64,000 nucleotides of DNA from Paraphysomonas bandaiensis (taxonomy: Eukaryota > Protista > Chrysophyceae): assembly GCA_965644295.1 (NCBI GenBank), contig CBFFRP010000365.1, positions 62,001 to 126,000 of the forward strand, in the 5' to 3' direction. The position numbers and the translations under genes were made by a program. The stretch's first letter is position 1, and each line of letters starts with the position of its first letter. Shown here in pieces: positions 1 to 64,000 of the stretch. The notes beneath the pieces were generated by a model. The model saw nothing but the letters and a program-made list of their open reading frames with translations. It was not told the origin of the DNA and made no database searches.

Positions 1-173
1 TGTCTTCGGGAGACAAAAAGACATAAATATGAGCAAATTTATGTCTTTTTGTCTTCGAAGACATAAATCAAGAGTGGAAGACATTTTTACACAATAGAGC
101 ACTAATTAGGGCTTATATACCTCATAAACAGCACAGATCGCAATGATTTACAGTCTCAAACATTGGCAGAAGC

Positions 174-961
174 TTGCTATTGCTTTGGCAGGCATGGAGA
201 CCCATGGTGTCAAGACCACGACGATTGCAGAGCAACGGAACAATACCGTCCGGCGTACAGATGAGGGAGTTGCTCATAAAGACGTTGGAGCTCTCCTGGA
301 ATCGTAAAGAAGCTGAAAGGGTGAAAAGGAGAGCTCTAGCACAAATTCGGGAGGCGAGTTATATGATAATAATGACAGCAACCCCAAGCCATTTGACCCC
401 AATGGTAGTTATCTTGGTCCGATCGATTTTATTGTGTTCATGCAAGTAGGCCTACCAGCTGGGGAACATTATTGGGATGGTTTCAAAGTTATTGTCGGTA
501 ATGGTCCTTCCAGTGAGAAACCCCAAGAAAAGATACCAAAAGGTTCGAAAGGAAGAAAGGAGCAGCGCAATAAGAGCTTGAAGGAGTCTGGTTATTCGGA
601 AGGAGATTCTAATAGCATAGGAGAATATGAGGTCAGAATGACAGCCCGTCACAATCGTATGGAGGAGTTCAGATATTATTTTACTATGTTTCCGGACGAC
701 CAAGATATGAAGGACAAATTCAAAGAGTTCATCAACTCCGATCTGGCTCCAACGCTGAAGAGAAAAGCTTCCTCTGTATTAATGGACACCACCAAAAACG
801 CACGTAATTCTACTATGAGCACACCTAGTTCTGCCATTGACAGTACCATAACATCGAACTCAACGAGCAGCACACCTCACATGCTGCAATTTACTTGCGA
901 CTCTCCTGAGACTTCTGTCATTGAGAACTCTGTGGACCTCTCGGATATCGTTTCCGATTGA
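174..961 (+). pseudogene. Putative second (accessory) ORF of the Harbinger element, frameshifted or spliced
   Basis: ORFs 174-449 and 434-961 are convergent with the transposase and lie inside the element; no domain recognised. Confidence 0.4.
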
Positions 962-1116
962 AAGATTATCAACATGCCAATGCAATTCTAATTATAGCAT
1001 ATAATCACATGTTGGTATCAGCTATACTATAATTACTGCATAATAATATGCTATTTGCTATGTTAATTGCATGAGCTAAGTAATCAACTGTACTTATGAA
1101 ACAAATCAGTTTTTAA

Positions 1117-2161
1117 TTATGACCATACAACAGTTTTATCACTACACATACGCATGAAATGGTTAACAAATTTATTTCTGAGGACAGTGTGCTCATTTTC
1201 AACTTCAGTACGTACAGCTTCAACTGTATCAAACAATGTACCACATCGATGTTTGGGATCTGTTAGATCTGTGTCTCTCTGTACTCTAAGCACAACTTCT
1301 TTCAACTTACCGTTATTTTCTCTGTGAACTTTAAATGCTTTATCTATGTCGCATAAATCATGAAATCCATCTGGTCCATTCCATTCCACATCCTGCTCCC
1401 ACAGCTTAAACAAGTTATCATCCCTCATGATCTCATTGTGTAGACAACAGCATGTGAAAAATACATTGTCAATTTCCTCTTTACTTTGAAGCAGAATAGG
1501 AATTTTTAGAATTCGTAAACGCCCCTTGAGTATACCGAATGTGCATTCGATGTCCTTGCGAACCGATTCTAGCCACTTTGACCAGATTCTGAGGTCATGG
1601 GCAGATGTATTTTTAACTGGACACTGCATGCACCTCCATTTATGATATCCTCCATCACAAATGAAATATAAACCTCATGATCTCCTCTTCGTTGTCGTCA
1701 TGTGTATTCTTCACTTTTACGACCTAGAATACACAGTTCAAACAACCTCAAATATTCTAAACAGGATAATACCTATCGCGTCAGTATCAGCGATGGGTTG
1801 CCCTGTTAACTTATTCTTACGAAGTGAGGAATCTTTAGCCCATAGGACTATTTCTTGAAACATTTGATACGGAACTCGAAAACGCGTTCTGAAAAGCTTG
1901 CCTGATGCAGAGTCACGTGATATATAAAACAGTACCAGAAGTCATACCTTCACGAGTTGTTGGGTCTCTTATCCTTGCATCCCTCAGCAGGAGGCCCCAT
2001 GGCGCGTTATCGTAGTCAATACGTTCATACACATTTCTTCTTGCAATTATACGATCCTCACTGGACGCTCGAGTTTTCTTCACAAGCTGTTTGATGAAGG
2101 ATCTTTTCTCCTTTTTGTATACTAAGTACTTTCGGGACAATGTACCCACGCGAAATATCAT
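1117..2161 (-). pseudogene. Harbinger-type (Plant_tran/DDE_Tnp_4) transposase, internally deleted
   Basis: Motifs FRTRFRVPY (~1865-1895), YFICDGGYHKW (~1640-1672) and WLESVRKDIECTFGILKGRLRIL...FFTCCCLHN. A short GT-AG intron lies at ~1902-1947. The region that should hold the first catalytic Asp is missing or frameshifted. Confidence 0.8.
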
Positions 2162-2413
2162 ACTATAAACTTTACACTGTCACTTGTGACTTGTGTTATA
2201 ATGCTAATGCCTTGATTCACAATGCATTCAGTGAGAACAAGCGAGTATGAATGAACAGAAATTCAAATTCAAACACAAAATCCATGTTTTTGTCTTCTGT
2301 CTTTCTGTCTGCGCCATAATTCCAGCTCCATTCGCACGTGGACAAAAACAATTCTGCTGAAAAAATGTCTTTTGTCTTTTTGTTTTATGTCTTCACCATA
2401 ATTAGTGGCCTAA

Positions 2414-2773
2414 GTACATACATACATACATACATACATACATACATCTATAAGTACATACATACATACATACATACATACATACATACATACATACATA
2501 CATACATACATACATACATACATACATACATACATACATACATACATACATACATACATACATACATACATACATACATACGTACATACATACATACATA
2601 CATACATACATACATACATACATACATACATACATACATACATACATACAGACATACATACATACATACATACATACATACATACATACATACATACATA
2701 CATACATACATACATACATACATACATACATACATACATACATACATACATACATACATACATACATACATAC
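2414..2773. repeat. (TACA)n microsatellite
   Basis: Directly visible, ~360 bp, few interruptions. Confidence 0.99.
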
Positions 2774-3106
2774 TGTAGCATATATAAAGAGAGAGACATA
2801 CAGTACACAATGACAAGTAATAACCAATCATTTATTATAATATTGTAATTGAAGTATTTCATTCGATAATAATATTATTGTAGTATTTTCGATCATTTCC
2901 TAAATATTGACTATTTATATTGAGAAAACTAAAAATCATTCATATTTCTTGATATTTTGAATTAGAAAAGTGGGATTTCTTCAGTTCCCTCTAAATATCA
3001 GTGAATTTCATCATCCCACTCATCTCTTAAGGTGCTTCTAGCTACAGTATGCATTCAACTCATCCATTAAACAATCAAACAATCAGCATTATATGAATAT
3101 ATAGAT

Positions 3107-6100
3107 ATGCTTTATCAAACCCTACATAAATCTTGTATTTCTATTAAACATCGAGTGTATCACAGTGATATTCTCCATACAATTGATCATCATTTACTGA
3201 AACTATCATCCAAACACAGTCATATACACTCCTATTGGATTGAACAATTAAATAAGATTAATAAACGAGTTGCAAGATTACTCATTCCACAATTAAGTCC
3301 AACTAATGCACTTGGATATTTACCACATACAAAACAAGAAGCAAAGAAGGGAACTTTATTAGATTTTGTATTACAAAGAAAGATTGAGCATCCTACTAAG
3401 ATTATATTAACACGTGTGGGTGAAGTAAGTTGAAATTGAATGAAGTTTGTTAGATGTGAAATTGATTGTATTCTTTGTGTGTGACTTATATATACAGTGA
3501 TATCTATGCAGAGTGATATGTAGACAGAGTGGTATATATGCAGAGTGATGAGTGATATATAGACAGAGTGATGAGTGATATATGTAGACAGAGTGGTATA
3601 TATGCCGTGTGTCATTCAAAGTTGTTTGTTTCTAAACAAATGGATTGAGATGATTTGAAACTATGAAAATTTGTGTTGCTTGTTTACTTCATGTAATTTG
3701 TTACTCATAATACTCCTACTTACGGTATTCTTCTGTGCAGTTCTACGAGACCTTTGGAGTAGATGCGATTCTGCTTGTTCAATACGCAGGTCTTAATCCA
3801 ATGGGTGGGAAGGCTAGAGCTGGATGTCCAGTGAGAAATGTACAGGCTACACTGGATTGTCTGGTGTCAGCAGGGTACACAGTGGCGATATACGAGGAAG
3901 TAAATGATTCTGACGTTGCGTCATCGAAGGTTGGTGGTGCTGCGAAACTGTTCTTGTGTCTGACATGCACGATGTGTAGTTGCTTCTTTCTTTAAAGGCT
4001 GTTTCATTGTTCACACCCATGTATTTACTTATATCCTATTGTATAGGCCCGAATTAAGCATAGAGCACTTACACAAGTGGTCAGTCCTGCTGCCTCCACT
4101 TATCTCTACGAACTCTGCTTGAGAGGGGAGAGTATCGACTTCAGAGAGTCGAGGCCGGTGGTGTCAGTGATGAGAACAGCCGAGGGATATAGCATGGCAC
4201 AGGTGCATATACGGCAATTGTTATCGTAGTTAGTGATGTATAATTTTGTGCTTTATATGTGTGTAATGATTTATATATATAGTGAGGGTCATGTGTATAG
4301 TGCACGGTGGTGTTTCATGTTATATTGCCGCATCGTACAACAGTATCCCGTGTTGCCTTGGCATGATGGAGTACACATACCTGCATTGTTTGATGCAAAT
4401 AATAAATTGTGTGTACTGTTGTGTCGCGTTCTCGAGATGATTGCCAATCGTGTAATCCATGTAGTGCAAGCTGCTGTATTTTATATTGTAGTATCTGATG
4501 TGTTTCTGATGGCAATTTAGTCCTTTCTTTTATACTGCGTATGAATGCATTACAACCATAGTACGAAATGTTGTGTGTATAAATCGTATCTGAGTATACC
4601 TTGATCGCTAGCTATTTTATGGAATATATGTAACGTTCACGTGGTGGTTGACTGTACACGTATAGATACATGTCGATGAGCATTGCGTGATCGTTCAAGA
4701 TCGCATGACTGAAGAGGGGTTGCGAGCTTCACTAGAAAGCGGGGGCTACATGGAGCCGATATATGTGTCTACCATGGATAGTGCATCGAACGCTAATCTT
4801 AGTACCCCTGAGGTTTCCCGTGTACCGGCATTTCTTTCGACCGAAAGTGTAAGTATGGTCACATCGACAGGGCTATCTTCCACTGCCTTCCACAATCTAA
4901 TCTTGCAGAAAGTTAGCGCCACGCTTAATATTCCCACTTCGATGTTTCGGGAAGTTAATCGCAGCGAATCGTCCTCCACCTACTTCCGCCCTTTGCCTTT
5001 ATACACGTCTACATTGAACCAGATTGGTGTTCTATCGAATGCATTTATTCCTCCTCTTGTACCTAGGTTACTACCACGAAATTCGGCTTCATATACAGCA
5101 AAATACTTGACTCGATTTCTGCTTAGCCCCCCCCCTTATTACATCAGTGATCACATGAGAGCTCTTCTCCAAGCTTTATCAGAGAAAAACTCAGCTCGTG
5201 AAGGGTTAAGGAATATTACTCCAGTTGCGGTGGGAAAGTCAGTTAGTTTATTGTCGACGGAGCAGTGCAATGTGGCAACGTTTCGTGAAATTGCGCTGAA
5301 TTTACATGGGGTGTTGGGTCTGCTGGCACAAGGGTCCACTGATGAATTTGTTGGCAGTAAAATCATTCCACATATGTTGGCACTCACGTCATATGAGAGT
5401 GGCTTAACGACTGACTTAGAACAGTTTACAAGTAATCTCGAAAGTGCCTTGGAGCTGATTCGTACACAAATCTCAATGACGGATTGCTGTCACACACCAC
5501 ACAGTGAGAATGATCCAATCAGTAGAGATCCCCATCAAAAAGTCCCGGACGAGTTCTTTTATCGAAACGAGTTAGAATTTAGAGGCTGCCTAGTGCGAGG
5601 TACGATATTGGTGCTGTTCATTTAACTAACCGTATGTTGTACTCGTTGGTTCTATATTGTTCAGGCACGTTTTGGTGTATTATATATTTCACTCTAACCT
5701 AACAAAAATCCCTGTGTGCATAGTATCATCACATCCAAACCGATGTATGAGCCAATAATTGAGTTTGTACAGGAATTAACCCAGATGTAGACCGAGCATA
5801 TGATGCTGTTACTGCTTCAGCGAAGATTTTATGCGATGCTGTGCATCAAGATTTTACTATTCCAAGTGAGGTCACCTCTGCCCACAGTCATCAAAAGCGT
5901 GTACTTTACACTCCAGTGTACGATCCTGTCAACAACATCATTGCTTGTAAAAAGTCGGTCAAAAAGTCTACTAATAGGAGTACAGAGAATGGTACCTTTA
6001 ATGTATCTAGTTGAACTACTGCTGATATTATGTAGGTACTAATGCCGATGCCGTAGTTCAAACTGCCCACATCTCATCTGAGAGTAGTGATCCTGTAAAT

Positions 6101-8080
6101 TATTATCATCCACTGGACAGATATAGGCAGCAAATTAGCAGCAGATATACGTCTGATCGTGTTGCAACAGCTCTTTCTGCTTACCTACAAGCAGCATCGT
6201 CAGCTAGTAACCTAGTTACGGCAGTATTAAAACAATTGAGCAGGGATTTATATAGTAAGATGACGGCCATTATACAGGCCTCGCATTTTGGCGTCATAAT
6301 GCAGACAGCGGTTGAGCACGCTGTAGCCAGCAAACAGAAGGGGTGGCGTCTACCTACGATAACAGGACCTGGGAGTGATCTGAACGTTGAGGGAATGTGG
6401 CCCTATTGGATGGAAAGTATGGAAGCCATAAAGAATGATGTAAAGTTATCATCTGGTGCGATGCTATTGACTGCGCCGAATATGTCAGGTATGAATGCGC
6501 TTTGGCAATATGCGCTGAGCATGTGCGCTTCATGTGAAATTAGTTGATGTACATTGACTCAGATGGATAGTTGTATTATCATGTATTTCCTGTACTGACG
6601 AGTATATGAAGGGAAGTCGACGTTAATGAGAGCCACACTAGTTACGGCATTGTTGGGAAACTGTGGTCTGTTTGTTCCTTCCATCTCAGCATCGATTCCC
6701 CGTTACGATTCTTTTTTTCTTCGCACAACTAGCTTTGACATACCTACGGAACGTAAGTCTGCATTCGGAGTGGAGATGGAAGATGTACGGGTCATGATGA
6801 GAGATAGTACCGCCAATTCGTTGGTTATGATAGATGAGATAGGTGTGGTATATTTGTTGTCGAAGAGTATTATTATTTTCAGTATATACTTAACTGCGTC
6901 ATTGCTTGTGTACAGTTACACTGTATTAGATACTAAATCAAAGGTGTTCAAGTACCTTGCTTATAATAGCGTCTATACAGGAAAAGGTACGAGTTCAAGA
7001 GATGGAGTAGCCATAGCAGGGGCACTTCTTGAATGGATGTGCTCAACTGGTTTACATGGTATATTCGCCACACACCTTCATGAGCTATTGGACATTCCTC
7101 TAAATACCCCAGGAATAGTACTGAAGCGAATGGGTATCAGAAGAAGTAAATTCGATGGTATGTATTGTAGATTGTTGTGCATTGTTAGTTGATATAGAGC
7201 TGAATCGAACTATGAAATATCCTTTTTGTCTAATATTTGTAACATATAATAGGTTTACCAACGTGGACATACACTCTTGAAGATGGTTCGTGTCGTGATT
7301 CAATGGCATTCGAGACTGCCCGAGCCTTTAATGTTTCAAACTTGTTAATTGAAAGAGCATATGAGTTGAGAAAAGTATTTGATACCTTGTGCCGACCTTC
7401 ATTTCCTTTCTCAAATCGTGATGTTTTGACCCGTTCCCCACGGGACACTGATAGTGAAAAAATGTATAGCATTGACACTCTACGTGACGTCGTATATGAT
7501 ATTATAGCTACTAACCATGGTGCCAACTATACGATTGAATCGGATGTATGCGTCGTATATGAGGAATCTTTACCCAGCCCGTATATGGAAGGCTGCAGCT
7601 GTGTATATTTGTTGATGATTCGGCCGACTGCAACCGAAAGCGGCGATTTGAATCCGGTATAGTATATATATGTAGTCTTATATTGCTTAGACAATATTTG
7701 CGTTAAATTTAGTCTGCTATTGTAATTGCTTTCAAGTTCTGGTCAATGAGACAACTTGTTTCACTGCTATTTTAGGTACTTTACGTCGGTGAAACTGAGT
7801 CCTTCACAGAGCGCCTTTCATTTCATAGGTATCGAAAACGCACTGTAAATGCTGACATTGTGGAGCCGTTGAATTAATCTATCGTATTATATGCAGGAAG
7901 CGTTTGCGCGGTGTAAATAGAACCGTAGATAAGGCCATTGCCTTTAAAGTGGCTAACAAGAGTGCTGCACGAGCAATAGAAACGAGACTAATACGCGAAC
8001 TAATGACACGCAGTTACAATATTGAAAATAGTGGTGATGCTTCACACACACTTTTCGGGAAGTACTCTTATGTTTCTTAG
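3107..8080 (+). CDS. MSH1: Plant-type MutS homolog 1 (organellar MutS with C-terminal GIY-YIG endonuclease), multi-exon
   Basis: Domain I LTRVGE/FYETFGVDAILLVQYAGLNPMGG..RAGCP; ATPase LTAPNMSGKS, SAFGVEMED, IDEIGKGT, FATHLHEL; C-terminal CVYLL...YVGETESFTERL..H and NKSAARAIETRLI; stop TAG at 8078-8080. Confidence 0.93.
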
Positions 8081-8646
8081 CCTTTTCAGTTGCTGAATAC
8101 ATATTGATTGATTTGGAATCAGATTAATGTTGAATTCTAAAGACCTTGAACCTTTTCATTATACTTTTTACAACAGTAGCTGTAAACAAAGGATAAAACT
8201 CTATTATCCCCCTTCGTATTTTTTAACCAGTACTATCTGAGGGGTGCCATTAGTATTTAGTGGATGAAACCGTATCATTTTTGCTATATACGCTCCACTA
8301 TTGCACTTTTATCAGAGTGGCCATTACGATTCAAAGTAGACGGTATTACGAACAGCGGAACATTTGAATCAAGAATTGTAGCAATCGCGAGCAAGGAGGA
8401 GCATGAATAAATAATGCGAATTGCCGCAGTCATGATGACGAATGGAGACAATATTGAAGGTGCTCTACTATCAAGTATTCATTAGTTGCACTTCAACCAA
8501 TCTTAGACAAACATGATTATATACACTCACTAATCTATACTTTACGTTGTTCAATACTTTACATTCAGGATATATATGTAGCCCAATATTCGATATTTGG
8601 CAACCGTATTTCATAATTTCATCAATAGGTGGTTCAAAGGTGCTTA

Positions 8647-9079
8647 TGTTGAGTTTTGCTGTTTGAGCAATTAAAAGCTGTAATTCTAAGATATTGGAAT
8701 CGCGAGCTGATATTCTAATTCTATATATACTATATATGTCTCGTGATGATTCAATCTACAGCGTATCCGTCAGTGCGATGTGAACATTCAATGTACAGCT
8801 CATGAGGTTTTGGTGGTTGCGTATCCGTCAGTTATGTCTCGTGGTTTGACAAATCAATGTACAGCTTTGAATTGAGAGGGAGTGTTGAGTTTTGCTGTTT
8901 GAGCAATTAAAAGCTGTAATTCTAAGATATTGGAATTATGACGGTTACTGGAGAATACAGTAGTGGTTAACTGTATTATGAGAAGTGATATCATGACGAT
9001 GTAAGATCGTACTAGAAATGAATGGTAGAATACTCGTCCAGTTGACTTACTAATCATCCAATTGTGTCATAACTTGACA
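8647..9079 (+). mobile_element. Internally deleted (miniature) copia-related LTR element
   Basis: TG...CA ends flanked by 5-bp TSD GCTTA (8642-8646 and 9080-9084). The first ~53 bp repeat at 8883, after a polypurine tract GAGAGGGAG. The pre-LTR motif GGTGGTTGCGTATCCG is shared with the copia at ~20440. Confidence 0.8.
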
Positions 9080-9392
9080 GCTTAAAGTAAATAAATGTGT
9101 AATTAATCCATCCTCTAGCTATAATGTGTCGATGATACTGGTAACCAAAATTAAATTCGCACCTATGAAACGTTATGGTCTCGTCTAGTTATATTTAACC
9201 ACACGGGTAATGAGGAGGATAAGGAGGCAACATCGTCCCGCAGTCATAATTTCGAAAAGTCCGAGTGTTATAATTTAGACATGGGGCGATACTTCTTCTC
9301 CCTTTTAGCTAGTTGGTAAAATTGTATCTTCCTGTAGTTAGCAGATGTTATATCAATATTCTGCTTGCTCACTGCGTTTGCTTCAAGCGATA

Positions 9393-9521
9393 GAGCGAAA
9401 GTGGGTGCACCTTGGTGCTTGCGCTGTTGCACAAGCAGCTTTCGTAGCGTTAAATTGTAGGATATATCAGAGTTAATCACTAACTCTCTGACTCTTAGAA
9501 GTCTATTGCTAAGTATAAGAC
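9393..9521 (+). mobile_element. Dispersed repeat with conserved core, divergent copy 1
   Basis: Core GCACCTTGGTGCTTGCG....GCACAAGCAGCTT..GTAGCGTTAAAT, also at 9761, 24421-24470 (reverse strand) and 50767. Confidence 0.7.
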
Positions 9522-9746
9522 ATTTACTACCATTAATGCCATAATTTACCATTAACGGTTATCAGGCCTCTATACAGAATCAGATATAGCACTTAAACTC
9601 TTCTGTAATATTCTTGATGTTCTGGATATGAAGATAGATCGCTTGTACGACTTCAATATGATCTTCCACATCAAACGAAGGATGTAATACAACTTGACTG
9701 TTTGATGTTCTGTTTTGATAATGAAGAAACTCGGAATCAACATCAA

Positions 9747-9939
9747 GAACGGAAGTGGTCGCACCTTGGTGCTTGCGGCGACGCACAAGCAGCTTCTGTA
9801 GCGTTAAATAGTAGGATAATGGAATTTGTGCTGATTAGTTATGGGTAGAGGTCTAACTAGTATGTCTAGCATTCAACTAGCCACTATATTGGTACAGGTT
9901 TTTAACGCCTATTGCTAAATAAAAAGACTTTCAATATAC
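9747..9939 (+). mobile_element. Dispersed repeat copy 2 (core plus common 3' tail), putative non-LTR retroposon 3' end
   Basis: Aligns with the reverse complement of 24306-24483; tail TTTTAACGCCTATTGCTAA..AAGACTT.CAATA is also at 26128-26188. Confidence 0.75.
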
Positions 9940-10106
9940 GTTTTTTTGAGACAAAATGGGGATAAGCAGATATGCAACTCCAATTGTGTAATAGTTTATT
10001 AATTTATACATACAAGAATATTTATATTGCGCGAAATTAATTAATTTGCATATGAAGCATTGTATACTCTACCAATTAATAAACAGATGCTATATACCTC
10101 ACATAA

Positions 10107-13100
10107 TTATAGAAGTGCACCCATGATTCGGTTCACAAGAACTGCTTTAGCTCCCGACTGCGGTATTCCCAACGAAGCACATATTTTCTTTAGGTTTACA
10201 ACGGTTTCCCCCAATAGCTGCGTGCATACATATCAGGTTAAAAAATTTAAAAAGAAAAAAAATACGATACTTTAGTACAGCATACAACATCAGTCTCTAT
10301 ACAAGGGTAATTAGGATTACCATTTCTTCGCTTGCCATAGTCCTCAAAACTGCTACATCGATGTCACCATTTGCGTCCACAGGTAGGCTTCCCTTGGACT
10401 TTTTCGGGGCCCCACCACTGCTCCCTGATGGAGCACGTTTGCTTCTTGCTGCCTTAAACTCCTGATGTGATGTCGTTAAGACACAGATATCCCAACATTC
10501 AGCGCAATATACAATACCCAAAAATTCATATACATATAAATTTACACATATAATTCGGACGCACCCCATCCCAATGGGCTCCACTCAGAGCTTTGAGTTT
10601 ATCTAATAGACCACGATGTGAATCGAGACCTTCACTATCAGGCTGCAGCATGTCGTCAGTCGCTGGGTTCCATTCTGGTGTTTCCTAGATATATGGTTAA
10701 CTATAGAAACTCTAGAGCACAGAGCAATATATAACAATATAACACACGGTATCTGGTTCTTTACTACACCTGATTCAGTGCCACGGCCTGGATAACACTG
10801 TATATATGCTGTATGGCGGGGTTCTGAAGGTCCCTATAGTCAAAATTGTCCTCAAACTGCATGGCTTTTACTAGCGACACTGCCACGTCTTCCTCTTCTT
10901 GAGACACTGGGTCACACGTCACCGCACCTGAATTCATGGAAACAAGCGACCTAACTTCATTCGAATACGGAATCGTGACCAAATTCATCCCAGTGATATC
11001 ATATGTACTGTCACCGCTGTCAGGATTCTCTTCAATATGGGTCATCATAGCTACCAATCTAGGCATGCTTGAGCGAGAGCGGCAAAATGCTCCAACACCA
11101 ATTAAACCACGAGATACCATGTGATGTGCGATGCTTGTGAATAAACTGGAAGATCCTTTCACAGCACTATCATCTGGACATATCTGTGAAGAAGGAATCA
11201 GATGTAAACAAGCAACGACTTCAAGCAGATATGTTCGATCAAACGAGTCACCAAACTTCGTGTTAATACGTTCATAAGACAAAAGCACCAAACAAACAAA
11301 CGGTGCTCATAATAAAATACAATACTAAAGTAACAAGACACGAGATCTATGTGCAAAGCCGTAATAGCCATAGGATCTCTACTTGACAGTACAGTAATCA
11401 CGGAGTCATTGCCATGGAAAACTTAACATATCATGAGATTACCATTATTGGGGAGGTTATATTCATCTCTATATTCAAAGAGGAGGCAGGAGTGAAGAAC
11501 AAAACCTTTAATTGAGCCTCTGACTCATCGCCCTCTGCGTCCTCACTTCGTGATTCTGAAGCTCTTGTCAATGGCTCAGTCTCTACTTCAAGCATCCTAC
11601 AGGCCTTCATATCCTCCTTACTAAACGGCACACGAGCTCCAGCTACATCAATGTATGTAGAAATTGCTGGGTTTGCACTGTCACAGTAATCGTGAATTCA
11701 TGAAAAATGATAAGATTATGTGGTAGATAGTACACGAATAAAGGCAAAACGTCTAAAGAGCTGAGATACATACCACTCTGTCTCCGTTGAAAGAACTTGG
11801 CCGGTGGTAGTATCGATGTAGTTAGAAGAAACCTTTGCTGGCTCACTGGTACTGGCTTGCAGCCACACATGGTTTGGACGGGCTGCAGGAAGGATAGTTT
11901 TGTACATAGCGACTGCAATCTGAGAGTCTTTTCGGTTCCCATTGGGATTTTCAGACGAGGGCGATTTGCTAAGTCCAGAAGAGATATACATTCGCATGGT
12001 TCCTAGTCGCCTCTTTCTATGTTCTTTACGCTTAGCGAGGTCAAGCATTTCATCAAATCCTCCTGCTGAACCTGCTCCCATAACACGATGCTCATACTCA
12101 GCTTCTTCTGTAGTGCTCTCTTCATTCAACGTCAGGAGTTGACTATAGAATGCTGACACCTTAAAAGGAACACCAGGGTACAAGTCCATATGCCAGAGAG
12201 ATATCTCTAGCCCCGTTTCAGCACCATCCTTAGCCACTTGAACAATACTTTGTTGCTCAACAAGGTCTCCAGCATTTGGGCAATCGTCATTAGTAAATAT
12301 CCATACTCGTTTGTAGTCAGTGTTTTTTACTGCTACACCACCCTTGACATTAAAGGACTGATTACACAACCACAGTGCTTCCTTCAAAGGACACACACGG
12401 TCGGTAGATGGTTGACTTTTTATAACTTTCTGTAGCTGAGAAGGATCGTCAATTAGATTCTAAACAGGTATGATGAGCACGATATAGTAATCATCCACAT
12501 ATTTCTACATTACTTTTAAATTGAGTATGCGATCAGCTGATGGCACACCTAAAGGAAGAAAATTAAGAACTCGATCTGTTCCCATATCGCCACTGGAACT
12601 GTTTTTGTTTTCCTATTTAAGGTAAAAGGTTAAACACTATATAAATACAATATCAATATATACAGAGAGTATCTAATATATTTTATCTAGACATAATGCT
12701 CTGTATCTATACAATGTATATATCTGTCTCCAGTATACGCATAACTATATCTATATTTCCACACACCTCTATACGCATGTGTACATATCTCTATATATAT
12801 GTATATGCATATATCTATACATCTATACATGTATGTATGCATATCTCTATATATGTATATTTCTCTATGTATCTCTCTCTATATATGTATATCACTTTAT
12901 GTATCAATATATATGTATGCAGATCTCTATATGCCTATATATCTATACGCATGTATGCATATCTCTATATGTCTATACATCTATACGCATGCATGCATAT
13001 CTCCATATGCCTATACATCTATACGCATGCATGCATATCTCCATATGCCTATACATCTATACGCATGTATGCATATCTCTATATGTCTATACATCTATAC

Positions 13101-14119
13101 GTATGTATGCATATCTCTATATGCCTATATATCTATACGTATGTATGCATATCCCTGTATGTCTATACATCTATACGCATGTATGCATATCCCTGTATGT
13201 CTATACATCTATATCTATGTATGCATATCCCTGTATGTCTATACATCTATATCTATGTATGCATATCCCTGTATGTCTATACATCTATACGCATGTATGC
13301 ATATCCCTATATGTCTATACATCTATACGCATGTATGCATATCCCTGTATGTCTATACATCTATATCTATGTATGCATATCCCTGTATGTCTATACATCT
13401 ATATCTATGTATGCATATCCCTGTATGTCTATACATCTATATCTATGTATGCATATCCCTGTATGTCTATACATCTATACGCATGTATGCATATCCCTGT
13501 ATGTCTATACATCTATATCTATGTATGCATATCCCTGTATGTCTATACATCTATATCTATGTATGCATATCCCTGTATGTCTATACATCTATATCTATGT
13601 ATGCATATCCCTGTATGTCTATACATCTATATCTATGTATGCATATCCCTGTATGTCTATACATCTATATATATGTATGCAGATCTCTATATGCCTATAT
13701 ATCTATACGCATGTATGCATATCTCTATATGCCTATATATCTATACGCATGTATGCATATCTCTATATGCCTATATATCTATACGTATGTATGCATATCT
13801 CCATATGCCTATACATCTATATCTATGTATGCATATCCCTGTATGTCTATACATCTATACGCATGTATGCATATCTTACCACTCCAAATATAATAATCCC
13901 CACAGAATCCTTATCACTTGATATAATCTTCGACTTCATAACTGATAATGCAACACGCATAGCAGTAATAATAAATGTTTCATTACGTTGATTCGTATGA
14001 AACATATGAGATCTCCCGTCTATTAGAAAGATGAGATGATCATTCGCTGTTTTATAGATATCTGCTTCATTATCACTCCCTTCATCTTCGATTGGATCTT
14101 CTTTGCCCCATGATGACAT
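10107..14119 (-). CDS. KU70: Ku70 (XRCC6) DNA end-binding protein, multi-exon
   Basis: vWA LIFLIDG...MKSKIISSDKDSVGIIIFG, LKEALWLC, KRVWIFTNDDCP; core GSSSLFTSI, PRLVAM, GMNLVTIPYSNEVR, NPAIQHIYSVIQAVAL; C-terminal SAP-like TVVNLKKICASLGIPQSGAKAVLVNRI. Confidence 0.93.
12915..13875. repeat. 38-bp minisatellite in Ku70 intron 1 (intron 12613-13879)
   Basis: Unit CATATCCCTGTATGTCTATACATCTATACGCATGTATG and variants, ~25 copies. Confidence 0.92.
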
Positions 14120-14815
14120 AATGAGAACGATAGAACTGTAAATTAATTTGTTAATTAGATATATAGCGAGGTATGTGTATGTATGTATGTATGTATTGTG
14201 TGTTAAGTTGAGATGAGATGCATGTATCTACACACACATACATACATACATACTGCTCTCTGCTATCGTATATATGGACATACATAAGCATACACATACA
14301 ATATACAGCAGTATGGTACAGAGTACTGTATATACACATCTAAGACGGCAATAAATTAGAGTATAAAATCCTGAAAATAAATAAAAATCCCTGCTTTTAA
14401 TAAGCACACGGTACCAAAAAATGATGGAAAATTTATGGAAATTTGAACTCATTTTCCCGAAATTTACTCACCGCATACCCCGCATATACAGCAGTACATT
14501 CGTACATACATACACAGTCAGTCCTCTGGTAGGTAGTTGCCATAGTAACTGCTATATACTACAGCCCATAGCTATATCTATATGTATATATATGTATATA
14601 TATGTATATGTATGTATGTATGTTATATGGATATACATACACGACTTAATCTCCCAGAGACTAGACTATAGCATCATATCACCCCAATCACATATCAGTA
14701 AAACACTTTACTATCAAATAACACATCTCACATTCTCACTATCTAATCTCATTCTCCATACCCTGCTACCCTCCTCTCATAACCATACATCTACATACAC
14801 ACACCCCATCCAACC

Positions 14816-16580
14816 ATGTCAACTGATATTGCCACTGCATTAGATCATATATTAGGTGATCCTAATACAGAGAATAAATTTCAAGCATTAAAACAATTAC
14901 ATGCTAAAAAAATCAAATCCCTCATGACTTCAATAGATGCACAACAAAAAGAAATCGGAAAACTGAAAACTTTAAATAAAGATAATCATCGTACACAAAT
15001 TATACAAAATCTTAAAAAGAAATTAAAAGAACAAGAACTTGTTGTTGATGTTTTAAAAGAAGAACTTGCAAGAAAAGCTGAGATGGAACATGGTGAAGTT
15101 AATGAGTTGATTATACGGAAAACTATTAGTGGGCCCAAACGATTTCGTCCATTGACCCGTGAAGAGCTTGAAAACCAGATAGCTGAATTAGAGAAAAAGA
15201 CTAAAGTTAGAAATTCATCTGCTGTTCCAGTGAGTTCTAACGGAGATGCAAGCGTGGCGGAGAGCAAAGCAGGGCGTAGTCGTCCTGTCACACCGGCGAA
15301 CGGCCTATGTCTCGTAGCTCCAATATGCAATCTGACTCGAAGCTGAATGATGATAGTGATCCAAACTATCTGTTAAAAATATCAGAACTTCAAAATAAGA
15401 TGTCGGATATTCAACGCCGTCTGGATACTAAGGATGGTTTAATCAATGAGCTGAAAGACGAAGTATCAAGGTTGCGAGCCACTAATGCGTCGCTTGTGGC
15501 TCTTGAAGAGGAACATGATATAATGCAACGGCAGCACAACGACCTAGCGCTTAAGCTCGAGAGAATGGAAGAAGATCTTACTGATACAACGGAAAAGCTG
15601 TCCACTGCGGAAGTGCAAATGTTCCAGGAGCGAGCGGCAGCTGAATCCGAACTTGAACAGAAGAACTTAGAGCTCGAAACATTAAGGGAGCAATGCACCC
15701 AAGGACTGAAGCAAAACACTCAACTCTTGAGGCGTATGGCCGAGATTGAGAACCAATTAGATAAGGCTCTGAGATCTACTGGAGGGGGTCGTAGCTCCAC
15801 AGTCAATTCACCGGGGGATCGCCCCCAGACTCCATCACGAAGCCTGTCCCCATCTAAGGCAAACACTGCTTTACAGGAGAAACTCAGACAAGCGAATGCT
15901 AAAATTTCTACGTTAGAGGCAGCATTGAAAGGAGATGAGAGATCTTCGACAGCCGATTCATTGAGGGAAGCTCTCAGAGATAAAAACGAAACTATACGTG
16001 ACCTTAAGAGAACCATTGCAGAGATGTCGCGATTGAATAAGGTAGGAAGTGTTGTTGAATATATGTAGTAGAAGCGATTTTCATGGAGGTTGATGTCTGA
16101 ATATGTGAGCGAGGTCGTTGTTTAATGTTTAATATATGATTTTGTTGTCAGGCTCGTGTTGCTCATGCCGATGGTTCTCATGTTGCGGAATCGAAACATG
16201 GTGACGATATGGACAGAAAGAGCAGTAGCAAGGGACTTTCCAACGGCTCCAAATCGACTTCGAACTCAGGAAACCGTTCTGTTCCAACAGCTATCGTGAA
16301 ACTTACGGAGCTTTTGCTTCAATTTGAAATTCAGACTCTTGAGAGCACTGATGGAACAGGGCCTTCTCCGATGCTGCTCAACTCGCTTCTAGGAGCACTG
16401 CAGCGAGTCCTCTTAGCTCAGCAACGTGCACAAGTTTCTCCTCTCGATACAAACAAAGAATGGGTAGTGGACGCGAAGAAAATAACTACTCTAGAGCATC
16501 TGTTGAATATGAAGTATGCGGCATTCATTAATGACGATGATGATGACGAATTGATTGGAGCGAGTATTCCTGTTGAGTAA
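14816..16580 (+). CDS. Uncharacterised long coiled-coil protein (frame change near 15230-15300; intron ~16042-16151)
   Basis: Heptad-rich ORFs 14816-15346, 15307-16068 and 16209-16580; no named domain recognised. Confidence 0.75.
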
Positions 16581-16748
16581 AAGACTGTTAGCGAATATAA
16601 AATATAAATACTTATCTTATTGTATGAAGTTTGTTTTTGACTGTAGTATGTAGTAGGGTTTAGGATAAAACGTAGTTATTGCAACTAATAATTATCGGTA
16701 TTGTTGTATTTATTTTACTGCCAGCTAAATGTTGGTGCACGTTTATTG

Positions 16749-17092
16749 TGTTGAGTTCTGCAATATGATGTGATATATATTGTGCAATTGAAGTGAGTTA
16801 ACAGTGTGCAATAGGTAATGTCAACTCATAGGTAAAACGGGTGATTATAGTTACAAAGGAATTAAATTCAGTTACTGATGTGTGACTATACAAGATATAG
16901 AACTGACTGATGAACATATGATGAACAGGTGTTGCTGGGAACAGATGTTTCAACATATGTTACACGAATATGTAGTGAAGTGTTCAGAATAATAATTATA
17001 ATTTCTTACTTGAAAGTGCATTGTGTTCAACAGCAAGGTTACGGTTTACGCGTAGAGCAAAGTTAACTTCAGTGAAATGTCCTTTGTTAACA
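16749..17092 (+). repeat. 5' LTR
   Basis: TGTTGAG...TTAACA; only one mismatch to the 3' LTR seen by eye. Confidence 0.97.
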
Positions 17093-20000
17093 TGGTAGCG
17101 AGTGGTAGCTCTGATGAGGCGATGGAGGACAGCAAGGTGCTGAAGTTTGACAAGTGAAACGACACGTGTGTTGTAACGATTTGGGAGGCATGTGAACATG
17201 ACGCACGCAGCTGTGTTGGAGGGTGCCAGCCGATACATGGAGGCGACTCCCACATGATGATCCCAATAAGGAAGCTTTGTCCAATCATATGCTTCAAACG
17301 CTTGTGGATAGGTCTAGGAGTGAGTTGGGAGTAGTACTCCAAAAGACTACAGCGAAATACCAGCTTGTAAATATTGGCCAATGATATGGACGAAATAGAG
17401 ATTGATAGGCTGAAATGTATTTTCTACTAAAACTGCCTTGTACACTGAGCAGAGCAGCAGAGCAGTGCAGCTGTTCATAGTTAACGAGCAGGAGTGCTGA
17501 ACATACACATGAACAGTGACAGAGACAGAGTTCATCGGCGGAATGGTGCTAATATGTAGATGATGATGTCTCATCTGGAGGGGAGTCCAATAAGATAGAT
17601 GGTGAAGTGCTTATGACTGAAACAGTAGACCAACGAGTGTATCTAGGCAGTTGTGCCGGAAAGCAGCTATTCATTGTTGTTAAAGATCATAGAGTGCTAG
17701 AGAAATATTATGAAGCAGAGCCAGGAGTCATATCTCTGACGAAGAAGGGGTCAGCAATGGAGACTCAAGGAGTAGGAAGCTTTCAACACTGGCAAAAGAG
17801 AAGGCATCAAAGTATGTAAAGATGCGGTGAAGAATATTGTCTCAGGCGGAATGCTGCGAGCACTGGTGTGTGGATTGGAACTACTTAGAGTACCGAGAAT
17901 TGTAGAGTTAAACACTGGTAGAGAGGTACTGGTTGGAGACTATATGATGAGCATGGAGGAATGCCATGGGAGGCATTATATAATATTATGACGTTTTGAA
18001 TTTGCCTATTATTACGTCATCATGCCATCATGTAATGGAGGAAAATGCCAAGGAGGACAGTAAAGTTAGTGGATGCTGCCTTATGAGTGTGTTCCTGGGA
18101 GGAAAGGTGCCCGAGTTATCCTGGTTGATGAGAGGAAATGGGGGTGCAAGGCGTATGTATTAGTCCCGAAGGCCGATAGTCGGAAAGACTGGGAGGAAAA
18201 GGCACAAACAGGATATTTTGTGGGTTTCCCAGATGAGCAGATGGGGTATCAAGTGTTGATAGGAGATACAATAGTCACGTCTGTTCATGTCCTGTTTGAT
18301 GTATCAGTGCCCTAGAGATCGGCTGAATACTACCGAGAAATGGACTAAGCCACGGTGGCAGTGGTTCCTCAGGGAGGAGTGTTATCGACAAAACCCATGT
18401 GAAGATGGCGGCCAACTGTACAACAAGACCACGCGAATATAGATTCGGAAAGAGGTCTAACTGTGGGATATAGATCCCTGATGTCAGGTGGTGAGGAGCA
18501 ACTGGAAGTTAAGACTCCTATTCACATCATCGCGGATGAGTGAAGACCTTGTGACAAGAGTATCTGCTAGTTCTGGATCTCGTGACGACGGGACCAGCGG
18601 ACATTTATTACAGCAGTTGACTGGGACGGTTCCATCCCCTTCTGACTTCGTAAGTGCTCCGGGAGAGGAAGCTCCATCAGATCGCTCAACTAGGGGCAGG
18701 CGCACAAGGGCTCCAAGGGTAGTGACGAATGTGTCAGTAGTAGGTGAGAAGCACGTATTACCTTCGTGTGACGAAGTGGAGTGCAGCCTACTAGAGGAGG
18801 CAAATTCCATCTGGTGCTCGTCAGCGGGACCTAAGGTGCCTCAGACATATTCCGAATTCTTGGAGTTGCCGGAACGGAAGCAATGGAGTTCAGCCAGGCT
18901 GAATATGACGAACTGGAACGAAGGGAAGTGATGGAAGTTAAGCCCATACCTACCCCAGTGTCACTCCATTGACAGCAAGACAGGCTGAGCGTGACAGACT
19001 GGAACGAAGGGAAGTAATGGAAGTTAAGCCCATCATCCCTACCCCAGTGTCACTGCAATTTGAATCCTGAGTATGTCTTTGCTTTGAAACGCAACAAGGA
19101 GGGTGCGATTCAACGATAGAAAGCACGACTTGTGGTACTTGGATATGGAGGCCATGAGGTTGGTAGAGCCAACAATTATACTCCAGTGGTAAAAGCGGTA
19201 ACAGTAAGATTGCTATTAGCTATCGCGTTTGTTATGAATATGGTGGTGCATCAACTCGACGTATCTAATGCATTCTTGTATATGCAGATATAAAAGGAGA
19301 TGTGTGTATAAGTATGCAACACCAGATTTCAAATTGCCACCAGGATATTGCTTTAAACTGAAGAAAAGTTTATATGGTCTTCGAAGCTCACCACGGTCAT
19401 GATGATAATATGCTGAGAGCATGTCGAGATACGAATATTATTTTGGAAATTAAGCGACGAGTATGTGAAAGGTTCGATATTACAGATATGAATGAGATTG
19501 GCTAGTTTTTGAACGTGAGAGTGACGAGAACTCCGAATTGTCTCAAACTTGACATGACAGTGTTCATCAAAAAGATATTGGTGAAGTATGTGGTTTTCTG
19601 GGTGTCCAAGGGACAAGACGCGGCGATACCCACTACATAGTGATGTCATGGATAGGATCAAAGTGGGAGTGGAACATGTGCATTCGACTCTGAAGAGCAG
19701 GAATTAGTTGACAATTTTCCCTATCGTCCATTAATAGGAGCGTTACTTTATTTATCTATGAATACAAGGCCGGATATCTCATATGCAGTGGGAGTATTCA
19801 TTATAGAGGGAGAGATTTTGATCTTCATATGTTCACTGATGCTGACTGGGCAGGCGACCCGTTGACGAGGAGATCAACTTCAGGTTATATGTTATGTTTG
19901 GAGCTGGTGGACCACTATCGTGGGGTTCCAAACTTCAGTCTACTGTAGCTACATCGACTATGAAAGCAGAGTATCAATGCTTATATAACGGATTACAGGA

Positions 20001-20510
20001 AATGATATGGTCTCGGGGGGTGACTAGAGAAGTAGGGTTGAAAATTGACGAGCCCATACCATTATTCCTGGATAGTCAACAAAGTGCTCAGGATATATCG
20101 GAAATCCAGTGCAACATCAACGATCGAAACATATTGAGATTAAGTATCATCATATGATTAGAGAGCATGTGGATCCCGAACAGTTTAATACAGCGAAATT
20201 AATTCATGTGAGCAGTCGACAACAGATGGCTGATATATATACCAAGGCTTTGAGAGGCCCAATATTCATTGAACAGAGGGAGCGAAATCTTGGGGGAAAA
20301 TTTAAGACTACTGCACAAATTATCGCAGAGGTACCCAAGGTAAAGAGAGTTCGTCGTAACTAGATATTAGAGGTGAATGAATGGTGGGAGCTAGCTATAC
20401 CAGCGGAGTCATACGTCCACCAGTGTCCTATGAGGTTCGGTGGTTGCGTATCCGATAGCAATGTTCTTCACAAATTTTAGAATGGTTAACTACATCCAAT
20501 TGAGTGGGAG

Positions 20511-20854
20511 TGTTGAGTTCTGCAATATGATGTGATATATATTGTGCAATTGAAGTGAGTTAACAGTGTGCAATAGGTAATGTCAACTCATAGGTAAAAC
20601 GGGTGATTATAGTTACAAAGGAATTAAATTCAGTTACTGATGTGTGACTATACAAGATATAGAACTGACTGATGAACATATGATGAACAGGTGTTGCTGG
20701 GAACAGATGTTTCAACATATGTTACACGAATATGTAGTGAAGTGTTCAGAATAATAATCATAATTTCTTACTTGAAAGTGCATTGTGTTCAACAGCAAGG
20801 TTACGGTTTACGCGTAGAGCAAAGTTAACTTCAGTGAAATGTCCTTTGTTAACA
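20511..20854 (+). repeat. 3' LTR
   Basis: Direct repeat of 16749-17092. Confidence 0.97.
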
Positions 20855-21234
20855 TATTGTATTCCGTGTGTATCGTATATCGTATCACTGAGTAAATTAT
20901 GAGAAAAGAAAACTTGAAATAAATATCTTTCGTTTCTTCGTAACTTTTTGTATGCGGTTTAAAGCAGCAGTTTTAAAATTATACTACAATCTGACGAATA
21001 TATATACTGCCAATTAATTGTTACGTATTACGCAAGCCTGGTAATTATGTAATTATACATAAAGTAGACCCAAACGATAAAAAAATGAAACAAAAAAGTT
21101 TAATTAATTAAGTTCGAGTAGTGTAAATCATATCGACTTTACTGAGAAATGTTACATTAACGGGACGGTATCCTCATATTAATATTACGTACCTAATTGT
21201 AGTATATCTTTGTTTTCTATTCAAATATGACGCA

Positions 21235-21815
21235 GTGCCAATGCTGAGATATGGCGCAAACTGCAATCTGCCCATCTTCAAGCAGAAATTGGTGGCCGAA
21301 GCCATGGTGAGGTACGGAGACCTTGCAAAGATGCTGGAGACTGACGAATACTACGAGCCACCGAGACCCGACACCAGGGATGTCAATCCGAGGACAGATC
21401 CCATCGGGTACAATGAGATCGAAGAGCAATGTATCAGAAGATCTCGAGCCATAGGGGAAATGGTCAAAAACAGAACATCCTCTATCTACTGTCTCATTCC
21501 TCTTCGCGCCCCTGTGATGTGTCTATGCGTCCCCAACGATAAGACACATCAAATGACGAAACAATATACCCTGTAGGGGTGTGGTCAGCACATCATCCAA
21601 CATCTCGAACGCATAGACACATCACAGGGGTGCGAAGAGGAATGAGACAGTAGTAGATAGAGGATGTTCTTTTTGTGATCATTTCTCCGATTGCTCGAGA
21701 TCTTCTTATACACTGATCTTCGATTTCCTTATACCCAATGGGGTCTGACTTCTCTGGTATCTGGTCTGGTCTTGGTGGCTCGTAGTATTCGTCTGTTTCT
21801 AGCATCTTTGCAAGG
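21235..21815. mobile_element. Inverted pair of retroelement (copia gag N-terminus-like) fragments
   Basis: Arms 21321-21530 (+) and 21609-21815 (-) both encode LAKMLETDEYYEPPRPD...DPIGY.EIE.QCIRRSRAIGEM. The gag assignment is from recalled resemblance only. Confidence 0.55.
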
Positions 21816-21825
21816 AGGCGTTTTT

Positions 21826-21946
21826 CGACTAGTGGACCAGCCCTCCACTTGTCGGACTGTAGATGGTCCCACTCATTTTGACCACAATTTCAAAGCTTTC
21901 CATACGAAAAAACACAATACAAAAAATGAACTGGTCCGCTTTGTCG
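21826..21946. mobile_element. Possible small MITE
   Basis: Imperfect terminal inverted repeats CGACTAGTGGACCAG / CTGGTCCGCTTTGTCG; no clear TSD. Confidence 0.35.
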
Positions 21947-22156
21947 TATGTATGTATGTATGTATGTATGTATGTATGTATGTATGTATGTATGTATGTA
22001 TGTATGTATGTATGTATGTATGTATGTATGTATGTATGTATGTATGTATGTATGTATGTATGTATGTATGTATGTATGTATGTATGTATGTATGTATGTA
22101 TGTATGTATGTATGTATGTATGTATGTATGTATGTATGTATGTATGTATGTATGTA
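21947..22156. repeat. (TATG)n microsatellite
   Basis: Perfect array, ~210 bp. Confidence 0.99.
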
Positions 22157-22246
22157 GGTGGGCAGTTATCAGTTATATCTAGTATCTGGTACTATCACTG
22201 CACTTAGATATCACTCAGCAGGGGTCTCTTACACCTCTACCTTCCT

Positions 22247-24017
22247 ATGGGTAGTGCTGTCCCTATCCTCCTCAACTCTACCATCGACTGTGAAATATGG
22301 ATCCATTCAGGTACCTTCAATTCACATCCTATTCATCTGATTGGCTCACTGACTCACTTCTTTCTCCCTTATAGATACACACAGCTTTCAATATCCTGAA
22401 AACAATCACACTGATATCATACTTAAAGAAAATTTCGGTATAGCTTTAAGTGGTGGAGGATTTAGAGCATGTACTTTAGCATTAGGTGGGATACGTGCCT
22501 TATATCAGATGAAGATCCTTTCACGTGCGAAATATATCTCATCCAACTCAGGTGGCTCATGGTTAAATGGTCCATTATGTTATAGTAAACTACCTTTAAA
22601 TGAGTTTCTTGGTGCCTACATTCCACCTCATGAATGTTTTTTACATCATTTAATGAAAACACCAAATTATCAACATGGAAAATGTTTAACAACAGGAAGA
22701 AATGCTCATACATTTATTCGAGAGATATTAAAAGGTGGTTCATTAGCAATTAGCAGTCGAATTGAACAAGATCTCAGGGATTTTTGGAGTCAGGCTGTTG
22801 GTGCTATATTTTTCCGTCAATACGACTTAGATAATCATCATGATTTGCCTTCGTTACCCGGTGCAATGGAAGAAAGACTACGACAACGATGTGGGCTTAA
22901 TGATTCACATCGGGTTTCCACCTGTCGTTCAATGAGTGAGGTACCTTATCCGATCATTAACGCAAGTGTATTTACGGGTACTGAGAAAGGCTTCTGTCCT
23001 CTTGAATTCACGCCCTTGTATTATGGTTCACCTTGTCGATGCGATGTCAAAGAAAAGAACAAAACATTTGACTATGGGGGGTACTATATAGAGCCCAGTG
23101 GATTCATTCACGATCTTGATGAAGATCAATTGACTGAATTGAAACAGAGTATACAACCGTATCTCGACTCGGGAGAACAGAGTTTTGTATTGCGTATTCC
23201 TCGACCACCGAATGTGATATCTGTAAGTGAACAAGCTGGTATTAGCTCGACTGCAATCGCGCAACGTTTGGCGGATGATTTATCGGACGATATGTATCAA
23301 TACCTCGACTTTCCGATGCATATGTGCTTCAACCCCAGGACGAGTGAAACGCACCCGTTACGTATTGCTGATGGAGGTGCTACGGATAACAGCGGAATCC
23401 TAAGTCTTCTTCGACGTAAGACTTCGAAAATTATTGCCATATATGCTATGAATGTATCAATAATGGCTGATTTGGATCATAGCGATGCTTACTATTCATC
23501 TTTTGGTAATATTGCAGCACTGTTTGGTAGAAGTCATTATAGAGGTGGTACCAATCGTGACGGTGTGTCAGATTCAGTGTTCAATGAAATGCGGTGTGTT
23601 TTTCCAAGAGAAGATTATGATGTGCTCTTGCGTGGACTTCAATCTCGAGTGAAAAATGATAAACCAGCGACCTTTCTGATACACACAAAAGTGTTGCCGA
23701 ACCAGCATATATGTGTGCCGGGAAATCATAATGTGTCCATACTATTCGTTGTCAATCATGTGTCTCCATGTTGGGAGAACTCACTCCCTCAATGTATTCG
23801 TAACCGATGGAAGAATGATGAGGAAAAGTCGTCTTCCTTCATACAGTTTCTTGAAAGAATAGGGCTCTTGAAGTCGAATTTGAAAGGATTTCCTTATATA
23901 CCACTGCAGGAATTCGACTACCAGCCTGTTCTTGTTAATTTGATGTCACAGTTGACGACATGGCAATTAATGGAAAGCAAAGATTTAATAGAAGAGTTGC
24001 TATTACAGCCAGACTAA
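22247..24017 (+). CDS. Lysophospholipase / cPLA2 catalytic-domain (patatin-fold) protein, 2 exons
   Basis: Intron 22311-22373 joins in frame. Motifs GIALSGGGFRA (oxyanion), ISSNSGGSW (nucleophile Ser), PYPIINAS, IADGGATDN (catalytic Asp). Confidence 0.85.
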
Positions 24018-24305
24018 TTTTTTATTGTATGATATCGATAGTGTTCCTTGATTTTGATATTATCTATTAATTTAATCATTATATCTGAAAAAGTAAGTTG
24101 ATATAGTGATAAGTGATATAGTGGGGCAAATAACATCGATGCTACGAAATACGAAATAATACTCAGGGGTTAAAATTCTTAAACCGTAAGATTGATTACA
24201 AAGTGAACAGCAAGATTTGATAGCAGCATTACAAGCTACAGAGTCTTTTACCGTCATATACACATGTGAAGGCTATCCTTTTATGTAGAAACACACCACT
24301 TCTCT

Positions 24306-24483
24306 GTATATTAAAAGTCTTATTATTAGCAATAGGCGTTAAAAGCCTGCACCAACTTAGTAGCTAGATGAATGCTAGACAAACTAGTTAGACCTCTACC
24401 TGTTACACACTAATTCTACTATTTAACGCTACGGAAGCTGCTTGTGCGTCGCCGCTAGCACCAAGGTGCGACCACTTCCGCTC
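24306..24483 (-). mobile_element. Dispersed repeat copy 3 (core plus tail); body may extend to ~24900
   Basis: Reverse-complement match to 9747-9939. Confidence 0.75.
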
Positions 24484-24920
24484 TGAGTTCTTAAGGTGAA
24501 CATCCCGGATGCTTGACTTCAGCAGGCAGCCCAATACCCCGGTTACCCTTCTGGTGGGCCCTGTCCCGGATGCCTGTTTATTCGTCAGGGCCCAAAGACG
24601 TCTACACAAGTGACACTTATTGGTGTCCCTTGTACTGCACAAGCATTCGGCTATGCGTGGGCAGAAGAATATCTGCTGACTATGTTTGCGGCTCACGTTA
24701 GTTTCCCAGAGAGAACCTCTCCGGTACTTATCCCCCAGAACACCACGAAAAGGTGCGAGTCCGACTTTGTTGAGGGCCACTTCACTGTTGTGTTGAGAGG
24801 CCTCTAATAAGACCATTCTCTCTTGAAGTGCCTTCCTTCTGATTACATGCAACTCTAGCATTGATAGATATAGTTCTAACAATACTTTTGCGTATATTGC
24901 AGTGCAGTAAATTGTAATAA

Positions 24921-25194
24921 CACTAGTGAAATAAGCAAGTTCAAAAGGTAGTACGTCCTGCGAAAAGTTCAAAAGGTACTTCGTAAAAAAATGTAGAGTG
25001 TGAAAGTAGAAAAGGTAGTTCATAAAGTAGTTTATAAGGTAGTTAAAAATGTGCAATCCTGTAAACATTTTGTCGAAAAGTTCATAAGAAGATAGTTCAT
25101 AAGGTAGTTCATGAACTGCTTTTGAACTTGAGCGAACTACCTTCTTATGAACTTCTTTTAAACTTCTTTTGAACTTCTCCATTTCACTAGAGTG
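24921..25194. mobile_element. CACTA-like MITE remnant
   Basis: Ends CACTAGTGAAAT...AAGTTCAAAAG / CTTTTGAACTT...ATTTCACTAG(AG)TG, with many internal AGTTCAT/ATGAACT subterminal repeats in both orientations. Confidence 0.5.
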
Positions 25195-26127
25195 TACTAA
25201 TGTAGTATCATAAATCTGTAGATTAAGGAAGAAGAAACGAAGAAACAGGTCAGTATTTTAGTAGTGGTTGCTAATAATAAGCAACTAGAAGTTTTAAAAA
25301 TAAACTTGAAGAGAGTTCAATGGTAGTGGTGGTAATGGAGTCAAAGTTGGAATTTAGAAAACACGACAAGCTTTTTAGCAGTGTATAGATTAAGACTTGT
25401 TTACATTGAAAGCCTAATATATCTAGAATGTATAGCAATTTTTAGCGTGCTTACTGTTAGAGACAATAGGTGCTCCATGATTAACAATATAAAAACAAAA
25501 GAAAAATCGAAGTACTCTCTCCAATCAATGGTATATACATAAGCGTACAGAATGCCAATTGCACTAAATTCGCTAAACAATAACTTCCAGAATGTACCTC
25601 TCTACACAGAGAAGAACACTGACAGAATAGCAACTGTGAAGTATTGGTTTTCGTACATAAATATGATGAATGTAAGAATTTGTAGTTGCACGAGACTTCT
25701 TGTCACCGTAATTAGTATCACCATTACATATATGTAAATCACACTTAACCCCTACTAGTAGGGCAACTCACTCAAATGGATATGAGGCACATTACCCAAA
25801 CCTGAAAGGACTACTACTTCAAAGTATCTTCCGCATCAGATGTGGCAAACTTCTTGAAGTATCATTGCGAATCCCTAGCTACGAAGATCTATCACTTGTA
25901 CTGTCATCATTCTGATATTCTACAACAAACGTATGATGGAATATAGCTTGGAATGTTTGATGATCTGCTTTTGAATATTGCTCATCATTTCGCTTTCCCT
26001 AAAATTGTGTACTGTGTATTGTAATTTATGATAAAGCCACTTTCAAATGACTGTCAGTATCGTAACTAAGATTGAATGTGTTTCTGTTAAAACCGAATTG
26101 TGATGGAGCCGATGCTATTGTAACCGT

Positions 26128-26188
26128 AATCTAGCTACTAAGCTGGTGCAGATTTTTAACGCCTATTGCTAATAATAAGACTTCAATA
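26128..26188 (+). mobile_element. 61-bp truncated copy of the dispersed-repeat tail with 12-bp TSD
   Basis: Flanked by TATTGTAACCGT at 26116-26127 and 26189-26200. Confidence 0.8.
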
Positions 26189-26570
26189 TATTGTAACCGT
26201 TCTGTTTATTCCAATTCAGGTCAAGAAGCACTTTTCTGAGACAACATAGTTGGTTATTACATTTCATTTGCCTAGTTGTATATCTCTTTTCGCGCGTAGT
26301 CCAGTCGAATACATAATCATAAGTATTTATGACATCTAGATGAATGATGATGTTAAATGATATCAGACCATACGCTCATGCTTAACCACCTTCTAATTAT
26401 TAAAGAAATACAATACGAGTATGTCATTTGGAAAATGAAGTTCAACCTCTATTGCAGTACAAAAACGGGATCATTATACTAATAATTACTAAACTATCAA
26501 TATAAGAACACATGACACTATTTAGCTTTCTTTCATCCAACATCAGATAATCGAGACTAAACTTTCAACT

Positions 26571-29500
26571 TCAAAATGAACTTTTCAGGACGGAGCATAA
26601 CATCCGCATATCTGTTCGACGTATCGATGTACCATGAAGAGTTTCCGCTTCCCCAAGTGATCCCAATATCATGGCAACCACAGTACTCAGGCTATGACCA
26701 GTGGAGTTTGATATCCCGCCGCGCAAATCATCCTTAAAAGGTAGCAAATGCATAATGATTTCCTTTAGCCATTCGATACGTAGAGTAAAGCCCTGGTGTA
26801 GCCATTGATGTACAAAACATTAGCTACCACATACTATACGAATTTACTATGAATAACACAGTTGCGCACTACATGATTCATAGAACAAAATATGTATAGT
26901 ACAAAAACTACATATGTATCTATGTACCTCGCTTGGTTCTGATTTCGACAGGTTTGCAGCAAGTTGCTGAGCTGTGCACAGTAAAGGCACCGCCTATACA
27001 ACACCCCATGAACAAAATACAAAGCACTAAATACGCTCAGTACGTCGTCAGAAATATAAACAGAAAGCACGTCGAATGCAAGCTAATACCATTTTTATGA
27101 AATAAGCAGTGGGTACAGAAATGTATATACAATTTCTATTTACTGCTACACAAAATGGGATGACATCTCAGAGATAGCAACTGGTCATAAGCTCACCTCA
27201 GTAGTTTCTAAGAGCGCCCCAATAGAACCTGTATCTTCTTGCTGTTTCTTGAGTATCCAAATAACATTTTCGACGTCTTTTCCCTCTAGCGCAACCTCTA
27301 AACTCTCCGCTATACGGCCCTATATAAACAACACATACCAATTTTAAAAAATGTATTTCGGTGCGCCGAACATTTCCTGAGAGTTCTCGTAGAATTTCTA
27401 TGCTTAGTCATCAACAATAACGAAACACACCTCTTTAAACAGCACTACATGGTCCGTCTCAGTCTGCATTCCCCTAGGAATTGAACTGCTGGTCAATCCT
27501 GACTTCAATGCAGCCAATATTGTGGCAGTTTGAGCCTCCAAGGCCTCCGCATGGACACGTGACATGTCATGTAAACGGGTTTCAAGCACATGTACCGACG
27601 ACCGAAGCTCAGCGACCTGCGCCACCAATATGAAAGAGTGAAAGCGAATGGTGCATGTCATGTCACATCAGTATTACCTCTTGCTTCAAATTCTCATTGT
27701 CGGCCATGGCAGCATCGTGTACTGCCTTGCTATGAGCCATCATCGCCTGCATACCCGTATCGAAAGTCTGCAGAGACCAGCACATTACACAATGCCGACA
27801 TTCGTATATTCCAGTGATGCATAACGCAAACATTCAATGTCCACACATAAACATGACATATCGAGATTTTATACGACTCCACATTGTGTAAATACCTGTT
27901 GCATTTGCTGAAACATTTCTTGGGCACCTGCTTGATATGCTGGGATGATGGTCGCTTCGAATGCAGCTCGGAAGGACTTAACAAGAGTGGGTCGCAGGTT
28001 GTCCTTGACAGAATCACGGACAGCATCTTTAGACGACTGGGAGATGAATGGACCAAGTTCTGTTCTTAAGTCCGACGAAATTTGATTTGACAACTGAAAA
28101 AACTAAGTCAGTATATACAATATACATGCACTAGGGTCAAATGTGAACATCTACTACATATGAGATGTGCTGACCAGGTTTTTATGCAGGAAGTACAGAT
28201 ATCACATACGGTGCATACCTCTTCTCGCCACTGTTCAGATCCCAGAATTTTGGCCACTGCTTGTTGAGACTGCTTCTCTGCCATGGCCTTGACCGTTCCA
28301 AGCATTTGCTTCTCAACACCTTTTCATATAAAACATCATGAACAGATAATCGGGATTGCCATATTTCAAATGAGACAGCACATCACACTATTTTGCACAC
28401 ACACCTTTGAGAACATCTTGCACTATATGGGCTCGAAGGTCCACTATATTTTTGGTGCTGAGGTCTGCCGATTTGGTTTTAGATGTTGCCTGCACAACGC
28501 ATACGCCATATTAGCAAGTGCTCCTACATATATGCGTGTACTACAACGATATATACTGTTACATATGTGAAACTGTTCAAACCTTATCATGCAGAGATTG
28601 CACCATCCTGGCCATATTGTTGACTTTAGCATTGACTGTTTCCAAAGTTATTTTATCGACACCTATCACATCCTTTGTCAACTGCTTTTCAGGCACACTC
28701 TTAGGTGTATTTTGTTGCGAATTGGATATGGTCTGCGATGCTATTTCCCATTCGTCCTCGTCCTCTTCTCTTGTTGACTTTCTTTTTTGTTGTTGATCAA
28801 CTTTTATCTCAGGTGTTCCGGGCTCTTGAGCTTGGACTTCTTGGACAACTGCAGCTACTTTGAGAGTGGACTCAGTTCCACCCATTAGGGCATTCAGATC
28901 TACCGGGATTTTCCTAGATTTTCCTTGACTCCCTTCGACATTCGAGCTTGAATACGAAGCATCTTCATTCTTCGGCTTGGCAAATGGGATCACCGGCGGA
29001 CCTCTTGTTTCAGTTTTCACAGGTAGTTTCGCTTCCTGAATCGAAGAGGGTCCGTTGCTCCCATCACTAGTTCCACGCATTGACGCCTCAGCGGCAACAG
29101 GTTTTGACTTCAGCGCACTCAAAAGGAGATTTTTACTCTTCACCCCGATATCTACACTGTCGCTTGGGAGAGACGAGGTAGACCCAGAGGCCACAGTTAC
29201 AGTTGAACCTGGCTTAGCTGAACCTTCCTTCTTTACAGCGAAATCAGGGAATGCGCCTGGTGGTAGCGTCGTGTCCGAGCTAATAAAAGAGATGCCCGCA
29301 GTTCCTCCAGACAGTGGTGAAGGAGCCGTGGGGAGAGAAATGGATGTGGTTGGGGGAGTTGAAGGCTCCCTATCTTCTGTAGGCTCATCCGACGATTTCA
29401 CTGATGTTTGAGCTATTGGCTGCTCTTGTGCATCAGTGGTGGGAGGAGATACCACGCCTTTGATCACATTATGCCCCATATTATCAGCGGTTTCAGTGTT

Positions 29501-32500
29501 TTTGCTCGCTGCCCCACCCTCATCAGCCCCACTATAAGAGTCATCTAAGTTGACAAGGTTCAAAATTTCAGCTTCCAAAGTGGAGTCTACACTATCATTT
29601 CGCGTCTCTCTCTTTGCTTGCACAGGCGGTTCTTTCGGCTGAACCCAGTCACAAGGAACATTATATTGTTTGACTGCTAACTGGTTAGATAGCTGATCTT
29701 GCATACATGTTACCACAACATGGGGGGCCTGACCCTCGTTGGCCCCATCTTGAAGAAACATAGTGCCAGCTAATACACTAGTCACAGGAAGCTTCAGATC
29801 AAGGAAAGTACAGTGATAAAACGGCATCCCAGCTGAGGATGCACCGTGATTCAGAGCAACACAGGCCACAGCATAGCAAGAGCTGCACAGATGTTAGTAT
29901 TACTTAAGACACTCATCGATATCCTATTCTTGGTTAATACAACATAAACAGGAAACAGCATACTAAGCACAGTTACAACAATATAAGATCGACCTCAGCA
30001 TTATATATTTTGCAATCACTAGCATTTTGCTTCAAAGATTGTTCGCATTATACTTATCATTGGTCGATACAATATATACACAATAACACATATATTGTAG
30101 TTTCATCATCATTCGCAACTGGTTTGCTTCAAAGATTGTGTACATTACAAGTATCATTTGTTAATACAACACAAACAAGAAATAGCATATCAGTTAGATA
30201 TACGTCAGGCATATATCGACCTCAGCAAAAATTTTTGCAATCACTAGCATTTTGCTTCAAAGATTGTTCACATTATACTTATCATTGGTCGATTTTACAT
30301 ATACACAATAACACATATATTATAGTTTCATCATCATTCGCAACTGGTTGCTTCAAAGATTGTGTACATTACAAGTATCATTTGTTAATACAACACAAAC
30401 AAGAAATAGCATATCAGTTAGATATACGTCAGGCATATATCGACCTCAGCATTATATTTTGCAATCACTAGCATTTTGCTTCAAAGATTGTTCACATTAT
30501 ACTTATCATTGGTCGATTTTACATATACACAATAACACATATATTGTAGTTTCATCATCATTCGCAACTGGTTTGCTTCAAAGATTGTGTACATTACAAG
30601 TATCATTTGTTAATACAACACAAAACAGGAAATAGCATATCAGTTAGATATACGTCAGGCATATATCGACCTCAGCATTATATTTTGCAATCACTAGCAT
30701 TTTGCCTCAAAGATTGTTCACATTATACTTATCATTGGTCGATACTACATATACACAATAACACATATATTATAGTTTCATCATCATTCGCAACTGGTTT
30801 GCTTTAAAGATTGTGTACATAAAAAGTATCATTGGTTAATACAACACAAACAAGAAATAGCATATCAGTTAGATATACGTCAGGCATATATCGACCTCAG
30901 CAATATATTATGCAATCACTAGCATTTTGCTTCAAAGATTGTTCACATTATACTTATCATTGGTCGATACTACATATACACAATAACACATATATTATAG
31001 TTTCATCATCATTCGCAACTGGTTTGCTTTAAAGATTGTGTACATAAAAAGTATCATTGGTTAATACAACACAAACAAGAAATAGCATATCAGTTAGATA
31101 TACGTCAGGCATATATCGACCTCAGCATTATATTATGCAATCACTAGCATTTTGCTTCAAAGATTGTTCACATTATACTTATCATTGGTCGATACTACAT
31201 ATACACAATAACACATATATTGTAGTTTCATCATCATTCGCAACTGGTTTGCTTCAAAGATTGTGTACATTACAAGTATCATTTGTTAATACAACACAAA
31301 ACAGGAAATAGCATATCAGTTAGATATACGTCAGGCATATATCGACCTCAGCATTATATTATGCAATCACTAGCATTTTGCTTCAAAGATTGTTCACATT
31401 ATACTTATCATTGGTCGATTTTACATATACACAATAACACATATATTATAGTTTCATCATCATTCGCAACTGGTTTGCTTCAAAGATTGTGTACATTACA
31501 AGTATCATTTGTTAATACAACACAAACAAGAAATAGCATATCAGTTAGATATACGTCAGGCATATATCGACCTCAGCATTATATTATGCAATCACTAGCA
31601 TTTTGCTTCAAAGATTGTTCACATTATACTTATCATTGGTCGATACTACATATACACAATAACACATATATTGTAGTTTCATCATCATTCGCAACTGGTT
31701 TGCTTCAAAGATTGTGTACATTACAAGTATCATTTGTTAATACAACACAAAACAGGAAATAGCATATCAGTTAGATATACGTCAGGCATATATCGACCTC
31801 AGCATTATATTATGCAATCACTAGCATTTTGCTTCAAAGATTGTTCACATTATACTTATCATTGGTCGATTTTACATATACACAATAACACATATATTAT
31901 AGTTTCATCATCATTCGCAACTGGTTTGCTTTAAAGATTGTGTACATAATAAGTATCATTGGTTAATACAACACAAACAAGAAATAGCATATCAGTTAGA
32001 TATACGTCAGGCATATATCGACCTCAGCATTATATTATGCAATCACTAGCATTTTGCTTCAAAGATTGTTCACATTATACTTATCATTGGTCGATACTAC
32101 ATATACACAATAACACATATATTATAGTTTCATCATCATTCGCAACTGGTTTGCTTCAAAGATTGTGTACATTACAAGTATCATTGGTTAATACAACACA
32201 AACAAGAAATAGCATATCAGTTAGATATACGTCAGGCATATATCGACCTCAGCATTATATTATGCAATCACTAGCATTTTGCTTCAAAGATTGTTCACAT
32301 TATACTTATCATTGGTCGATACTACATATACACAATAACACATATATTATAGTTTCATCATCATTCGCAACTGGTTTGCTTCAAAGATTGTGTACATTAC
32401 AAGTATCATTTGTTAATACAACACAAAACAGGAAATAGCATATCAGTTAGATATACGGCAGGCATATATCGACCTCAGCATTATATTTTGCAATCACTAG

Positions 32501-35500
32501 CATTTTGCTTCAAAGATTGTTCACATTATACTTATCATTGGTCGATACTACATATACACAATAACACATATATTATAGTTTCATCATCATTCGCAACTGG
32601 TTGCTCCAAAGATTGTGTACATAATAAGTATCATTTGTTAATACAACACAAACAAGAAATAGCATATCAGTTAGATATACGTCAGGCATATATCGACCTC
32701 AGCATTATATTATGCAATCACTAGCATTTTGCTTCAAAGATTGTTCACATTATACTTATCATTGGTCGATACTACATATACACAATAACACATATATTAT
32801 AGTTTCATCATCATTCGCAACTGGTTTGCTTCAAAGATTGTGTACATTACAAGTATCATTTGTTAATACAACACAAAACAGGAAATAGCATATCAGTTAG
32901 ATATACGTCAGGCATATATCGACCTCAGCATTATATTATGCAATCACTAGCATTTTGCTTCAAAGATTGTTCACATTATACTTATCATTGGTCGATACTA
33001 CATATACACAATAACACATATATTATAGTTTCATCATCATTCGCAACTGGTTTGCTTCAAAGATTGTGTACATTACAAGAATCATTGGTTAATACAACAC
33101 AAACAAGAAATAGCATATCAGTTAGATATACGTCAGGCATATATCGACCTCAGCATTATATTATGCAATCACTAGCATTTTGCTTCAAAGATTGTTCACA
33201 TTATACTTATCATTGGTCGATACTACATATACACAATAACACATATATTATAGTTTCATCATCATTCGCAACTGGTTTGCTTCAAAGATTGTGTACATTA
33301 CAAGTATCATTTGTTAATACAACACAAAACAGGAAATAGCATATCAGTTAGATATACGTCAGGCATATATCGACCTCAGCATTATATTTTGCAATCACTA
33401 GCATTTTGCTTCAAAGATTGTTCACATTATACTTATCATTGGTCGATACTACATATACACAATAACACATATATTATAGTTTCATCATCATTCGCAACTG
33501 GTTGCTCCAAAGATTGTGTACATAATAAGTATCATTTGTTAATACAACACAAACAAGAAATAGCATATCAGTTAGATATACGTCAGGCATATATCGACCT
33601 CAGCATTATATTATGCAATCACTAGCATTTTGCTTCAAAGATTGTTCACATTATACTTATCATTGGTCGATACTACATATACACAATAACACATATATTA
33701 TAGTTTCATCATCATTCGCAACTGGTTTGCTTCAAAGATTGTGTACATTACAAGTATCATTTGTTAATACAACACAAAACAGGAAATAGCATATCAGTTA
33801 GATATACGGCAGGCATATATCGACCTCAGCATTATATTTTGCAATCACTAGCATTTTGCTTCAAAGATTGTTCACATTATACTTATCATTGGTCGATACT
33901 ACATATACACAATAACACATATATTATAGTTTCATCATCATTCGCAACTGGTTGCTCCAAAGATTGTGTACATAATAAGTATCATTTGTTAATACAACAC
34001 AAACAAGAAATAGCATATCAGTTAGATATACGTCAGGCATATATCGACCTCAGCATTATATTATGCAATCACTAGCATTTTGCTTCAAAGATTGTTCACA
34101 TTATACTTATCATTGGTCGATACTACATATACACAATAACACATATATTATAGTTTCATCATCATTCGCAACTGGTTTGCTTCAAAGATTGTGTACATTA
34201 CAAGTATCATTTGTTAATACAACACAAAACAGGAAATAGCATATCAGTTAGATATACGGCAGGCATATATCGACCTCAGCATTATATTTTGCAATCACTA
34301 GCATTTTGCTTCAAAGATTGTTCACATTATACTTATCATTGGTCGATACTACATATACACAATAACACATATATTATAGTTTCATCATCATTCGTAACTG
34401 GTTGCTTCAAAGATTGTGTACATTACAAGTATCATTTGTTAATACAACACAAACAGGAAATAGCATATCAGTTAGATATACGTCAGGCATATATCGACCT
34501 CAGCATTATATTTTGCAATCACTAGCATTTTGCTTCAAAGATTGTTCACATTATACTTATCATTGGTCGATACTACATATACACAATAACACATATATTA
34601 TAGTTTCATCATCATTCGTAACTGGTTGCTTCAAAGATTGTGTACATTACAAGTATCATTTGTTAATACAACACAAACAGGAAATAGCATATCAGTTAGA
34701 TATACGTCAGGCATATATCGACCTCAGCATTATATTTTGCAATCACTAGCATTTTGCTTCAAAGATTGTTCACATTATACTTATCATTGGTCGATACTAC
34801 ACAGATACAAAAACATACATTGCAGTAATTTGAGGCAAATACATTGTTCATATAGTGTGTCATGTGCTGCTATTGAAATCATCATAAGTGCACTTTGTTT
34901 TGTGGAACATTTCAAGTCGTACCTGTTTGTGATAATAGCATATTGGCCCCCAGCTGAATCCAACGTAATTGACAACACATCTGTTGTACCCGAGGCATGT
35001 CTGGGTAGGTGAATGTGAACTTGTTGCTGTATAGTGGACTCCTCGGATGGAGTAATTTTATGGGCAGAGAGAAGCATTGAGTCTTTTGCTGAGGTCAGTG
35101 TTAGCAGTGACCAAGAGTTGCAGGTGACATCGCCGGAATTGTTGGGCATAAAGGCAAGTCCAGAACATGGGCTGGAAGAAGATATGGTGGAAAACGGCTC
35201 CACTTCGCCCTGCCCACGGTGGATCTGACAATAATTCTAGTTATCCCACGAGCATATACACGAGAACATTGATCACCACTATTGAATTGTTCAAACAGTG
35301 CAATCGATGAATGTTACCACTTACCGAACTGACACCACTAGCACCTTGCGGGAGTTTAAATACACCAATAGTACAGTCTGCTTCGTTTACAACAGCTAAC
35401 AAGGCTCCATCGCTAGAAAATGCAAAATCTACATTTGAATAATATATATGTCAACTACAGTAGAAAGCAGATATAAAAATGACCTGCAACGTTGTCGTTG

Positions 35501-36132
35501 AAATTCAAGTGCAGTGCAAAATCAATATAACGGCTCGGAGGTGAGCCCCGCTTTTCTAAGTCATTTACATGTTGCGCGGAGAAAATCGACAACTCATTCT
35601 TGTGAGAAATAGCCCACACATCTTCTGAAAGAGGATGTCCTCTTACTATAGTAGCAGGAAATGGTAGTTTTGTCACCATAACATGTCCGAGAGTGGAGTC
35701 ATTATAGGTCATTCTCCACACATGGACAGCACCAGCATCCCCACCATCAACAGAACACAGTACATCACTTGAACAAGATGAAAATTTGATATCAACTACA
35801 GCACTAGTATGACCACGTAATAATTCTTTACTACCTGTTGCTGTATGAATTATACGAAGTAAATTCCCTTTGACAATATAACAGATATAATTATCACTAA
35901 CAGCAATACAATAACGATAAGTTTGAGGTTCATTTTTCATGAAACAAACTGTTTGACATTTAGGAATTAATGCATGATCTTTATGATATTCACATGTATG
36001 TACTTTATGTACAATCGCTTCACCATGACACCTACATATAGAATTAATAGAATACAAGATATATGCATAGAATATCTACTTGGAATGAATGTCCGCTTGA
36101 AAGGCATCACCAATTAAATGTGTATAATCCAT
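26571..36132 (-). CDS. EDC4: Enhancer of mRNA decapping 4 / VARICOSE (WD40, low-complexity linker, helical C-terminus), multi-exon
   Basis: N-terminal WD40 IAVSDNYICY...LRIIH...LLRGHTSAVVDIKF; helical SFRAAFEATIIPAYQAGAQEMFQQM; C-terminal LLCTAQQLA, RIEWLKEII. Contains a 5040-nt intron at 29883-34922. Confidence 0.88.
29930..34802. repeat. ~225-bp tandem repeat, ~22 copies, inside one EDC4 intron
   Basis: CGACCTCAGC recurs every 224-227 bp from 29990 to 34719; each unit has an internal partial duplication (TTGCTTCAAAGATTGT twice). Confidence 0.98.
29988..34796 (-). ncRNA. Tandem cluster of ~22 putative box C/D snoRNA copies (~80 nt each, e.g. 34716-34796 and 29988-30068); D' guide to LSU rRNA A-loop uridine (yeast Um2921, snR52-like target)
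   Basis: Minus strand: TATCGACC-A-ATGATAA (C)...GTGAACAATCT-TTGA (D')...GTGATTG (C')...CTGA (D)-GGTCGATA. Terminal stem of 7-8 bp. The guide is complementary to conserved LSU GGAUUGUUCAC, with the fifth nucleotide upstream of D' opposite the U preceding G. Confidence 0.72.
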
Positions 36133-36814
36133 TCGAATGATAGTTTTCACTGATTGTATGTATTAGTTGAGTTAATAGATTGGTATGAACTATACATACA
36201 TCTCAAGTAGTGTGGCTATGTAATGACTGTCATCGTATTGGCAGTCAGCATCTTATTTTTCGGAAATAAATTGAAGCAAATATAATCTATATAATAGCAG
36301 TATAAATACGGCTGGAATACAGATAGTTGTTGTCTCAATATATGAGGCATCATGGAACAAAAATATACATACGATATTGTCCAATACAGGAACCATTATT
36401 TCTTGAACTGAATTATCTCTTTAAGATACTATCGAAGATTTTCACTCTATATAAACAGAAAATGTCTTTACAAGATACTAAACTTGTGGTATTGTGTTGA
36501 AGTGAATCTAAATATATCCATTTTATTGCATAAAAATCCATTTTCTAACACATTTCTCATATATTTCTACTATTTTCTTCTTAATATTCACATAGATACA
36601 ACTTTCCATAAATTTTTAGAAAATCTCTTCAATAATAAACTGAAAATGACTCTTCAAGGTACTTATTTTCTATACTATCCAACTCGTAATGCTCTCATGC
36701 TATAGAACTCAACATATATATACATATACATCCATCCACGTCTAGTTCCTACATTAAAATCTAGACTTAAAGATCAAAGAGTTGATTGATTCATCAATAA
36801 AGTGATCGCGGATC

Positions 36815-38938
36815 ATGTCGCTTGGATCTATGGTAAGATTACTAGATTATTGTTATCAGTATTAACCAATACAATAGCCTTGTATTGTCTGTGACAATGG
36901 TACTGGATTTGTTAAGGTAACTATCCATATATATACACGTATACTCTCTCAAATACCACCATGAATACAGGTCGGATATGCTGGACAAAACTTTCCATCC
37001 CATATATATCCATCAATGGTGGGAAGGCCTATACTCCGTGCAGAGGAGGCTGTATCTGAAACATTAGAGTTAAAGGAAGTCATGTGTGGAGATGAGGCAG
37101 CAGCTGTCAGACATTCACTTGATATTAAATATCCAGTAAGTATCTTCTTCTATATGATATGTATGTGTGTGTTTCATATGTATGTATTCAATTAAGACCA
37201 ATGATAAATATTATGTGAACAATCTTTGAAGCAAAACGCTTGTGATTGCAATATTTTACTGCTGAGGTCGATCTATTTGATGTAACTGTAATCAGTATTA
37301 TTACATTCGTATTTACGATTGTATTGAGATGTGATATTGGAAATATATTATTTTTGAGTGCTTTTATTTGCTAGGTTGACAATGGTATTGTTAAAAACTG
37401 GGATGATATGGAGCATCTATGGAATTACACCTTCTTCGAAAAACTCCAGGTATGCACCAGACCTTATGCGCGTATATATGAGTCCGTTAATGACCTTACC
37501 TATTATAATTATGCTAATATTTTTGTGCTAGATTAACCCTGCGGAGAACAAGATCTTACTTACCGAACCGCCAATGAATCCTGCCAAGAATAGAGAGAGA
37601 CTCGTCGAGAAGATGTTTGAAACTTACCAATTCGGAGCTGCCAATGTGTCTATTCAGGCTATGCTTACACTATATGCCCAGGGGTTACTTACAGGTGTGT
37701 GGACGCGGCTATGATATGCGGTACATTGCTTTTTATTTTACACGTTACTCGCATGTCGAGGTCACTGCTAGTTGCATTCCCTAAATGCTATATATATATG
37801 TAAAACACGAAAAAGATTATAGGTGACTGTTTTGTGATTTTTCTTCTATTTCATAGGAGTTGTTGTGGACACTGGAGATGGCGTTACTCATGTTGTACCG
37901 GTTTATGATGGGTTTGTACCTCAAAACTTAATTCGACGTCTTGATGTTGCTGGCCGACACATCACGAACTATTTCATTAAATTGCTTATGCTTCGTGGAT
38001 ATGCATTCAACCGGACGGCTGACTTCGAGACAGTGCGCCAGATTAAGGAGAAGATGTGCTACGTGGCATATGATATCAACCAAGAGAGGTCACTTGCACA
38101 GGAGACCACATGCTTGATGGAGACTTACACTTTACCGGATGGAAGGGTAATTAAAATGGGCAGAGAGCGCTTCGAGGCTCCTGAGGCCCTCTTTAACCCC
38201 CACCTCATTGATTGTGAGAAAGTGAGTTTGTTACTTCTATTGCATTATTGATTTTAATTATTATACCTGTTAAAAGGTGGGAATGGCCGATATGGTGTTT
38301 GAGATGATTCAAAGCGCTGATATTGATACCAGAGCTGAATACTACAAGCACATCGTGTTGTCAGGTGTGTAGTGCTCTATATTGGGAGGCATATATGCGT
38401 ATTAGATGAAACTGTGTGAGGAAATAAAATCAATCACCATCTTTCAACTGAGGCTCTGCCACTGTTGACAATAGATCCCAACATGTTCTGACAGTTTCGC
38501 TACGTATTATATGAAATGTTGCATTTTTATTTGCTTCAATATATGTCCTTTTTTCGATGATTTCTTTTATGTTCCATAGGTGGTTCTTCTATGTATCCTG
38601 GTCTGCCATCACGCTTGGAGAAGGATATTAAAGATAGGTACCTAAATGAAGTACTCAAGGGCAATGTGGATAGGTACGTGTGTAAGCATAACTTTGTGTA
38701 TGTAAGAAGTTTGTTAATATGTACGAGCATGTATAAGCAAAGCGTGACGTTACTGTTTATCAGGATGAAGAAGTTTAAGATCAAGATTGAAGATCCTCCA
38801 CGAAGAAAACATATGGTGTTCCTGGGTGGATCTGTGCTGGCCGACATCATGAAAGATCGTAATGAGTTTTGGATGACTAAGCAAGACTATGATGAAGGAG
38901 GTCTGAGAGCTGTCCTCAGTAAGATTGGAAAATCTTGA
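36815..38938 (+). CDS. ARP2: Actin-related protein 2, multi-exon
   Basis: [74 protein letters not shown] (ARP2-specific). Confidence 0.96.
37196..37269 (+). ncRNA. Intronic box C/D snoRNA, single-copy paralog of the array module (LSU A-loop Um guide)
   Basis: GACC-A-ATGATAA (37201-37207)...GTGAACAATCT (37215-37225)-TTGA...GTGATTG...CTGA (37262-37265)-GGTC. Sense orientation in an ARP2 intron, 105 nt upstream of the 3' splice site. Confidence 0.78.
38408..38498 (+). ncRNA. Intronic double-guide box C/D snoRNA (D' guide to LSU Am807-equivalent, snR39/snR59-like target)
   Basis: 7-bp stem GAAACTG/CAGTTTC; C box GTGAGGA (38416); 12-nt guide TCACCATCTTTC, complementary to conserved LSU GAAAGAUGGUGA, before D' CTGA (38448); guide TCCCAACA before D CTGA (38488) matches the adjacent UGUUGGGA. 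Confidence 0.85.
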
Positions 38939-39303
38939 GTACAAGAACAAAAAGAAAGACAGTCTGAGTCGGATGTGAAGATGTGTGTGTGGGGTAGATT
39001 ACGGAACAGCGCTTATCCGGGATAAAATAGCTTGCTGACACAATGAAACCATTCTTTCTAGTATAGAGCATTGCGATATGAATAATGGAATCGTCTAGTA
39101 GTCATGTGGGAACTATTCTTGGTTTAAGTGTTAGGCTTTACCTATAATTTATAAATATGTTCGTAGCTTTCCATGCTGTGGAGATTGTGAGCAACAACGT
39201 TGACTGAAATGCTATAGTATAAGGGGCAGTTAATGGCAGTAGTACACTGAAATATAAAATGTACTAGAGAAACTGAAACACTGTGGAAATTGTGATGGTC
39301 TAA

Positions 39304-39644
39304 CAGGGCTGCGTATTAGTATAATTAACTGAGTTGAATTAATTGTCAATGATAGAAATTGCAATCATTGAAATTGGGACAGGAAATCATAATGCAATTA
39401 TAATTGACTACAGTTTGCTGCTTGCCTCAATTAAGTGTCAGTTACAAAAACTACAATAAATTTGGCACTTGCAAGTTTATATAAAACAGCATAATATTGT
39501 GTTGAGAAAATCCAATTATAGTGAACAAGCTGTGTTAGTAGCTAATTAGCTACGTGAGTATGTAGTTTGGAATCAAGTAATTGCAATTCATAATTGACTA
39601 CAACCTGCGTAAATTAATTAACAATCAATTGATACGCAGCCCTG
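39304..39644. mobile_element. hAT-type MITE (341 bp)
   Basis: TIR CAGGGCTGCGTAT / ATACGCAGCCCTG; imperfect 8-bp TSD TGGTCTAA / CTGTCTAA; CAATT/AATTG subterminal repeats. Confidence 0.8.
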
Positions 39645-39894
39645 CTGTCTAAGATCATGATTTTTGATTTAGACCATTATTATCCACTATAGCTAACAAA
39701 TCGCTATACAAAGCTTCCAAAGTGTTGACACCACACCGTGTGATACTTACGCGCATAATAAACGATCAATACTTTTATTTATGATCAGAAATATGATGAG
39801 TATATATTCTAGCAACACAAACCGTGTCCGCGCTGACATGTTCCTACCTACCATGGATGATTAGGTGTACACGAATATTCTACACTCCGCCATC

Positions 39895-41711
39895 TTAAGC
39901 ACCACTTTCAGATATAACTTGCTGGACAACTTGTAGTCTGATAAAAGAACACAATTACTATTCTACCCACAAAAAAATTTCAGGACACATTGATAAATAT
40001 GTTCCAGTGTGCGCATCACATATAAGACCGATATACATTACGGTATGGTGTGCATACCAACTACTAAAGCTAGAAGCATGTCTAACACGCCATCCCACCT
40101 GTATAAAGTATACCGTAGCTTCATGTCTGATGTATTATTTTCTCCGCCTAGGGACGAAATTTCGATGCCATCGTGCTTTAAGTATGTTTCTTCATTTTCT
40201 TCTGATAGCGTAAATCCAGCAGATAGCATAAGTTCCAGCCCCCCTTCGACTTCGGCTACTTTTTTGCGAAATGTAGCATTCGACAGACGGATGCACCTAA
40301 CGATAATATCAACGATGTAAAACAAAACGTACTACACACACAACTGGGTCATGAAGATTTACATGAATGATATATGGGTGCATTGAACGAAACATTAACC
40401 AAAGTACGCGAATACATAACCATAACCAGTATAAGTACCTGAACTTTGCTTCATTCGGATTATTTTGTATGTTGCTAAGCATCTTGATAGTCGTATCCAC
40501 ACAGACTTTCTTTCTTTGAAGAGACTCGATATCTATGCATATTCATACATTTACAAACATAACCAAATTGCAGTACTGCAATCACAAATATAATACAAAA
40601 ATAGCCAGCGATAGAGAATCGTGTATATTTCCCAAAAATCTAGGTGGGAGTTTCTAAATGATACACAATATGCAGGCATAATGTATGAACTCGCTCACCA
40701 TCATCTTCAGTATATCTCATCTCCGATAGAGCGTTTCCTAGTGTATCTAGACTGGCCTCATCATATACACTTTCCAGTAAACTCACGTCCGCTGGAGGAG
40801 ATACCACGGTTGGCGCAGAATCTGAAGATGCTGTGATAGAGGAGCCCACGTTTGCGGTCACTATCTGGTTTCTCACTTCGCTGCTTTTAGTGGATATGTG
40901 AGGTTTGAATGGATTGTAACCCATGGCCTGAATAAACGAACTTAAGAGCAACACAAATTGTAAACATAATGCGAACCTGCGCAATCCTCTCCTCAGATCT
41001 CTTGGCAGCCTCAATCGATCGTAACACCTCTGCCGACTGAGGGGCACTGGGCTCTTGAGTGGTTGACACGTTGTTCGCTTCATTCTGAAAGGTGTACGGC
41101 AGCATCAGTACAGATCACACCCAAAAATACGAATGATACAACATGTGTACAAAACAGAACAAGATGGGGAAGGGGAATCTATACGATACCTTTTTGCGCC
41201 TATTAGTAGAAGCAGCAGCTACTCTCTTATCCCATGCTTTCTCACGGTTCATTGCAGCATTCACCATAGCTTCTCTTTGTGCTGATTTCTCTTCATCTGT
41301 TAAAGGCACAGGTTTCTTTTTGCCTTTATTATTCATTTGAATAGATTGTTCCGGTATACGAGTAAATCTAAGAGATAATGGACGACCCAATGCTTGTATA
41401 ACCTCAATAAAATCACCATACTGTATAGTGCCTTCATTGGATTCAATAGATAAGATAATATCCCCACTACGAACCCCTCCTTTCTGAGCATCTGATCCAT
41501 TAACAACTGATAAAACACGTGGTGAACCTGCCATAGGATGTGTATGAGGTGCAGCATCAACAGTAATTCCTAATGAACTCTCATGAAACTGGACGGTATA
41601 TATACAGTCATCTCCTGATGGATTAGATGGGGGATGACCACCTAATGTATGTCCTTTAGTTTTTTTCTTTGGAATTAATGAGTTTTTTAATTTATTTAAT
41701 AAATCTGTCAT
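39895..41711 (-). CDS. PDZ + VIM + PUB domain protein (putative p97/CDC48 cofactor), multi-exon
   Basis: PDZ-like SLGITV...VLSVVNGSDAQKGGVRSGDIILSI...RPLSLRF; VIM REAMVNAAMNR; PUB TIKMLSNIQNNPNEAKFR.IRLSNATFRKKV..VEGGLELMLSAGF. Confidence 0.85.
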
Positions 41712-42330
41712 CTTATATATATATATGTATGTATGTGTATGTATGTATCACTGTTAAGAGAGATGGAATGAGATGATTGTGTATACATACATATATAGAA
41801 ATATATGCGTATTGACATCCTTTGTGTATTTTTGTTAAAAGATGCCTTAAATATTGAGACAAAAATTATCTGTATTCTAGATGTAGTTGTATTGCAGTTA
41901 TATAGAGTATATTTACTTCAATTTATTCCCGAAATAATAAGCGTGACAGACATTCCTGTAGTTTATATCAATATGTTAGTATAGTAATTGAATATCTACT
42001 CGAAATATTGGGGTTTTTTAGTTTTATAATCTTAAAAACAGGAGATATTTTTTAAAAAGTTATAGAAATCTACAAAAATTTATTAGCTGTATCTTTTAGT
42101 AGAAAGTTGTAAAAAACTAACGATTTTGTGTAAAGTTGTAGTAAAATATATGGTTTATAGCCCTTTATTTTTAGATATCAGGGATATTATACACACACAA
42201 GTACATCATGAGGAAGTACATATATAGCAGTATGTATATATATACATCTATATATGAATATTCACAAGTACGACTATTTTTTGTATCTAGCTATTGTATG
42301 TATATGCAGAGTAGGCAGTAGGAGGACACG

Positions 42331-42596
42331 TACATACATACATACATACATACATACATACATACATACATTCATACATTCATACATACATACATACATA
42401 CATACATACATACATACATACATACATACATACATACATACATACATACATACATACATACATACATACATACATACATACATACATACATACATACATA
42501 CATACATACATACATACATACATACATACATACATACATACATACAGTAGCATATAGAGAGAGAGACATACATACATACATACATACATACATACA
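42331..42596. repeat. (TACA)n microsatellite in a divergent promoter region
   Basis: Directly visible. Confidence 0.98.
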
Positions 42597-42776
42597 GTAG
42601 ATGTATATGGAGATGTACAGTACATTCTGCTACATGCTACATATGATACTGTGAGACATGCATGTCTATACATACATACGTACATACACACATATATATA
42701 TACATACATACATACCTCACCACATAATTACAACACACTCCTCATAGTACGGTATAGTAATCTACACTAACTAACC

Positions 42777-44516
42777 ATGAATCCAATTGACTGTTCACTG
42801 GATGATATCATTGCTGCTAAGCGTAAGGCTGGCCGAGGGGGTCGTGGGAATAGAGGGTCGAAGAGAGGTACAGTCACACACTATTAATTAGATGTATGTG
42901 TGTGTATGTATAGTCATACAGTCATATATATATGTGTGTATATGTGTGTAGTCATGTATGTAAGTGTGTGTGTATGTATGTATGTATAGTCATATAGTTA
43001 TGTGTGTATATGTGTATAGTCATATATGCATGTATATGTATATATGTATGTATGTATAGTTGGATGTGTATTAATCATTATTTTATATATACATTCCTGT
43101 ATAATATTTTGTTTAAGATGGCGGTGGGGGTAGAGGGGGCATGCATGTTGTTCGTAAGCCGACAATAACCAAGACCAAGACCAGATCCACTGTTACTGTG
43201 ACCAGAAAGCCAGTGGTTGTTAAGAAGTCTCAGGCGACACAGTCCAATATACTCTCACGTGTATCGAAGCCCACTTCTATACTAGATAGATTAGGGACCT
43301 CCGCGGCTCCGGGAAAGAGTGGGACTTGGGTTACAATCGCTAACCTCAATGCGAATATCCGCAGTGGTGACATTGGTGAGAGGGACTGTATATTTGGTCC
43401 TTATCGCGGGATTGCATATGTGGACAGTGTTATGAGACATTTATCTGTGATTACATAATTGAAAGTGAAATTTTAACGGAATTTTCATATCAGCGGAGCT
43501 ATGTGGTACCATTGGTGAGGTGAAGGAGGTCGAAATTAAATCAAACAGATCTGGCCAGTCACAGGTTAGCACCTGCCCGCTTGTATATGGCCTACTTTTT
43601 TGCACAGTGTGTGTTGACGGATTTAGATTATATTTTGCGCTAGTACTAAAACATTATATCGTCTAGGGAGTTGCGGAAGTTTTGTTTGCCCGTAGAAGCG
43701 ATGCTAACAATGCTGTCATGAAATTTCACGGTACTCGGGTGCTATATCTCTATTATGTGATTTTGATTTCTGTGTCCAGGATTGACTCTGGATGGAACAC
43801 CTATGAAAGTGTCTCTTAGTGGCGATGTGAGTACCAGTAATACGAGACATGTCTTGTGCTGATTGCGTCCAGGGAAACAAACCCAACCCATTCAACCCTA
43901 TACCTGTGGAAGACCCGTCTTCCAATAAGCGAGAAGGCTTTTTCGGCACTGCTCTTGAAGATGACGATGAAGATACTATGGATGATGATGATGACGGATA
44001 TGTCCATAGGGGACCCACAACGTTTGCTGTCACCCTTGGGTAAGTGAATTACAATGTATTACTTTTTCAGTGTAGTGTTCTATAGTAAAGAAGTTGAATT
44101 TTAATGTTGTGTTACTCTCTGTAAATTATTTTTAATATCTTACGACAGGGACAATGGGAGGCGTTCATCCAATCGGAGAAGAGATGAACATGACGATAGG
44201 TAGAAGAATACCTACCGCGTTTGCTGACTGATATTCTATTTAGGGGACATTCCAGTGGGGGTCGAAGAGGTCCAGGCAGAGGGGGTGGCCGTGGACGTGG
44301 CCGAGGGAATAGAGGAAGAGGGGGGGGGCGCGGAAGGGGAAAAGAGAGAGCTCAAATTTCGGAGGGAGATCTTGATGATGAGATGGACTCTTACATGGCC
44401 AGCAGGTAGTCTGATAATCGTATATGTGTATATATGCTTAACAAGCAGCATTTTACATATATGTGATTCGTTCCCATATCATTATATATTGTTCTAAATA
44501 TTGTGCTTTCAGATAA
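42777..44516 (+). CDS. ALYREF/THO4/Yra1-like mRNA export adaptor (N-box, RGG, RRM, C-box), multi-exon; stop at 44409 or 44516
   Basis: N-terminal IDCSLDDII, RGG tracts, RRM VTIANL...GVAEVLF....DANNAVMKFHGLTLDGTPMKV, C-terminal LDDEMDSYM. Confidence 0.85.
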
Positions 44517-44929
44517 GCTTTTCATTGATGATTTCGATCTGCCCAGTAGACACAGGATCAATTTTCCCCCGTGCCCTTTGTTTGATGTCGTTAGTTGCTG
44601 GTGGTAGGTGAAAAATAGCTGGTGTGCTTGTTTCTCTGGGTTTTATTAGTTGATACTTTGCTACTAACTAACGGCAATTGGCTTCCATAATTATTTTCTT
44701 GGAAAATAGCATTTCGCTTCGATTGTTCTCTTGCGCGAAATTCTAAGAAAGGATAGTGATTTTGAACTAATATATTTATCATCTGTCATGATATGTAGTT
44801 TATGCGAAAGGTAGTGGAAAAAAGGATACTCAACTTTGACAAATATCAGAATTTAACAAAAGTTCCAAAACCATTTGCAATTAATTGCAACTATTTTTAG
44901 TACTAAAATACACTAGCTGCCAATATAGC

Positions 44930-45955
44930 TACCTCACTGTCATTTCATTCCAGAGGCGATGATTTCTGCGTAGAAACATTATTAGCTCTTAAATTTTGAG
45001 TCAATCTCTTGCGCAAGCCCGTCATAACAATCGTAGCTCTATTGAACAACCTTTCAACCTTATTGGTTGTGGTATGCAAGTGTTTCATCGTTAGCGAGTT
45101 TGCTGGTTAAGTCTTGCTCGCTTCCGCTGCCTACTACCTGCTACCATCAATCAAACGTTGCGCTGCGTCGTCATTCGGAACTAGACTCGCACCGTCATAA
45201 TCTTCTTCTTCCTCAACGAACAAATATAGTTTAGTTTGATCCTTTGCCGTCCGAGTTACGGCTTCGTTGCCACATTGTATCTTCACGACTGCCTTTTCGA
45301 AAGCAGCGTTATGAATAATAGCAGCACTGTCGCCCAGATGACGCTCAGCAATCGGGTGCATTATGAAGAGTTCGTCAATCAATGTACAAACGTCGTGGAG
45401 GTCAAGCTAGTGTTAACCTTACTTCTGTAATTGCAAGTACACTAGTTGAAACAATTACTATTCCTCCCGTATTGCACGATCTTGGCATGCTCCTTTTTAC
45501 TTGGCATCAGACTTAACACGTCGGAACCAAACTCGAACGATCGCATATGATTAAATAGAAACAAGTAGCAATCAATCACGGAAAATGTGGAGCCCCTTAT
45601 CCTGCAGGACAAATCTCTATTGCAGCCTCTTCGTTGTTATTATCATTTACTTAAAGTAATAACACTCGTGCAGTGACTTCTGGTGCCAGTTTGTCGCTCA
45701 TATTGCTAATTAAGTTAAATGAACTCCTATGTAAGATAATCCTATGGATATTATAGTCTTTCACCAATCTTCGATTTTTATCCTAAATATTGGATTTTTC
45801 AATAAAAATGCCGTTTTTAACAACTTTTTAGCATAAAACGGTGGTTTTTTAATATCAATTAATTGAGGCAAGCTGGAGTCAATTATAATTGCAATTATGA
45901 ATCGATGTCCCAATTTCAATAATTGACAATTAATTGATAATGATACGCAGTCCTG
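44930..45955 (-). mobile_element. Degenerate hAT transposon with one intact end
   Basis: Minus-strand remnant VERLFNRATIVMT..RKR...FLRRNHRLW (hAT C-terminus-like). The end ATACGCAGTCCTG and its subterminal sequence match the MITE at 39304. Confidence 0.7.
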
Positions 45956-46630
45956 TGATCAAAATATCAAGAACACAATGATGAATGCCTTTCTTATGTT
46001 GTGTGTCTTTAAGTTCACTTGCAATTACAGTACTTTTTGCTTATCTTGACACACAAGAGGGAGGGAAACGATGAATATTTTATATCACTTAACACACTAA
46101 ACTATTAGAATTTAGAAGCGCTTTGCACAGATGGAACTAATGGAATAGATGAAGAAAGGATCATGTCGTATGCATAGTGCATATGTATATTGAACTACAA
46201 CTACATGCGTTATCGCTACTAGCTATCCATAGCGTCCATAGCTGCTATCCTGTATTCTATGTAGCAATGAACAATGAAATATGGAATATACAGAACCTTA
46301 ATATAGGAGTAGCTGATAGCTGTTAAAGATACGATTTGTAGAACAGAATGTTGGTGTTGGTGATTGATGTGTCTCCTCAATCACATTTTCTCTATACATC
46401 TTATACAAATAAACACCAGGTGGCTTTAAATGCAGCCGCAAAAATAAAAACTCTGTTGACATGTGAAACACCATTCATATTCTCAAGTTTTATTATTGTT
46501 AGTCTGGGATTCTTATTCACAGACTAGCCTTTTCATATAACACACATAAGTCAATCATGGACAGCCTAAGATGTGTAAATCAATGATGTCCGATGTCACA
46601 ATGGCACCTTGAAAATTAAAGCCATTCACA

Positions 46631-49549
46631 CTAAGTTTCGACGTCGAATCGATGTCGTTTCGAGGAAAGAAATGATACTTCTGAAAAATGTGGGCGCTTC
46701 GAATTCCTGACACCCACTGAGTTAACTGATTCAACTATTTCACAACCAATACACATTCTAGTGACAGAACTTCGCAGAATATCTCTTACAGTAACAATAT
46801 TAAGAGGCTTTTCGCATACGGCATTAGCTCCTGCAGCTATCAACGCATCAATGTCCTCTTTAAGGACATTTCCAGTTATTGCTATAATCGGATGGGTAAA
46901 CGCATGAATATTCCTGAGAAGATGTATAGCGTCACGGCCAAGCATACGCGGCATTCCTGCAGGGTATATTATTAGACACTATATGTGATAAATTTACCGA
47001 CACACATTCACACATTGGATAATATACATAACACACGAAAGTATATCAGAACAAACTATTGGTAATGTGCCATATTCCACATATGTTGTGTGACGTTGTT
47101 AGATAACCTTACCATCATCCATAAAAATGGCGTCAAATTCTGCACCTTGGCTGGAGTACATTTCGTACTTCTCTATTGCGTCAATACCATCTTCAGCTTC
47201 GACAATTTCGACGAAGTCACGCTTCAAAATATTTTTCAGCATTTTTCGATTTAACACAGAGTCGTCGACGATAAGGGCCCGATTCATATTGAGAGCAACT
47301 GGTTGCGGAGGAGAAGCGACAGGGGGAGCGGCGCACTCGGACAGATTATTACACGTTGGGACAGAAAGTGGTTTATCTTGGTGAACAATGGGAACAAAAT
47401 CGAGTACAGGGAGGTCCTTTTTTATCCCACGAGAAGAACACTGTTGAGAAAAATTCCGCGAGGAAACGCTCTCGCGTCGGTGAGTTAGAGAATACTTTGG
47501 CACCACATTCGTCATACAGAATGAGTCATCAATGACTGAAGATGACATGTCCGACGATACTTTTGATTCCACAATGATTTCGCCTTCTACTGGGACAGGT
47601 GTGACTGCATCCAACTCGATATAAAACGTAGAGCCTTCCCCAGGAATTCCTGTAGATTCAACTCCAATGATGCCACCATGTTTATCCATAATGCCTTTTG
47701 AGATCCACATGCCCAAGCCAGATCCTCCACCATCTTGGAGATCGGCTGCATTGAACTGAACAATCTCTTTGAACAACCGCTCCTGCTGGTCCTGCGTGAC
47801 AAATACGTGTGAACAACAACTTCGTCTCCGTGCTATAAAAATACATACAGCGCATGCCTAATTCACCGACGTGTATTCAAAAAACAGAACCCCAAAATCA
47901 ACAAATCATTCATATCACATACCATGGTTAATCCAGGACCACAATCCTTAACTTCAATTCGAAGAAGTGGACTTGGCGGGGGCATGTTATTTCTCATGTT
48001 GTCCATCTTGCTTCTTACTTCTTCCTCGCGTGGCTTCAAATACGCGTGTATAGATACCGTTCCGCCAGTAGGGGAGAACTTCAATGCGTTCGAAACAACA
48101 TTGCGAATAATTTGTGAAAATTTCTTCACGTCAACATGGATTCCAACATTACGCAGAACAGGGTCGTGTTGATGAGGACAAACCAGATTGACACCACAAG
48201 CTTGGGCCTGCACACACTATATCACTGAGGAATTTGTCAAATCGATAAATTCAAATACAAAATTAGTTCACTCATTGAGCACATTTTCATGTCTATACAG
48301 ACAATAATTGTATAGCAATACCTGGACGGAAAACATCGATACGGCGGTGTTCAGAAGTTGTAAAATTTCAACAGTTTTTCTCTCCAGCATAACATTCCCT
48401 TCTTCAATCTTATCAAACAATAGTAAATCATTGAGCATTTCAATAGCCACTGAGCACGCTGATTGGAGGTCGTTACACAACTCCAACCCATCTACAGCTA
48501 CCGCAGAGCTCTGACTCACACGCTCCGTCAGCAGTTGGAGACCCATATATACAGTATTCAATGGCGTGCGTATTTCATGCGAGATGTATCGAACAAAGTT
48601 TTTTTTCGCTTCAAGTTTAGTCTGTCCATGAAATATGTATAAGAAACCCACTACTTCAGAGAAAGTGAAATATACATGCAATCACTAATAGTAAATAATA
48701 AACGTAAACTATATTGCAGACTATTTCATAACATGGTTACAGTAAACCACATGGTCTACCTACCTGAAGAAGTGTTGCTTCATGCCTAGCAAATCTTCCC
48801 GGTATGGTCGAAGCAATTATTACAGTGAATGTATCAAGAAATGTGTACCATGACAATTGCTCCCCTGAGAAGTCAACCCATGTTCCTGCTCCATACATAC
48901 CGTATACAGTCCACTTGCCAAATAGATTGAAACAAAGACAAACCGTGTAAACAATAGTATACTTAAAATACACTTCGGATGTACTGGTGCTGTATAGGCG
49001 ACGGAATTGAAATCCACACAGGAATACTATTCCAAGTAGAGAAATCATTGATAACTGTAGCGAAGCGGTCAGCATTGTGGGCGATTGAATGTATCCAGAA
49101 GCATGATTCGATGTTATCGCTATAGCAAAACAAGAACCAAAAGCACATGTAGCTCGAGATAAATTTAATTCCTTTCTATCAGAGATTAAATACGATAGCA
49201 GAGAACAAATCAGCATAATTTCACGTGCATGAATAGCACCCATAAATACTTTCGCATTTCCATGATACCAAAGCATTAAAGCATTAGGTATAGTAAGTGA
49301 TGACAATAATAACCATTTAGGAAATAAAAAATTACGTGGTAATTTATATCCATCAAGTATAGTGTCAATAATTACTGGACCAGATGATGCTAATGCAGCT
49401 ACTAGTGAGAGCCTGTATATCTCAGATGATATCGCCTGTTGCATAGGTGAAGAATATTCATATAAAACGAGATTCAAGGATGTTGGGATAGTGTTTCCTA
49501 TAGCACATATGATGGATATAAGTAATATCCCCTCAAAATATGGGGACAT
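46631..49549 (-). CDS. Membrane-bound hybrid histidine kinase (multi-TM, HisKA, HATPase, receiver), multi-exon
   Basis: FVRYISHEIRTPLN (H box), IRNVVSNALKF (N), VKDCGPG (G1), GGSGLGMWI (G2); receiver LIVDD...FMDDGMP...ITGN...EKP. Confidence 0.93.
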
Positions 49550-50766
49550 TGTATGTATATATGTGTGTATGTATGTATGTATAGTCTACTGTGTTGAAAT
49601 GATGAATATGCGTGATATTGAAGATAAAATGATCTCTCTGGTTACCAAAAATATCTTCAGGGTATAGGAATTAGGGGGTTAACCCTGAATAATGTCAAAG
49701 AAATGGTCATTAGTATATATGTACCACTTACACAGTTACTTGTGGTTTATATATGAAGATATCCATACATACATACACATACATACACATACATACATAC
49801 ACATACATGCGGCACATACATGTACAGCAACCCATTCCCACAATTCAATGACGCTGAAAATATAGTACTGTACTTCACTTCATCGTCATTCTATCATAGC
49901 CTATCATATTAGAATGATTGGGTGTAAAGTTGTGACCAATCAACTTTTTGAGTGCAAAAGTATGATTTTTATTAAATTTTGATGTAGTGGTTCGGAAAAG
50001 TCCCTTTTCTCTACTGCTGCTGTATTTTTTTTAGCCCTAAAACCTTAAAACCAGGGGTTTAGGGAATATGTCCCTTAAAATGTCTTACAGTTGTAAAGTG
50101 TATTGTAACTGTAATCAGATTAGATATATGCCACTATGGAATGTTATAGCCAGGGACTGGGGATGCAGATGCATAACAAACTGTAGCGAATTCGCATCAA
50201 TATATTTCTTGCAAAAATAGTGCTGTATGAGGGTAATGAGTGCTGTATTGTACTTATAAATAGAGTAATATTACATGAGTGAGTGGCCATTAGATGTCTA
50301 TATGCTTTAAGTGGAATATACAAGGCTATATCTATTCATACAATCTAATCATTTGTATGGCCACATGCATTGCTGTGATGATTATGCAGAAGCCATCGAA
50401 GACATAGTTGTAGTTGTAGTGTCTCATATAAGGATTTCTTAAGTACTGAATATATGACTTATGGTTCTGTGGAATGATTTATCTTTTGTTATGGTGCTCT
50501 TTTACAGAAGGCATATATATCAAAAGCAATATTGATGTCAAGATCCGCTGTTTCTGTCTTATAATCAAATAAGGATTGCTACATAATTTGTCGCTGGATA
50601 TAAAATCTGGAATAACCAGTAAAAAATCTGCACCCTTGTTCATTTTAAATCTTTACTTAATGTTATTAATAATTGTCTATATTCCCTCTTTTTCATAATA
50701 ATAATCAGCACAATTCCTGAAGTCAGCAGATGTCAGGTGTATCAAATCCTACTTGCTCACTACGTT

Positions 50767-50817
50767 TGCACCTTGGTGCTTGCGGTGATGCACAAGCAGC
50801 TTTCGTAGCGTTGAATA
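50767..50817 (+). repeat. Dispersed repeat core, copy 4
   Basis: TGCACCTTGGTGCTTGCGGTGATGCACAAGCAGCTTTCGTAGCGTTGAATA. Confidence 0.7.
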
Positions 50818-51782
50818 ATCAGAGATAAGATCTAGTTAGTTAAATAGCAATAGCAATAGTTTTGACTCTAACACGCACGCCAATTAATAATAATATGACA
50901 TTGACTACTAATCCGCATAATACTCATTCTTCATAATATAAATACTCATGCCAATGTTCTGGATAAATAGAAGCACACAAAGAGTATATACTAGCTGGAA
51001 TAACCTGACTGCTCGTTCTTGTAATACGAGAAACCACCATATCTATACCTCCACAATCATTGATTAGTTCGCAATATATGCAAAGACTGCTGTAATAACC
51101 AGCTATCAGGTTATTCTATTCTACAAGCTCTCTATTGTATATGCTTAAGTTTGTACATACTATCTGTGCAAACATAAATGGAATATTATTATTATTGCCA
51201 TAACTCACACTAAGATATATGATATATTATGACTATGACAATTCATGCTTATCATTGATATTTACATAATCATTCAAAAGACAAAGAAAGACATGATTAT
51301 CAATAATGAGACATAATGATGATAATGATGATGGATGATATATATATATGTTCTTATTATACATATATTGACTTTAAGGCTGGAGAAGTTTACTGGAGAA
51401 TTCCGGGTTTGATATCCACGCTGATAGATGTGTATTGCCAGATTATCCAGTAATACAGTTATACATTACGTATTTCCTTCAGTGCTTATTGGGGATTGAT
51501 TGTACTTAGGAGTACGATTATCAGGCTTCAACTACAATGAGAATACTGAATGTATCTTCCCTTATACAGTTGTAATGAGTTATTATGATCAACTGTGTTA
51601 GACTGATGTGTTTGGTATTGAATATGAATGATGTTCATTCCATTGATCACGGAATCGTAGGTAGACATATTTATATTATTGATAATAAGATGCAATTTCC
51701 TTACTCTTGAAATTGCTGGTAGATAGCATTGTAGTTGTAGACATATATTTGTTCATTGTGATTTGATTATATTGTTATTATT

Positions 51783-51977
51783 ATGGAGGAGGAGACTCTT
51801 GATAGCGCACAAGAGTCTACTAAATTTGAGTCAGTGAGAAGGACTCTCAGGCTTATGCTTGGAGGGTTAGACCCTTCCATTGCCAATGCTAATGAGGATC
51901 AAATCCGAGACATAGGCTTGGCTTTTGGATTAAGTGAGACTGAATCAGAGACGTTGGTGTCTCACTGCCAAGAATGA
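51783..51977 (+). other. Short ORF of coding-like composition, possibly a gene or TE relic
   Basis: 64-aa ATG ORF, GC-richer than its flanks; no homology recognised. Confidence 0.2.
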
Positions 51978-52233
51978 TTTTAGAACGCCAGTAGAACCAT
52001 TGCTAAATTACTGAGAACAAGGTAGTAGACAAAGACAGCAAACAGCAACCATAGAAAATTTTAGTAATGTTTATATTTATACTCATAGTTTTACCAAATA
52101 GTCGTATATCTCGCAACATCTCGTACTCTATTTTACAGTATGCAACAACATTGTCGAAAGATATAATATTAACACATCACTCAGTGGAAATTTACGCCAG
52201 CAACACACAGGACATATACATATACAAGCCACT

Positions 52234-53781
52234 TCAGACACACACTGGACCCAAGATGTCGACTGCCATTCGTGAAAGTGTAGTTAACCGAGAAAACACT
52301 TCACGCTGGCCAGCAATTACGGTAGCAGACGGGTGGGCACTCAGTACGCTGGCAATGGCTGATGTAGATATGTCATAACATCCGTCCAGACTCAGAAACT
52401 TTAAGGCCGGGCAAGTTTTCGACAAGTGTGCAACTGCGTCAGATGAAATACTCGCGCATCGATCCAGTGACAAATGGGTCAACGAGGGACATTTCGAAAG
52501 AGCATACACAGAAGCATCCGTAAGAAGCTTACAGGCACTGATATTTATATGCTCTAACTTGGAACACTTGAGTGCAATGGCCTCTAACGCCGAGTCCGAA
52601 ATTGCGCAGGAATGCAAATTAAGGTGAGACAACATGGCACATTCAGATAAGGTATACAAGCTGTGGTCAGTGGCGACTGTACTATCAATATCCAGGTATG
52701 TAATACCTCCACAGTGAGTAGATATCGATTCTACACCTTCATCTGACAACAGCCGGCACCCATGTAGATCCAAATGTGCTAGTCGACTGCATCCCTGAGA
52801 CAAGGCAATAATGGCAGCGTCGGTAATCTGGGTACACATGTACAGCTCTAGCTTGGTCATCTCAGGACAGAAGGAAGCAAGTGTGGTAATGCCTACTCCG
52901 GAAATTGATAAACAGTAGTTCAGGGACAGCGAAGTAAGCTTGGGGCAACCTTGAGCCAGACATGACAAGGCTCCGTCTGTGATTGATCCACAGTGATTGA
53001 GGGATACAGTGGTCAACAGTGGGCAAGACACAGCAAGCGCAACGATGGAAGTATCAGTAATGTGACACCGAGAGAGGTTAATATTAGTGAGTTGGGTACA
53101 ACCTTGAGCAAGAGCTACAATCGACTCATCTGTGATGTTCTGAGAAGTAGACCCATTTGAGGCAGCTCTCTGAAGTGATACCGACTGCAAAGAGGGGCAT
53201 TCCGCGGCAAGGGCCAACACTGCAGTATCAGTAATCTTAGGACATTCACCAAGATCAATGTGCTGTAGTTTTGGGCACCCCACAGCGAGGGCTACAATCG
53301 CCTCATCAGTTATGTTCCCACATCCACGTGCACTAAAATGCGTTAACTTCGCACAATGAGATGCCACAGTACAGAGTGTATGATTGGTTATCATTTTACA
53401 TCCATTAAATGATAATATACGAATTCCTGTACAACGAGAAATGACATATGATAATGTTTCATCTGATATATGGTTTGAATCCTTGATTTCAAGCTGTTGT
53501 ATAGCACGAAAGGATCCAATCCATTTCTTCAGATCATTATTTGATCCTCCCGTTAGACGTAATCCGTATAAAGATATCTTTCGTGATAAAATCCATTGCA
53601 TGAATGATGGAGATATATGAGGAAGAGAATAAGGGCACATATATCCCTCCAGAGAGAGATAGAAGGCTTTACGGTAGATAGGAGAGATACATGCGACATC
53701 CAGATGACTGAGGTCTTCAATATGAAGATAAGGGTATATGCAATCCCGTAAGATCTCAATTGGTAGATTTAATAAGGACAT
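52234..53781 (-). CDS. F-box/LRR (cysteine-containing LRR, FBXL/AMN1-like) protein, intronless
   Basis: N-terminal LLNLPIEILRDCIYPYL; many 26-aa repeats of the form C..L..L.L..C..ITD.AI.ALA. Confidence 0.92.
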   Translation of the reverse strand: MSLLNLPIEILRDCIYPYLHIEDLSHLDVACISPIYRKAFYLSLEGYMCPYSLPHISPSFMQWILSRKISLYGLRLTGGSNNDLKKWIGSFRAIQQLEIKDSNHISDETLSYVISRCTGIRILSFNGCKMITNHTLCTVASHCAKLTHFSARGCGNITDEAIVALAVGCPKLQHIDLGECPKITDTAVLALAAECPSLQSVSLQRAASNGSTSQNITDESIVALAQGCTQLTNINLSRCHITDTSIVALAVSCPLLTTVSLNHCGSITDGALSCLAQGCPKLTSLSLNYCLSISGVGITTLASFCPEMTKLELYMCTQITDAAIIALSQGCSRLAHLDLHGCRLLSDEGVESISTHCGGITYLDIDSTVATDHSLYTLSECAMLSHLNLHSCAISDSALEAIALKCSKLEHINISACKLLTDASVYALSKCPSLTHLSLDRCASISSDAVAHLSKTCPALKFLSLDGCYDISTSAIASVLSAHPSATVIAGQREVFSRLTTLSRMAVDILGPVCV

Positions 53782-54539
53782 TGATAAGAAGAATTCAGTT
53801 ATCTTGTTGAGTTAGTCTTGTAATTGCACACTTATATATATAATGATGATAACATAATGCAAATACAAATACAATCCCTATAGAAAACTCCCATATGTTT
53901 TTCTAATCATATATTGACGAGATTTCACATACGAAAGTGACCATTTTCCACCCACATGATGAGATCTTGAAGGGTCATACCAGATGTTTCGAGAATACAA
54001 TACCAATCATTGAAGAGGATTGGATATTACTTGGAAATGATTGGATATTTACCACCTGAGAAGAGTGTTCGTTTCATGACTAAATTTGTCGAATTTTTTT
54101 TCTCGATCATTCTTTCTTTATATCTTAAACAGACAGGTAGTGGGAATTCTATATTGCTACCAGTTTTCAGTTTTTGCATATTCTATACAGAGTTCGATGA
54201 AATATTAACCAATCATATAACACGTTACGATATACAACTCTGAGGATTGGTTAAGTATATATAATAAATTAGCGGAGAATAGTACATTTAAATTTGGCCT
54301 ATTTTAAGTTTATGGGTTTGCAAAAAAAGGCGTTTTATATAAAATATCCATATATTTAGTCCACAAGTTGATTTATTATGCTACATTTCGTATATATATT
54401 TATGCACTTAAACATGCATGTATGTATGAAGGAGATAGTATGAAATAGAGGGACATTAGAGAACATTATTGCAAGACATTGCAAGACATTGCAATTACTA
54501 TCATCATCTTATACATTCCCTTATTCATATCTCTTACAA

Positions 54540-57500
54540 ATGATTGCAATACGTCGTTTTCCTATACACAATCTCTCTATACATACATATAGAAGTTATA
54601 CATATACACGTCTATTATATCAACAATCTATTGGATTATTTGGTTTATCTGAATTACATTCACCTGAAGATTTTATTATACTGGCAGATAAAGCAGTTAC
54701 AAAATGTAAAAGTATTCAGAATGAGGTAAGCATACATACATACATACACTGGATCTCACTCTTATCTATCTATCTATTAGATTGACTTTCATTTAGGAAA
54801 AAACCATCCAAGTAAAACACTTGAAGCAGTTGATAGTATAAGTAATGAAATATGTTCTGTAATTGATGCAGCAGAACTTTGTCGTAATGCTCATACGAGT
54901 TCAGCGTATAGGAAACAAGCAGATAAAGCGTTTAATCTTTTGTCATCTTTCATCAATGAACTCAATTCAGATGTTAAGTTATATCAAAAAATTGCAGATA
55001 TTATGTATGATGAAAATACAAGATCCAGTTTAACTGATGAAGAACGTATATTTGGGTGGGATATGTTGCAGGAGTTTGAAACTGAGGGGGTTCATATCAA
55101 GGGAAAGAAAGAAAGGATGACTGTGGCAAGCCTACAGGTGTTTTAATCTACGCTAGTATTTTATATCTTGGTGTGCTGCTTATCGAAGATGTGTTCAGGA
55201 GGATATACTGTTTCTATTTCTGTTTGCGTGTAGTTAGTGATTGCTTCCTTTAAGCCATTGTCTTTATGTACCCACGCTTTGTGTATGGCTTCGTTTATAA
55301 CAATGTATATACACTCTAATGTTGCAACACAGGAGCGAGTCACATCACTGGAATCTACTTTTCTTCAAAACATATCCTCATCATCTCCGTCCTCATCTTG
55401 CTATCTATTGGGGCCTCTTGATTCTGACCAATGTCATCGTATGAGCCAATGGCTTTCACTATATGGTGTATCGCAGCCAGATAATCTGCCCGAAAACTAC
55501 ATCAGTATGACCAGGAATAAACAACTTTCAGGGTTCTTGATAAGGTACTATGTTCACATAGGCTTTAAGTATCTAACATCTATTTTTTTCAGATATATAC
55601 CAGATGAGTTTATAAGGAAAAAGATTTGGCAGGAGAGTATCAACGAACCAAGTAGCAATAGGCAGGTTAGAGTCATGTGTAGTGTATAATGCTATGAATG
55701 AACAGTCTTGTTAGGTACTTGGTGCTCTCATAGCAACCCGGCACCGGCTAGCGAAGAGTATTGGATTTGAGAGTTTCGGCCATAAAAATCTATCTCGAAA
55801 AGTTCTTCGAACACCGGAGGAAGTACAGAAGCTACTAACACATATTGCAGAAGCTATACGCCCTCAGGTTAAAATAGCTTATAGAATACTCTACTACACC
55901 GTGTGTTATATATACCACTGCTAATGTTTTCACACTTTTTAAAGGAGTAACGTTTATATATGAAGGTGAAAAAAGAACTCAGTCTCCTCACGGAGCTCAA
56001 ACAAGACTTGATTAAATCCGGTTCGTTGTCAACGAATATCCGTGAACTTGTTCCATGGGACGTTCCCTTGTTATCCGATATGTATACAAGGTTAGTGCAT
56101 CAATGATTTGGTATGATGTATTGAATACATAGTGTGTGGTTGATAATGTTGTGGTATTTGTGTTGCTGTGCGAATAGGTCATACAGTAGTTGGCGTCATG
56201 TGATTTATATGACGCCGAAAAAGTTATAAGCATTTGATATTTTTTGGCCAGGTCTGAAACTTCTGATACTTCTGACATCTTGGGTAGCGATGTAGACAAA
56301 AAGGTGGCAGCGGCTAATGACTTACGTGAATTCATGTCGTGGACCACCTGCTTGAATGGGTTATCCCATATATGTAGCACTGTGTTTGGTATAAACATGG
56401 TTCAAAAGCCTCTCCAAAAGGGTGAAGGCTGGGTCGACACTGATAGTGGATTGCTGAAATATGAATTTTTTGTCAAAGCGACTAATGCACCATTAGGGAC
56501 GTTGTATATTGATCCGTACAGTAGGCCTAATAAATTCTCAGGTGTGACTGCAACGTAAACATATGTTACGGAATTGAGTAATAAACTGACTGGTGTATGT
56601 GTTCACGAACAGGTGCTGCCCATTTTACGGTTAGATGTGGATGCACGAAAGAGGCATCCGAAGATTCCAATCAGCTACCTATAGTAGCCTTGCTTTTCAA
56701 CTTTCCACCACCTTTGGAACATGAAGAACTTCAGCTCAATCTCCAACAACTTGAAACGTTGTACCACGAGTTAGGCCATGGAATTCACTCTTTGTTGTCA
56801 AGGACAAAGTTTCAACATCTCTCAGGCACAAGAGGCAGTACTGATTTTGTAGAGGTGCTATTGAAACGTAGATTGCTGAGAGTACTTTGTATTGTAGGAC
56901 GCTGACAGGAATTTTGCGTGTTGAGTGTTGTACATATTATTGTACCCTCTAAACCGAGAGATATTTATGCGTGTATATTCTTGTAGGTCCCATCTCATTT
57001 ATTTGAGTACTTCGCTCGAACAACCAGTGTCATTATGTCGTGGGCTAAACATTCGAAAACTGGAGACCCACCACTAGCTGAAATAGTAGATGATGCACTT
57101 TCACTACGGAATGAATTTGCTGGCATTGAGTTGCAAACTCAGATTCTATACGCCGCTGCTGACCAGGTGAGGAATATACGCCGAGTTTATATTGTAGGGT
57201 GTAAATGTATGTGTAATCTCAATATGCACAGTATGCTTTTGGTTCCGGTGTAATGAAAGGACTAGATGTGTCATGCTACCCATCACAATCCAATGAAAAC
57301 AAAGGTTTTGAACTGGCAGTATATGATAAATTATGTCGAGGTATAACAGATATCCAATCATCGCACACGGATTTGCCATTAGTTCCCAAAGAGTTTGAGC
57401 AAGAAGACAGCGCAGTAGTTTCCACAATTAATTTGCTCTCTCACACACACTTCGTGAACTATGCTGGTAAGATCTGTACACTGTGATTTTCGTTTGGCCA

Positions 57501-57889
57501 TATTCAGTAGAAGTATCTCTTTACAAGGCTGTACGGTCATATATTTTGCTAACTTTGCTTCTTGTCACTTTTCAGGCACCTACTACTCCTATTTGTTTGC
57601 GAGATTACATGCGGCCCAAATATGGCACACACGGTTTGCCAGTGATCCGCTTTCTCGGTACTGTTTTGTGTCAGTGTAGAAGTTGTATCGTTGTTCTCAG
57701 TGAATATGTTTATATCAGACTGTCTATAAATGTGACACTGCTGTATCTCACATACTCATTCGCAGGAGGGCTGGTGAAATGCTATGGCATGAGATGCTAC
57801 AATATGGAGCCTCCAAACCTCCGTTAGTGATGCTAGAGAAGCTAGGAAAAGGAAAGTTAAATGCTTCTTACTTGCTAGATGGTATGTAA
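54540..57889 (+). CDS. MIPEP: Mitochondrial intermediate peptidase (M3A, Oct1/MIPEP), multi-exon
   Basis: DSISNEICSVIDAAELCRNAH, YIDPYSRPNKF.GAAHFTVRCG, zinc motif HELGH, QHLSGTRGSTDFVEVPSHLFEYF, YYSYLF. Confidence 0.92.
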
Positions 57890-58281
57890 TCAAATTGGTT
57901 TCAATCATATTTCGAAATGTATTAGCTTCTCTGTATAAAGCTGTCCTTGTAATAATTTGGAACCCTCCATTTACATATTCTGTATTATTTCATAAGTAGC
58001 TATGAATTATGTATCGTACTATATTTAAATCACTCACTGATCAATGAAGCTCGAGTAGTTGTAATATCATTAGTTCACTACTTTGGAATATGGAAGTTCC
58101 TTGAAGTGCAAAGAAGTAATATGGATTGTTTATCACGCAATACGCAATATACCATGCAAACTAGGACTGTTTGGCGAATCACACATCACCATCAATACTT
58201 TAGGAAGTATTACACCAGCAACAGAGCTAAATTTGATGATAACTTATTTAGCTGGTATGAGTTCATTTTAATTTGTTTCAA

Positions 58282-58990
58282 CAGGGCTAGGAATACTACG
58301 TATATTCAGGGCTAGGAAACAATGTATTGCAATACTATTGTTAGAGAGCGTTCCATCAATACTATTGATGGAGGTTTGAAACAGGCCAAACAATACAATT
58401 ACAATATATTGCAATATATTGTCAATGTATTGCAATATATTAGTATGACTAATCAGTAGGTAAACACATCCGTAGATTTCATTTTTAGTATTAGTCATTA
58501 AGATCACATGACAACCAAACCAACTACTGCTTATAGCTAATAAAAATCCACGTCGTCCTCATCCTCTGAGCCATCATCGGTGACGTCAACATCACCATAT
58601 TCATCCACAGAATTTATTGAGATATGTTAGTATCCGGCCACAACTGCCGATTTGCTTTCAGAAACAACAGTATATTAAGTAGGATGGATACTTCTGCGCA
58701 ACACTGATATAATATGTTTAGCTGCGCTGAACAGAGGATCCCATGTATTGGGAGTACATACATACCAGGGCCTGGTAACCGTTAATGACTCGTGGGCCTG
58801 TACGTTTCTTAATTTTTTGAGCTGGCTGAAGATTTTTTTTCGTATAGCCAACATCAGCTTCATCATCCTCTGTATTGTTGCAATTACTGTCTGAACGGGG
58901 ATATATTCTAACAGCATCTTTCTCAGATCTTGTCAAATCAAATTCTTTGCCTGCTTGGATAAGTTCCTTTACGTATGATCCTTTAAGATA
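58282..58990 (-). mobile_element. Second degenerate hAT-like relic
   Basis: CAGGGCTAGG termini-like motif at 58282 and 58307; TATTGCAATA subterminal repeats; peptide IQAGKEFDLTRSEKDAVRIY resembles KIQCGNEAVTRTAKDQTKLY of the 45-kb relic. Confidence 0.5.
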
Positions 58991-59583
58991 GAACTGTGTT
59001 ATTCGTTAAGTACAACGTGAAAACAAAACTGTAGTTCGTAGTCAAACTACTGCACTGTTACATAACTGTGAAACTGAAGATATGTATTCGTCATTTCCAC
59101 ACAATTAATATCGCTAAGAAATCCGGGAAAGTGTTTACATTTGAGAACATCAGAAGAGGGGCTACTAAGTCTGACTCTTAGCAATCAGAGTTCATTATGA
59201 TCTATGACTGTGCTGTTGATTTGTACACTGAAACTAGTGTATGCTGCATGATCGATAATGAGCATTACACTTATATTGATACACGTGATCAATCATACGA
59301 TGGCGCTTATCTTCCTTCACTAAATGAAGTTGATGACTATATTTAGCTTGTAGGAGTGTATCTATCCCCCTATAGGCCCATGCCACATCATTAAGGTGGA
59401 CATACAGTTGACTGTGTAGAGATGTAGCAGAATAACAGTGATATGAGGGGTATGTTGTGCATTAAAGACTATTAATCATGACTCAGAAACTGTTCAATTC
59501 ACATTAGAATGAGAAGATGAGATATAAGCGATGTGTCTACACTATCTGTAGTCATTAATTGATAGCTGATAGATACTGTAGAC

Positions 59584-60376
59584 TTTTACACCACTTGACT
59601 AGGTTTTTACACCACTTGACTAGGTTTTTACACCACTTGACTAGGTTTTTACACCACTTGACTAGGTTTTTACACCACTTGACTAGGTTTTTACACCACT
59701 TGACTAGGTTTTTACACCACTTGACTAGGTTTTTACACCACTTGACTAGGTTTTTACACCACTTGACTAGGTTTTTACACCACTTGACTAGGTTTTTACA
59801 CCACTTGACTAGGTTTTTACACCACTTGACTAGGTTTTTACACCACTTGACTAGGTTTTTACACCACTTGACTAGGTTTTTACACCACTTGACTAGGTTT
59901 TTACACCACTTGACTAGGTTTTTACACCACTTGACTAGGTTTTTACACCACTTGACTAGGTTTTTACACCACTTGACTAGGTTTTTACACCACCTGACTA
60001 GGTTTTTACACCACCTGACTAGGTTTTTACACCACTTGACTAGGTTTTTACACCACTTGACTAGGTTTTTACACCACTTGACTAGGTTTTTACACCACTT
60101 GACTAGGTTTTTACACCACTTGACTAGGTTTTTACACCACTTGACTAGGTTTTTACACCACTTGACTAGGTTTTTACACCACCTGACTAGGTTTTTACAC
60201 CACTTGACTAGGTTTTTACACCACTTGACTAGGTTTTTACACCACTTGACTAGGTTTTTACACCACTTGACTAGGTTTTTACACCACTTGACTAGGTTTT
60301 TACACCACTTGACTAGGTTTTTACACCACTTGACTAGGTTTTTACACCACTTGACTAGGTTTTTACACCACTTGAC
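59584..60376. repeat. 21-bp minisatellite (TTTTACACCACTTGACTAGGT) x ~38
   Basis: Near-perfect head-to-tail array; three units carry CACCTG instead of CACTTG. Confidence 0.99.
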
Positions 60377-60610
60377 GGTTTTTACTCCACCTGAAGGTAC
60401 ATACACAGGTACACCCCGTGCAGTACATATCCAGAAGTACACCCCGTGCAGAAGTACATATCCAGAGCATCCAAAGAAGTCGTCTACACACACACACATA
60501 CATACATGCATACATGGACATATATATATATATAGCTACGAGGACCCTCATATATACCATCCATGCATACATACATTAACTCTTATCAAGCAATATACTC
60601 ATAACTACAC

Positions 60611-61723
60611 ATGACAGAGAAAATAGATCGTAATACATCTTCTGATACATCATTTCTAGATAATTCAGAAGAAATCTACACTCGTTTAGGTCCACATAAT
60701 GAAAGATTTGATGATTCTTTAAGTATTTCATGTAAAGGAAACGATAGTGTTTCATCACATCAATTAAGGATTGTTCGTTGGTTACCTGCATCTGATCCAG
60801 TTGGGATTGTTCTTATATCACATGGATTACATGAACATGCTTTAAGATATTATAATATCGCACATGCATTAACTGTACAGGGGGTTGGAGTATATGCCTG
60901 TGATCACTATGGACATGGGAAATCAGATGGTATCCGCGGATTAATTCCTGATTATAATATTATTGTATCTGATTTCATTGAGTTTGCTCAGTATGTACGT
61001 CGTGAACATCCGGATATCCCTTTTTCTTTACTCTCTCACTCTATGGGAACCTTAGTAGGCATACTAAGCATTGGTTCAATTCCTTTCTTAAATGCGGTTG
61101 TTTTTTCTGCGACACCTCTACATTCTGGACCATCAGCGAGCAGTCCATTTGGTTGCACATGTTTATATCCTCTATCGCAGACTTCTGTTGCAGGGTGCTT
61201 AACTGGCTGTTTGGCTTCCTGTGCTCCAACTGGTCCTGCCGCGCCAATATTACTTGATGGAATCACCAGCGACAGAAGGCAACAGCAGATACTCCTGAAT
61301 GACAATCTTCGTTATGGAGGTGAGATTATGAATAAAACCGCGTCGGAAGTGCTCAAAATGATCCATCATGCTCGGAAGACATTACCTTCGATTACATTAC
61401 CACTGCTCTGCATTCACGGACAAGATGATACAGTCGCTTTGCCCGATGGTTCGCAGGTTATATATGACCTGGCAGGCACTCCAGCAAAGCATAAAACAGT
61501 TGAAATTATTGCTAATCTTCGTCATGAGTTGCTTCATGAGGTCCAGCCTGCATCTGAGCAGTGTCTGAATCGAATCGCACAATACCTTTTGAGTAGCCTA
61601 AGCGAGAGCCTTCAAAACGAAACGAAAGGAGAAGGGGAAGACATAAGAGTAGAAGCACTATCAAGCTCACATTCCAGTGGGGGGGCTTGTGATGCTAATG
61701 AAATTGAGCTACAAGCTGTATGA
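60611..61723 (+). CDS. Monoacylglycerol lipase / lysophospholipase (Hydrolase_4 alpha/beta hydrolase), intronless
   Basis: SHGLHEH, DHYGHGKSDG.RG, nucleophile SHSMG, LCIHGQDD, RHELLHE. Confidence 0.92.
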   Translation: MTEKIDRNTSSDTSFLDNSEEIYTRLGPHNERFDDSLSISCKGNDSVSSHQLRIVRWLPASDPVGIVLISHGLHEHALRYYNIAHALTVQGVGVYACDHYGHGKSDGIRGLIPDYNIIVSDFIEFAQYVRREHPDIPFSLLSHSMGTLVGILSIGSIPFLNAVVFSATPLHSGPSASSPFGCTCLYPLSQTSVAGCLTGCLASCAPTGPAAPILLDGITSDRRQQQILLNDNLRYGGEIMNKTASEVLKMIHHARKTLPSITLPLLCIHGQDDTVALPDGSQVIYDLAGTPAKHKTVEIIANLRHELLHEVQPASEQCLNRIAQYLLSSLSESLQNETKGEGEDIRVEALSSSHSSGGACDANEIELQAV

Positions 61724-62331
61724 AATATGTATAGTGCATTAAAGTAGAGGCTATACTGTATTTTTTTACTGATGGGCTACTTAGGCTCTGATTGTTTCAT
61801 TAAATTCCTAAAATTAACTTAATATTCATTTTATACGTGTTTAAACCGGTATACCATTTAGGGGTATACCACCACACTACTAACAATGAGCAAGTAATGA
61901 GCAAGTGATGTGAGAGGAGTCAAGCTCTTTACTCTTTATGGCTGGGCATTTTTAGGTTTATCCTGACGTTATCATGTAAATCATAGTCTCCTTGTGGATT
62001 GTCGACATAAGGCGGACTATTATTGGCTGATAATAGAGTACTAAAACAGCAAAATCATAGCTATCATGGTGGTAGTAACAGTAGACCTACTCATGAGCGG
62101 TTTCAATTATGATATGGCTCATATCAGTTTTTTTTGAAACGATCAGAAAGAGTTGAAGCTAGAATTTACTACAGTACTATGCAACAATACGAAGGCAACA
62201 AAGTTCGTACTTTCCACTACTACACACTACTCCTACCAGGAAACACGACACTGTGGTGAGTACCACGCCACAAGTACACATATTTGACCAAGTGTTGATT
62301 ATTAGATTAACGAATACAGCCAAATGCAAAC

Positions 62332-63242
62332 TTAAAAACGCATAGCGTGGGGCTTATCGTTAGTGCTGAGAGAAAACTTCGCCTGCAGATAGGCAGAGAG
62401 CATGTCGATTTTATTCACATTTGCCAAAAGTTTGTCATCAACAGCCTTCTGTGCGGTCTTTCTAGCATCTGATGTGACAGTGCCTCTGCCCTCGACCTCA
62501 CCCTCGGGTCTCTCCTCACGGGCAAAGAAGTCATCATCGATCTTAGAGACATCCACACCATCAAGGGGAACCTTGGTGGAGGTGGCAATCACGTAGCGTT
62601 GGTTGGCACGACGGAGAGGAACGCCATTAAGGGAGTAGGGTCCTGTATATGTCATAAGTTATACACTGCCCTGCTATGACAATATACATATACACAATAC
62701 AATAACTCCCAATACATATCCCCTACCACTCCTACTACACACAACTCTAACAAACACAATCAACCACTAACTACCACACTCATTCTTACAATAACTTAAC
62801 TCATATATATTATACAAGACACACATACATACATATACATATAAACCAATCCATATATACATACATACATACATACATACACATACGATGAATCAATAGC
62901 CTCAATCACTCACCTGATACCAACAATAGTCCTGATGAGAGAACCTTAAGAACAACAACTCTCTTCCCACGAAATCTTCCAGCGAGTAATATAACAACTG
63001 TACCAGGTGTAATCGATGCACGTGTCTTGGGAGGATTTCTTACAGGAACAGGACCTTTCTTAAGGACAACATCTTCAGCAGGATAATACTTTCCCACCAC
63101 ACCAGATGCAGGACCTGCTCCAGTGTATTTAAATGCAAATTTCTATAATAAAATCATACTATTATATACATATATATATATAAGTATATTCACTTACTGC
63201 ACGTGCTGCACGAAGTTTTAATACTTTCTTTCCTCCCGCCAT
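62332..63242 (-). CDS. RPL6: 60S ribosomal protein L6 (eL6), 3 exons
   Basis: [58 protein letters not shown]. Confidence 0.97.
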
Positions 63243-63752
63243 TTCAACACTTATATCAGTCTATTTACTATACTATGAAAGATAGAATTAGACATACTTT
63301 CACTTCATTTTCCAAACATGTTGAGAGATGGAGAATCACATACTTTTTTAGTGTTTCATTTATTGCCATGAATTCTTTTATTATGAAATCTTGAACCGAC
63401 ATATAGAAAACTGAAAATAGTGAAGTTTGATGGGGGGTTTTATGAAGGTAAAAAAACAAGAAAGTAGAGAGATAAAAATCAGGGTTTCTGTTATTATAAT
63501 AATATATTTTCATGCTTTTCGAGCTTTTACGATATAGAAAGTAAGGGTTTATATATACAAGATGGATTTATGAAGGAGTGTGTAACAGAACTCTGGGAAA
63601 GTTTGATATGAAGAACAATTATGTCCTAAATAAGAACTCAATTAGGCCTTCAGGGAAACGCGGCTGGCCTTACGATGCAGCGAGGGTTATTAACAATGAA
63701 TCCATCGATGTCATGGCCCGTTGGCCAGGTAAATGGAAAACACTTATGTGCG

Positions 63753-64000
63753 TTACCCCAAGTACCTGAATGGTATGTATGTGCCTAATTACAGAATATA
63801 AACATTAATCTGATTACCTCCTCACCCATCCTAATAATGTGGGTTTCAACACTGCCCTATTCCGAGGGCGTGGCCGTAGTATAGGCTCGTTGGTATACCA
63901 CATATAACACTGATTCTGCTCCCTGTCTACCCACGTACCAAAGTAGCTGACCGCATAGATCATTGTTGTCGCCCCACCCGTGTTCGCCTTTGCTAAGATT
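63753..64000 (-). CDS. Probable 3' end of an unidentified gene running in from beyond the window
   Basis: Open frame ILAKANTGG...YAVSYFGTWVD...LLGWVR, a GT-AG intron at ~63766-63818, then RYLG-stop. Confidence 0.4.

Follow-up and report, generated by a model that had tools for sequence, protein, structure and literature searches.

The locus analysed here, in a 64,000-nt stretch of the genome of the chrysophyte Paraphysomonas bandaiensis (referred to below as the window), raises the question of whether an array of near-identical 225-bp units, confined to a single intron of an EDC4-like gene, is a satellite derived from a snoRNA or a cluster of working snoRNA genes. The relevant parts of the locus are:

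34923-35224, minus strand: EDC4-like exon upstream of the array intron, covered by the X10 and X14 RNA contigs
29883-34922, minus strand: intron of the EDC4/Ge-1-like gene (5,040 nt, GU..AG, phase 2), containing the whole array
28577-29882, minus strand: EDC4-like exon downstream of the array intron, long, low-complexity and Ser/Pro-rich, with an open frame; joined to 34923 in the X10 contig
29988-34815, minus strand: tandem array of the 225-bp unit with 22 intact snoRNA modules at 97% identity (TRF and anchor count)
34715-34795, minus strand: first copy (copy 1), about 127 nt after the 5' splice site
29988-30068, minus strand: last copy (copy 22), 104 nt before the 3' splice site, with the guide changed to GCGAACAAUCU

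The match of the X10 RNA contig to the window ends at 34923 and the contig continues with the letters of positions 29853-29882; the RNA data were compared with positions 32600-38000, which contain fewer than 12 of the copies, and the junction therefore appears as a loose end and not as a joint. The reading frame, followed from the ORF coordinates, is continuous across the 34923/29882 junction, and all 22 modules lie in sense orientation between the splice sites proven by this contig. Exons repeated in each unit of the array are not supported, as in the mRNA contig one flanking exon follows the other without an interruption. Other spliced introns nearby measure 45-239 nt, which makes the array intron 20-100 times longer than its neighbours. 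Regarding the identity of the host, the neighbouring exon 35484-36029 matches Ge1_WD40 in Pfam with E 4.7e-7, i.e. at the cut-off, and its best Atlas cluster is also Ge1_WD40; the gene model was searched exon by exon, the C-terminal exons gave no Pfam matches, and a PDB sequence search with two of the exons was uninformative. The initial annotation had placed the array in an EDC4 intron at 29883-34922, and both the kind of host and the exact limits of the intron are upheld by these data.

At the level of DNA, TRF describes a period of 225 bp, 21.4 copies, 97% matches and no indels, and the minus strand has 22 occurrences of the anchor CCAAUGAUAA, spaced 224-226 bp apart, in agreement with the earlier count of about 22 units of 225 bp. 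The middle of the array shows an additional two-unit (450-bp) periodicity, and in the whole genome the unit matches only this array and one further copy, in an intron of the neighbouring ARP2 gene. The array thus has the form of satellite DNA, being long, head-to-tail, built of a short unit, homogenised and endowed with a higher-order periodicity; such a form describes the DNA only, is compatible with gene function and does not exclude it. Assemblies often mis-size tandem repeats, and the copy number could in principle be an artefact made out of one or a few copies, a caveat which had been attached to the initial annotation. We consider this very improbable, since in the independent run X3 the depth of the module unitig is 2419, against 98-107 for the flanking single-copy DNA, a ratio of 22.6-24.6 that corresponds to ~23-25 copies, and since the copies bear distinct variants in an ordered pattern; the caveat is thereby removed. 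The apparent copy number varies with the labelled organism, from ~23-25x in X3 to roughly 4-10x in X13, a run of low coverage.

Every 225-bp unit contains a single box C/D snoRNA module, complete and about 81 nt long, whose elements are best described in an intact representative:

30215-30293, minus strand: representative intact module (copy 21), from the sequence, its fold and generic C/D matches in Rfam
30261-30271, minus strand: D' guide of copy 21, GUGAACAAUCU, pairing with LSU rRNA GGAUUGUUCAC

Read 5' to 3', copy 21 comprises the stem arm AUCGACC, the C box AUGAUAA, the D' guide, the D' box UUGA, a short hairpin AGCA-AAA-UGCU, the C' box GUGAUUG, an AU-rich variable D-guide stretch, the D box CUGA and the stem arm GGUCGAU. 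The two arms, located just 5' of the C box and after the D box, form a terminal stem of 7-8 bp (8 in most copies), which in copy 21 folds with -18.5 kcal/mol and a z-score of -2.9, while D' and C' are separated by a hairpin of 3-4 bp. All these elements were found on the minus strand in every copy, so that the anatomy and the strand reported initially (stem, AUGAUAA-type C, UUGA, GUGAUUG, CUGA) hold throughout, as does the remark that the C box is non-canonical at position 6. AUGAUAA, present in 22 of 22 copies and in the ARP2 paralogue, agrees with RUGAUGA at six of seven positions: the first GA is preserved, and position 6 has an A in place of the G that normally forms a pair with the C in the D box; a canonical AUGAUGA is present in a U14-like gene of the same genome. 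Internal C/D boxes are usually degenerate, and D' and C' of the array are no exception.

Rfam at gathering thresholds finds no family in the window. With permissive thresholds, 35 of 36 weak matches in 851 nt of the array are to box C/D families, each of them on the minus strand and extending across the module, and a control stretch of equal length (851 nt) gives no matches. A longer snoRNA, extending from an AUGAUGA in the spacer to the D box of the module, was rejected: it lacks a terminal stem and yields just a 22-bit match to snoR23 (E 6).

The guide of 11 nt, GUGAACAAUCU, lies directly upstream of D', and its target GGAUUGUUCAC is contained in the LSU rRNA of the organism itself (RF02543), as the initial annotation had expected. 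The pairing comprises 11 bp (10 Watson-Crick and one G-U) and runs up to the D' box, which exceeds the minimum of 10 nt expected of a guide. Counting five nucleotides upstream from D' leads to the position opposite the U of UUGUU in helix 92 (the A-loop), in the register claimed initially. By the fifth-nucleotide rule, the predicted methylation site is the U equivalent to yeast Um2921 and E. coli U2552. For comparison, random 11-mers of identical composition find a pairing partner at any place in the 5.6 kb of compared rRNA in only 0.9% of cases, the rDNA pieces having been located with short patterns and LSU positions about 300-1470 missing. In the same 5.6 kb, with the same gap in the LSU, the D-guide stretch has no match; of the two guides of yeast snR52, the D' guide for the A-loop U of the LSU is present, and no D guide for 18S was found within this sequence. 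The organism also encodes a homologue of Spb1. The same guide, GUGAACAAUCU, is found upstream of D' in true snoRNAs of other eukaryotes from metagenomes, one of which is snR52 according to Rfam, with 126 bits (L047); of the 60 metagenome contigs in which the guide pattern occurs, many match it by chance within coding sequence, and none encodes ARP2- or EDC4-like exons that would indicate synteny.

Two relatives of the intact module are present in the vicinity:

37196-37269, plus strand: single-copy paralogue in the sense strand of the ARP2 intron 37136-37374, from the sequence and from C/D matches in Rfam at exactly these coordinates
30340-30395, minus strand: decayed half-copy (module B), identical to the intact module at 39 of 48 positions, present in every unit

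The ARP2 paralogue, whose host intron is spliced in the X10 and X14 RNA contigs, lies 2.4 kb from the array in inverted orientation and is 90% identical to the array unit. Its boxes (including AUGAUAA) and D' guide are identical to those of the array, its terminal stem has 4 bp, and its D-guide stretch differs from that of the EDC4 copies. Homology to the EDC4 copies continues for about 35 nt on its upstream side and about 50 nt on its downstream side, with the D-guide stretch and the flanks diverged, and the two types can be told apart by the variants AAAUAUUAU and AAAACGCUUG (ARP2 type) and AAGUAUAAU and AAAAUGCUAG (array type). The half-copy is a 5' half without a D box or a terminal stem: it comprises the 5' flank, the remains of a stem arm (AUUAACA), the sequence AUGAUAC, a guide mismatched at two positions, GUACACAAUCU, and UUGA, and its homology to the intact module stops in the internal loop; the altered guide has no match in the 5.6 kb of rRNA (LSU about 300-1470 missing). 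These relationships suggest that the snoRNA and its flanks may have been copied by segmental inverted duplication between the head-to-head ARP2 and EDC4 genes, and that unequal exchange, in part by two units at a time, would then have multiplied a 225-bp block containing the intact copy with its 3' flank together with an older, broken half-copy and the 5' flank.

Amplification of a 225-bp block with an intact copy by unequal exchange is also assumed by the main rival to a functional cluster, according to which it took place in a tolerant intron, the copies are transcribed with the intron but degraded with it or unneeded, and the ARP2 copy is the working gene. The 97% identity, the two-unit periodicity and the co-amplification of a dead half-copy with the intact module all fit this account, as do the apparent difference in copy number between X3 and low-coverage X13, the redundancy with the ARP2 paralogue and the Spb1 homologue, and the non-canonical C box. 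The pattern of substitutions bears on it from both sides. Among the 22 copies, one of 47 columns in boxes, stem and guide is variable, the change being in an edge copy (copy 22 is the sole copy with an altered guide), compared with 16 of 148 in spacer and half-copy and 7 of 14 in the D-guide stretch. Variation is thus concentrated in the half-copy and the spacers and avoids the boxes, stems and guide; the trend is weak (Fisher p 0.06-0.08, about 0.07, not significant at 0.05) and could be explained by concerted evolution without selection. The half-copy serves as an internal control: devoid of a D box, it shows decay of the stem, the C box and the guide, and the intact module shows none. Moreover, snoRNP assembly normally requires no more than an intact C/D module in sense orientation within a spliced intron, and hence inertness would require that all 22 copies fail despite boxes identical to those in ARP2 and a longer terminal stem. 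Other conserved snoRNAs of this genome are also kept mainly as arrays, e.g. the U14-like snoRNA in ~57 copies. We therefore regard an inert satellite as unlikely, albeit a serious contender.

In our interpretation, the array is probably a cluster of 22 working genes, amplified in tandem, that all encode one methylation-guide snoRNA, which is the first of the two readings offered by the initial annotation. The evidence leans this way on account of the full C/D architecture with near-invariant boxes, stem and guide; the ARP2 paralogue, which keeps the boxes, the odd C box and the guide; the target in the host LSU and the same guide in snoRNAs of other eukaryotes; the sense orientation in a precisely spliced intron, together with the 22.6-24.6-fold depth in X3; and the similarly arrayed U14-like snoRNA. 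The departure of the C box from RUGAUGA at position 6, the lack of an Rfam family at gathering score, the weak constraint signal and the lack of an RNase III-type hairpin in the spacers (see below) speak against it, and the array could be dispensable, given the single-copy paralogue and the Spb1 homologue. Array sequence is absent from the RNA contigs (poly(A) or contig-level runs), which is uninformative, because it is expected for an intron that is spliced out.

If the genes work, the modules, in the pre-mRNA or in the excised intron, would each recruit Snu13, Nop58, Nop56 and fibrillarin. Since exonucleases alone would free only the outer ends of an intron with 22 modules, we infer that an endonuclease cuts the 144-nt spacers, and efficient endonucleolytic release would be needed; exonucleases would then trim the pieces to the snoRNP boundary, to give ~80-nt snoRNAs that may methylate the A-loop U beside the product of the single ARP2-hosted copy and the encoded Spb1 homologue. 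The spacers contain no stable hairpin of the kind of RNase III sites (z -0.6), which would suit a different outcome, with uncut spacers and, as the main product, partial multimers or a long intron-derived RNA capped by snoRNPs at both ends. Mammalian introns with two snoRNAs do yield such sno-lncRNAs with snoRNP-protected ends (PMC4234469). It argues against this outcome, which we find improbable, that the intronic clusters of rice and Drosophila are treated as snoRNA-coding where they are cited in PMC2780460, and that no array sequence occurs in the poly(A) RNA contigs, though such an RNA would not be polyadenylated.

Beyond the working cluster itself, it is an evenly balanced proposition that the array may be the main source of the guide, with up to 22 snoRNAs per excised intron released by a spacer-cutting pathway not yet described in stramenopiles, and an instance of a genome-wide strategy by which a fast-growing marine protist would keep rRNA-modification guides as arrays of 10-60 copies, like rDNA, 5S or histone genes elsewhere. 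The supply of the guide RNA would then be tied to transcription of a decapping-scaffold gene. Guidance of the A-loop uridine by a snoRNA would be placed in a stramenopile-type protist and several eukaryotes from metagenomes, with the corollary, if true, that snoRNA guidance of this universally conserved Um is ancestral and widespread and no peculiarity of yeast. The A-loop Um is the one ribose methylation shared with bacteria. In practical terms, "satellites" in protist introns ought to be checked for snoRNA modules before they are masked.

Among the closest known systems, yeast snR52 (RF01195) has the same target nucleotide (25S Um2921) and the same guide core GUGAACAAUCU upstream of D'. The equivalent site in yeast is snoRNA-guided and backed up by Spb1 (PMC11121408), whose homologue is encoded here as well; for other lineages, a review lists no Arabidopsis snoRNA for the A-loop site and names a protein enzyme, FTSJ3, in human (PMC11542601). 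The array scores 20.1 bits with the snR52 family, below the gathering score of 45; the model is a narrow one, since snoRNAs from outside yeast that carry this guide are not recognised by any Rfam model either. It differs from snR52 in the boxes (AUGAUAA and UUGA versus UGAUGA and CUGA), in the AU-rich, variable D-guide stretch without a second (18S) guide found, and in being intronic with 22+1 copies, whereas snR52 is one independent gene. Clusters with several snoRNA genes in one intron, which must be released by cuts between them, reportedly hold few, mostly different snoRNAs in the work of Liang et al. (2002) and Huang et al. (2005), whereas the EDC4 intron contains a single snoRNA in 22 satellite-like repeats with 97% identity. 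The likeness lies in several sense-strand snoRNA genes per intron, as far as the rice and Drosophila clusters (Liang et al. 2002; Huang et al. 2005) are described where cited in PMC2780460. The SNORD115 and SNORD116 arrays in SNHG14 resemble the present one in having tens of near-identical tandem C/D copies in one transcription unit (PMC11608373), but each of their copies has its own intron in repeated exon-intron units of a non-coding host and is without a known rRNA target, whereas here one intron of a protein-coding host holds all copies, with a canonical conserved rRNA target. Trypanosomatids, protists too, have guide snoRNA genes in reiterated, polycistronic tandem clusters (PMC2780460). 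The trypanosomatid and Euglena clusters differ from the EDC4 array in lying outside introns and in usually combining several snoRNAs within a repeat; those of Euglena modification-guide snoRNA genes are likewise said, by Moore and Russell (2012), to be reiterated in tandem and polycistronic. Against this background, the rule of "one snoRNA per intron", with its few-gene exceptions, would have to accommodate 22 identical genes within a single intron of a protein-coding gene.

The only array reported by Tandem Repeats Finder lies at 29988-34815 (period 225, 21.4 copies, 97% matches, no indels), in an AT-rich region whose GC content is ~0.30 against ~0.39 in the surroundings. The anchor CCAAUGAUAA occurs 22 times on the minus strand, 224-226 nt apart. 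The array was split into 22 units, which were then aligned, and variable columns were counted from that alignment. Read on the minus strand, each unit opens with a full box C/D module (~81 nt) and is composed as follows:

Parts of the 225-bp unit, in minus-strand order
Module, part 1: 5' stem arm (U)AUCGACC
Module, part 2: C box AUGAUAA
Module, part 3: spacer of 7 nt
Module, part 4: GUGAACAAUCU, then D' box UUGA
Module, part 5: small hairpin AGCA-AAA-UGCU
Module, part 6: C' box GUGAUUG
Module, part 7: AU-rich stretch of 12-14 nt
Module, part 8: D box CUGA
Module, part 9: 3' stem arm GGUCGAU(A)
After the intact module: ~56 nt homologous to the unique sequence that follows the last copy
Half-copy: truncated second module of 48 nt, with 81% identity to the intact 5' flank, stem arm, C box, guide and D' box
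Remainder: ~40 nt similar to unique sequence lying upstream of copy 1

Folding and shuffling of the intact module gave a closed terminal stem at -18.5 kcal/mol (z -2.9), equalled by none of 200 shuffles. In the half-copy the stem arm is ruined (AUUAACA), the C box reads AUGAUAC, and the guide (the 11 nt before D') carries two mismatches and gave no match to rRNA; homology to the intact module stops in the internal loop, and the D box is absent.

At gathering thresholds, Rfam returned no match anywhere in the window. At permissive thresholds, 851 nt of the array gave 36 weak matches, 35 of them to box C/D families; these 35 lie on the minus strand and span the module over the full length of the model, with SNORD91 (25.8 bits), snoZ162 (23.6) and snR52 (20.1) at the top, whereas an equal-length control stretch elsewhere gave four weak matches, none of them to a snoRNA. 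The module thus has a generic box C/D architecture and stands outside every curated family.

The sequence GGATTGTTCACCCAC is present twice in the genome, in both places within LSU rRNA (RF02543, 1512 and 450 bits), and the local LSU sequence around the target reads GUAGGAUUGUUCACCCACUAACAGGGAAC. The rDNA is spread across many short contigs (L011, L012, L021 and others), and a genome search with a conserved LSU pattern gave no match. With GGAUUGUUCAC the guide forms 10 Watson-Crick pairs and one G-U pair adjoining D', and the fifth position counted from D' places the methyl group on the U that precedes G and U. These three nucleotides are the equivalents of yeast Um2921, Gm2922 and Psi2923, and that U corresponds to E. 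coli U2552. The site equivalent to Um2921 is that of snR52, with Spb1 as a back-up (PMC11121408). Among random 11-mers of module composition, 26 of 3000 pair anywhere in 5.6 kb of host rRNA, and the odds of hitting exactly this A-loop site in the correct register by chance are far lower. For the stretch before the D box there is no match in the 5.6 kb of rRNA, in which LSU is represented outside ~300-1470. Within the module this stretch varies most (7 of 14 columns), and the paralogue described below has a different sequence there. For these reasons the array RNA is read as a putative single-guide snoRNA. The genome also encodes a homologue of Spb1 (Spb1_C domain, 73.8 bits, G000:C90:52599-53103, L084). 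In yeast, Spb1 is a stand-alone methyltransferase acting as a back-up at this site or next to it, and since a homologue is encoded here, the A-loop site may have protein back-up as in yeast.

In the 62.6-Mb genome, the array unit has one other match, at 37196-37269 on the plus strand, within a 239-nt intron of ARP2 (37136-37374, plus strand) whose splicing is seen in two RNA runs. This paralogue shares 90% identity with the array module, with the same guide and the same boxes, including the AUGAUAA that makes position 6 of the C box non-canonical in both, and has a terminal stem of 4 bp only. Retroposition was set aside as its origin, as the homology extends into both flanks; together with the inverted orientation, this points to a DNA-level inverted duplication, by which the snoRNA would have been copied between the head-to-head ARP2 and EDC4-like genes. 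The block subsequently amplified is the 225 bp that comprise a good copy, a flank, a broken older copy and a further flank. In units 3-12 (window 30500-33000) two variant types alternate (alignment columns 125 and 128) and form a 450-bp higher-order repeat within the 225-bp array, showing that expansion proceeded by two-unit (450-bp) steps.

The host gene was searched exon by exon. For the exon at 35455-36057 (minus strand), the Pfam match is Ge1_WD40, with an E-value of 4.7e-7 and a score of 29.5 bits that just equals the cut-off, and its nearest ESM Atlas cluster is likewise Ge1_WD40 (0.94, 187 shared features); because of these matches, we accept the host as an EDC4/Ge-1-like gene. PDB and further Pfam searches of other exons were uninformative. 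An RNA contig of 3.2 kb from sequencing run X10 covers 35891-35484, 35428-35325 and 35224-34923, after which its sequence is that of window 29853-29882. It thereby joins 34923 to 29882, so that the array intron extends over 29883-34922 (5,040 nt, ends GUACGA...UGCAG), precisely the limits proposed in the initial annotation. The reading frames of the flanking exons connect over this intron, the remaining introns spliced in the same contigs measure 45-239 nt, and in the EDC4-like and ARP2 genes alike ~100 nt separate the snoRNA from the 3' splice site downstream of it.

The initial annotation had cautioned that assembly may distort the copy number. Even coverage across introns and intergenic DNA identifies run X3 as a DNA library, and copies were estimated from per-contig depths, since summed depths are not copy numbers. 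In X3, the unitig over the module's invariant 5' part reaches a depth of 2419, against 98-107 in the adjacent single-copy contigs, i.e. 22.6-24.6-fold, and unitigs with polymorphic sites reach 1262-1772, a level that fits subsets of copies. This read depth removes the caveat and makes an assembly artefact extremely improbable. In run X13, a 224-nt unitig has a depth of 20 against 2-5.7 for single-copy sequence (roughly 4-10-fold at low coverage), and on that low coverage array size may vary between labelled organisms; the run search found the locus under four organism labels and in marine metatranscriptomes. A separate piece of ~60 bp between the EDC4-like and ARP2 genes (36232-36292) reaches a unitig depth of ~99,000 in X3 against ~100 for single copy, and 1137 against ~3 in X13, with numerous distinct loose ends; it is a dispersed repeat of very high copy number and might represent one end of a small transposon.

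We consider it probable that the array is a working amplified snoRNA cluster. Decay of the broken half-copy at places where the intact module is preserved, and conservation of exactly the functional elements in the paralogue, both count for function, as do the terminal stem, which is better than that of the paralogue, and an orientation and intron context which are those of normal snoRNP assembly. The two differences found in other runs sit at spacer and D-guide sites already polymorphic in the array, which likewise counts for function. That the array is instead an inert satellite derived from a snoRNA strikes us as unlikely: variation spares the box, stem and guide columns (1 of 47 variable, the change being confined to an edge copy, against 16 of 148 in spacers and half-copy), although Fisher tests of this constraint reach only p 0.06-0.08, homogenisation could mimic constraint within the array, and the departure of the C box from consensus at position 6 counts against function. 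No array sequence occurs in the poly(A) RNA contigs; this is uninformative on small non-polyadenylated RNA. On folding, the spacers yielded no significant hairpin (z -0.6), and the cut needed between modules thus has no visible signal; by analogy with PMC4234469, the main product might be a long intron RNA capped by snoRNPs, a reading to which we give little credence.

Metagenome contigs were scanned once with a pattern of C-box core, gap, guide and D', and the 60 stretches returned proved on inspection to be chance matches in coding DNA and genuine snoRNAs that have the same guide and canonical UGAUGA and CUGA boxes. One group of the latter, with a D guide ..GUUGCCUUCCUU ahead of CUGA, includes bona fide yeast snR52 (L047, 126 bits), and another is GC-rich with a different D guide (L022, L024, L061, L062, L065, L075, L076, L080). 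Rfam names only L047 among eight contigs tested and none of the non-yeast examples; failing the snR52 model therefore says little on orthology. Two tandem copies with canonical C/D boxes and the same A-loop guide occur in each of L075:3391-3733 and L062:2047-2220, spaced by 312 bp and 142 bp, respectively. No ARP2- or EDC4-like exon is encoded on any contig from the scan. For this site, a review (PMC11542601) has no snoRNA entry in Arabidopsis and gives FTSJ3 in human, and the presence of the guide here and in other eukaryotes is therefore of some interest.

The host genome carries a further, U14-like array (G000:C434:87990-102345, partly L082) with ~57 copies at 255-bp spacing, which score 41-50 bits with RF00016, below the gathering score of 64, and whose C box is the canonical AUGAUGA, unlike the AUGAUAA discussed here. 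The array in the EDC4-like intron is thus one case of a genome-wide habit of snoRNA arrays and not a singular oddity. In its D' guide the snoRNA resembles yeast snR52, but by score it falls outside RF01195, and no 18S guide was found in the 5.6 kb of rRNA compared. In trypanosomatids, unlike here, tandem snoRNA clusters are not intronic, and those of Euglena are not known to be so. SNORD115/116 arrays (PMC11608373) have a similar copy number, whereas here one coding-gene intron holds all copies and the target is canonical. In gene organisation, the closest counterparts are snoRNA clusters within introns of rice and Drosophila (PMC2780460), from which the present array differs in being homogeneous and 22-fold.
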